Part shown: positions 1 through 29,724 of the stretch, piece by piece
Layout: the number at the start of each line of letters is the position of its first letter
How positions within the stretch are numbered: position 1 is the first letter of the stretch
DNA from: Candidatus Auribacterota bacterium
GTDB taxonomy: Bacteria > Auribacterota > UBA6266
DNA: 29,724 bases
Direction: 5' to 3'
Assembly: GCA_023136205.1 (NCBI GenBank)
Contig: JAGLRQ010000076.1
Span: 1-29,724, forward strand
The notes under the pieces: model-generated
Database searches by the model: none
Told to the model about the DNA's origin: nothing
Seen by the model: only the letters and a program-made list of their open reading frames with translations
Program-made: the position numbers and the translations under genes

Positions 1-668
1 TATTCGGCCGACATAAGTAATTCTTTAACGGTAGAACTAAGACCTCTTTTAAGAAAAATAGGTTTTTTGCACAACCCAACTTCTTTAAGAAGTTGAAAAT
101 TCTGCATGTTTCGGGCTCCAACCTGAATTATATCGGCATATTTTTCGACTAGTGAAACATCGCGGGTATCCATTACTTCGGTAACTACAGGAAGTCCGGT
201 TTCTTCCCTCGCCTTTGCCAAAAATTTCAATCCCTTTTCTCCAAGCCCCTGAAAACTATAAGGTGATGTCCTGGGTTTAAAAGCACCGCCCCGCAAGATA
301 TGAGCGCCTGCTTCTTTAACAGCTTTCGCTGTTTCTATAATCATTTTTTCATTCTCTACGGAACAAGGCCCTGCCATAACAATAAGTGTATCCGACCCGA
401 TTTCAACATTCCCCACCTTTATAACAGTATTATCCGGTTTGAGTTCCCTGCCTACAAGCTTATAGGGTTTTAAAATAGGCATTACCTTCTCAACACCCTG
501 AAAGGCTTCAATGGAAATATTCCTTATAACCTCCTCGTCGCCAATAACACCTATTATGGTTCTCTCCTTGCCCTCCGAAACCATAGGCATGAGATTAAGT
601 TCTTTTATTTTTTTAACAATATTCTTTTTCTGTTCTTCTGTTGTTCCTTGTTTTAAAACAATAATCAT
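1..668 (-). CDS. aroF: 3-deoxy-7-phosphoheptulonate (DAHP) synthase, type I-beta with an N-terminal ferredoxin-like/ACT-like regulatory domain. Only the N-terminal ~222 aa are present; the C-terminus runs off the window.
   Basis: My own translation of the minus strand from the ATG at 668-666 gives [26 protein letters not shown]...[55 protein letters not shown]...[33 protein letters not shown] and GARNMQN are classic KDO8P/DAH7P-synthase I-beta motifs. A GGAGG RBS lies at 676-680. This ORF is absent from the supplied track because it is open at the window edge. Confidence 0.85.
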
Positions 669-681
669 TTACTTACCTCCA

Positions 682-1776
682 TTAGAGAGAAAACAAGATA
701 TTTTTTAGTTCCTCAACAAAAATTTCATTGTGCTCCGGCAATCCTATCGTAACCCTTATATACTGCCTAAGCCCATAGGCATCCATAGGCCTGACAATAA
801 TACCTTTTTGTAAAAACCTGTCAAAAATCTTTTTAGAATTACCCGTTTTTATCAACAAGAAATTTGTTGATGTCGAAACATATTCAATATTCATCTGCTT
901 AAGCCGGCCCATTATAAAAGCTATTCCGTTTTTATTTTCTTTGAGACTCCTTTCAACATGCTGTTTATCATCAAACGCGGCAAGAGCCGCGGCCTGAGCA
1001 ACCGAATTCACATTAAACGGCTGCCTTGATTTATCAAGTACGCTTATTATTGACTCATCACCTATTGCGTAACCTATTCTTAACCCCGCCAATCCATACA
1101 TCTTTGAAAAAGTCCTCAAAATCAGGAGATTTTTTTTATCCTTCAAATATGAAACCGAATCAGGAAATATTTTCTTATCAGCATACTCATAATATGCTTC
1201 ATCCATCACTACAAGTACATGCGGAGGAATTCTTTTAAGAAACGTTTCAACCTCATCCGCCGTATTCATCGTTCCCACAGGATTATTCGGATTACATAAA
1301 AAGATAATCCTTGTATTCTCTGTAACAGCACCGGCTAATTTCTCAAGGTCTATGGTAAAATTTTTTAATCCTGTCTCAATAACCTTTATACCGTAACTCT
1401 GCGCTATAAGCCTGTAAATCAAAAACGACGGAAACCCATAAGCAATTTCATCGCCGGGATCTGACGCGAAAGCATGAATAGACAACAATATAAGTTCATT
1501 AGAGCCATTTGCAAAACATAAATTTTCAGGTTTTACCCCGAGCTCCGGCGCAATCTTGTTCTTGAGATAATAAGAACCGCCATCGGGGTAAAGATTAATT
1601 TTTTTCAACGCATTCTCCGCCGCCCGCAAACCGAGAGGAGACGGCCCAAGAGGATTTTCGTTAGAAGCCATCTTGATAACGGATTTAAGCCCCAGTTCTC
1701 TTTTTACTTCTTCAATCGGTTTCCCGGGAGAATAGGGCCTAAGTAAAACAATACGCTCTTTGGGTTTTGGTTTCAT
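682..1776 (-). CDS. hisC: Histidinol-phosphate / aromatic aminotransferase (class II PLP aminotransferase)
   Basis: LRPYSPGKPIEEV...ASNENPLGPSP...NPNNPVGT...RTFSKMYGLAGLRIGY (PLP-lysine SK motif). The track ORF starts at a TTG at 1785. The ATG at 1776 (MKPKPKERIV...) is the more likely start. It sits between pheA and the DAHP synthase, so it may act as the aromatic aminotransferase. Confidence 0.85.
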   Translation of the reverse strand: MKPKPKERIVLLRPYSPGKPIEEVKRELGLKSVIKMASNENPLGPSPLGLRAAENALKKINLYPDGGSYYLKNKIAPELGVKPENLCFANGSNELILLSIHAFASDPGDEIAYGFPSFLIYRLIAQSYGIKVIETGLKNFTIDLEKLAGAVTENTRIIFLCNPNNPVGTMNTADEVETFLKRIPPHVLVVMDEAYYEYADKKIFPDSVSYLKDKKNLLILRTFSKMYGLAGLRIGYAIGDESIISVLDKSRQPFNVNSVAQAAALAAFDDKQHVERSLKENKNGIAFIMGRLKQMNIEYVSTSTNFLLIKTGNSKKIFDRFLQKGIIVRPMDAYGLRQYIRVTIGLPEHNEIFVEELKNILFSL

Positions 1777-1823
1777 TCCTATCAATTTTATGATTAATTA
1801 AAAAATTTTAGCTGCTTATAACT

Positions 1824-2885
1824 TCAGTTTATCGGATATGATCCCAAGACCTTAAGAAGTTTACAATGTTTTTCCAGGCCTTTGACAGCTTTTTTAATTT
1901 TTTCATCCTCAATATATCCTTCAAAATCAATAAAGAAATAATACTCCCATACTTTCTTCTTCGATGGACGTGATTCGATTTTCATAAGATTGATCCCGGC
2001 TTTTTTAAGCGGTTGAAGAAGTTCGGAAAGCGCTCCTACCTTATCTTTAACCATCAGAAGCATGGAAGTTCTATTCTTTGGGCTTCGTTTACTGTAATTC
2101 TTACCAACAATCAAAAACCTGGTTATATTATGCGCCGTATCCTGTATGGATGACGCAAACACCTTAAGCCCGTATTTTGCGGCGGCAAGACGACTAGCTA
2201 TAGCTGCGGCATTTTTCCCCTTTGATGCCCTTATCGCGGCAGATGTCGTGCTGGAAGTAGGAATATATTCCGCTACCGGCAAATTTGATTCAAGCCATAA
2301 CCTGCACTGCCCGAAAACCTGTGGATTAGAATATATCTTTTTCACATCTTTCATTTTTGTTTTTCCAATAAGATAATGTTTAATTTCAAGATAAACTTCA
2401 GCGCATATTTTCAGCTCGGAATCAATAAACATATCAAGAGTATGAGTTACTCCTCCTTCAATTGAATTTTCAATCGGGATAACCCCATAATCGGCATTCG
2501 CTTTATCAACCAGAGCAAAAACTTCAGATATGGAAACAGCTGGAATATACCGGACAGATGAACCGAACTTGGTTTGAGCAGCCATCTGAGTAAAAGAAGC
2601 TTCAGGGCCAAGATACGCAATGCCAAGGCCTTTTTCAAGAGCAAGAGCCGAAGACATTATTTCTCTGTAAATGTTTCTGATAATATCTTTATTAAGCGGC
2701 CCTTTGTTAAACTTGAGCACATTTTTATATACTTCAGCTTCTCTGGAAGGAGAATAATATTCCGCTCCATGCTTCTTCTTTATCTCACCAACCTCAAGAA
2801 TGGTTTTAGTCCTTTGGTTCAGCAAACCCACGATTTTTTCATCAATCGAGTTAATTCTTTCCCTTTGTTCTTTAAGCTGCTTCAT
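1824..2885 (-). CDS. pheA: Bifunctional chorismate mutase / prephenate dehydratase (P-protein) with a C-terminal ACT domain
   Basis: N-terminal chorismate mutase helix RERINSIDEKIVGLLNQRTK. Prephenate dehydratase region with NITRFLIVG (TRF motif). ACT region with IESRPSKK (ESRP motif). GGAGG RBS 5 nt upstream of the ATG at 2885. Confidence 0.9.
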   Translation of the reverse strand: MKQLKEQRERINSIDEKIVGLLNQRTKTILEVGEIKKKHGAEYYSPSREAEVYKNVLKFNKGPLNKDIIRNIYREIMSSALALEKGLGIAYLGPEASFTQMAAQTKFGSSVRYIPAVSISEVFALVDKANADYGVIPIENSIEGGVTHTLDMFIDSELKICAEVYLEIKHYLIGKTKMKDVKKIYSNPQVFGQCRLWLESNLPVAEYIPTSSTTSAAIRASKGKNAAAIASRLAAAKYGLKVFASSIQDTAHNITRFLIVGKNYSKRSPKNRTSMLLMVKDKVGALSELLQPLKKAGINLMKIESRPSKKKVWEYYFFIDFEGYIEDEKIKKAVKGLEKHCKLLKVLGSYPIN

Positions 2886-2930
2886 TGTTTACCTCCTGCA
2901 AAAACTACGGCAGTTTTTCCTATATCTTCG

Positions 2931-3482
2931 TTACTTAACAATTGAAAATTGTCTTAGCTCGCTAATCTTAGGTAATTCATTTAAATCTTTTAACCCGAAA
3001 TATTCAAGGAACTTATTCGTTGTTGCGAGTAAAAAAGGCCTTCCGGGAACATCCTTCCTGCCCGAAATCTTAATAAAGTCTTTTTCAAGAAGGGTTTTTA
3101 CTATGCCATCAACATTTACCCCTCTTATCGCCTCAATATCAGCTTTGATAATCGGCTGGCGATAAGCAACTATTGCCAGTGTCTCAAGAGAAGGCTTGGA
3201 AAGCCTGCTGGGCTGCACCTGGTAAAGTATTTTTATGTACTCAGCGTACTCGGGCTTCGTAATCATCCTGTAACCCCCGGCTATATTTTCTATAAAAAAC
3301 GATTTGCCGGATTCGTTATATTCGCTGTTCAAATTCTCAATCGCTTTTTTTATTTCACTCCTGGAACCGTTCTTATCCACACTAAGAACCTTAACTATCT
3401 CAGGTATGCCTAAAGGTTTAGAAGAGCTAAAAAGAAGCGCCTCAATAACATTTTTAAGGTTTTCTCCACTCATAGAAATCAT
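2931..3482 (-). CDS. scpB: Segregation and condensation protein B
   Basis: IEALLFSSSKPL...TLAIVAYRQPIIKADIEAIRGVNVDGIVKTLLEKDFI...GRKDVPGRPFLLATTNKFLEYFGL is a typical ScpB winged-helix pair. It lies directly downstream of scpA. An alternative ATG at 3473 has better RBS spacing. Confidence 0.85.
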   Translation of the reverse strand: MISMSGENLKNVIEALLFSSSKPLGIPEIVKVLSVDKNGSRSEIKKAIENLNSEYNESGKSFFIENIAGGYRMITKPEYAEYIKILYQVQPSRLSKPSLETLAIVAYRQPIIKADIEAIRGVNVDGIVKTLLEKDFIKISGRKDVPGRPFLLATTNKFLEYFGLKDLNELPKISELRQFSIVK

Positions 3483-3506
3483 TCCTTTATAATAACTCTG
3501 TGATTC

Positions 3507-4232
3507 TTAAATACTTTCAACAAGTTCTATAGATATATTGTCAAAAGACTTTTTCTGTATTGCTTTAATAGTCTTTAATCTTATCAGTTCCAGAAGCGCA
3601 AGAAAAGTAACAACTATTTCCCCTTTATGAGAACCCGGATCAAAAAGATCCAAAAATTTAACGCTTTTTTTATTTTTCAATATTTCTGTTATATGGCTCA
3701 GTTTATCAGTAACAGTAAATCTATCTTCAAATATCTCCCTTAAATCTTCTTCCCCCGCGACATTAAGAACTTCGGAAAACGCGCTTATAAGGTCAAAAAT
3801 ACCTACATCAGAAATATCACCCGAGCCTTCGTCCTTTAATTCCACAGACGCGACACGCGTAAAAATATCTTCCCTCTGTCTTTCTTTTTTTTGAAGCTGT
3901 TCCGCAAGTTCTTTGAATTTTTTATATTCTAAAAGCTGCCTTACAAGGTCAGCCCGGGGATCTGTTTCATCTATGTCTTCTTCCGGAGGCCTTTCCTCCG
4001 GCGGCAATAGCAGCATGGATTTGATATACATCAGAGTAGAAGCCATTACCAAAAACTCACCGGCAACATTCAAATCGAGCATTTTCATCAATTCGAGATA
4101 TTCAAGATACTGCGACGTAATCTTCTCGATAGGAATATCATAAATATCAACTTCATCTTTCTTTATCAAATAAAGAAGAAGATCGAGAGGCCCTTCAAAT
4201 TCTTCAAGGTGAACATTGTAATCTTCAGTCAT
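3507..4232 (-). CDS. scpA: Segregation and condensation protein A (kleisin)
   Basis: N-terminus FEGPLDLLLYLIKKDEVDIYDIPIEKITSQYLEYL is the ScpA signature. The start ATG abuts the trpS stop (TAAATG). Confidence 0.85.
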   Translation of the reverse strand: MTEDYNVHLEEFEGPLDLLLYLIKKDEVDIYDIPIEKITSQYLEYLELMKMLDLNVAGEFLVMASTLMYIKSMLLLPPEERPPEEDIDETDPRADLVRQLLEYKKFKELAEQLQKKERQREDIFTRVASVELKDEGSGDISDVGIFDLISAFSEVLNVAGEEDLREIFEDRFTVTDKLSHITEILKNKKSVKFLDLFDPGSHKGEIVVTFLALLELIRLKTIKAIQKKSFDNISIELVESI

Positions 4233-5210
4233 TTAAATACTCAACCCTGTTATCTGCTTTACCTTTTTCAATGTTCCAAGTGCTACTTCTCTCGCTTTTT
4301 CAGCGCCTTGTTTAAGAATCCTGTTTGTATATTCCTTATCTTTTACAAGTGCTTCTCTTTTTACACGCGCTTCGGCAAAATAATCCCAGATCACTTCAAA
4401 AAGCTCTTTTTTAACTTCACCATATTTTAATCCACCAGTTTCATACCTTTTTCTCAAATCTTTTTCTTCTTTTTCCGAAAGGAACAGCTTATAAATATTA
4501 AACAGGTTGCATTTGTCGGGCTCTTTTTTGGCTTCAACCGGGAGAGAATCGGTCACAATACCCATAACCTTTTTCTTTAAAGCATCTTTCTCCATAAATA
4601 CTTCTATGGTGTTACCGTAAGATTTCGACATTTTTTGCCCGTCTACACCGGGAACGGTCGCGACAGACTTATCAATTATTGCTTCGGGTACAGTAAAAAC
4701 CTCTCCATAAACTGAATTAAATTTAATCGCGATATCTCTTGCCACCTCTAAATGCTGTTTCTGATCCTTGCCTACCGGAACAAGATCGGACTTGAAAAGA
4801 AGTATATCCGCGGTCATAAGTATCGGATAAATAAAAAGTCCGGTGTTGGGCTTAATCCCTTTAGCAACTTTATCCTTATAAGAATGGCATCTCTCCATAA
4901 GCCCCAAGGGCGTTACGTTTGATAATATCCACGCCAGCTCGGTAACTTCCGGAACATCCGACTGAACCCAGAAATACGATTTTTCAGGATCTATGCCAAG
5001 AGCAAGAAGCGACACCGCGACATCTCTCGTATAGGCAGCAAGGGCTTTGCTATCGTTTACAGTGGTAAGCGCATGCAGATTAACTATGAAACAAAACAGT
5101 TGATGATTTTTCTGGTTTTCAACCATCTTTTTTATCATGGCAAAATAATTACCAAGATGAACATTTCCGGACGGTTGTATACCGCTTAAAACTCTTTTTT
5201 TACCGGTCAT
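4233..5210 (-). CDS. trpS: Tryptophan--tRNA ligase
   Basis: SGIQPSGNVHLGNY (HIGH-type motif) and GQKMSKSYGN (KMSKS). The 325 aa length is typical. GGAGAG RBS present. Confidence 0.95.
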   Translation of the reverse strand: MTGKKRVLSGIQPSGNVHLGNYFAMIKKMVENQKNHQLFCFIVNLHALTTVNDSKALAAYTRDVAVSLLALGIDPEKSYFWVQSDVPEVTELAWILSNVTPLGLMERCHSYKDKVAKGIKPNTGLFIYPILMTADILLFKSDLVPVGKDQKQHLEVARDIAIKFNSVYGEVFTVPEAIIDKSVATVPGVDGQKMSKSYGNTIEVFMEKDALKKKVMGIVTDSLPVEAKKEPDKCNLFNIYKLFLSEKEEKDLRKRYETGGLKYGEVKKELFEVIWDYFAEARVKREALVKDKEYTNRILKQGAEKAREVALGTLKKVKQITGLSI

Positions 5211-5234
5211 TTATCTCTCCATTGAAGTAACATT

Positions 5235-5897
5235 TCAGGACAACGATATGCCAAAAATTATTGAGAAAAGGAATGTTACAATAGGAAATAATATCCTAAA
5301 CCCTCCCAAAAATAAAAACGCGATTACCAACCCTAACCCAAAACGCTCAAGACTTAAATATTTTCTGATCTGGTTGGGACGCAAAAAAGCCACTACAATC
5401 CTGGATCCATCCAGTGGCGGAATAGGAATAAGGTTAAACACCGCCAAAAATATATTAATAAGACCGGCAAAGATTATCGCCTGGCCAAAATGAAAAATAA
5501 ACGAAGCCTGATCCGTTAAGTTACAGCATAGGGATAAACTTTTATATAAAAAAGACAGAAAAACCGCGATTATTATATTGGTCAAGGGCCCCGCTGCCCC
5601 GGTCATTGCCATCCCATTGCGCCAATTACCAAAATACGCAGGATTAATCGGGACCGGTTTCGCCCAGCCAATCACCCAGAATGGTAATCCGGTTATATAC
5701 CTTAATGCTAACAGCACACCCGGTATTATAATAGTCCCCTGAAGATCAATATGAGGTATAGGATTAAGAGTAAGGCGCCCGGCCTGCTTAGCGGTAGGGT
5801 CTCCATTTATATACGCGGCCCACCCATGCGCAACTTCATGGAGTATTATCGACATTACAATTACCGGTATTCCCATTATAACGGACAAAAGGCTCAT
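5235..5897 (-). CDS. Site-2 protease family zinc metalloprotease (peptidase M50), polytopic membrane protein
   Basis: HEVAHGW (HExxH) lies in the first TM segment and NLIPIPPLDGSR (LDG motif) in a later one. About 6 hydrophobic segments. No PDZ or CBS domain. Confidence 0.8.
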   Translation of the reverse strand: MSLLSVIMGIPVIVMSIILHEVAHGWAAYINGDPTAKQAGRLTLNPIPHIDLQGTIIIPGVLLALRYITGLPFWVIGWAKPVPINPAYFGNWRNGMAMTGAAGPLTNIIIAVFLSFLYKSLSLCCNLTDQASFIFHFGQAIIFAGLINIFLAVFNLIPIPPLDGSRIVVAFLRPNQIRKYLSLERFGLGLVIAFLFLGGFRILFPIVTFLFSIIFGISLS

Positions 5898-5938
5898 AAG
5901 CTTTTCCCTTCTTATTGTACTCTAATAAAACGGATTAC

Positions 5939-5967
5939 AGAATATCAATGGTAAGTGTGTTTGTCAA
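5939..5967 (-). promoter_or_regulatory. Putative sigma-70 promoter for the M50 protease / trpS-scpAB-pheA run
   Basis: On the minus strand: TTGACA (5967-5962), a 17-nt spacer, then TATTCT (5944-5939). It lies about 42 nt upstream of the ATG at 5897, inside the only sizeable gap (149 nt) in this part of the window. Confidence 0.4.
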
Positions 5968-6046
5968 ATATTTTGATTATCGGACATCAGACCGGCAGAC
6001 AGAAAAATTTCAACTTTTCCTTTCAAACTTCATAGTATTGCCCTGT

Positions 6047-7495
6047 TCAAACAACATTCTTTTTAAAAACAGCTTCTTCAATACCGCTAATAATGTCCAT
6101 TTTCAACGCGTGAGGATTTGAAGGATTGAACATATATCTAAGTACCTGACATTTAGAAATTACCTGATCATAGTCCTTAATATCTTCTACATTACATAAA
6201 ACTATTTTAGTTATGGGAAATCTACTTTTTATTATCTCATTTATCAATCCCTGATTTATGATATTTGACGCGCGTTGAAAAATCACAGTTAAATATATAT
6301 TTAAACCGTTTTTCAACATATTCAAAGCTTCCCGCAGGTTATCCGCTATTTCTATGGTGAAATATTTACTTAAATTACTTTTTATTTTACGTAACGCCTC
6401 TATATCTTTACCAATAAACATGATAGGATAATTTTTATAGTCAATAGACGATTCAACGAGTTTAAAATTTTTCCTGTTTTTCTTATAATACTTTTGAAAA
6501 ACCTCAACCACTACAGGGTGAAATTGTTTGCCTCTACCTTTAAAAAGTTCTTCCATGGCCGATTTATGGGTAAGCGCGTCCCGATAAGGCCTGGGAGAGG
6601 TCATAGCATCATAGGCATCTGACACGGGCAGAATCCATGGAGCTATATTATCAAAGCTCTTTGAATTACCTTGCGCTTTTTTAGAAATTTCTTTACATTT
6701 CATACCATCAGGATATCCTTTACCATCATAATGCTCCTGATGGTGTAAAACAATTTCAATAATTTTTGTTAACCTGGGTATGGTTCTTAGAATATCCGCT
6801 CCCACTTTTGGGTGTTTCTTGAGTTCTTCGAACTCGTCCCGCGTTAATTTGCCCGGTTTTCTTAAAACCTCATCTGAAACAGCAATCTTCCCTATATCAT
6901 GAAGCAACCCGCTCATCCTGAGCGCATCTATTTCTTCTGATGAAAATCCCATAACTTCAGCCATTCCCGCGGAGTATTCAGCCACTCTCTCTGAATGCCC
7001 AAATGTATATCTGTCTCTGGCATCTAATGCCTTGGCCAGAGCTGTAATAGCCTGTATAGTACCCTGTTTTAATTCTTCATATAAACGCTTATTCGCGTCT
7101 GCTTCTCTTCTGAAATCTTCAAAAAGTTGCGCGCTGATTTTAGGAAGAGCTTCCTGTTCCAGTTTTTCATAGTCTAAAGGTTTTAAAAGATAATCATTAA
7201 CCCCCAATTCTTTCCCTCTCCGCATAGATTTTTGATCTGTCGCTTTACCCGTTATAATAATTACTTTAATAGTTTTATCTATCTCTTTTATTTTTTTGAA
7301 GACTTCGAATCCATTAAAACTTCCCGGAGCTAACATAACATCTAAAAGGACAAGATGAGGCCTTTCCTTCTTTATTATGGACAAAGCCTCCTCTCCTCCT
7401 GAAGCACCATATGTTTGATACCCCTTGCTGCTGAAAAAATTACACATTGTTTCCTGGATAAATTCTTCATCATCCACTACCAAAAGTTTAAGCAT
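6047..7495 (-). CDS. Response regulator with an HD-GYP c-di-GMP phosphodiesterase output and a C-terminal degenerate receiver-like domain
   Basis: REC domain: LLVVDDEE, HLVLLD(52)VML, IIITGKA, LLKPL. HD-GYP domain: GHSERVA, LLHDIGK, HHQEHYDGKGYPDG, DAYDAMTSPRPYR. Residues ~356-478 look like a receiver fold (IMFIGKD...REALNML...LTVIFQ...IVLCN...FNP) but lack the acidic pocket. AGGAG RBS present. Confidence 0.85.
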   Translation of the reverse strand: MLKLLVVDDEEFIQETMCNFFSSKGYQTYGASGGEEALSIIKKERPHLVLLDVMLAPGSFNGFEVFKKIKEIDKTIKVIIITGKATDQKSMRRGKELGVNDYLLKPLDYEKLEQEALPKISAQLFEDFRREADANKRLYEELKQGTIQAITALAKALDARDRYTFGHSERVAEYSAGMAEVMGFSSEEIDALRMSGLLHDIGKIAVSDEVLRKPGKLTRDEFEELKKHPKVGADILRTIPRLTKIIEIVLHHQEHYDGKGYPDGMKCKEISKKAQGNSKSFDNIAPWILPVSDAYDAMTSPRPYRDALTHKSAMEELFKGRGKQFHPVVVEVFQKYYKKNRKNFKLVESSIDYKNYPIMFIGKDIEALRKIKSNLSKYFTIEIADNLREALNMLKNGLNIYLTVIFQRASNIINQGLINEIIKSRFPITKIVLCNVEDIKDYDQVISKCQVLRYMFNPSNPHALKMDIISGIEEAVFKKNVV

Positions 7496-7519
7496 AAAAT
7501 TTCTCCTGCTATATTTAGG

Positions 7520-8629
7520 TCATACTGAAGCTACCACAGGAAGAATCACAGTAAAAGTACTTCCTTTTCCCACTTCACTTTTTAGATCCAACCTACCGCC
7601 AAAAGTCTTGACGATATTATCAATTATATAAAGCCCCATACCCATACCTTCGCGTTTAGTTGTATAAAAAGCTCCAAAAACTCTTTGCAAATTTTCTTCG
7701 GGTATTCCCGGGCCCGTATCCCTAACAGCTATGTGAACCCAATTATTATCTGCCTTTCCCCCGACGATAATTTTACCGCCCGTTTCACTCATAGCCTGAC
7801 AGGCATTACGAATGAGATTGAGGAATATCTCCTCAAAATGGACAAAATTGCCTTCCACCCTGGGAATGCCTTTAGCCATCCGCTTGCCAATTTTTATGTT
7901 AGTTAAAAGGGATTTGAGTCCATCTCTGGCCATCTCAATGGAACTATCCACAACCTTATAAATATCTATTTTTTCCACATGGCCGGGTTTAGAAAAATCG
8001 TTAAGCCGCTCTACAATCTCTTTTGAACGCTTCCCGTACTCTTTTGTCTTCGCTAAAAGCCTCATTATTTCAGGATCACGGAAGCCTTTCAGGCGCAATT
8101 CCTCAATAATTCTATCTATCCCAAGATTTACTCCTGAAATTGTATTTTTAATTTCATGTCCAATGCCGGCAGAAATTTCAGCAATAGTTATTAACTTTTC
8201 AGATTTTATCAGGGACTGTGTAGCCGCTTCTAAATCCTCGCTCATCTTATAATATTCAATAGCCTGTTTAATCATAAGGCTTATCTCATTCATCGCAAAA
8301 TCTTTACGGATATAACGATAGATATCTCCTTTATTTATCGCGTCAACAGCCACATCCATATCAGAATAAGCTGTAATCAAAATTCTTACAATTTTTGGAT
8401 GCGTCTCTTTAATCCGGCTTAGCAATTCTACTCCGGAAATTTCAGGCATGCGCTGGTCAGAGATAACCATAGAAATATCTTCTTTATTCACAACATCCAG
8501 AGCATCCTTAGCACTTGAAGCAGTAAACAAACTGTACTCCATCCCAAAAGCAAAAATCAGATTTTCCAGATTATTCAATTCATCATCAACTAATAAAATG
8601 TTGTAGTTTTTATAGTTCAGTTTTCTCAT
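7520..8629 (-). CDS. Receiver-histidine kinase fusion (REC + HisKA-like + HATPase_c), soluble
   Basis: REC domain: ILLVDDE, MVISDQRMPEISG, LITAYSD. H-box: SAGIGHEIKNTISGV. N box: LIRNACQAM. G1: VRDTGPGIP. G2: GMGMGL. No TM segments and no DNA-binding domain. Confidence 0.85.
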   Translation of the reverse strand: MRKLNYKNYNILLVDDELNNLENLIFAFGMEYSLFTASSAKDALDVVNKEDISMVISDQRMPEISGVELLSRIKETHPKIVRILITAYSDMDVAVDAINKGDIYRYIRKDFAMNEISLMIKQAIEYYKMSEDLEAATQSLIKSEKLITIAEISAGIGHEIKNTISGVNLGIDRIIEELRLKGFRDPEIMRLLAKTKEYGKRSKEIVERLNDFSKPGHVEKIDIYKVVDSSIEMARDGLKSLLTNIKIGKRMAKGIPRVEGNFVHFEEIFLNLIRNACQAMSETGGKIIVGGKADNNWVHIAVRDTGPGIPEENLQRVFGAFYTTKREGMGMGLYIIDNIVKTFGGRLDLKSEVGKGSTFTVILPVVASV

Positions 8630-8655
8630 TGTTTTCTTAACAAACTCCTATATAT

Positions 8656-11358
8656 TCACTTAGGCTGTTTAACCGGCAAAATCATACTAAACTCTGTTCC
8701 CTTATCAGGTATACTTTTTACATCAATCGTTCCATAATGGGATCGAATAATGTTATAACAGATACTCAATCCCAGGCCGGTATTATGGCCTTCCTTTTTA
8801 GTAGAAAAGAAAGGCGTAAATATTTTATCAAGATGCTCCATGGGAATTCCCGGCCCATCATCAGCTACGGTAATCAAAACTTTGTCTTCTTTTTGACTTG
8901 TCTTAATCCAAATCGTACCTTTATGTTTCATCGCTTGACAACCATTTATAAGCATATTCATAATAACCTGGTTGATTTCCTCTATTTTACATTCTATTTT
9001 TGTCAGCTTGCCGTACTCTTTACAGACAGTAATTTTATCTTTAATTGTAGGTAAAACAATATTAACAGTATTGTCAATGCCCTTGTTTAGATCACAAAAA
9101 GCCATGCCTTCTTTATTTTTACTGGAAAAATCCAGCAAGGAATTAATAATAAAAAGAGAATGTTCTATCGCATTATCATTGGTATCCAGCGCTTTTACAA
9201 GACTTTTATAAGCGTCCTTTATATCAAGCTTGCCTTCCGACAGCATAAACAAACGTTTGCCGATACCATCCAGTCCCGCCCGCAAACAGTAAATATTGTT
9301 TTTTATTTCATGCGCCACACCAGCAGCCAGTTGACTGGCGGACTCTAACCGCGCGGTATGCACCAATTGTACCTGGGCTTCTTCAAGCCTATGTAAAGTC
9401 TTCTTTAACTCCAGATTGCTTTTGTTTAATCGTGCCTGAAGTTCTCTTTTAGTCAATAAAGAATCTGTTACCGCCCGCAGCTCATTAGAATTAAAAGGTT
9501 TAGCAACATATTGATCCGCGCCATGCTTTAAACCTATAATTTTATCCTCAACGGTGGCTCTAGCTGTCAATAATATAACCGGCACATGCTGTGTCTGCTC
9601 ATTGCTTTTAATTTTCTCACATAATTCATTGCCATCCATCTCAGGCATCATCACATCTGAAATAACCAGGTCGGGTATTTTGTGTCTCACCTTATCCAAT
9701 CCCTGCCTGCCATTATAAGCAACAGACACATTATAGAATTTGTTTAAACTCCTGGCAATATTTCCGGACAAATCCTTATTATCCTCAACTACCAGAATAC
9801 TTTTTCGTTCCTTATTATCACTTACTTCTCCTTTCCCCTCTTCCGCAGAATACCCAGCTCCCTGTTCCAGATCGGATAGTTGAACCTGTAACAAACCGAT
9901 AGTTTCGCCGTCTTCCCTTTCCGTCTTCCGGCGGTCATCTTCTCTTCTCTCTTCCTCCCGCCGATTTCCGCGCCTGCGTTCTACGGATCCATCACTCATC
10001 TCAAATTCAGGCCTTTTATCAATTTGCTCCGTTGTAAAATGATCCTTACCCTTTAACAGCTTCACGGTAAAAATTGACCCTTTGCTTAGTTCACTTGTTA
10101 CGCCAACAGAACCGTGGTGCAGATTAACAAATTCCTTCACAAGGCAAAGCCCAAGGCCTGTGCCCTCATATTTGCGCGAACTTGAACCATCTACCTGGTG
10201 AAACCTGTCAAAGATATAAGGGATATCTTCCCGTGAAATCCCAATGCCTGTATCACTTACACTAACCTCAATATAATTTTCAGACTCCTGAGTCTTAACG
10301 TTTACTGTCCCGCCCCTATCAGTAAATTTCAAAGCATTGCTTATCAGGTTTGAAAAAACCTTTTCCACCTTTTCAGTATCCACATAAATCTCAGAAAGCC
10401 GGCTGGCCGGCTCAAATACTAAATTAATTCCCATTCCCTTAGCCCCTGCCAAAGCAGCTGCTATTATATCTTCCAGGATGCTATTTAAATTACTTGAGTC
10501 TACTTTTATCTCCATTTTTCCTGCCTCAACTTTGGAGATATCCAGTATTTCATTAATACGTTTCATCAATTTGTAGGCATTATTTAAAATCGCTTTCTTT
10601 TCATTCCTGTTCTCTGGAACTAAAGTTTCCCCGCGTTCTGCCAGTACATTTTGTATGGGAAGAATAATATTGGTCAATGGTGTACGAAGTTCATGGCTGA
10701 CTCTGGAAAAAAGCTGATTTTTGAGTCTATCCAGTTCCTTTAAATCATCTCTTGCTTGTTTAAGCTTAAATCGGGCCATAAATTCTTTGAAATGTAACCG
10801 TGAAGTAAAATAAGTCCCTACTACAGCTATAACCATCGCAGACAAAAGAAACATATTATTATTTATCAGCATCCCTATGTTCTTTACCTCATCATACAAA
10901 AATATTGGTATAATGTATGACGCATAGATAGCAAGGCATATAATCAATGTATACTTAATTCCCCATGGCACTAAAACTGCCATAGCCAAAAATACCAAAT
11001 TTAAACCAGCATAATAAGTAGACTTATATCCTCCAACAAAACGAATCATCAATGATATAGAAAAACCCACACACAAGAAAGCTACCGCCTCGATAGATAT
11101 TCCATACTTTTCAGCTTTATGAGTAAAACTGAAAATGAATAAAGCAACAACTACGGAGGTACAAGCAGCTCTGATAATCAATAACTCTTTCAGATATGCT
11201 GGGTTTACAAAATAGTCAAGGAGAGCAAATAAAGGAACAAGTGCAGATATAAGAAAACATGCAACTCTAGAAAAGATTAATGCCCTTTCTTTTCTATATA
11301 GGGCAAAACCATTTTTAATGTTTAATTCTTTTTCTGCTTGGGATAGAACAACACTCAT
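8656..11358 (-). CDS. Membrane sensor with two complete histidine-kinase cores separated by a receiver (TM sensor - HisKA/HATPase - Arg/Glu-rich linker - REC - coiled coil - second H-box/HATPase)
   Basis: About 6 closely packed TM helices in aa 20-190 with no large periplasmic loop. Kinase 1: FSRVSHELRTPLTN...DTGIGI...GTGLGLCLV. Linker: VERRRGNRREEERREDDRRKTEREDGE. REC: ILVVEDNKD, LVISDVMMPEMDG, ILLTARA, AKPF. Kinase 2: AAGVAHEIKNNIYCL...NGCQAM...DDGPGIP...GLGLSICYN. Confidence 0.85.
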   Translation of the reverse strand: MSVVLSQAEKELNIKNGFALYRKERALIFSRVACFLISALVPLFALLDYFVNPAYLKELLIIRAACTSVVVALFIFSFTHKAEKYGISIEAVAFLCVGFSISLMIRFVGGYKSTYYAGLNLVFLAMAVLVPWGIKYTLIICLAIYASYIIPIFLYDEVKNIGMLINNNMFLLSAMVIAVVGTYFTSRLHFKEFMARFKLKQARDDLKELDRLKNQLFSRVSHELRTPLTNIILPIQNVLAERGETLVPENRNEKKAILNNAYKLMKRINEILDISKVEAGKMEIKVDSSNLNSILEDIIAAALAGAKGMGINLVFEPASRLSEIYVDTEKVEKVFSNLISNALKFTDRGGTVNVKTQESENYIEVSVSDTGIGISREDIPYIFDRFHQVDGSSSRKYEGTGLGLCLVKEFVNLHHGSVGVTSELSKGSIFTVKLLKGKDHFTTEQIDKRPEFEMSDGSVERRRGNRREEERREDDRRKTEREDGETIGLLQVQLSDLEQGAGYSAEEGKGEVSDNKERKSILVVEDNKDLSGNIARSLNKFYNVSVAYNGRQGLDKVRHKIPDLVISDVMMPEMDGNELCEKIKSNEQTQHVPVILLTARATVEDKIIGLKHGADQYVAKPFNSNELRAVTDSLLTKRELQARLNKSNLELKKTLHRLEEAQVQLVHTARLESASQLAAGVAHEIKNNIYCLRAGLDGIGKRLFMLSEGKLDIKDAYKSLVKALDTNDNAIEHSLFIINSLLDFSSKNKEGMAFCDLNKGIDNTVNIVLPTIKDKITVCKEYGKLTKIECKIEEINQVIMNMLINGCQAMKHKGTIWIKTSQKEDKVLITVADDGPGIPMEHLDKIFTPFFSTKKEGHNTGLGLSICYNIIRSHYGTIDVKSIPDKGTEFSMILPVKQPK

Positions 11359-11367
11359 TTTTAAACC

Positions 11368-13167
11368 CTACCTAGAGAGAATTAGACAATTACACGTGTC
11401 TTTTAAAATTGCATGAAAAGAGTTCTTAAATTGCTCGTCCATAATTTCCAACCATTCCAGCATATCATCATTATCTCTGTATATTAAATACCAGTCCAGA
11501 GCAAGTTCCATATAAGCTCTAGAAGAATTCCCTGGAGCATATTGACCAATAATCAAGGTGCCATCCGAATCGAGCCTGTCAAACAGACTTTTTAAAACTT
11601 TCTTACAGACATTTTCACTTAGGTAATCCAGCAAACCAAGAGTATAAATAAGGTTGTACTTTTGCTCTGTTCGATTTTTAATCATGGATTTTATTGACTC
11701 GGCTAAAAAATTAATCTTAATAGAACTATTTCTCTTTCGCTTAAAAAGTTTCTCTTCTATATAAAATAAAGCTCGTTCATCAAAATCCAACAAGCAAAAC
11801 TCAGAGTTAACATTCCAACTATCTTCTTTAAGAAGACCTTCTACCTCTTTAGCTGGTCCACAACCTACACTCAACACCCTTAGCAAGCTATTCTCTTTCT
11901 TTAAAGACTGTTTACCCTTTTCTAAAATAAGATCTTTTATATATTTCGTTCTCAACCTCACCACTTGAGCCGCATCTACATTATAGCCATGTTTGCTTAG
12001 TAATTTTCCCAAGAGAGTTTCTCCATCATAAGCGTTTCCATTAATCATATTTATAATCCCATAGTCACCACTATATCCAAAAGGCCTATCAACAGCTCTC
12101 CTAATAAAAGGAGACTGGAGCAGTAAATGGTGTAATTGGTTCTGGAAATACTTCTTATGAATCTCATGTTCTTCCTTTTTTAAATTCTTTATCAGATCAT
12201 TTAATTTTAAAAACCAGGCATTCATTGTCTTTGTAAAAGATTTAATTACAGCATTTAGGATATCTTTTTCAATATTATGCTTTAAACCCAAATCTAAATT
12301 TGCCAGCCGTATTTCCTCTTTATTTAATTTTGCCTCTATGGATTCCAGATAATATCTCATATCCGCGACAATTTGCTTAAACTCTCCACTAACTTTATTT
12401 CCAATGGGCAGCATATGTAAAAACTCTTTGAGATCATTCTTTATATCCTCGCTCTTCCCCATATAAAGAATCTTGTCCACTTCCAGCATTGACTCTTCAA
12501 GCTTTAAACCCACCACCAACGCCCTGCCTTGTTCTCTTAAATCAATGACAGCAGCTCTGCCTTCATACACTTTTTTGTAGCCTATAACAACCTGTACATC
12601 CTCCAGAACCTCTCCTACCCTTAATGTCTCTGATTCTTCAATTTCAGCCTCTTTAATCATAAATGCCAGTCCATACTTGGAAAAATTTAGCATTTCATAA
12701 CTGTTATAAGTACCAGCATTATTTTTAAACGTAACTATCTTATTGATATTGCCTAATTGTTTATTACCGTAACGGGGAAGCCTGAAGCGGAGCTTTGCCG
12801 TTTGGCCGCTTACACTTTTTTTCCCGGCACCTGGAAAATGTGTATCTTTCACAAACTGCAAGCCTATTCTGTGGCTAATTCCCTCTTCATACACTTTTTC
12901 GCTATACACTACCATAGCCCGCGGGAAATAGGCCTTTCTACCGCCCTTAATTACGGTTATATCGGTTAAGGGAGTATTTACCAGAAAAAACCCCTCTTCT
13001 TCCGGCATAAGAAAAGATATCCCTTCATCGCTTATATCTATTATTTCCTTTTTAAACTTAGCCCCCTTTGGGATAGATAATGGAATTTCCACATAGTATT
13101 TCTCTGAATGATTTTCAAGCTTCAGCCGCTTGCTTTTTCTTTTGTCTGTCTTGTCCTTGGAAAGCAT
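11368..13167 (-). CDS. Tandem PilZ-domain protein fused to a class I SAM-dependent methyltransferase (possibly PhcB-like)
   Basis: aa numbering is from the track TTG at 13182. PilZ-1 has R15-K-S-K-R19 (RxxxR) and D49-I-S-D-E-G54 (DxSxxG). PilZ-2 has N166-F-S-K-Y-G171, but its upstream Arg motif (RFRLPR) is non-canonical. The C-terminal domain has RVLSVGCGPAKE (SAM motif I), LLDFDERAL and LIYTLGLLDYL, preceded by RPFGYSGDYGIINMI. The ATG at 13167, with GAAGGGG 5 nt upstream, is the more likely start; the track TTG is at 13182. Confidence 0.7.
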   Translation of the reverse strand: MLSKDKTDKRKSKRLKLENHSEKYYVEIPLSIPKGAKFKKEIIDISDEGISFLMPEEEGFFLVNTPLTDITVIKGGRKAYFPRAMVVYSEKVYEEGISHRIGLQFVKDTHFPGAGKKSVSGQTAKLRFRLPRYGNKQLGNINKIVTFKNNAGTYNSYEMLNFSKYGLAFMIKEAEIEESETLRVGEVLEDVQVVIGYKKVYEGRAAVIDLREQGRALVVGLKLEESMLEVDKILYMGKSEDIKNDLKEFLHMLPIGNKVSGEFKQIVADMRYYLESIEAKLNKEEIRLANLDLGLKHNIEKDILNAVIKSFTKTMNAWFLKLNDLIKNLKKEEHEIHKKYFQNQLHHLLLQSPFIRRAVDRPFGYSGDYGIINMINGNAYDGETLLGKLLSKHGYNVDAAQVVRLRTKYIKDLILEKGKQSLKKENSLLRVLSVGCGPAKEVEGLLKEDSWNVNSEFCLLDFDERALFYIEEKLFKRKRNSSIKINFLAESIKSMIKNRTEQKYNLIYTLGLLDYLSENVCKKVLKSLFDRLDSDGTLIIGQYAPGNSSRAYMELALDWYLIYRDNDDMLEWLEIMDEQFKNSFHAILKDTCNCLILSR

Positions 13168-13294
13168 AATGCACCCCTTCAACTTTTGATGTTAAAATCT
13201 CAAATAAGGACGCTATAAAAAAAAACCTAAGCGGTAATTTTAACATAATCAAGTACCTTTTTGAAGAACTAAACAGTTTTTTTACTTTGTAGTT

Positions 13295-15922
13295 CTATCT
13301 GCCGCCTTTATGTGGTTTAAGTATATCCAAAGCATATATCAGCTCTTCTTCCTTCGTATTTACTTCCCCGTCAAGTTTTGCCGCGAGGGTTTTGTTAAGA
13401 ACTTCTTTAAACTTCGGGGATGGTATCTTCCTCTTCTTTATCAGAGATTTCCCTGTTATCTGAAGTTTTACTTTTTTTAAATTCTCAAGGTAGTTTACTA
13501 TCCTCTGTTTAGCCATTCGTGAATCAGCCTTAGCAAGAAGAAAGAGCAAAATCTCAGTTGAACATATATTAAGGCAAAAATATATCTCACTGTTCTTTAA
13601 TTTTTTCTTCTGAGAAAGGTAGCTTAATCTTACCTTGCTATCTCTTTTCATAGGCACTATCCTGTCACTAACTTTCCTGGAAAATATGAATTTTTTACAG
13701 ACAACTTCGGCCTGTTTTATACTCAAATCACCTATAAACCCTAGAAAATACACAAGCCACGGAGTTATCCTGCCGCTAATAAATGAAAGGCTGTACCAGG
13801 AAAGTGTTTCTTCAATGTCTGAAAACATTTTCTCCGACCGGCTGTCAAACCTGATTGACGGATGAATAAACCTTAATTCGTTAAATTCGGCCATTCTTCT
13901 TATCGCGTTTACAGGTTTTGGCTCACTCAGAATAAGAACTATTTCGTTTTTGACCCTCTCATACGCCACTTTCTCGAACATGCCTATACTAACAGCATTT
14001 TTAATCAGGTTTTTAGTATGCCTGTCTATTTTAAACCCATACCTTTGTTCAAACCTCACAGCCCTGAAAATCCGCGTGGGGTCATCAACAAAACTGAGAT
14101 TATTAAGGACACGCACAACCCCGTCTTTAAGATCCTTTTGCCCTCCGAAAAAATCAATCAGTTCCCCAAAACCAACTTCATTTATTTTCACAGCCATTGA
14201 ATTAATCGTAAAATCCCGCCTGTAAAGATCGTGTTTTATCGAACTGTATTCTACTTTCGGCAACGCGCCCGGCTCCTCATAATATTCCGTTCTTGCGGTA
14301 GCCACATCTATCTTTTGCCCCGAAGGAAGAACTACAATAGCAGTAGAAAATTTTTTATGCGAAACAGTATGTCCCTTTAAATGCCGGGCAAGAAGACGGG
14401 CAAATTCAACTCCCCTATTTTCCACCACTATGTCAACATCAAAATTAGCAACCTTTAACAACAGGTCCCGCACTATCCCCCCCACAATATACGCCTTGCA
14501 ACCCATCGAATCCGCGACGCTGCCGGCAACACGCAGGATGTCACGGATACCGCCGGGGAAAAAAGTTTCTACCTTGTCTCTAACATCTCTTAATACAGGA
14601 GAGTTTCCTTCTTTCGCGGGCAAGAAGTAACCCAAATCCTGTTCATGCAGTATTTTTAAAAGGTCGTGCTTTAGTATCAAACCAACCAGCTCATTTCTAG
14701 AATTCACAACGGGAATAACAGCATGCCTTGTTTCATGCATTGAGTCTTTTATTTTCGGGACTTCATCGATCTCAGAAACACTCTTAAAATCAGGAGACAT
14801 ATAATCAGACACTTTTTGGGAACCAAGCCCGTGAAGAATGGCTCTATCCGCATCGTGTCTCGACATAAAGCCAACAACCTTTTTCCTCATAACAACCGGC
14901 ATTTCATCTACCGCATAGCGAACCATTAATTCCTTGGCATCTTTAATCTCCGTGCTTTTTGTAACTGATTTCACATGGGTAAGCATTATATCCTTCGCCG
15001 TAATTGGAAAGGACAAATATTGGGAAAGGGCATCTTTAAGTTTTTCCTTAGCCTCTACCAGTACAACCTTTTTTAATGTTACAGAGGCGGCTGAAGGATG
15101 CCCGCCTCCCCCGAGTTTCGCCAGAATTTTTGAAACATCAATACTGCAAACGCCGCTTCTGGCAATTACATGTACCCGGTTATTCATTTCAATAACCGCA
15201 AAAATAACATTAATATCTTCTACATCCCTTAATCTATGGACAACCATTCCCAGGTTGGGAACATGGCAAGAAGCAGAGGCCGATGCTATTGTAATATGCC
15301 AGTTGCCCATACGATGTTCTTCAGAACCATTAATCAATTCTTTCAGCAAAGCCATTTGCTCCGAATCAAGCCCGCCTCCCAGAAAAGAATGTATCATAGA
15401 GATATCAGCTTCACACGAAAGGAGAAAAGAAGCAGCTTTAAAATCCGCGGCAGTTGTAGTAGGATACGTAAAATGCCCTGTATCTTCATAGATTCCAATA
15501 AGCATAACCGTTGCTTCCACAGGCTTTATTTTTACTTTTTCCCGCATTAATTTTTTCACAAGTATTGTTGTGGTAGAACCAACAGGCAGGTAATTGTACC
15601 GGACATCTAAAGGCATATCTTTAGGTTTATGATGGTCATAAACTCTAACCGGTAAGTTATACTCCTGTATCCACTCAAACGGCTTTCCTATTCTTGAACC
15701 CGGAGCCGCATCCACAATGATAACTTCTGTAATCTTCTGGGGATCAGGTGTTTCCAGGATGGGCATCATAAGGCTGTTTCCGCACACGTTTAAAAAACAT
15801 TCAACATTTGAATCCATGGAAGCAGGCAACACCACTTTAGCATCAGGAAAAAGCTTTGACGCCGCCACTAAAGAGGCAAGCGCGTCAAAATCAGCATTAA
15901 GATGAGTAATGATTATTTTCAT
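13295..15922 (-). CDS. DHH/DHHA1 phosphoesterase - tandem CBS - class II tRNA nucleotidyltransferase/poly(A) polymerase family fusion (CCA-adding-type enzyme)
   Basis: DHH motifs: HLNADFDALAS, IIVDAAPG, VYDHHKP, YEDTGHF. DHHA1 motif: GGGGHPSAAS. Two CBS modules at aa ~310-430. Nucleotidyltransferase head: YIVGGIVRDLLL, NFDVDIVVE, RRDFTINSMA, DDPTRIFRAVRFEQRYGF. Confidence 0.8.
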   Translation of the reverse strand: MKIIITHLNADFDALASLVAASKLFPDAKVVLPASMDSNVECFLNVCGNSLMMPILETPDPQKITEVIIVDAAPGSRIGKPFEWIQEYNLPVRVYDHHKPKDMPLDVRYNYLPVGSTTTILVKKLMREKVKIKPVEATVMLIGIYEDTGHFTYPTTTAADFKAASFLLSCEADISMIHSFLGGGLDSEQMALLKELINGSEEHRMGNWHITIASASASCHVPNLGMVVHRLRDVEDINVIFAVIEMNNRVHVIARSGVCSIDVSKILAKLGGGGHPSAASVTLKKVVLVEAKEKLKDALSQYLSFPITAKDIMLTHVKSVTKSTEIKDAKELMVRYAVDEMPVVMRKKVVGFMSRHDADRAILHGLGSQKVSDYMSPDFKSVSEIDEVPKIKDSMHETRHAVIPVVNSRNELVGLILKHDLLKILHEQDLGYFLPAKEGNSPVLRDVRDKVETFFPGGIRDILRVAGSVADSMGCKAYIVGGIVRDLLLKVANFDVDIVVENRGVEFARLLARHLKGHTVSHKKFSTAIVVLPSGQKIDVATARTEYYEEPGALPKVEYSSIKHDLYRRDFTINSMAVKINEVGFGELIDFFGGQKDLKDGVVRVLNNLSFVDDPTRIFRAVRFEQRYGFKIDRHTKNLIKNAVSIGMFEKVAYERVKNEIVLILSEPKPVNAIRRMAEFNELRFIHPSIRFDSRSEKMFSDIEETLSWYSLSFISGRITPWLVYFLGFIGDLSIKQAEVVCKKFIFSRKVSDRIVPMKRDSKVRLSYLSQKKKLKNSEIYFCLNICSTEILLFLLAKADSRMAKQRIVNYLENLKKVKLQITGKSLIKKRKIPSPKFKEVLNKTLAAKLDGEVNTKEEELIYALDILKPHKGGR

Positions 15923-16873
15923 TCATCCTCTTGGATGAAACTTCTTGTGTATGCTTTTCAGCCTGGCTTTATCAACATGAATATAAATCTGGGTTGTTGA
16001 AATATCCACATGGCCCAACATCTCCTGAACCGCCCTCAGGTTCGCGCCATGAGCAATCATATGGGACGCGAAAGAATGTCTTAACGTATGCGGAGTTATA
16101 TTCTTCCTCACACCCACCAGTCTTGTATACTCTTTTATAAGTTTCCACATCCCCTGCCGAGTAAACTTTCTTCCAAACCTTGTAATAAATAATTCGGCAG
16201 GAGGAAGTTTCCCCGAAGAAAGTGCTATTTCCGGCCGGGATTTTGTTAAATATTTATTTACCGCCGATAATGCTTTCCTGCCTATAGGATCTATTCTTTC
16301 CTTTCCCCCTTTTCCAACACACTTTAAGAATCCAATTCCCATATTAACATTATCTATTTTAAGGTTCACCACTTCGGATATCCTGAGCCCCGTCGCATAC
16401 ATCAGCTCAAGAATAGCCTTATCTCTGATGCTGTTGGGATCATTCCCATTCACAGAAGCAAGAAGCGCGGCAACCTCTTTTTCACTCATTACATTCGGCA
16501 GGGTTTTCCACATCCGCGGCGACTCAATTATCTCCGCCACATTCTTTTTTAAATATTTATCTCTTACAAGAAACTTAAAAAGCATCTTTATAGCCACAAG
16601 TATTCTCGCTATGGAAGCGGCAGAATTGCCGCTGTTTTTTTCACGAAGGCAGAATTTAGTTATATTTTCCCGGGCGCATAAATTAAAATCCGTCATGCCT
16701 TTTTCATTCAGAAAAATTATAAATTTTTTAAGATCACTTTTATAAGCTTTAATCGTATTGTCCGCAAGAATTCGCTCCACAATAAGATAATTCAAAAACT
16801 CATTAGCCAGGATAACAAGAGAATGAGCATCGTCACTTACAATATCAACCGGTATTTTGAAATTATCTTTCAT
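15923..16873 (-). CDS. xerD: Tyrosine site-specific recombinase XerD-type (chromosome dimer resolution)
   Basis: N-terminal core-binding motif FLNYLIVERILADNTIKAYKSDL is XerD-like. Catalytic residues are present: ATGLRISE, KGGKER, HTLRHSFASH, LGHVDISTTQIYIHV. No flanking repeats or cargo. The stop abuts the downstream start (TGAATG). Confidence 0.85.
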   Translation of the reverse strand: MKDNFKIPVDIVSDDAHSLVILANEFLNYLIVERILADNTIKAYKSDLKKFIIFLNEKGMTDFNLCARENITKFCLREKNSGNSAASIARILVAIKMLFKFLVRDKYLKKNVAEIIESPRMWKTLPNVMSEKEVAALLASVNGNDPNSIRDKAILELMYATGLRISEVVNLKIDNVNMGIGFLKCVGKGGKERIDPIGRKALSAVNKYLTKSRPEIALSSGKLPPAELFITRFGRKFTRQGMWKLIKEYTRLVGVRKNITPHTLRHSFASHMIAHGANLRAVQEMLGHVDISTTQIYIHVDKARLKSIHKKFHPRG

Positions 16874-16891
16874 TTCTTATTTTTAATCCTG

Positions 16892-17509
16892 TCAAAATAT
16901 CTTGCCCTTCTTTTCTTCTCCCACGGTGGTTTCCCTTCCATGCCCCGGGAAAACCTTTACATCATCCGGCAAATTAAAAATACGGCTTTTAATAGAATTA
17001 ATCAGGGCATCCTCGCTGCCGCCGGGTAAATCAGTTCTGCCAACACCCATAGCAAAAAGAGTATCCCCGGAAAAAAGAACTTCCCGAGGATAGTAAAGAC
17101 ATACACCTCCGGGAGAATGTCCAGGCGTATGGATAACATTTAATTTTATATCTCCAAAAGCCACAACTTCTCTATCCGAAAGGATAACATCGGCGGGAGG
17201 AGAACCCGCTGATTTTAAACCATATCCCTCAAGATTATTCAGAGGTGAAGTTAGATAAGATGCGTCATCTGAATGAATTGCAATCGGGATTGAATATTTT
17301 TCTTTAAGAGCCTTGTTGCCGCTTACATGGTCAGCATGGTAATGTGTATTTACAATCATAACCGGTGTTATTCCTGATTCATCCACCGCATCTGCTATTT
17401 TATCCGCGGCACAGGGATCTATGATGATGCCTTCTTTTGTCTTATCACAAAATACAATATATGAGTTTGTTTCTAACGGGCCATTGACGACACGAAAATA
17501 TTTAAACAT
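16892..17509 (-). CDS. MBL-fold metallo-hydrolase (GloB/YcbL-like)
   Basis: VNTHYHADHVSGN (HxHxDH), IHTPGHSPG, GDTLFAMGVGRTD, FPGHG. GGAG RBS present. Confidence 0.8.
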   Translation of the reverse strand: MFKYFRVVNGPLETNSYIVFCDKTKEGIIIDPCAADKIADAVDESGITPVMIVNTHYHADHVSGNKALKEKYSIPIAIHSDDASYLTSPLNNLEGYGLKSAGSPPADVILSDREVVAFGDIKLNVIHTPGHSPGGVCLYYPREVLFSGDTLFAMGVGRTDLPGGSEDALINSIKSRIFNLPDDVKVFPGHGRETTVGEEKKGKIF

Positions 17510-17518
17510 GTATTCTCC

Positions 17519-19940
<2,422 letters not shown>

Positions 19941-19944
<4 letters not shown>

Positions 19945-20666
19945 TTGCCAAACCCAAGCCTTAGAGCCAAAACTTCCGGTAAACCCGCATTAATAATCTT
20001 ATCTTGTGCAACCTTAAAATTATATTCACATCTCCTGAACTCCAGAAGCATAGTTTCGGTATCATAAAAAACCATACAAATTCTGGAATCTTCATCCCTC
20101 GGCTGTCCGACCGAACCCACGTTAATTATATATCCTGACTCTTTATTCAACTTCATGGCGGGGATGATTTCTTTTTTTACAATTTCATCCCCTACTTCCA
20201 AAACCATCGGAATATGTGAATGCCCTACAAAAACTATTTTTGCGTTAGCATGTTTGAATGTACTCGCGGCTTCTTCTTCACTAAATAAATATCTCCATTC
20301 TTCAGGCTTTGGAAGAGACGCGTGAACAAGGGTAAAACCATTTTCTTCATACACCATCGGGAGTGAGGAAAGATATTCCTTCTCTCCAGGATCAAGCTTG
20401 TTGTAAGTCCAAATCACAGCAGCAGCAGCTTGCGGATTAAAATTAGCATAATCCTGAACACCTGAAGCAGCAAGATCGTGGTTACCGGCTATAACAATAT
20501 CAAAGTTTTCTCTGGCTATCGTGATACATTCACGGGGATCCGCGCCATAACCGACAAGGTCGCCAAGAAAGTACACCTTATCAACACCTTTTTGTTTAAT
20601 TTCCTCCATAGCCCTGTGTAAAGCTTCCAGGTTACCATGAATATCACCAAGAAGGCATATCTTCAT
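19941..20666 (-). CDS. Metallophosphoesterase (calcineurin-like, YfcE/MJ0936-type)
   Basis: All signature motifs are present: LGDIHGN, GDLVGYG, GNHD, GHSH, GSVGQPRD. Confidence 0.8.
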
Positions 20667-21445
20667 TGGCTCTTGCCTAATTCTTTTTTTCTTCGATTGT
20701 AAAATTTTTCTACAACCTTTTTATGAGTCAGATCCTTATTATTAAGCGGTTCTTTTTTTTCTTTTTCATCAACTTCTGCCAGCAGATTCTTCCACACATG
20801 GAAACTTGCTTCCTTATCGCCGGAATCATAAAGAGCATGGGCATACATTCTCGAGACAAAAGAGGGGCAGTCAAATCGCGCCGCCTCAGCGAAATATCCG
20901 GCAGCTTCTTTAAAATCTTTCACCTTATTGAAATAAGTCCATCCTGTTTCAAAATATATATTGTAAACATCAGGATTGTTCTCTATCCCCAGCTTAAGGA
21001 AATCAAGGCCCTGCGCAATCCAGAAATGCTGGTCTCTCATCCTCTCTTGAACAGTCCTGCGCGGACTTACCCCTGCCTGGTAACAAATATTATAAGCCGC
21101 GTGCCACCCTCCCAGTATCCATACATTAAGAAAATTGGGCTGCAAAAAACCTATAGTCTTATAAAGAGGCAGGCATTTGTACCACTGGCCGTGATGCCAG
21201 TACTCATCAATTTGAAGCCATAAAATGTCAGCAGCAATACCTCTGAACCCGCCTAAAAGCATACCGGTAATTTCTTGTCCGGGATGCAGATATATGCGGC
21301 TGTGAAGTTTTTCCTCCACACGTATTTCATTAATCCCCTTAATCCCAATGTCAGGAGTTAACCTGAAACCGTTCTGCAAAAAATAAAGGCAAATTACAAA
21401 TACTGCCAAAACCAGAACAATCCATACTATCCTTAACATTTTCAC
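20663..21445 (-). CDS. N-terminally membrane-anchored helical-repeat (TPR-like) protein of unknown function
   Basis: One N-terminal TM segment (IVWIVLVLAVFVICLYFL). Then LLGGFRGIAADILWLQIDEYWHHGQWY and TPR-like helices (YFETGWTYFNKVKDFKEAAGYFAEAARFD...YAHALYDSGDKEASFHVWKNLL). Lys-rich tail. GTG start overlaps the upstream stop (GTGA); an ATG 6 nt downstream is an alternative. I do not recognise a family. Confidence 0.4.
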   Translation of the reverse strand: MKMLRIVWIVLVLAVFVICLYFLQNGFRLTPDIGIKGINEIRVEEKLHSRIYLHPGQEITGMLLGGFRGIAADILWLQIDEYWHHGQWYKCLPLYKTIGFLQPNFLNVWILGGWHAAYNICYQAGVSPRRTVQERMRDQHFWIAQGLDFLKLGIENNPDVYNIYFETGWTYFNKVKDFKEAAGYFAEAARFDCPSFVSRMYAHALYDSGDKEASFHVWKNLLAEVDEKEKKEPLNNKDLTHKKVVEKFYNRRKKELGKSQ

Positions 21446-22374
21446 AGTCTGTCAACTTCCCTTCGCCTGAATATTAACATGCCAATAATTAACGCCACAG
21501 CGGAATAGAAAAGAGCATAGGACAAAGAAGCTATAATAACTGACGGCTCTATAACCGTTCCCAGCGAAAGAGCATCTTTAAATTCAAATCTTTTAAAGTC
21601 AGGGAGGACTCTCACGAATACCTCGGCAGCTTCTTTGAGTCTCTGTGCCTCAAGCCTGGAGGCAATATGTGTTATCTTCTCTGTCATATGTCCCAATAGA
21701 AAAATAATAATCACAAACACTATATTGGAAGTAGATGAGAGCATAGTTGAAGTGGTTGTTGCAATTGCCACTATAACAACGAATTCCAGCATCAGAGCAA
21801 AACAGGAATATACAATTACCGAATTAATCGGGCCAAATCTTACCAACAATGAAACCACGAATATCAGTGAAAGCAAAAATGAAAAAAGAAGGATAGAAAT
21901 CATATTGCCTATAAATTTGCCCATCACAATTTCCTGGCGGCTTACAGGATAAGACAATAGAACATAAACGGTTTTCTTCTCCATCTCCTTGTACATAGCA
22001 GTGGAAGACATAAACACCCCGAAAAGAAGCCCAAAAAGAGTAATCCCTGAAAGGCCCATTTCACCAACAAAAACATGCTGATTGGCCGGGGCAATTTTCC
22101 CGAACACATGAATCAGCGATACAAGAAGCGCCACAAAAATAAAGATTACATAAAGGGTTTTCTTTCTTAACTCCTCTTTCAACACAGTCACGGCAATAGA
22201 ATATATTCTTCTATTAAGCAGGGGAAATACAATAACTGCAAAAATCAGCAGTACCGCCCTTGTTATATTCCAAAAAGAATAGGATACCATTGCCGTATGC
22301 TCAAAAGTGTAATTTAATATAAAGATTACACTTACCAGCACAAAATAAATTACCGAAAAACCTATCTTCCTCAA
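21442..22374 (-). CDS. ABC-2-type transporter permease
   Basis: About 6 TM helices with the usual long first extracytoplasmic segment (EMEKKTVYVLLSYPVSRQEIVMGKF). TTG start overlaps the ATPase stop (TTGA), so the exact start is uncertain. Confidence 0.6.
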   Translation of the reverse strand: MRKIGFSVIYFVLVSVIFILNYTFEHTAMVSYSFWNITRAVLLIFAVIVFPLLNRRIYSIAVTVLKEELRKKTLYVIFIFVALLVSLIHVFGKIAPANQHVFVGEMGLSGITLFGLLFGVFMSSTAMYKEMEKKTVYVLLSYPVSRQEIVMGKFIGNMISILLFSFLLSLIFVVSLLVRFGPINSVIVYSCFALMLEFVVIVAIATTTSTMLSSTSNIVFVIIIFLLGHMTEKITHIASRLEAQRLKEAAEVFVRVLPDFKRFEFKDALSLGTVIEPSVIIASLSYALFYSAVALIIGMLIFRRREVDRL

Positions 22375-23231
22375 TTGCTTTTACTCTCCTGTTTTTCCTT
22401 AATACTTTTTATAAACAGGCCTTCAAGCGTTTCTTTAGGATGCCCCGAAGAAATAAACTTCCCGCCCGAGGAACTTATAACGTCTTTGATCCTGCTGATA
22501 TCTTCCTGTTTCAAACCGGAAGCTACAATTTCAGTTTCGCCGTTTACCGTAAGCAACTCATCAACATTACCCTCTTTAATCAATTTACCCTCACAAAGGA
22601 TTGCTATTTTGTCACAAACCGTCTGAACCTCAGAAAGAAGATGCGAAGATAAGACAACAGTCTTACCTTCGGATTTAAGGCCAAGAATCACATCCTTTAC
22701 CTCCCGGGAAACTACAGGGTCAAGGCCTATTGTAGGTTCATCCAGAAGGACCAAGTCCGGATCCTTAAGCAAAACCTGGGCAAGGCTTATCCTTCTCGAC
22801 ATACCCTTTGAATAGTCCGAAAGCCTTCTCTTCCTCGCATGTTTTAATCCAACAATATCAAGAACCTTTTCAATCCTTTCCTTTCTCCTGGCCCGGGGTA
22901 TCCCGTTCAGCTTTCCATAGAAATCAAGGGTTTCATCCGCATTTAAAAACCCGTACAGATAAGACTCCTCCGGCATATATCCAATCTGCTCCTTTATTCT
23001 TACATCGGTAGGAACCTTACCTAGAATACGTATTTTGCCGGAGGTTGGAAATATAAGCCCCAGCATCAACTTTAATGCTGTGGTTTTTCCCGAGCCGTTC
23101 GGGCCAAGAAACCCGAATATTTCTCCTTTTTTTACTTCCATATCCAATCTATCAATCGCTATAACTTTCGGCCTGTACCAAAAATCACGGTAGACTTTCC
23201 TCAATCCTTTTATTTCTATTACATGATCCAT
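22371..23231 (-). CDS. ABC transporter ATP-binding protein (ABC-2/CcmA-like subfamily with a C-terminal accessory domain)
   Basis: Walker A GPNGSGKTT, signature YSKGMSRRISLA, Walker B LVLLDEPTIGLD, H-loop VLSSHLL. A ~60 aa C-terminal extension is typical of ABC-2 ATPases. Confidence 0.9.
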   Translation of the reverse strand: MDHVIEIKGLRKVYRDFWYRPKVIAIDRLDMEVKKGEIFGFLGPNGSGKTTALKLMLGLIFPTSGKIRILGKVPTDVRIKEQIGYMPEESYLYGFLNADETLDFYGKLNGIPRARRKERIEKVLDIVGLKHARKRRLSDYSKGMSRRISLAQVLLKDPDLVLLDEPTIGLDPVVSREVKDVILGLKSEGKTVVLSSHLLSEVQTVCDKIAILCEGKLIKEGNVDELLTVNGETEIVASGLKQEDISRIKDVISSSGGKFISSGHPKETLEGLFIKSIKEKQESKSN

Positions 23232-23232
23232 A

Positions 23233-24048
23233 TCACACTTCCTTTTTTGAAAAGAGTTCCGATGCTATGTAAATTAACATAACCGAATATAATATCCCAT
23301 AGGCACCGACCGTAAAAACGTATCTAAAAGATATAATTTTCCCAACAGCTATATAATCCGAGATATTGAAAAATTCAAAGTTCGGAAACAAGTAATAGAA
23401 ACCCAACATTATCAAACCAATAACCTTACCTCCAGACTCAGCCAGGTTACCGGCTATCTGTGTAAGATGCCCCACTATATAGATCAGAAAACACGCGATA
23501 ATATTAAAAGTCTGATGAAAAAACATACTTAAGAGAATAGCCAGAGAAACAAGGATTCCCCCTTTAATAATAATAAGGTATATGCCTTTTAAAAGTTCGA
23601 CGTTATACGCAAATGTCGCAAAACCAAACCTTGCTTCTTCACCAACCTTTTTCTCTATAGAATAAGTTTTAGCGCTTAGTGCAATATAAAAAACGAGTGA
23701 GAGCAACAGTATAGCAAACGTAACATAACAGATAACCCCGATTGCCTTTCCTATAAGATACTGTCTCCGCGATACAGGACAAGACAAAACAGTGTATATC
23801 GTCTTCTTCTCAAGATCAGACTGAATCTGGGAAGAACCAATAACAATAGAGATTATCAACGAGAAAAAGGTTATCCCAGCCATTCCCACATCTTTAAGTA
23901 TTTTAATTTCTTCGCCAAATGTAAAAAACGTGAAAAACTGGGTAGACAATATAATAATAACCCCAAAAATAAAAATAATCTGAAAAACTCTCTTCCTCAG
24001 AGCATTTAAAAATGTCGTCTTTGCAATGGTTATTATTTTAGATGTCAC
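23233..24048 (-). CDS. ABC-2-type transporter permease (second, distinct permease)
   Basis: Six predicted TM helices. LEKKTIYTVLSCPVSRRQYLIGKA is the same conserved loop seen in the other permease. GTG start with a GGGGAG RBS 7 nt upstream. Confidence 0.6.
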   Translation of the reverse strand: MTSKIITIAKTTFLNALRKRVFQIIFIFGVIIILSTQFFTFFTFGEEIKILKDVGMAGITFFSLIISIVIGSSQIQSDLEKKTIYTVLSCPVSRRQYLIGKAIGVICYVTFAILLLSLVFYIALSAKTYSIEKKVGEEARFGFATFAYNVELLKGIYLIIIKGGILVSLAILLSMFFHQTFNIIACFLIYIVGHLTQIAGNLAESGGKVIGLIMLGFYYLFPNFEFFNISDYIAVGKIISFRYVFTVGAYGILYSVMLIYIASELFSKKEV

Positions 24049-24064
24049 GAAAAACTCCCCGTGT

Positions 24065-24343
24065 TTAAAATACTATACTAAAATCTTTATAGATGCCAAC
24101 CGGCTCAAGCCACTGAACCTCAGCATCTCTTACATATTCTGAAAAATAATTTTCTTTAAGATTATAAATTAAATCTGATATTTTTTCTTCTTTTCCCTGA
24201 ACCATTAACTCAACTTTCCCATCGTGAAGATTCTTCACATATCCGACAAGCCCCGCCTGCCCAGCCAGCCTTGACGCGGTAAACCTGAAGCCCACACCCT
24301 GAACCATTCCTGAAAAAAAGACGTTTGCTCTTTTAAATGCCAT
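24065..24343 (-). CDS. acyP: Acylphosphatase
   Basis: FFSGMVQGVGFRFTA (VxGxVQGVxFR phosphate loop) and GYVKNLHDGKVE (catalytic Asn). 92 aa. Confidence 0.85.
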   Translation of the reverse strand: MAFKRANVFFSGMVQGVGFRFTASRLAGQAGLVGYVKNLHDGKVELMVQGKEEKISDLIYNLKENYFSEYVRDAEVQWLEPVGIYKDFSIVF

Positions 24344-24403
24344 AATGGTAAAAATTTAAAATTCTAATTTATTATTTTCTTCTAATCATATAATATCCTC
24401 AAA

Positions 24404-24432
24404 ATTTTACTCGCTACGCATAAAATTTGCAA
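24404..24432 (-). promoter_or_regulatory. Putative sigma-70 promoter for the acyP / ABC-2 / ligA run
   Basis: On the minus strand: TTGCAA (24432-24427), a 17-nt spacer, then TAAAAT (24409-24404). It lies about 60 nt upstream of the acyP ATG, in the 142-nt gap after the tRNA. Confidence 0.45.
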
Positions 24433-24485
24433 CTTATTTACAAAATAAGCGTTAAATTTTTCTCCGTTACTTTTTTATAGAAAAC

Positions 24486-24563
24486 TGGTCGGGGCGCCCG
24501 GATTCGAACCGGGGGCCTCAGCGTCCCGAACGCTGCGCGCTAACCAGACTGCGCTACGCCCCG
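24486..24563 (-). tRNA. tRNA-Pro (anticodon CGG), 78 nt with genomically encoded CCA
   Basis: The reverse complement folds by hand into a cloverleaf: acceptor CGGGGCG/CGCCCCG; D-arm GCGC-AGTCTGGTTA-GCGC; anticodon arm CAGCG-TTCGGGA-CGCTG (anticodon CGG); variable loop AGGCC; T-arm CCCGG-TTCGAAT-CCGGG; discriminator A; CCA. Confidence 0.95.
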
Positions 24564-24573
24564 ACAAAGCTGT

Positions 24574-25296
24574 TTACTTCCTGTTTTTTCCGTGTCCCGG
24601 CAGACAGGCAGGCTCTGTGTTTAATTCTTTTTTTATCCTTATTATATTCCAAACAATCTTAACCAGCAACCCGCCAAGGACAACAACAGCTATTATAAAC
24701 CCTATCCATCCCAAACTGCTTATAATTGTCATGATAGCACCGGAAATAAAAACGCCGCCCAATATAGCAAAAAATGCGTGGACAGGTTTTATTTCAAAAA
24801 GAAAAGCTGCCGCGCATCCGGTCCATGCTCCGGTAACCGGAAGAGGTATCGCAACAAAAAGAGCCAGGCCCAGGGTTTCATATTTTTCCACAACGGATGC
24901 CCTGTCCTTTGTCCTTTTAAAAAACCAGTTGAAAAACCTCTGCCAGAAAATATATTTTGAAAGCCATCTGGTAAGAGGCCCCAGTATAAATATTATCGGT
25001 ATTACAGGTATCATGTTACCCAGCACCGCCAGAACATAAGCTTTAACCGGGTTCATTTTCATGAGGTGGGCCGCGGGAATCGCGCCTCTCAGCTCAACAA
25101 TGGGTAAAGCGGAAATAAACACAACAGCCATTTCCCGGGATATTCCCTTCGCCTGCAGTTTTTCCGCCAGCCTGTAGCCAAGTCCTCCTTCCTCACTAGC
25201 CCATACGCAGCCGGAAAAGCAAGAAACAAGAACAGCAAATAAAATTAATTTGACCAGCCGTGTTTTCCAATCAGAGGAACAAACATACATCCGCAT
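24574..25296 (-). CDS. Polytopic membrane protein, probably of the 'putative small multidrug export' (COG2426-like) family
   Basis: SALPIVELRGAIPAAHL followed by 5-6 TM helices (GNMIPVIP..., VAIPLPVTGAWTG...). The N-terminus has a signal-peptide or lipobox-like stretch (LILFAVLVSCFSGC). The family assignment is from memory of the ELRGAIP-type motif. The ATG at 25296 (or 25290) overlaps the pcm 3' end. Confidence 0.5.
   Translation of the reverse strand: MRMYVCSSDWKTRLVKLILFAVLVSCFSGCVWASEEGGLGYRLAEKLQAKGISREMAVVFISALPIVELRGAIPAAHLMKMNPVKAYVLAVLGNMIPVIPIIFILGPLTRWLSKYIFWQRFFNWFFKRTKDRASVVEKYETLGLALFVAIPLPVTGAWTGCAAAFLFEIKPVHAFFAILGGVFISGAIMTIISSLGWIGFIIAVVVLGGLLVKIVWNIIRIKKELNTEPACLPGHGKNRK
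24641..24669 (-). promoter_or_regulatory. Possible internal promoter for tRNA-Pro, inside the 3' end of the upstream CDS
   Basis: On the minus strand: TTGCTG (24669-24664), a 17-nt spacer, then a perfect TATAAT (24646-24641). It lies about 75 nt upstream of the mature tRNA 5' end. This could be a chance match in AT-rich DNA. Confidence 0.3.
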
Positions 25297-25898
25297 ATCC
25301 TTTCTTCTTCGTATTTATTTTTTATCTTCCTAATACGCAGCAAATCCTGAAAAAAAGAACTTCCCACAGGTATAACAAGCCTTCCGCCATCTACAAGCTG
25401 TTCTTTTAAAGGGTCTGGAACAAAAGGTGCTCCTGCTGTCACTATAATCGCGTCAAACGGCGCATGTCCCTTAAATCCCAAAGTTCCATCGCCTTCAACA
25501 ACAGCAACATCCGTAAACCCGGCATTTTCACAATTGCTCCGGGCAATTTCTCTAAGTTCCTTAATCCTCTCAACTGAAAAAACCTTCGCTCCGATAAAAG
25601 ACAGAATAGCCGCCTGGTAGCCGGAGCCGGAACCTATTTCAAGAACTTTATCATTCTTCTTTATTTCAAGAAGCTGTGTCATAAGAGCAACTATGTACGG
25701 CTGAGAAATCGTCTGCCCGTATCCTACCGGAAGAGGTGAATCATTATACGCATATTTTCTACTTTTTTCAGGAATAAAATTTTCTCTAGGAACATTTAAA
25801 AACGCTTCAAGCACTTTTGGAGAATCTATTCCCCTTCTTTTTAGCTGTGTTTCAACCATGTCACGCCTTGACTGCTCAAAATTATTTTCCTTCACCAC
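25245..25898 (-). CDS. pcm: Protein-L-isoaspartate O-methyltransferase
   Basis: MVETQLKRRGI...VLEAFLNVPRENF, GQTISQPYIVALM, VLEIGSGSGYQAA, VTAGAP. GTG start at 25898 or 25895, overlapping the GT2 stop. Confidence 0.9.
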   Translation of the reverse strand: MVKENNFEQSRRDMVETQLKRRGIDSPKVLEAFLNVPRENFIPEKSRKYAYNDSPLPVGYGQTISQPYIVALMTQLLEIKKNDKVLEIGSGSGYQAAILSFIGAKVFSVERIKELREIARSNCENAGFTDVAVVEGDGTLGFKGHAPFDAIIVTAGAPFVPDPLKEQLVDGGRLVIPVGSSFFQDLLRIRKIKNKYEEERICGCMFVPLIGKHGWSN

Positions 25899-26565
25899 GG
25901 CCTCTATCCAGTATCATCAAAAACATAAATTTTATAAACCTTCCCGTATCTCTTAAAGGCCTGATTTTACTCCGTTCTTCACCGTATATCGTTTTTACAG
26001 GAGCATTCACCATCTTATATCCCGCGCGGGCTGCCTTGATAATAAGTTCGGATTCAATTTCAAACCTGCTCATTACACAATTGATGTTTTCGATAACAGA
26101 TTTCTTCACCAATCTAAAGCCGCATTGGCTGTCCTCAAAAATTACTCCTGTAAAACGTCCCAGGAGCCACGACATAAATTTATTGGTCAATTTTCTAATA
26201 AGGGGCATGTTCTCAAGATTATTCATCCTTGACCCAAGAACTATGTCGGCTTTAGTCTGTTCCATTTTAGAAACAAGATTTTCTATATCTCCCGGATCAT
26301 GCTGGCCGTCTCCATCCATAAGAACAACCGCATCAATATCCATCTTTTTTGCACGCGCAAATCCTGTTGAGACAGCATTCCCTTTGCCTTTATTCGTTTC
26401 ATGCCTGATCATCTCCGCACCGGTTTTCCTGACCTCCTCGGCTGTCCTGTCCCCTGAACCATCATCAATAACAAGAACCCTGTCGCAAAACTTCTCTACA
26501 TCAATAATAAGGTTTTTGATATTTTTTTCCTCATTATAAGCCGGAATTATCGCGCAAATCTTCAT
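25882..26565 (-). CDS. Family 2 glycosyltransferase (polyprenyl-phosphate / DPM1-like, soluble)
   Basis: IIPAYNEEKNI, VIDDGSGDRTAE, NKGKGNAV, LMDGDGQHDP (DxD region). 227 aa with no TM segment. Confidence 0.8.
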   Translation of the reverse strand: MKICAIIPAYNEEKNIKNLIIDVEKFCDRVLVIDDGSGDRTAEEVRKTGAEMIRHETNKGKGNAVSTGFARAKKMDIDAVVLMDGDGQHDPGDIENLVSKMEQTKADIVLGSRMNNLENMPLIRKLTNKFMSWLLGRFTGVIFEDSQCGFRLVKKSVIENINCVMSRFEIESELIIKAARAGYKMVNAPVKTIYGEERSKIRPLRDTGRFIKFMFLMILDRGRGEGK

Positions 26566-26576
26566 TTTGTCCGCTC

Positions 26577-27455
26577 TCAGGTACCGAGTTCAGGCCAGAG
26601 GGGATAAAACACAAACCACTGGTCAGGATACTTCAATATCTGCTCCTGCATCTTATTTATAATCTTTTCCCATAGCTCATCTTTCGTTACACCCTTTCCC
26701 GTAATTATAGGGCCGTCAAAATTAAACCGGTACTTGCCGCCGCTTTCCCGGACAAAAAAACCAAAGGTTATATCGGCACCGGTCCTTACAGCCATATCAA
26801 CAGGGCCTCTGGGAAGAATACATTTCCTGCCAAAAAAGACCCTTTCCACACCGTTAGAAGTGGTATCCCTGTCTGCCAGCAAAGCTACAAATTCATTCTT
26901 CTTCAAAGCTTCATAACACCTCCTGACGCTGTACCCCACGGAAATCACTTTAATACCCTGTTTTAACCGTTTCTCTACAAACATACTGTTCACTTTTTCA
27001 TTGGTATGAGGAAGGACAACAACATTTATGGGATACCCCAGGAGCGCAAGGACAATCCCCCCGAGTTCCCAATTGCCAAGGTGGGCTGAGATAATAACAC
27101 TCCCTCTCTTGTGACTTAGCGCTTCATCAATGCTTTCAATTTTCTCCAAAGTTACATTGTCCTTTAAAAAATCTTTATTAAGTTTACCCGCGGCAAAAAA
27201 ATCCACAAGATACTTTCCAAAATTCACAAACGTCCCGCGGGCAATTGCTTTTATCTCTTTTTTCACACAAGCCTGCCTGGGATCCTTTCCCTGATACTCC
27301 ATCATTACAGAAATATTTAAAATGACACCTTTTCTGGTGCTAAAATTAAACACAAAATTCAAATAAGAGATAAACCATGCAATGGCATAGCTCACTTTCT
27401 TCGGCAGGCGAAACGCGAGAAAATGCAATAACGAAAAATAAAATATCTTTATCAT
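26577..27455 (-). CDS. LpxL/HtrB/PatA-family lysophospholipid-type acyltransferase
   Basis: N-terminal membrane anchor. SAHLGNWE (the HxxxxE/D catalytic motif of the lauroyl/myristoyl acyltransferase family) and LLADRD. It overlaps the upstream stop by 4 nt (ATGA). Confidence 0.7.
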   Translation of the reverse strand: MIKIFYFSLLHFLAFRLPKKVSYAIAWFISYLNFVFNFSTRKGVILNISVMMEYQGKDPRQACVKKEIKAIARGTFVNFGKYLVDFFAAGKLNKDFLKDNVTLEKIESIDEALSHKRGSVIISAHLGNWELGGIVLALLGYPINVVVLPHTNEKVNSMFVEKRLKQGIKVISVGYSVRRCYEALKKNEFVALLADRDTTSNGVERVFFGRKCILPRGPVDMAVRTGADITFGFFVRESGGKYRFNFDGPIITGKGVTKDELWEKIINKMQEQILKYPDQWFVFYPLWPELGT

Positions 27456-28558
27456 AACTTCTCAACTATTTTCGCGATTTCAAACGCACTCTCAGATTTC
27501 CCGATTTTGAACGCATTTTCAGATATTTTTTTACACTTTGAATCAGATGTAATAAGTTCTTCCGCAAGTTCAGCAGCCTCCTTCGCGTTCGCCGCGAGGA
27601 CAGCAGATTCCCTTGAAGTCAAATACTCGGTATTAGACTTTTCCTGGCCCGGAAGGGGGTCCGTTATAATCATCGGAAGCCCTTTCACCATCGCCTCCGA
27701 AGAAGTAAGTCCGCCCGGTTTAGTAACAAGAACATCCGAAGCATCCATTATCAACCCTATTTCATCAGAATAGCCGATAATCCTGATATTTTCCCTTCCG
27801 CCAAAACTGCGGGTCAGCCCCTCATTAAGTTTTTTGTTGCCGCCGGTTATAACAAGGAGAAAATGTTTGGCCGGTATGTCTATCATATGCTTTATCACGT
27901 CACCAATAGAACCTAACCCATAACTTCCTCCCATTATACTAATCACAGGAAGCTCTACAGGAAGGCCGAGTTTTATTTTTGCCCTTTGCTTATCCATCTT
28001 TATTGAAAAGGATGCATCAACAGGAATACCCGTAACATGTACCTTCTCCGGAGCCACCCCTTCCGCAATCAGGTACGCTTTAGCTTCATTTGTCGGAACA
28101 CAATATATATCAACCCCATCATTCAGCCAGTAGGAATGCATAATATAATCCGTAATTACGGCAACCAGTTTTATCCCGCAGTCTTTTTCTTTTTTAAAAT
28201 GGGAAAAAAGACTGCATGGTATGGCCTGGGTGCATACAACGGTTTCAGGATAAAACTTATCAAGAAGTTTACTGATTTTCGCCATGTTTAGTTTATGGAA
28301 AAAGCTGTAAAGCTTATCCGTCTTTCTCTTGATCTTTTTATTATCATAAAGATAGTGCCAGATATCAGGAGTGCTTCTTATCATGCGCATGTACGTTTTT
28401 AAGGTAACTTTTGACAAAATAGGATTCGTATGATGAAATGGGTTTGCCATTTTTACATTGAAACCAGGATTGGTTTCCTTAATTATTTTTTCCAGAATAG
28501 CAGCAGCCTTATGGTGTCCAGAATTTCTCACGATATAACAAACTAGTATATTTTTCAT
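27452..28558 (-). CDS. MGDG-synthase / UgtP-like (GT28-type) diacylglycerol glycosyltransferase
   Basis: N-terminus MKNILVCYIVRNSGHHKAA is like the MGDG_synth N-domain. The C-terminal GT-B half has VITGGNKKL...VLVTKPGGLTSSEAM..GLPMI...PGQEKSN. The track GTG at 28588 has no RBS. The ATG at 28558 has GAGG 6 nt upstream and is preferred. Confidence 0.65.
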   Translation of the reverse strand: MKNILVCYIVRNSGHHKAAAILEKIIKETNPGFNVKMANPFHHTNPILSKVTLKTYMRMIRSTPDIWHYLYDNKKIKRKTDKLYSFFHKLNMAKISKLLDKFYPETVVCTQAIPCSLFSHFKKEKDCGIKLVAVITDYIMHSYWLNDGVDIYCVPTNEAKAYLIAEGVAPEKVHVTGIPVDASFSIKMDKQRAKIKLGLPVELPVISIMGGSYGLGSIGDVIKHMIDIPAKHFLLVITGGNKKLNEGLTRSFGGRENIRIIGYSDEIGLIMDASDVLVTKPGGLTSSEAMVKGLPMIITDPLPGQEKSNTEYLTSRESAVLAANAKEAAELAEELITSDSKCKKISENAFKIGKSESAFEIAKIVEKL

Positions 28559-28601
28559 TTGCAACCTCAGATCCCGATTAAAACACACCCTGTAATAGGA
28601 T

Positions 28602-28635
28602 AAAAAAAAGAGCCGGTTTATACCAGCCCTTTTTT
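28602..28635 (-). terminator. Rho-independent terminator downstream of the LpxA-like gene
   Basis: Minus-strand RNA reads AAAAAA-GGGCUGG-UAUAAA-CCGGCUC-UUUUUUUU. That is a 7-bp stem (5 Watson-Crick pairs plus 2 G-U), a 6-nt loop and an 8-U tail. It starts 20 nt after the stop at 28655. Confidence 0.6.
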
Positions 28636-28654
28636 AAATAAAATTTATTATCTC

Positions 28655-29422
28655 CTAACAAACTCCTCTTTTGGAATTTTCTATAAAATCAATAAATTCT
28701 TTTGTCTCATTAGAAACAAAACCCAGGGATTTTATTTTTTCCAGAGCGTTATGTTTATTTGCCCCTTTCTTATAATATATTTTATATATTTCTTTCAACT
28801 CTTTTATCGCGTCTTTTGAAAAATTGTTTCTCTTCATCCCTACCGCATTAATCCCGTAAACTTCATTACGCTCTGCCACCATTGAAAAAGGAGAAACGTC
28901 TTTAGTAATACGGCTGTTGCCGCTAATCATTGAACACCGGCCTATCCTGCAAAACTGATGAATTACCACACCACCTGAGATAAACACCTGGTCAAAAACC
29001 CGGACATTGCCGGCAAGGAGCGAAGCATTTGCCATAACAACATTGTCGCCTACAATACAGTCATAAGCAATATGGGAACATGCCATAAGGAAATTATTGC
29101 TGCCGACCTTCGTTATCCCGCCTTCTTTCGCACTGCGATGAATGGTTACCATCTCCCTGACAGTATTCCCACTGCCTATCTTAAATGAAGAAAAAGATAC
29201 GCTGCTAAAGGTTAAATCCTGCGGAACATCTCCTATAACAGCACCGGTATGGATTAGATTATTTTCCCCTATCTCGCCACAGCCCATGATGTGAACATGA
29301 GGATATATCTTCGTACCTCTTCCAATCTCAATTTCTCCTTCAATAATCGCGTAAGCGCCAACTTCCACATTTTCCGCCAGCCTTACATTTCTACCAACAA
29401 TGGCCGTTGAATGTACACTCAT
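28655..29422 (-). CDS. LpxA-family left-handed beta-helix acyltransferase (UDP-GlcNAc O-acyltransferase homologue) with substitutions at catalytic positions
   Basis: Gap-free similarity to E. coli LpxA over the core: KVGSNNFLMACSHIAYDCIVGDNVVMANASLLAGNVRVFDQVFISGGVVIHQFCRIG versus [57 protein letters not shown]. The C-terminal helical domain is present (GMKRNNFSKDAIKELKEIYKIYY). E. coli His125 aligns with Tyr and His144 with Asn, so I give no gene symbol. Confidence 0.8.
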   Translation of the reverse strand: MSVHSTAIVGRNVRLAENVEVGAYAIIEGEIEIGRGTKIYPHVHIMGCGEIGENNLIHTGAVIGDVPQDLTFSSVSFSSFKIGSGNTVREMVTIHRSAKEGGITKVGSNNFLMACSHIAYDCIVGDNVVMANASLLAGNVRVFDQVFISGGVVIHQFCRIGRCSMISGNSRITKDVSPFSMVAERNEVYGINAVGMKRNNFSKDAIKELKEIYKIYYKKGANKHNALEKIKSLGFVSNETKEFIDFIENSKRGVC

Positions 29423-29425
29423 TCT

Positions 29426-29710
29426 CTAATACTCATTCTCCACGTTTTCTTCATTGGAAAGCTCAAATTCATCGTGAGTATCGTCTATTAACGCAATAAC
29501 CTCACCAACCTCAACATCATCGTCTTCCTTGAAATTTAACTGGGTGACTATTCCTGATTCAGGAGCAGGAATATTAAATGTCGCTTTATCTGTTGCAACC
29601 TCCACCAGGTCAGCATTTTTTTCAACCTGATCACCCTCTTCATAATGCCAGAAAGAAACTTTCGCTTTTTCTACACCATCTCCGAGTTCCGGAATAACCA
29701 CTTCAACCAT
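29426..29710 (-). CDS. Stand-alone lipoyl/biotinyl-attachment domain protein with an acidic C-terminal tail
   Basis: VVIPELGDGVEKAKVSFWHYEEGDQVEKNADLVEVATDKATFNIPAPESGIVTQL...VGEVIALI matches the E2/GcvH-type lipoyl domain, with the modifiable Lys in TDKA. The tail is DDTHDEFELSNEENVENEY. GGAGG RBS at 29720-29724. The stop lies 3 nt before the LpxA-like start. Confidence 0.7.
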   Translation of the reverse strand: MVEVVIPELGDGVEKAKVSFWHYEEGDQVEKNADLVEVATDKATFNIPAPESGIVTQLNFKEDDDVEVGEVIALIDDTHDEFELSNEENVENEY

Positions 29711-29724
29711 ACTCCCATTCCTCC

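Follow-up and report, generated by a model that had tools for sequence, protein, structure and literature searches.

A probable phc-family signal-synthase and sensor cassette with an RpfG-type output gene in an uncultured Auribacterota bacterium

The 29,724-nt window of DNA analysed here, from an uncultured bacterium of the Auribacterota (PVC group), contains a block of four minus-strand genes, the first three of which, by alignment, share ancestors with PhcB, PhcS and PhcR of Ralstonia/Cupriavidus. We lean towards reading this block as a phc-family signal-synthase/sensor cassette, with a kinase layout resembling that of LvrA/LvrB and an RpfG-type output, which would take part in a proposed c-di-GMP loop. 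The original prediction of a distant phc-type module outside Proteobacteria is borne out by end-to-end homology to PhcB and PhcR, a MASE8 domain as in PhcS and conserved synteny; its observation is confirmed and its interpretation partly supported.

Layout and conservation of the four-gene block

In order of transcription, the block consists of ORFs 11368-13182 (604 aa, TTG start), 8656-11358 (900 aa), 7520-8629 (369 aa) and 6047-7495 (482 aa), hereafter genes 1 to 4 (Table 1), which are separated by 9, 26 and 24 nt and bounded by gaps of 112 nt upstream and 149 nt downstream. Gene number, gaps, order and domains are all as originally described (ORF list and Pfam). For gene 1 the ORF coordinates stand but not the start, which is most likely ATG 13167 and not TTG 13182, because homologues start at the same Met, which has an AAGGGG Shine-Dalgarno-like motif 6 nt before it; the upstream gap would therefore be 127 nt. 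This probable promoter region contains one sigma-70-like match (13265-13237), a consensus match only and hence weak evidence, and promoter and terminator scans of the block speak neither for nor against a single transcript. The block shares its gene order and close spacing with the phcBSRQ operon of Ralstonia solanacearum/Cupriavidus, whose hosts are Betaproteobacteria rather than Auribacterota, but the window has no PhcA-type LysR gene. Pfam found no Hpt, GGDEF, EAL or LysR domains in the four genes or the 20 other window ORFs, as had been stated for Hpt, GGDEF and LysR, and neither a diguanylate cyclase nor a transcription factor in the window.

Could these genes be mere neighbours, functionally unrelated, within a long one-strand run? 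Their co-direction is uninformative because all window ORFs of at least 100 aa not nested in a longer ORF lie on the minus strand, and this, like the uninformative scans, would suit such a reading. We nevertheless give it almost no credence, since it is at odds with gaps of 9-26 nt and effectively refuted by synteny. The survey set comprised 80 GTDB species-representative loci with a PhcB-like gene (75 with room downstream) from Verrucomicrobiota, Myxococcota, FCPU426, Nitrospirota and other phyla. A MASE8 kinase directly follows the PhcB-like gene in 65/75 loci, at a spacing of -53 to +84 nt; 48 of these 65 kinases have the fused HK-REC-HK form, and a REC-HK gene comes next in 44. Two kinase cores are therefore the common form of the family and not, as had been claimed, an addition of the window locus, the layout being known, moreover, as LvrA/LvrB (PMC5863495). 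Since the order of genes 1-3 recurs in unrelated neighbourhoods of dozens of genomes, in several other phyla, their grouping is, on this comparison, far beyond chance.

The neighbourhood is thus conserved across phyla for genes 1-3, and the full four-gene order is kept within a small clade, recurring in L001/L002 and L095 (the contig of L094 is cut upstream and shows genes 2-4); gene 4 is kept in at least three other genomes. No HD-GYP gene adjoins the cassette in the 80 GTDB loci or in the relatives in L004-L006, L007 and L009, and c-di-GMP output is therefore not intrinsic to the cassette. What is special to the lineage is an extra canonical PilZ domain before a second PilZ-fold domain in gene 1, together with a REC-HD-GYP-pseudo-receiver protein as gene 4. 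The L095 methyltransferase has a different, single canonical PilZ domain, and an HD-GYP gene is also present there.

Table 1. Features of the four-gene block, in window coordinates
Feature	Position	Strand	Details
Upstream intergenic region, probable operon promoter region	13168..13294	-	One sigma-70-like match and a ribosome-binding site
Gene 1, PhcB-family SAM-dependent methyltransferase, 599 aa	11368..13167	-	ATG 13167; ORF finder extends to TTG 13182
PilZ domain 1, aa 9-107 of 599-aa protein	12847..13143	-	Pfam PilZ 23.4 bits, cut-off 22.5
PilZ-fold domain 2 (by model), aa 125-225 of 599-aa protein	12493..12795	-	AF2 model, Foldseek, PhcB alignment
Helical domain of PhcB family, aa 230-423	11899..12480	-	Invariant columns; long helices, pLDDT >90
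Rossmann-fold SAM-binding methyltransferase core, aa 429-599	11371..11883	-	Pfam Methyltransf_31/25, structure model
Gene 2, membrane sensor kinase, 900 aa	8656..11358	-	MASE8, HisKA-HATPase (His222), REC (Asp568), second DHp-CA core (His683)
MASE8-type membrane sensor domain, aa 18-200, ~6 hydrophobic segments	10759..11307	-	Pfam sub-threshold, PhcS match
C-terminal Rec-HK module of gene 2 (REC aa 519-632, kinase core aa 660-900)	8659..9804	-	Gene 3 paralogue
Gene 3, Rec-controlled histidine kinase REC-DHp-CA, PhcR/LvrB class	7520..8629	-	Asp58, His158; Pfam REC and HATPase
Gene 4, response regulator, 482 aa	6047..7495	-	REC (Asp52), HD-GYP, C-terminal pseudo-receiver

The methyltransferase and its PilZ-type domains

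In the gene 1 protein, Pfam detects PilZ and a class I methyltransferase domain. Cupriavidus PhcB aligns with it over its whole length, end to end with residues 145-604 (604-aa numbering) by hhalign (probability 100, E 9e-77, 450 columns) and at 25% identity over 440 aa by BLASTP (E 6e-48). This is the clear PhcB-family match that had been anticipated, and gene 1 is, on these alignments, a true PhcB homologue, beyond mere resemblance; IMG also gives the KO name phcB to a 36%-identical homologue and to others of the subfamily. Because identity to PhcB is only ~25%, substrate and product of the enzyme may differ.

The helical domain carries the invariant PF..R....P..Y.GD motif of the family (KPxGYxGDY), and the methyltransferase core a VGCGPA glycine motif at aa 434. 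Structural neighbours of the full-length AF2 model (pLDDT 82.8) are small-molecule O-/C-methyltransferases with a helical lid, polyketide methyltransferases and lipid-modifying enzymes such as UmaA, not CheR. That gene 1 might encode, instead of a signal synthase, a CheR-like protein methyltransferase adapting the adjacent kinase is suggested by a weak match to the CheR SAM-binding domain (18.7 bits, E 1.2e-3), which is, however, below the cut-off of 27 and spans only 53 residues. Full-length homology to PhcB, the folds just listed and the lack of a methyl-accepting domain in the gene 2 kinase (Pfam) all make this very improbable, in agreement with the original view of the enzyme.

PilZ domain 1, a beta-barrel in AF2 models, has the motifs RKSKR (RxxxR, aa 10-14) and DISDEG (DxSxxG, aa 44-49), which are kept in most of the double-PilZ clade. 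Domain 2 has RFRLPR (RxxR spacing, not RxxxR) and NFSKYG (NxSxxG) but no Pfam match; its PilZ identity comes from the structure model only, in which its strand pattern is that of domain 1. The best Foldseek matches of the N-terminal 245 aa (E ~1e-7, prob 1.0, ~230 columns) are MrkH, VCA0042 (PlzD), YcgR, PlzA and MotI, two-barrel PilZ receptors of c-di-GMP with tandem beta-barrels as in the gene 1 model, although these are stand-alone adaptors or transcription factors whereas the window barrels are fused to a PhcB-type methyltransferase. Both barrels of gene 1 carry binding-type motifs, which in YcgR are known only from the C-terminal barrel.

Domain 2 also aligns with PhcB residues 6-100 and is homologous to its N-terminal ~90 aa, where PhcB proper reads NLQRKS at the position of NxSxxG, so that the PhcB N-terminus is evidently a degenerate copy of this domain. 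The PilZ domains had been considered an addition to the phc scheme, which holds for canonical domain 1; domain 2 is, by the same alignment, shared with PhcB, from which the window protein differs in having retained c-di-GMP motifs there.

From membrane sensor to HD-GYP protein

Pfam finds HisKA/HATPase, REC and a second HATPase in gene 2, with MASE8 at the N-terminus scoring 17.3 bits, below cut-off, over model positions 2-152 of 154. The PhcS N-terminus nonetheless matches aa 21-194 (E 5.5e-11), BLASTP aligns PhcS with residues 18-438, MASE8 region included, and homologues of gene 2 carry PF20968 MASE8, as does Cupriavidus PhcS at the phcBSRQ locus. The sensor domain is thus, by homology, the same MASE8 domain as in PhcS, integral to the membrane with almost no periplasmic part, and the phospho-His position is similar (His222, against His230 in PhcS; PMC11960443). 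The C-terminal Rec-HK module matches gene 3 over its full length (30% identity, E 8e-43). Gene 3 is itself homologous, by alignment, to Cupriavidus PhcR from end to end (25% identity, E 2e-31), and PhcR has been named the prototypical Rec-HK (PMC13269768). Compared with the phc operon, the window sensor would therefore combine the equivalents of PhcS and PhcR, with gene 3 as a further PhcR-like gene behind it. H, N and G boxes and acceptor Asp residues are all present in the kinase/receiver proteins of the window.

The same unusual pair, HK-REC-HK followed by REC-HK, has been biochemically tested in Leptospira (PMC5863495), where phosphate passes from LvrA H218 to D524 and to LvrB D56, and from LvrB H161 to LvrC (PMC5863495, PMC13269768). 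The phosphorylation sites are spaced in a similar way (LvrA H218/D524/H616 against H222/D568/H683 in gene 2, LvrB D56/H161 against D58/H158 in gene 3; PMC5863495), and the Lvr relay runs from kinase to receiver to kinase with no Hpt domain, as is predicted for the window. Lvr proteins are, however, cytosolic, with a PAS sensor (LvrA is PAS-HK-REC-HK) instead of a MASE8 membrane domain and no described methyltransferase partner, and their downstream partner is the anti-sigma-type receiver LvrC (PMC13269768) and not an HD-GYP protein. In NCBIfam, gene 2 comes closest to LvrA (315 against a cut-off of 1200) and gene 3 scores 81 bits for LvrB (cut-off 500), values so far below cut-off that genes 2 and 3 are not Lvr orthologues.

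Gene 4, in which Pfam finds REC and HD_5/HD, occupies the place of phcQ and had been taken for the PhcQ counterpart, but comparison with PhcQ reveals no homology, and in its logic it resembles RpfG of the Xanthomonas Rpf/DSF system, a parallel not drawn originally. That system comprises the synthase RpfF (a crotonase), the hybrid sensor kinase RpfC and the REC-HD-GYP protein RpfG. Common to both are a sensor kinase in the membrane and a REC-HD-GYP regulator of RpfG-family architecture; a diffusible signal made from fatty acids and a link from quorum sensing to c-di-GMP are predicted for the window too. The window differs in its synthase, a methyltransferase that itself bears PilZ domains, in its sensor, with a second kinase core in place of the HPt of RpfC, in an inserted Rec-HK step and in the additional C-terminal pseudo-receiver of gene 4.

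The HD-GYP domain of gene 4 (HD 199-200, HQE 252-254, GYP 260-262) aligns with PmGH (4mcw) and matches an NCBIfam c-di-GMP phosphodiesterase family. The domain is that of the phosphodiesterase proposed as terminal output, but HHE reads HQE, with Gln where PmGH has the metal ligand His277, and hydrolytic activity is therefore uncertain. A degenerate, catalytically weak protein might instead use its HD-GYP domain and pseudo-receiver for protein-protein contacts (e.g. with GGDEF or PilZ proteins), in which case signal perception would not directly lower c-di-GMP. In keeping with this, HQE occurs only in the window and a 94%-identical relative, the pseudo-receiver (aa ~355-480) is kept, never with an acceptor Asp, and RpfG-family members lacking a key His or with degenerate motifs act via interactions (10.1101/2021.11.05.467447). 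The same HD-GYP survey preprint, however, reports robust hydrolysis by an RpfG without a key His (10.1101/2021.11.05.467447), 7/8 PmGH-aligned metal ligands and the Lys, GYP and RPY motifs are intact in gene 4, a His directly precedes the altered motif (HHQEH) and the other aligned full-length members are canonical (HHE in 24/24), all of which leads us to regard a non-enzymatic last step as rather unlikely.

A proposed c-di-GMP loop

For signal chemistry, c-di-GMP gating and feedback, we infer the following scheme: (i) like PhcB, whose products are 3-hydroxy fatty acid methyl esters, the methyltransferase would make a hydrophobic methyl ester as signal, (ii) the PilZ domain(s), on binding c-di-GMP, would modulate this synthesis, (iii) MASE8 would sense the signal in the membrane and control autophosphorylation at His222, (iv) phosphate would pass to Asp568, which would activate the second core (His683), and Asp58 of gene 3 would receive it either directly or by way of the second core, after the LvrA to LvrB model, (v) gene 3, autophosphorylated at His158, would phosphorylate Asp52 of the HD-GYP protein and (vi) the latter would alter c-di-GMP turnover or partner binding. 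As c-di-GMP would act back on the synthase, the proposed circuit closes into a plausible feedback loop.

Much of this wiring would also fit a cell-autonomous circuit, not quorum sensing, in which the methyltransferase modifies a membrane lipid or fatty-acid intermediate, MASE8 monitors either the compound so made or the condition of the membrane, and the relay serves as a homeostat of envelope or lifestyle by tuning c-di-GMP. The scarcity of periplasmic sequence in MASE8 and the presence of UmaA among the structural neighbours of the enzyme point that way, as do an export or diffusion step that is not visible in sequence and flanking genes with housekeeping-type domains and no obvious quorum-sensing targets (Pfam). 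In Ralstonia and Cupriavidus, the only studied members, PhcB makes, however, a diffusible autoinducer that is secreted and that PhcS senses (PMC8578825, PMC11960443). The tight pairing of synthase and sensor across phyla is also a classic autoinducer arrangement, and in L004/L005 and L095 the cassette has a FadL/Toluene_X outer-membrane channel gene beside it, which suggests passage through this membrane. On balance, we hold the cell-autonomous circuit to be unlikely.

Under the preferred reading as a signalling cassette, the presence of PilZ domains on the predicted signal synthase and of a regulator of c-di-GMP-degrading type at the end of the relay suggests that cell-to-cell signalling is coupled with c-di-GMP in this lineage.

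Organisation of the block and its surroundings

The ORF listing returned the four ORFs (Table), their coordinates and their spacing as originally predicted, with gaps of 9 nt (between genes 1 and 2), 26 and 24 nt inside the block and flanking gaps of 112 and 149 nt. The exception is the 5' end of gene 1, whose ORF stands but whose TTG is probably not the start used, since an AAGGGG motif 6 nt upstream of the ATG at 13167 and the close homologues, which all begin at that Met, make the ATG the most likely start (giving a protein of 599 aa). Co-direction of the four genes is by itself uninformative because the minus strand holds every ORF of at least 100 aa in the window that is not nested in a longer one. 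Together with a GC skew that is negative across 1-29724, this fits a long gene run co-oriented with replication. The 20 other ORFs scanned with Pfam have housekeeping-type domains (TrpRS, M50 protease, ScpA/B, a DHH-CBS-CCA-type enzyme, XerC/D-like, LigA, ABC-2 transporter and LpxA-region genes) and are devoid of GGDEF, EAL, Hpt and LysR domains. With genes 1-4 included, Pfam found no GGDEF cyclase, Hpt domain or PhcA-like LysR regulator in the ORFs scanned, which agrees with the original prediction. The Rfam scan of the window returned tRNA-Pro only, so no c-di-GMP riboswitch, and scans for promoter consensus (37 promoter-like sites vs 24 expected) and for terminators (none in the intergenic gaps) were uninformative. 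As for the source of the sequence, a MAG of Candidatus Aureabacteria, now the phylum Auribacterota of the PVC group, encodes a partial protein with 100% identity to gene 1.

Two other genes of the window were also noted. Directly upstream of the block, 13295-15922 (minus strand) encodes an 875-aa fusion of DHH, DHHA1, two CBS domains, a poly(A) polymerase/CCA-adding head and an RNA-binding domain; a long gene cut by the contig end, and lacking Pfam annotation, occupies the same position in two relatives (L001 and L002). DHH/DHHA1 is the fold of nanoRNases and of pGpG-degrading enzymes, so that a link of this fusion protein to c-di-GMP turnover is conceivable. Further away, the minus-strand ORF at 20663-21445 (260 aa, GTG start) matches nothing in Pfam and is flanked by a calcineurin-like metallophosphoesterase gene and by an ABC-2 transporter gene set.

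Table. Coordinates of the four genes, of features within them and of features in the loci compared with them
Feature	Sequence	Coordinates	Strand	Description
Gene 1	Window	11368-13182	minus	ORF 604 aa, TTG start; PilZ and class I methyltransferase core (Pfam)
Gene 2	Window	8656-11358	minus	ORF 900 aa; HisKA/HATPase, REC, second HATPase (Pfam)
Gene 3	Window	7520-8629	minus	ORF 369 aa; REC and HATPase (Pfam)
Gene 4	Window	6047-7495	minus	ORF 482 aa; REC and HD_5/HD (Pfam)
HQE in place of HHE metal-binding motif	Window	6734-6742	minus	Gene 4 residues 252-254; Gln aligns with PmGH His277
Pseudo-receiver	Window	6056-6433	minus	Gene 4 residues ~355-480; conserved, REC-like
Cupriavidus PhcB N-terminus	L013	7001-7330		Aligns with second PilZ-fold barrel; NLQRKS in place of NxSxxG
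Cassette with HD-GYP gene	L095			Methyltransferase with canonical single PilZ, then MASE8-HK-REC-HK, REC-HK, HD-GYP
Partial cassette with HD-GYP gene	L094			REC-HK then HD-GYP; contig cut upstream
Kinase and HD-GYP pair	L096	5187-10494		HisKA_7TM-HK-REC-HK kinase, 1230 aa, then HD-GYP protein with gene-3-type receiver
FadL/Toluene_X outer-membrane channel gene	L004	1676-2980		Just upstream of PhcB-like gene
FadL/Toluene_X outer-membrane channel gene	L005	879-2183		Just upstream of PhcB-like gene
FadL/Toluene_X outer-membrane channel gene	L095	1437-2885		Just upstream of PhcB-like gene
IS200-type Y1 transposase gene	L004	3224-3661		Directly upstream of cassette
IS200-type Y1 transposase gene	L005	2427-2864		Directly upstream of cassette
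IS200-type Y1 transposase gene	L006	482-919		Directly upstream of cassette

The methyltransferase and its N-terminal domains

A PhcB-family methyltransferase is present as the first gene. In BLASTP, residues 6-434 of Cupriavidus PhcB align with gene 1 residues 145-574 (25% identity over 440 aa, E 6e-48), and hhalign of gene 1 against a PhcB alignment gives a probability of 100 (E 9e-77, 450 columns). Sequence and profile-profile matches therefore both carry a PhcB-family signal, which upholds the kinship initially proposed. Cupriavidus PhcB was reached through a tblastn search of plasmids, in which no Ralstonia record was found, via a phc-like operon on a plasmid of Paraburkholderia graminis, encoding a methyltransferase (468 aa), a kinase and two successive response regulators; this methyltransferase shares 68-70% identity with Cupriavidus proteins, and numerous metagenomic relatives are named phcB. 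Homologues within the gene 1 subfamily likewise carry the KO phcB name, and IMG names one of them (36% identical, same architecture) by the KEGG phcB definition. A word-indexed search found only 13 close relatives of gene 1, and an exhaustive profile search (E up to 1e-30) yielded 1,742 cluster representatives. The majority have 460-480 aa and cover profile positions ~140-600, with a minority of about 600 aa covering positions 1-600.

Family models say less about gene 1. NCBIfam gave no PhcB-specific match, its sole match being CpaM (21 bits), and the Pfam scan did not find in the window protein the PF12147 (Methyltransf_20) recorded for its homologues. Pfam places a class I methyltransferase core at aa 432-549, and generic methyltransferase families and CheR match only marginally. 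We found no solved structure for any PhcB relative. The full-length AF2 model (pLDDT 82.8) consists of two beta-barrels, a long helical domain and a Rossmann core, of which the last two are closest to small-molecule O-/C-methyltransferases with helical lids (3ocj, natural-product OMTs, PKS C-MT domains and UmaA). A CheR-like protein methyltransferase, which the marginal Pfam match might have suggested, was rejected because the model is unlike protein methyltransferases. The modelled fold thus looks suited to a small-molecule methyltransferase. As in the phc system, its product might be a 3-hydroxy fatty acid methyl ester.

PilZ domain 1 (aa 14-112 counted from the TTG; Pfam 23.4 bits vs a cut-off of 22.5) displays canonical RKSKR (RxxxR) and DISDEG (DxSxxG) motifs and forms a barrel in the AF2 model; it thus combines RxxxR and (D/N)xSxxG on a PilZ beta-barrel, as a putative c-di-GMP receptor. 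Both motifs are kept in most members of the double-PilZ clade, the exceptions being DINNEG and DIGEQG. At E up to 10, Pfam matched neither a second PilZ domain nor the PhcB N-terminus. The AF2 model of residues 1-245 (pLDDT 77.5), in turn, has two barrels with the same strand pattern, and a Foldseek search of the PDB ranks two-barrel c-di-GMP receptors highest, namely MrkH, VCA0042, YcgR, PlzA and MotI (E ~1e-7, prob 1.0, about 230 aligned columns). Domain 2, which has a PilZ-like fold in this model, carries NFSKYG, which fits NxSxxG, and RFRLPR, with RxxR spacing.

It is with domain 2 that the N-terminal ~90 residues of PhcB align. The double-PilZ clade retains the NxSxxG-type motif of this domain, as do Polyangiaceae (DVSAYG, DLSAYG) and a Nitrospirota MAG (NISDYG); Verrucomicrobiota (LRLTRY) and PhcB proper have a degenerate version. 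Since the latter has NLQRKS at this point, PhcB itself seems to hold a decayed PilZ-fold domain, of which we found no mention in the open-access literature; a search for PhcB with PilZ or PVC bacteria (including Verrucomicrobia), and for PilZ with an autoinducer synthase, likewise yielded no relevant open-access paper.

Sensor kinase, putative relay and HD-GYP protein

Directly downstream of gene 1 lies a PhcS-type sensor kinase, that is, MASE8 followed by a kinase core. The N-terminal 200 aa of gene 2, with about six hydrophobic segments, score 17.3 bits against Pfam MASE8, which is below the cut-off but covers model positions 2-152 of 154, and gene 2 orthologues and Cupriavidus PhcS match MASE8 strongly. 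PhcS aligns with gene 2 residues 18-438 (E 2e-23), and its N-terminus alone with residues 21-194 (E 5.5e-11). The PhcR-type receiver-HK core without DNA-binding domain is present as gene 3 (residues 10-364 vs Cupriavidus PhcR 10-370, 25% identity, E 2e-31), and the sensor itself carries another copy, since the REC-HK module at the C-terminus of gene 2 is paralogous to gene 3 over the full length (30% identity, E 8e-43). H, N and G boxes are found in all three kinase cores and the acceptor Asp in all three canonical receivers, the putative relay residues being H222, D568 and H683 (gene 2), D58 and H158 with the sequence GHEIKN (gene 3), and D52 (gene 4).

The class of Rec-controlled histidine kinases (LvrB/PhcR), of which PhcR has been named the prototype, is defined by a REC-DHp-CA architecture with an acceptor Asp and an H-box His, and no other sensor domain (PMC13269768). 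Gene 3, a REC-DHp-CA protein with Asp58, His158 and intact G boxes, has the features of this class. In NCBIfam, gene 2 matches Leptospira LvrA (NF047465) best, and gene 3 also matches LvrB (NF047466). Orthology was nevertheless rejected, because the architecture is the same but the scores are 315 bits vs a cut-off of 1200 and 81 bits vs 500, respectively. LvrB was not among the hits when PDB sequences were searched with gene 3 (E below 1e-15). In the Lvr system, phosphate passes from H218 of LvrA (PAS-HK-REC-HK) to its D524 and to D56 of LvrB (REC-HK), and from LvrB H161 to LvrC (PMC5863495; PMC13269768). Owing to this demonstrated phosphotransfer, a kinase-receiver-kinase relay devoid of Hpt has a direct experimental precedent.

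Gene 4 has the layout of the RpfG family, a receiver with Asp52 followed by a full HD-GYP domain. Its residues 134-336 align with the HD-GYP phosphodiesterase PmGH (4mcw), HD_5 scores 116 bits in Pfam, and the NCBIfam response-regulator c-di-GMP phosphodiesterase family 175 bits vs a cut-off of 400. HD, Lys, His226, Asp292, GYP and RPY are present. The HQE motif is found only in the window and in P0284, a metagenomic sequence 94% identical to gene 4, the L001 orthologue (80% identical) and 24 other full-length subfamily members aligned having HHE; confinement to two such close sequences indicates, as far as the alignment goes, that the change is real and recent.

The C-terminal ~130 aa of gene 4 bear weak similarity to REC domains of the PhcQ/gene-3 type (E 1e-4 vs PhcQ REC), and the acceptor Asp position is always hydrophobic then Gln, hence a pseudo-receiver. 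Since this is its only likeness to PhcQ, we rejected gene 4 as a PhcQ homologue, and the PhcQ slot to which it had been assigned is occupied by something else; a PhcQ C-domain query matched only in L012 and L013. The REC-HD-GYP-pseudo-receiver proteins form a subfamily of about 28 clusters (40-94% identity), found behind HK-REC-HK or REC-HK kinases. Common to them is an inserted stretch of about 12-15 aa behind GYP (gene 4 residues ~263-290), which in most members is a seemingly duplicated 'AQIIAVADxFD' ahead of the usual 'ILxVxDAYDAMTS' helix.

Spread of the cassette and its possible meaning

Relatives of the methyltransferase (28-71% identity) have MASE8-HK-REC-HK and REC-HK genes downstream, in unrelated neighbourhoods. 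The neighbourhood conservation that was predicted is thus found for the order of genes 1-3, across phyla; the four-gene order is conserved in a small clade only. A scan of species-representative genomes recovered at least 572 stretches encoding gene 1 relatives, and domains were tallied in the best 80, which are mostly from Verrucomicrobiota but also from Polyangiaceae and other Myxococcota, FCPU426, Nitrospirota, Binatia and some Gammaproteobacteria. There is room downstream of the methyltransferase gene in 75 of these 80 loci, and in 65 of the 75 a MASE8 kinase is encoded within -53 to +84 nt of it. This kinase is the fused MASE8-HK-REC-HK form in 48 of the 65, and a REC-HK gene then follows in 44; the two kinase cores, originally seen as an addition, are therefore what the family usually has. 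A split kinase/response regulator like PhcS and PhcR occurs in eight loci and double PilZ in only three, and within 8 kb an HD-GYP gene is found in none of the 80. The wider family includes cultured bacteria, for example Oceaniferula spumae NT6N (L048). No HD-GYP gene lies behind the cassette in the Desulfobacterales-labelled MAGs L004-L006 (methyltransferase 58% identical), nor in L007 and L009. In other phyla, the 360-420-aa receiver proteins after the cassette have no second Pfam domain, save one sub-threshold HisKA in L042, and so add no c-di-GMP link. L096, which has neither methyltransferase nor separate Rec-HK, is a shortened relay with a different sensor.

The surroundings of these loci are also informative. 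The FadL/Toluene_X neighbours (Table), of which there is none in the window, hint at a hydrophobic ligand that crosses the outer membrane. The transposase gene, and a completely different neighbourhood in the Desulfobacterales-labelled MAGs, suggest that the cassette moves as a unit.

On sequence grounds, the window locus is a member of a wider PhcB/PhcS/PhcR cassette family. In Cupriavidus, phcBSRQ encodes PhcB (463 aa), PhcS (443 aa, MASE8-HisKA-HATPase), PhcR (381 aa, REC-HK) and PhcQ (332 aa, REC). The window block shares the first three types but has no PhcQ as fourth gene, and Pfam found no LysR-type output like PhcA, or other DNA-binding regulator, among genes 1-4 and the 20 other ORFs. 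In the Xanthomonas DSF system, RpfC signals to the REC-HD-GYP protein RpfG; the output logic is parallel, with a putative relay ending on an RpfG-type protein, but genes 1-4 contain neither an RpfF-type crotonase (ECH) nor an Hpt domain (Pfam). The open-access papers that we searched treat phc as a system of Ralstonia, a plant pathogen, and of the related Cupriavidus, or survey it within Pseudomonadota only (PMC10653808). What appears to be new here is a PilZ-carrying PhcB-type synthase combined with an HD-GYP terminal regulator, and a cassette widespread outside Proteobacteria.

From the homology and synteny established by these comparisons, we infer a chemistry in which (i) the PhcB-type synthase (gene 1) would make a hydrophobic methyl-ester signal, (ii) the MASE8 kinase (gene 2) would sense it in the membrane, (iii) an Lvr-like multi-kinase relay would end on the RpfG-type HD-GYP regulator (gene 4) and (iv) the PilZ domains would render the synthase responsive to c-di-GMP. 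This synthase-sensor-relay-HD-GYP scheme with a PilZ-gated synthase is the most economical reading, weakened by the low identity to PhcB, the non-canonical arginine motif of domain 2, HQE in HD-GYP, and a window with no cyclase or transcriptional output. A broader scenario, which we consider possible rather than probable, is that PhcB-family synthases were ancestrally c-di-GMP-regulated via an N-terminal PilZ that decayed in Ralstonia/Cupriavidus, is functional in Auribacterota and some Myxococcota and Nitrospirota, and was duplicated and paired with an HD-GYP output in the window lineage, closing a loop between signal synthesis and c-di-GMP; phc-type signalling would then be widespread in Verrucomicrobiota, Myxococcota and other environmental phyla, and not a Ralstonia/Cupriavidus speciality.

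These findings could matter in several ways. The putative PilZ remnant at the PhcB N-terminus offers a concrete hypothesis on its unexplained regulatory region, and the locus is a natural three-kinase, three-receiver cascade for the study of Rec-controlled histidine kinases. A synthase-sensor-RecHK cassette present in hundreds of species-level genomes (Verrucomicrobiota, Myxococcota, candidate phyla) possibly represents a new class of cell-to-cell signal in environmental bacteria that are not yet cultivable. As for the window variant, with its putative second-messenger receptor on a candidate autoinducer synthase and a predicted c-di-GMP-type phosphodiesterase ending the relay, it would link quorum sensing physically and directly to c-di-GMP.

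Follow-up and report, generated by a model that had tools for sequence, protein, structure and literature searches.

Can c-di-GMP act directly on an enzyme that makes a diffusible signal? The question is raised by one gene in the stretch of Candidatus Auribacterota DNA analysed here (29,724 nt in all; hereafter the window), which an initial annotation had described as tandem PilZ domains fused to a SAM-dependent methyltransferase and as a candidate c-di-GMP-gated small-molecule methyltransferase. That architecture, in which a pair of PilZ-type barrels precedes a helical region and a Rossmann SAM methyltransferase, survived every computational test run, and the protein's standing as such a candidate is supported by sequence comparison and structural modelling. 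We propose that the gene encodes a PhcB-family SAM-dependent methyltransferase with an extra canonical PilZ domain in front, predicted to be a c-di-GMP-gated signal synthase, and we put the probability of this reading at roughly 55%.

Gene and domain organisation

The open reading frame first described, 11368..13182, exists and lies on the minus strand, which had been left unstated. Its TTG start, however, is replaced here by the ATG at 13167, five codons inside, which is almost certainly the true start: the Shine-Dalgarno sequence GAAGGGG (13174–13180) lies 6 nt ahead of this ATG, and homologues of the methyltransferase begin at the equivalent Met (MLSKDKT or MLSRNET). The TTG at 13182 adjoins the ribosome-binding site. 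Because of the later start, true residue numbers are those given before minus 5; in TTG numbering, the quoted motifs RKSKR (15–19), DISDEG (49–54) and NFSKYG (166–171) were found at those positions, and RFRLPR, RPFGYSGDY, VLSVGCGPAKE, LLDFDE and LGLLDYL were all found in the translation. An assembly chimera was ruled out, since no fewer than 11 independent assemblies contain this architecture. The features of the gene and its upstream region, with residues counted from the ATG, are:

13237..13265, minus strand: promoter-like site TTCAAA-17-TAAAAT, with TG (consensus scan, 9/12 matches, weak)
11368..13167, minus strand: PilZ-PilZ-PhcB-type methyltransferase gene, 599 aa (ATG 13167; stop 11368–11370)
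12847..13143, minus strand: barrel 1, aa 9–107, canonical PilZ (Pfam PF07238, motifs, AF2, Foldseek)
13126–13140, minus strand: RxxxR of barrel 1, RKSKR, aa 10–14
13021–13038, minus strand: [D/N]hSxxG of barrel 1, DISDEG, aa 44–49
12751..12846, minus strand: inter-barrel linker, aa 108–139, predicted disordered (pLDDT <50)
12769–12783, minus strand: hRxxR[Y/F] motif ending the linker, RLPRY, aa 129–133
12484..12750, minus strand: barrel 2, aa 140–228, divergent PilZ-like barrel (hhalign, fold matches)
12670–12687, minus strand: [N/D]hSxxG of barrel 2, NFSKYG, aa 161–166
11899..12483, minus strand: all-helical region, aa 229–423, PhcB-family-specific (AF2, alignment)
12061–12087, minus strand: RPFGYSGDY, aa 361–369, the near-invariant (K/R)P(F/L)GY(S/A)GDY
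11371..11898, minus strand: class I (Rossmann) SAM-dependent methyltransferase domain, aa 424–599 (Pfam, Foldseek)

Barrel 1 exceeded the Pfam PilZ (PF07238) cut-off of 22.5 bits by a small margin, scoring 23.4 bits in the full protein (aa 14–112 in TTG numbering) and 22.7 bits in isolation. From the last Arg of RKSKR to the Asp of DISDEG there are 30 residues, and the RxxxR...(D/N)xSxxG pair at the ~30-residue spacing pointed out initially is kept across 36 relatives. In AF2 models, in which confidence for the barrels is moderate (pLDDT 60–80), barrel 1 is six-stranded (strands 24–105). The AlphaFold and Foldseek check that had been suggested was run, and the N-terminal model matched PilZ receptors only, all 18 matches with E ≤ 0.001 being PilZ proteins. 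Two-domain matches were VCA0042 (E 3e-7), MrkH, PlzA, YcgR, MotI and PP4397, with the isolated YcgR PilZ domain also matched, and single PilZ domains (YcgR, Alg44, BcsA, PA) superposed on this moderate-confidence model with TM 0.52–0.67 and rmsd 3.3–4.9 Å. A PDB profile search by sequence with the N-terminal module gave no match.

The two barrels resemble each other (hhalign probability 97.6%, E 4e-12, with DISDEG aligned to NFSKYG), and two-barrel Foldseek alignments to YcgR-type structures cover 210–230 columns. Barrel 2, initially suggested to be degenerate or PilZN-like, is more than a degenerate copy. Its Arg motif is non-canonical: RxxxR was not found in barrel 2, the conserved motif hRPxR[Y/F] being an RxxR, one residue shorter, and barrel 2 alone (aa 119–235) gave no Pfam PilZ match, with the clade consensus at 15.3 bits against the cut-off of 22.5. 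On the other hand, its motif residues do not vary within the clade, exceeding those of barrel 1 in conservation, R129 and R132 in the linker and S163 in the barrel being present in 36/36 two-barrel relatives. Moreover, the last Arg of RLPRY lies 29 residues ahead of N161, compared with the spacing of 30 in barrel 1, and the counterpart of barrel 2 in one relative (P0090) passes the Pfam PilZ cut-off with 34.9 bits.

What follows barrel 2 had been taken for a helical linker of ~150 aa. It is helical, with helices 230–423 modelled at pLDDT about 90 (AF2), but it is not a linker: barrel 2, the helical region and the methyltransferase together constitute a complete PhcB-type protein, the helical region aligning over its whole length with the Cupriavidus PhcB-like protein, and its P362, Y365, G367 and D368 are invariant in the family alignment. 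The C-terminal Rossmann methyltransferase stood as proposed, with Methyltransf_31 above threshold (27.8 bits, Pfam cut-off 27; Methyltransf_25/23 below theirs) and small-molecule O-, C- and N-methyltransferases as best Foldseek matches at probability 1.0. Its SAM-binding motifs are intact (motif I VLSVGCGPAKE, acidic loop LLDFDE and motif IV LGLLDYL), with GCGPAxE, the acidic LLDFD loop and GLxDYL invariant in the alignment, as are residues C436, G437, E441, D461, F462, G511, D514 and Y515. CpaM (NCBIfam) was rejected, its score of 21 bits being far below the cut-off of 180.

PhcB-type homology and gene neighbourhood

In Ralstonia, PhcB makes the quorum signal, a methyl ester of a 3-hydroxy fatty acid. 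Residues 140–573 of the protein align with residues 6–439 of Cupriavidus necator P0275 (BLASTP E 3e-46), and tblastn to Paraburkholderia graminis gave E 2e-37, identity to beta-proteobacterial PhcB-type proteins being only about 25%. The link to the characterised Ralstonia PhcB is through these Cupriavidus and Paraburkholderia homologues and KO-based names, the JGI name for P0010, P0015, P0017 and the beta-proteobacterial group being '3-hydroxypalmitic acid methyl ester biosynthesis protein'. Cupriavidus, Massilia and Paraburkholderia are listed among the best 120 homologues of the Paraburkholderia protein and Ralstonia is absent from them, and the best 80 loci of the genome scan are closer relatives from other phyla.

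Barrel 2 gave a hhalign probability of 97.8% (E 8e-13) with beta-proteobacterial PhcB-like N-termini and, by this profile comparison, corresponds to the domain with which ordinary PhcB-type proteins begin. The RxxR...[N/D]hSxxG signature, lost from typical PhcB proteins, is retained in barrel 2; this, together with the added canonical PilZ, is what is unusual here. When barrel 1 was compared directly with the PhcB N-terminus the link failed (hhalign 1.3% with the beta-proteobacterial set, 39% with the strict core set), and a PilZ ancestry of the PhcB N-terminus therefore rests on barrel 2 as intermediate. The two-barrel form, with the extra PilZ and the barrel 2 signature, occurs in about 35 of 161 top family representatives, all from uncultivated bacteria, and PilZ matches were obtained for 36 of 48 N-terminally extended family members (best 2.6e-23). 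In other members this N-terminal position is occupied by REC or by as many as three PilZ domains, which argues for a regulatory N-terminus. As the initial annotation had supposed, no characterised PilZ-methyltransferase fusion was found in the searchable literature, and two reviews of PilZ and c-di-GMP effectors name only MapZ, acting on CheR1 in trans.

Three further genes follow on the same strand:

8656..11358, minus strand: second gene, 900-aa hybrid kinase (Pfam), 9 bp downstream of the methyltransferase gene
7520..8629, minus strand: third gene, 369-aa REC and histidine-kinase-like protein, PhcR counterpart (Pfam REC and HATPase_c), after a 26-bp gap
6047..7495, minus strand: fourth gene, 482-aa REC-HD-GYP response regulator of RpfG-type architecture (Pfam REC and HD_5/HD), after a 24-bp gap

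The hybrid kinase comprises, in order, a MASE8 membrane sensor, HisKA and HATPase (PhcS-like), a charged linker, REC and a second kinase core (PhcR-like). Its residues 18–438 align with the entire Cupriavidus PhcS-like kinase (E 2e-23), and residues 516–900 are 30% identical to the product of the next gene (E 1e-42), which in turn aligns end to end with the Cupriavidus PhcR-like protein (E 2e-31; H-box SAGIGHEIKN). The domain make-up of phcBSRQ has been described (PMC8578825), and the Cupriavidus locus has exactly that make-up. The trio of methyltransferase, MASE8 kinase and REC-kinase genes was found in nearly all of 91 related loci long enough to show it, and is kept, with differing flanks, where the homologue is 71%, 58%, 48% or 32% identical. 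The REC-HD-GYP gene, among these 91 loci, is present only in the window and in its 71% relative (L001/L002). Its product (HD_5, 116 bits) has HD at 199 and HQEHYDGKGYP at 252–262, and its C-terminal receiver-like tail (aa 358–479) shows weak similarity (E 1e-4) to the PhcQ-like receiver.

The promoter-like site lies in the 127 bp that precede the operon. Rfam and tRNA scans revealed nothing relevant and no c-di-GMP riboswitch. No diguanylate cyclase or LysR/PhcA-type regulator was found among the ORFs of the 29.7-kb window; phcA is not known to lie next to phcBSRQ in Ralstonia either. The substrate had been considered unreadable from the sequence, but PhcB-type homology and operon context make its class inferable, the putative reaction being 3-hydroxy-fatty-acid methyl-ester-type signal synthesis. 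Beyond Burkholderiales, phcBSR-type modules occur commonly in several candidate phyla as well as in Verrucomicrobiota and Myxococcota, a distribution suggestive of widespread, unexplored signalling chemistry.

Predicted c-di-GMP control and its alternatives

The presence of PilZ domains on the predicted synthase, in an operon with matching sensor kinases, suggests that c-di-GMP may directly control signal production. In the proposed mechanism, c-di-GMP would bind barrel 1 of the N-terminal PilZ module and perhaps also a linker/barrel-2 site, as in YcgR-type proteins, and binding would re-orient the barrels against the helical/methyltransferase body and so change, upwards or downwards, the rate of signal synthesis. 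The putative diffusible product would be sensed by the co-transcribed, PhcS-like MASE8 hybrid kinase, whose likely phosphotransfer partners are the PhcR-like REC-kinase and, in this lineage, the REC-HD-GYP regulator. Should the latter hydrolyse c-di-GMP, the resulting change in the c-di-GMP level would act back on the synthase. The HD-GYP consensus is HD and HHExh(D/N)GxGYP (bioRxiv 10.1101/2021.11.05.467447), and since the second motif here reads HQE and not HHE, with one His replaced by Gln, this neighbour may be an inactive phosphodiesterase. A bolder extension, which we offer tentatively and consider doubtful as a whole, is a self-contained circuit, in which the fused PilZ would let c-di-GMP allosterically gate the autoinducer synthase and the receptor cascade would end in a c-di-GMP-resetting HD-GYP phosphodiesterase; as a corollary, the N-terminal domain of all PhcB enzymes, that of Ralstonia included, would be a degenerate PilZ barrel from a c-di-GMP-gated ancestor.

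Alternatively, the barrels might be PilZ-derived but no longer sense c-di-GMP, serving instead in structure, dimerisation or docking of a substrate or partner, with the enzyme constitutive or otherwise controlled. We judge this unlikely, though it deserves serious weight: typical PhcB-type proteins keep the barrel without the c-di-GMP motifs, so that the barrel has a c-di-GMP-independent role; many PilZ-related domains (xPilZ/PilZN) have lost binding (Galperin & Chou); and, besides the non-canonical RxxR and missing Pfam match of barrel 2, one in three two-barrel relatives has Glu for the Asp of barrel 1, where the Ser, too, is frequently substituted. Against this, R10, R14 and G49 of barrel 1 are kept in 32, 33 and 35, respectively, of 36 relatives at 24–71% identity, and, within the N-terminal 232 residues, the motif residues of both barrels, those of barrel 2 being invariant, rank near the top for conservation, the mean top-residue frequency there being 0.42. 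Unless a ligand is bound, it is difficult to see why motifs in segments that are otherwise disordered should be so well conserved.

We give little credence to a second possibility, that the PilZ module binds c-di-GMP but acts on the adjacent two-component proteins through REC or kinase docking, linking c-di-GMP to the phosphorelay. The protein is encoded in tight linkage with a REC-kinase and with a hybrid kinase that has two kinase cores, PilZ proteins acting in trans on signalling partners have precedents in HapZ, an adaptor on SagS, and in MapZ on CheR1, and possible receiver-PhcB contacts have been raised (PMC6989110); yet control in cis is indicated by PilZ being covalently joined to the enzyme and by REC standing in its place in other family members.

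Equally improbable is that the enzyme is no signal synthase but methylates a protein (CheR-like, for instance, on the neighbouring sensor) or another metabolite, its likeness to PhcB reflecting a shared fold: the family has no solved structure in the PDB profile search, where the full-length profile retrieved generic methyltransferases only, and CheR SAM-binding-domain matches are weak (18.7 bits, cut-off 27), but these span only about 50 residues of generic SAM-binding fold, for which reason CheR was rejected as the primary reading, whereas PhcB-type similarity extends from the barrel through the helical region into the methyltransferase and takes in the family-specific KPxGYxGDY, gene order is shared with PhcB-type loci, and the best structural matches are small-molecule enzymes.

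Comparison with known systems

Relative to the Phc system, the predicted c-di-GMP-gated synthase shares a collinear arrangement of barrel, helical region and SAM methyltransferase with beta-proteobacterial PhcB-type proteins, and its gene is followed, in the manner of phcS and phcR, by genes for a REC-kinase and, ahead of it, a sensor kinase of MASE8 type. It differs in the extra N-terminal canonical PilZ and the PilZ-like signature of barrel 2, in the fusion of the kinase to a second REC-kinase module, in having REC-HD-GYP and not PhcQ encoded by the fourth gene, and in its low identity and its host, from a PVC-group candidate phylum (Ca. Auribacterota). Two-domain PilZ receptors (YcgR, PlzD/VCA0042, MotI/DgrA, PlzA, MrkH) and PilZ-PilZ tandems likewise have two successive beta-barrels, a flexible Arg-bearing linker and [D/N]hSxxG, the former being the best structural matches of the N-terminal model. 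In those proteins, however, the C-terminal barrel is canonical and the N-terminal one has lost the motifs, whereas in the present protein it is the first barrel that is canonical and barrel 2 that bears RxxR; they are, moreover, stand-alone adaptors or transcription factors without a fused enzyme of this type.

Control of a SAM-dependent methyltransferase by c-di-GMP via PilZ, as predicted here, is known from MapZ and CheR1 of Pseudomonas aeruginosa, but MapZ is not part of its target and works in trans, on an enzyme that methylates chemoreceptors, while here PilZ and a putative small-molecule methyltransferase share one polypeptide, a fusion in cis. The Rpf/DSF system of Xanthomonas has a fatty-acid-type diffusible signal (synthase RpfF), a hybrid kinase that senses it (RpfC), a REC-HD-GYP output lowering c-di-GMP (RpfG) and control of the synthase by the sensing pathway, all of which may have parallels in the present locus. 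RpfF, in contrast, is a crotonase-type enzyme and not a methyltransferase, and Rpf feedback on the synthase operates via protein-protein binding, with no c-di-GMP-binding domain on the synthase.

In the links between quorum sensing and c-di-GMP that we found in the literature, the quorum signal acts on enzymes of c-di-GMP metabolism or on transcription factors. If gating by c-di-GMP holds, a synthase equipped with a c-di-GMP receptor of its own would reverse this direction within a single protein, and signal-biosynthesis enzymes would join the list of PilZ outputs. The analysis also offers a concrete, testable idea of what the unexplained N-terminal domain of PhcB may be. PhcB controls virulence in the bacterial wilt pathogen, and a mutation in this domain is already known to alter signal output: R22C of Ralstonia PhcB, outside the methyltransferase domain, reduces signal synthesis (PMC6989110).

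Fold and motifs of the N-terminal module

The open reading frame at 11368–13182 of the window is real and lies on the minus strand, and all motifs quoted in the initial annotation were found at the residues indicated, counting from a TTG at 13182. The ATG at 13167 is the more likely start on sequence grounds: a suitably spaced GAAGGGG lies ahead of it, and the equivalent Met is the start in homologues. Because this ATG was taken as the start, the protein is given as 599 aa and numbered accordingly. Pfam detected PilZ at aa 9–107 (23.4 bits; cut-off 22.5) and the class I methyltransferase Methyltransf_31 at aa 427–544 (27.8 bits; cut-off 27), bearing out the annotated domain combination. Since both scores are marginal, independent evidence was sought. 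The second barrel (aa 140–228) on its own falls below Pfam PilZ; its equivalent in the homologue P0090 passes with 34.9 bits.

A full-protein AlphaFold2 model from a 12-sequence alignment (mean pLDDT 77) has the following parts:

aa 24–105: barrel 1, six-stranded
aa 143–223: barrel 2, six-stranded
aa 230–423: helical region
after the helical region: Rossmann domain

In a separate model of residues 1–232 (pLDDT 65), the barrels reached 65–82 and residues 1–20 and 108–139 were disordered. A PDB fold search with this model, a check proposed in the initial annotation, yielded 18 matches at E ≤ 0.001, all PilZ proteins, namely the two-domain receptors VCA0042/PlzD, MrkH, PlzA, YcgR, MotI and PP4397 (210–263 columns aligned) and the isolated YcgR PilZ domain. 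The next matches were isolated PilZ domains (YcgR, PA PilZ, Alg44, BcsA, PA0012; target-normalised TM 0.52–0.67). Profile–profile comparison related the two barrels to each other (97.6% probability, E 4e-12), with NFSKYG opposite DISDEG.

Motif conservation was counted over 36 two-barrel relatives (24–71% identity), against a background mean top-residue frequency of 0.42. Barrel 1 retains R10 (32/36), R14 (33/36), G49 (35/36) and D or E at position 44 (36/36). In barrel 2, where hRPxR[Y/F] (RxxR) replaces RxxxR with unchanged spacing to the second motif, R129, R132 and S163 are each present in 36/36, as is N or D at position 161. The Arg motif is off-register, as initially annotated, but the barrel is not simply degenerate. 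From fold, barrel homology and motif conservation, we therefore assign barrel 1 as a canonical PilZ domain and barrel 2 as a conserved variant.

A PhcB-type remainder

A profile search over 1.84 billion representatives revealed a large family (1755 proteins at E ≤ 1e-30). Among the best 161 of these, 99 are ~470 aa long and match profile positions ~140 to 598 only, so that they comprise a single barrel followed by the helical and methyltransferase parts. A further 35 have the additional barrel at the N-terminus. Several members bear the JGI name 'extracellular factor (EF) 3-hydroxypalmitic acid methyl ester biosynthesis protein', that is, PhcB, the Ralstonia quorum-signal synthase. Residues 140–573 align with 6–439 of P0275, a 464-aa protein from Cupriavidus necator (E 3e-46 at 25% identity). 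The P0275 locus encodes, in order, the methyltransferase, then a MASE8-HisKA-HATPase kinase, then a REC-HisKA-HATPase protein and lastly a REC protein, the same domain make-up as phcB, phcS, phcR and phcQ (PMC8578825). PhcB homologues are known in Cupriavidus and Paraburkholderia (PMC6989110). By this comparison, made via the Cupriavidus protein, we assign the rest of the window protein as a predicted PhcB-type enzyme.

Typical PhcB-type barrels are without both PilZ motifs (consensus roughly xLxRhTRHxVVF). Neighbour joining on the helical plus methyltransferase region places 34 of the 36 two-barrel proteins in one 61-sequence clade. Motifs were also inspected in 24 further relatives, N-terminally extended or single-barrel, most of which belong to this clade. 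[N/D]xSxxG is kept in 23 of those 24 and the RxxR[Y/F] linker in 17, the remainder being gapped or divergent there. The N-terminus of P0018 bears a third PilZ domain (82.7 bits) and that of P0141 a REC domain. Profile comparison confidently links barrel 2 to beta-proteobacterial PhcB-type N-termini (97.8%, E 8e-13) and gave no direct link for barrel 1, so that the PhcB N-terminal domain may be a degenerate PilZ only by transitive inference. This view fits the lowered signal synthesis of Ralstonia PhcB R22C, a substitution outside the methyltransferase domain (PMC6989110).

Operon and distribution

The methyltransferase gene is followed on the minus strand, with gaps of 9, 26 and 24 bp, by:

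8656–11358, minus: hybrid kinase, 900 aa, first gene downstream
next gene, minus: REC-kinase, 369 aa, end-to-end with a PhcR-like protein (E 2e-31)
6047–7495, minus: REC-HD-GYP protein, fourth gene of the operon

Hybrid kinase residues 18–438 align with an entire Cupriavidus PhcS-like kinase (E 2e-23), and 516–900 form a REC-kinase module with 30% identity to the next gene product. It contains two complete kinase cores, with a highly charged Arg/Glu/Asp-rich low-complexity stretch (aa ~440–515; …RRRGNRREEERREDDRRKTERED…) between the first core and REC. Its second half is a paralogue of the next gene, which would fit duplication of a PhcR-like gene and fusion of the copy to the PhcS-like kinase. 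The 890–900-aa layout also occurs at homologous loci L004 and L011. In the REC-HD-GYP protein, the second metal-binding motif reads HQEHYDGKGYP versus the consensus HHExh(D/N)GxGYP (HHE to HQE). Its residues 358–479, after the HD-GYP domain, have no Pfam call and weakly resemble a Cupriavidus PhcQ-like receiver (E 1e-4); this tail may be a pseudo-receiver.

The first three genes remain linked, with differing flanks, in homologues of 71%, 58%, 48% and 32% identity. By tblastn over 91 loci (Verrucomicrobiota, Polyangiaceae/Myxococcota, FCPU426, Nitrospirota, Binatia, gamma- and beta-proteobacteria), a MASE8 kinase lies directly downstream, followed by a REC-kinase, in essentially every sufficiently long locus; the HD-GYP gene was seen in no locus but those of the window and its nearest relative. 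Beyond Burkholderiales, phcBSR-like trios (a PhcB-type methyltransferase with a MASE8 kinase and a REC-kinase) are abundant (L012–L088), notably in Verrucomicrobiota, Polyangiaceae and candidate division FCPU426, with >572 species-level genomes among the matches listed; the literature searched yielded no account of this abundance and none linking PhcB homologues to Verrucomicrobia. A phcBSRQ-like cluster resides on the 494-kb conjugative plasmid pPHS1_P of Paraburkholderia graminis (432595–436970), its third gene encoding a bare 134-aa receiver in place of the REC-kinase.

Candidate mechanism and genomic setting

The most economical reading of the predicted domains is a c-di-GMP-gated signal synthase; domains, PhcB homology and operon support and sharpen the candidate gated methyltransferase first proposed. 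The apo model leaves the Arg-rich segments before both barrels disordered, which is what unliganded PilZ domains would be expected to show. These flexible segments would close around c-di-GMP and hold the barrels in place on the helical/methyltransferase body, activating or inhibiting catalysis. The product would be detected by the co-transcribed MASE8 kinase, and the cascade could lead, in this lineage, to hydrolysis of c-di-GMP, closing the loop. We infer c-di-GMP binding, product, phosphotransfer and HD-GYP activity alike.

In agreement with the initial annotation, full-text searches, most subscription journals lying outside them, found no described PilZ–methyltransferase fusion (absence of evidence) and nothing relevant pairing PilZ with PhcB or methyltransferase domains. 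The one case mentioned by Galperin & Chou, on PilZ architectures, and by a 2025 effector review is MapZ, which acts in trans on CheR1. The building blocks, PilZ receptors and phcBSR-type modules, are already known. If the proposed gating holds, their combination would represent a new output class for c-di-GMP, plausible and directly testable, and would let PhcB be viewed from a new angle.

The host genome, assembled from a metagenome, belongs to Candidatus Auribacterota (PVC group); P0003 is 100% identical to the window protein, and the two-barrel members looked up are metagenome singletons. The gene immediately upstream (13295–15922, minus) encodes an 875-aa fusion protein in which a DHH/DHHA1 phosphoesterase and two CBS domains are joined to a poly(A)-polymerase/CCA-adding head and its RNA-binding domain; in the 71% identity relative this gene, partly captured, likewise lies upstream of the methyltransferase. 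ORF 20663–21445 has no Pfam match. All Pfam-supported genes in the window (1–29724) are on the minus strand, as is a tRNA-Pro(CGG) at 24486–24563, and the flanks are housekeeping: trpS, scpA/B, pheA, ligA, an xerC/D-type recombinase, lpxA, a lipid A acyltransferase and ABC-2 transporters.

What the first reader, a model, noticed from the sequence alone, without database searches (positions are those of the whole stretch)
28655..29422. LpxA homologue with the catalytic His replaced by Tyr (and His144 by Asn)
Seen in the sequence:
- The core aligns without gaps to E. coli LpxA as I recall it: KVGS-NN-LM...HIA-DC-VG...AN...LAG-V-V-D...GG...HQFC-IG.
- In E. coli the segment is A-H122-I-A-H125-D-C. 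Here it reads S-H-I-A-Y-D-C, with codons CAT ATT GCT TAT GAC TGT on the minus strand around 29065-29085.
- LAG-H144-V reads LAG-N-V.
- The residue after QDL (K76 in E. coli) is Thr.

Established knowledge: His125 is the general base of E. coli LpxA and is conserved in characterised orthologues. H144 and K76 contribute to UDP-GlcNAc binding.

Inference: this protein may be an inactive or regulatory paralogue, an acyltransferase using a different acceptor or mechanism, or a recent TAT/CAT polymorphism or sequencing error.

The context is also atypical for lpxA. There is no fabZ, lpxD or lpxB beside it. An orphan lipoyl-domain gene sits 3 nt upstream and a terminator lies immediately downstream.
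Basis: partly seen in the sequence, partly recalled or inferred. Interest (0 to 1): 0.6.

Follow-up and report, generated by a model that had tools for sequence, protein, structure and literature searches.

The report
LpxA paralogue lacking its catalytic histidine
This uncultured PVC-group bacterium has a normal lipid A starter enzyme (LpxA) elsewhere in its genome. The gene in this window is a second, divergent copy in which the "absolutely conserved" catalytic histidine is a tyrosine; the change is real and the gene is still kept by selection, so this is a modest curiosity, not a new system.

Summary
ORF 28655-29422(-) is a full-length LpxA homologue above NCBIfam cut-offs. Against E. coli LpxA, Y120 = H125, N139 = H144 and T71 = K76.

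- **Not an error.** Every member of the 90 % cluster that covers these positions, from several independent assemblies, carries Tyr and Asn. This includes a variant 18 amino acids away.
- **A second copy.** The genome also has a canonical lpxA (K76/H125/H144) inside bamA-skp-lpxC/fabZ-lpxA-lpxI-gfo-lpxB-msbA on another contig.
- **Its clade.** The window's gene belongs to a widespread Leptospira-like clade of LpxA with a Pro-Gln-Asp (PQD) motif. K76 and H144 are variable throughout that clade, so those two points are not unusual.
- **How rare the Tyr is.** Of the 121 sequences compared (the query and its 120 nearest homologues), 118 have His. Across 79 genomes of the phylum, 94 sites match the His pattern and 2 match the Tyr pattern.
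- **Two origins.** Tyr arose twice within one family, and the same-genus species still has His.
- **Still selected.** Within the Tyr clade dN/dS is about 0.07-0.22.

My best guess, not a demonstration, is an accessory LpxA isoform with weak or base-independent acyl transfer, perhaps onto an amine acceptor. A non-catalytic paralogue is nearly as likely. The scan has not noted this before on other DNA.

The parts
28655..29422 (-). lpxA2: second, PQD-type LpxA homologue, 255 aa, left-handed beta-helix (LbH) plus C-terminal helical domain
29063..29065 (-). TAT codon, Tyr120, at the position of the general-base His125 of E. coli LpxA (His120 of Leptospira LpxA)
   Evidence: CAC in the same-genus orthologue.
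29006..29008 (-). AAT codon, Asn139, at the position of E. coli His144. This position is variable in the clade.
29210..29212 (-). ACC codon, Thr71, at the position of E. coli Lys76. This position is variable in the clade.
29069..29071 (-). ATT codon, Ile118. Both Tyr lineages have Ile here; all His-bearing family members have Val.
28604..28635 (-). Intrinsic-terminator-like hairpin (A-tract, 14-bp stem, U-tract) after the lpxA2 stop
   Evidence: dG -21.7 kcal/mol, z -4.65. Not found by the consensus scan.
29426..29710 (-). Free-standing lipoyl-domain protein, 94 aa, 3 nt upstream. In relatives it is the last gene of lpdA-lipB-lipA-lipoyl.
25882..28558 (-). Neighbouring GT28 (MGDG-synthase-like), LpxL-type acyltransferase and GT2 cassette, after the terminator. 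Syntenic with lpxA2 only inside this family; listed as context, not shown to be a partner.

Best explanation
The gene is an accessory second LpxA ('LpxA2') of the Leptospira-like PQD-type clade, in an Auribacterota-type bacterium. Essential LpxA activity is supplied by a canonical lpxA in the standard lipid A cluster. In this species-level lineage the general-base His was replaced by Tyr through a single CAT-to-TAT transition, together with H139N. The same replacement occurred independently in one species of the sister genus. The protein is still kept by purifying selection and retains the other acyl-ACP and UDP-sugar contact residues. I therefore take it to still bind its substrates. My inference is that it works as a slow or base-independent acyltransferase. 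This is chemically most plausible if the acceptor nucleophile is an amine, as with UDP-GlcNAc3N, the substrate of Leptospira LpxA. It would then add a minor or conditional acyl variant to lipid A. Shown: paralogy, the reality of the Tyr, its two origins, and selection. Inferred: residual activity, the acceptor, and the role.
For: Family membership and residue mapping. Canonical copy and a full Raetz cluster in the same genome. Tyr and Asn in all seven cluster members that cover the sites, with the 99 %-identical protein in four assemblies. Tree: the canonical clade (98*) excludes the family's LpxA2 clade (100*), which lies with Leptospira LpxA and other PQD types. The best solved relative is Leptospira LpxA 3hsq. 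That enzyme uses the 3-amino sugar (review PMC4624066). The PQD type is a working LpxA: it is the only LpxA found in families f9, f15 and f17, and in f11 it overlaps lpxK and is followed by an lpxL-type gene. Two origins: Tyr is in G000 and G002, while His is in G001 and G003-5. Flanking synonymous codons differ (ATT GCT TAT against ATC GCG TAT), and there is no tract of raised identity. Selection within the Tyr clade: 3 non-synonymous against 11 synonymous codons (w 0.07), and 18 against 20 (w 0.22), both P of about 1e-4 or lower against neutrality. Q68, D69, H117, D121, G138, H155, Q156, G168, N192 and R198 are retained. A UDP-GlcNAc 3-dehydrogenase-like gene sits in the lipid A cluster. From my own knowledge: LbH N-acetyltransferases such as QdtC and WlbB work on amino sugars without an enzymatic base. 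Two lpxA genes have been proposed to serve a hybrid GlcN3N-GlcN backbone in Capnocytophaga (PMC3342949).
Against: His125 is described as absolutely conserved and as the general base (PMC6408518). From memory, the E. coli H125A mutant is inactive. All other PQD-type homologues, including Leptospira LpxA, keep the His (118 of 121; 94 pattern matches against 2). The clade's chemistry therefore normally needs it. With T71 and N139 there is little positive charge nearby to lower a Tyr pKa. Nothing identifies the acceptor. The PQD motif is not diagnostic, because H. pylori LpxA has PQDLK. The 3-dehydrogenase-like gene is in 40 of 41 genomes whatever LpxA types they carry. dN/dS in this genus (0.2-0.27) is higher than for the canonical copy (0.095). 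Each Tyr lineage also changed a second active-site residue: H139N here and D69E in G002.
Confidence: 0.4

Rival explanations
1. Pseudoenzyme. LpxA2-Tyr is catalytically dead. It is kept for a non-catalytic role that uses its intact fold and binding sites, for example sensing or buffering R-3-hydroxyacyl-ACP or UDP-GlcNAc, or binding another lipid A enzyme. In this family that role makes the His dispensable.
For: The catalytic His is essential in characterised LpxA. It was lost twice within a family of six species but in none of the other homologues examined. Second active-site changes occurred in both Tyr lineages. Purifying selection continues. A canonical copy covers catalysis.
Against: Four of six species keep the His, with the same synteny and, within this genus, the same dN/dS. 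No partner is conserved: the neighbours are lipoate genes and a cassette linked only within the family. No family-wide remodelling of binding residues is seen. No non-catalytic LpxA is known to me.
Confidence: 0.3
2. A redundant copy on its way out. The H-to-Y change is a recent loss-of-function hit in a dispensable paralogue, and decay has not yet caught up.
For: A canonical copy is present. dN/dS against the sister species is raised (0.27 against 0.095 for LpxA1). The catalytic position varies among close relatives.
Against: The ORF is intact in every assembly. Tyr has persisted through a divergence of 18 amino acids and dS about 0.14, with w 0.22, well below 1 (P 1.3e-4). The gene is retained in all six genomes of the family.
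Confidence: 0.13
3. The protein has been recruited to another pathway suggested by its neighbours: acylation linked to the lipoyl carrier, or to the GT28-acyltransferase-GT2 glycolipid cassette.
For: There is a 3-nt gap to the lipoyl gene. The order lipB-lipA-lipoyl-lpxA2-GT28-LPLAT-GT2 is conserved in all six family genomes.
Against: Outside the family the GT28 gene lies on other contigs or 25 kb away from the PQD-type lpxA. It also occurs in families with only a canonical lpxA. A terminator separates lpxA2 from the cassette. In the sister genus the lipoyl gene is 60-65 nt away. UDP-binding residues N192 and R198 are kept. Elsewhere in the phylum the clade sits with lpxK and lpxL.
Confidence: 0.1
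4. Sequencing or assembly artefact at the TAT codon.
For: It is a single-base difference from CAT. Reads could not be inspected.
Against: The same TAT and AAT codons occur in contigs from four other assemblies and in a diverged variant.
Confidence: 0.02

Closest known systems
Leptospira interrogans LpxA (PDB 3HSQ, 3I3A, 3I3X), UDP-GlcNAc3N-selective N-acyltransferase
   Same: Best solved relative (E 8.7e-59). It aligns residue for residue over positions 1-183. It shares P67-Q68-D69-L70 with no Lys at the K76 position, a basic residue at the K171 'ruler' position (R171 here), and Val at the E200 position. Both lie outside the canonical clade in the tree.
   Different: Leptospira has His120 and His139; here these are Tyr120 and Asn139. 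Leptospira LpxA is, as far as I recall, that organism's only LpxA, whereas this is a second copy. The link in the tree is weak (support 85, long branch).
E. coli LpxA (PDB 1LXA and others; EC 2.3.1.129)
   Same: Same fold and length and same family HMM. H122, H160, Q161, G143, G173, N198 and R204 equivalents are kept.
   Different: H125 is Tyr, H144 is Asn, K76 is Thr, E200 is Val and R205 is Asn. The gene is not in the lpxD-fabZ-lpxA-lpxB cluster. The genome has a separate orthologue of that kind.
lpxA / lpxA' pair of Capnocytophaga canimorsus (PMC3342949)
   Same: Two lpxA genes in one genome, proposed there to serve a hybrid GlcN3N-GlcN lipid A backbone with different 3 and 3' acyl chains.
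   Different: In Capnocytophaga both genes lie in one operon with lpxC and lpxD. No loss of the catalytic His is reported in the passages I read. I did not compare the sequences.
LbH sugar N-acetyltransferases without a catalytic base (QdtC, WlbB, AntD class; from my own knowledge, not tested here)
   Same: Left-handed beta-helix acyltransferases that acylate a sugar amine with no His general base. They show that the fold can catalyse N-acylation without one.
   Different: These are acetyl-CoA-dependent enzymes of a different subfamily. The resemblance concerns a possible mechanism only, not membership.

Membership tests
LpxA (acyl-ACP--UDP-GlcNAc O-acyltransferase, TIGR01852 / NF003657) | Full-length match to the family HMM above the curated cut-off | tested here: met
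   284 bits against cut-offs of 231 and 226, model positions 1-254
LpxA (acyl-ACP--UDP-GlcNAc O-acyltransferase, TIGR01852 / NF003657) | Hexapeptide LbH domain followed by the LpxA-specific C-terminal helical domain | tested here: met
   PF00132 plus PF13720 (residues 175-255, model 1-82 of 82). End-to-end alignment to 17 solved LpxA chains.
LpxA (acyl-ACP--UDP-GlcNAc O-acyltransferase, TIGR01852 / NF003657) | General-base histidine (E. coli H125) | tested here: not met
   Tyr120. I therefore file it as a homologue or paralogue of LpxA, not as a demonstrated EC 2.3.1.129 enzyme.
LpxA (acyl-ACP--UDP-GlcNAc O-acyltransferase, TIGR01852 / NF003657) | Other substrate-contact residues (Q73, D74, H122, G143, H160, Q161, G173, N198, R204; also K76, H144) | tested here: inconclusive
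   The first nine are kept. K76 and H144 are replaced, but these two vary across the whole PQD-type clade.
LpxA (acyl-ACP--UDP-GlcNAc O-acyltransferase, TIGR01852 / NF003657) | Location in a lipid A gene cluster | tested here: not met
   The gene lies after lipB-lipA-lipoyl. The canonical copy is in the cluster. Clade members in family f11 lie between lpxK and lpxL.
LpxA (acyl-ACP--UDP-GlcNAc O-acyltransferase, TIGR01852 / NF003657) | Acyl transfer from R-3-hydroxyacyl-ACP to the 3 position of a UDP-sugar | not testable with these tools
   Needs an enzyme assay
UDP-GlcNAc3N-selective LpxA (Leptospira type) | Sequence signature that predicts amine selectivity | tested here: inconclusive
   The gene shares PQD and lacks K76, like 3hsq. 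However, H. pylori LpxA, from an organism whose lipid A has a GlcN backbone as far as I know, also has PQD, with K76. No reliable signature is available. The structural paper was not held.
UDP-GlcNAc3N-selective LpxA (Leptospira type) | Genome makes UDP-GlcNAc3N (GnnA dehydrogenase plus GnnB transaminase) | tested here: inconclusive
   A Gfo/Idh/MocA gene between lpxI and lpxB best matches UDP-GlcNAc 3-dehydrogenase (269 bits, below the cut-off of 450). Six DegT-type aminotransferases are present. The dehydrogenase-like gene is in 40 of 41 genomes regardless of LpxA type.

The most novel reading that the evidence does not exclude
A natural LpxA that catalyses acyl transfer with Tyr in place of the 'absolutely conserved' general-base His. 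It would use a Tyr-assisted or base-independent route, selected twice independently. That would show the His is not obligatory for the family's chemistry and would point to an amine-acylating sub-class.
Probability: 0.3. Interest if true: 0.55.

Novelty: new variant of a known kind. Interest (0 to 1): 0.38.

Why it matters
LpxA is an antibiotic target, and its His125 is treated as invariant. A His-to-Tyr variant fixed in its lineage, under selection and arising twice, is a ready-made natural experiment. It can show whether the base is dispensable for some acceptors, or whether LpxA can turn into a pseudoenzyme. The work also shows that many genomes of this uncultured PVC phylum carry two LpxA types, and that losses of K76 and H144 are normal in the second type. 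This should temper annotation-based inferences. The canonical enzyme is present, so nothing about the organism's ability to make lipopolysaccharide (LPS) is in question. The finding is of specialist interest.

Tried and rejected
1. **PQD motif as a marker of UDP-GlcNAc3N selectivity.** Rejected, because H. pylori LpxA 1j2z reads GTQPQDLKYKG.
2. **Dehydrogenase-like gene against LpxA type.** I looked for a correlation between the GnnA-like dehydrogenase and the presence of the second LpxA. There is none: it is in 40 of 41 genomes.
3. **GT28-acyltransferase-GT2 cassette as a conserved partner.** The link holds only within the family.
4. **Recombination as the source of the shared SHIAYDC.** I tested transfer between the two Tyr lineages. 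Flanking synonymous codons differ and there is no identity peak.
5. **Family-wide active-site remodelling.** This could explain a dispensable His. Only A13V, V31I, T49G, T98A/S, L196M and G200N/S are family-specific, and none is a known contact residue.
6. **Hydrocarbon-ruler difference between the two copies.** Both have Gly at the E. coli G173 position and a basic residue at the Leptospira K171 position, so this does not discriminate.
8. **Primary structural papers.** Robins 2009 and Williams 2007 were not held, and a first literature search found nothing.
9. **Consensus terminator scan.** It missed the hairpin, which folding confirmed.
10. **Structure prediction.** Not run. Homology to solved LpxA is already end-to-end, and I did not expect model coordinates to be available for measurement.

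Full report
**What is there**

The minus-strand ORF 28655-29422 encodes a 255-aa protein. It matches both NCBIfam LpxA equivalogs over their full length: TIGR01852 at 284 bits (cut-off 231) and NF003657 at 284 bits (cut-off 226). It also has the Pfam hexapeptide repeats and the LpxA-specific C-terminal domain PF13720. It aligns end to end with 17 solved LpxA chains. The best is Leptospira interrogans LpxA 3hsq (E 8.7e-59), followed by Acinetobacter and E. coli 1lxa (E 2.8e-53).

In the E. coli alignment the stretch from query 105 to 183 has no gaps. The residue mapping is:

| Query residue | Codon and coordinates | E. coli residue |
|---|---|---|
| Y120 | TAT, 29065-29063 | H125 |
| N139 | AAT, 29008-29006 | H144 |
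| T71 | ACC, 29212-29210 | K76 |

H117, H155, Q156, G138, G168, N192 and R198 keep the E. coli residues H122, H160, Q161, G143, G173, N198 and R204.
- The gap to the upstream lipoyl-domain gene is 3 nt.
- A strong hairpin with a U-tract follows the stop (28604-28635; dG -21.7 kcal/mol, z -4.65).
- No fabZ, lpxD or lpxB lies in the window.

**The Tyr is real**

A protein 99 % identical (three differences) carries the same SHIAYDC and LAGNV. It is encoded on contigs from four independent assemblies: ENA ERZ23498458, Logan SRR32546281 and SRR13892602, and GCA_023144245.1. The 90 % cluster has eight members. All seven that cover the sites have Tyr and Asn. One of them differs from the window's protein at 18 positions and comes from a further assembly, ERZ25746724. 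The codons are TAT and AAT in every copy whose DNA I read.

**It is a second copy**

The window's genome is a 1.76-Mb, 93 %-complete MAG. NCBI names a family member 'Candidatus Aureabacteria', now Auribacterota, in the PVC group. The genome has two LpxA matches above cut-off. The other copy, on contig C145, scores 311 bits. It reads NQDLKYKG ... AHVGHNS ... IAGHV, so K76, H125 and H144 are all present. It lies in the cluster bamA-skp-lpxC/fabZ (fused)-lpxA-lpxI-Gfo/Idh/MocA-lpxB-msbA. An lpxD-like gene is on C111. The canonical lipid A (Raetz) pathway therefore does not depend on the window's gene.

**What kind of copy**

All five other genomes of the family have both genes. A maximum-likelihood tree of 72 LpxA sequences gives a supported canonical clade (98*). 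It contains E. coli, Acinetobacter and one copy from most families of the phylum. The window's gene and its six nearest relatives form their own clade (100*) outside it. They sit with the second copies of other families and with Leptospira LpxA.

Members outside the canonical clade share Pro before the Gln-Asp of the QDL motif ('PQD type'). All 120 best database homologues have this feature. They come from Desulfobacterota, Verrucomicrobiota, Binatia, Acidobacteriota, Leptospiraceae and others.

- The H144 position is H 62, Y 53, R 3, N 2, K 1.
- The K76 position is A 56, S 20, K 17, T 11 and others.

The PQD type is a working LpxA:
- It is the only LpxA found in families f9, f15 and f17.
- In family f11 it overlaps lpxK by 4 nt and is followed by a CPBP-family protein and an lpxL-type acyltransferase.

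**How unusual the Tyr is**

The catalytic position is His in 118 of the 121 sequences. The three exceptions are the query, its 99 % twin and P0004. P0004 is the orthologue in genome G002 of the sister genus.

A codon pattern that spans H117 to Q156 was run over all 79 genomes held for the phylum. It matched 94 sites with His at the catalytic codon and 2 with Tyr (G000 and G002). The reversed control pattern gave no hits. A review-level statement in print calls H125 'absolutely conserved' and the general base (PMC6408518).

**Two origins**

In the family tree, which agrees with the genus assignments, the branching is (G001,(G000, twin)) and (G002,(G003,(G004,G005))). G001 has CAC, and G003-G005 have CAT or CAC. 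With His in every outgroup, two His-to-Tyr transitions are the most parsimonious history.

The local codons differ at synonymous sites: CAT ATT GCT TAT in G000 against CAT ATC GCG TAT in G002. G002's flanks look like those of its own genus, and there is no window of raised nucleotide identity. Recombination is therefore not the source.

In both Tyr lineages the interior residue two positions upstream is Ile, while all His-bearing family members have Val. Each Tyr lineage also changed another active-site position:
- H139N here.
- D69E in G002, where Asp is present in 117 of 121 homologues.

The Val/Ile coincidence may be chance.

**Selection**

| Comparison | Non-synonymous / synonymous codons | dN/dS |
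|---|---|---|
| Tyr clade: window vs 99 % twin | 3 / 11 | 0.07 |
| Tyr clade: window vs diverged variant | 18 / 20 | 0.22 |
| Window LpxA2 vs His-bearing G001 orthologue | 31 / 25 | 0.27 |
| Canonical LpxA, same genome pair | 11 / 30 | 0.095 |
| LpxA2 between two close species of the sister genus (G004 vs G005) | not counted | 0.09 |

- Both Tyr-clade values lie far below neutrality (binomial P 2.6e-5 and 1.3e-4).
- The flanking genes give dN/dS 0.08-0.34 in the window-G001 pair; the three genes of the adjacent GT28 cassette give 0.14-0.19.
- The protein is therefore under real, if somewhat relaxed, constraint after the substitution. It is not a decaying pseudogene.
- No family-specific remodelling of known contact residues was found.

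**Context**

Relatives with longer contigs show that the upstream genes are lpdA, lipB, lipA and the 94-aa lipoyl carrier. The lipoyl gene therefore belongs with the lipoate genes.

The order lipB-lipA-lipoyl-lpxA2 | terminator | GT28-LpxL-like-GT2-pcm is kept in all six family genomes. Outside the family, the GT28 gene lies on other contigs or 25 kb away from the PQD-type lpxA. It also occurs in families that have only a canonical lpxA. I therefore do not treat the cassette or the lipoyl protein as a functional partner.

**What it most likely does**

Shown here:
- It is a second LpxA of a clade that can act as the sole LpxA.
- It has lost the general base.
- It is still selected.
- Its other contact residues are intact.

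The rest is inferred. Tyr with no nearby Lys or His is a poor general base for activating a hydroxyl. The most coherent way for the protein to stay an enzyme is to acylate an amine, which needs positioning more than deprotonation. Several observations are compatible with that:
- The nearest characterised relative, Leptospira LpxA, uses UDP-GlcNAc3N (PMC4624066).
- A Gfo/Idh/MocA gene in the lipid A cluster best matches UDP-GlcNAc 3-dehydrogenase (269 bits, below cut-off).
- From my own knowledge, other LbH N-acyltransferases work without a base.
- Two lpxA genes have been linked to a hybrid GlcN3N-GlcN backbone in Capnocytophaga (PMC3342949).

Three observations count against it:
- Every other member of the clade, Leptospira included, keeps the His.
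- The PQD motif is not diagnostic, because H. pylori LpxA has PQDLK.
- The dehydrogenase-like gene is present in 40 of 41 genomes whatever their LpxA types.

My estimates are:

| Explanation | Probability |
|---|---|
| Weak or base-independent acyltransferase | about 0.4 |
| Conserved non-catalytic paralogue | about 0.3 |
| Early loss of a redundant copy | about 0.13 |
| Recruitment to a neighbour-encoded pathway | about 0.1 |
| Artefact | about 0.02 |

**Comparison with what is known, and verdict**

By descent this is an LpxA. Because the defining catalytic His was tested and is not met, I do not file it as a demonstrated UDP-GlcNAc O-acyltransferase. It is a new variant of a known kind: a paralogue, fixed in its lineage and arising twice, with Tyr at the general-base position. 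It is of specialist interest and easy to test at the bench. It does not change the picture of LPS synthesis in this organism.

Noticed in passing
G000 contig C145 (locus L076 1331-10748): The canonical lipid A locus is bamA-skp-lpxC/fabZ fusion (438 aa, NF009667 546 bits)-lpxA-lpxI-Gfo/Idh/MocA-lpxB-msbA, followed by an unassigned 228-aa protein. The Gfo/Idh/MocA protein best matches archaeal UDP-GlcNAc 3-dehydrogenase (269 bits, below cut-off). An orthologue (46-95 % identity) is present in 40 of 41 genomes of the phylum sample, often next to lpxA. This hints at GlcN3N-type lipid A across the phylum.
   Followed up: partly
L057 (G017) and L056 (G033), second LpxA copies of family f13; also L066 and L067: Other active-site deviations occur in LpxA copies of this phylum. 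The f13 second copies read VRQFC, with Arg at the E. coli H160 position. The f13 canonical copies read LAGDV, and the f6 and f16 canonical copies read LAGCV, with Asp or Cys at the H144 position.
   Followed up: no
L023 353-3758 (G039) and L019 (G023), family f11: The order is lpxK, then PQD-type lpxA (4-nt overlap), then a CPBP/Rce1-like membrane protease, then an lpxL-type acyltransferase. A CAAX-protease-family gene embedded in a lipid A late-step cluster is unexplained.
   Followed up: partly
window 29426-29710, and L037 10630-13811, L040 7930-9704: The 94-aa lipoyl carrier is nearly invariant between the two species of the genus (1 difference in 94). It follows lpdA-lipB-lipA (in the sister genus argS-lipB-lipA, without lpdA). 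It matches the free-standing carrier family noted earlier by the scan.
   Followed up: partly
window 28558-28588: The GT28 (MGDG-synthase-like) gene probably starts at the ATG at 28558 (368 aa, as called in four other assemblies). The GTG at 28588 listed by the ORF finder is less likely. This leaves a 96-nt intergenic region holding the terminator.
   Followed up: partly
G014:C1:609470-610390: The UDP-GlcNAc 3-dehydrogenase-like gene of this relative has one in-frame TGA. It could be a pseudogene, a sequencing error or recoding. I did not look further.
   Followed up: no
window 29069-29071 and G002:C6 (L039): Val118 to Ile accompanies His120 to Tyr in both independent Tyr lineages. This may be a compensating core change or a coincidence.
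   Followed up: partly
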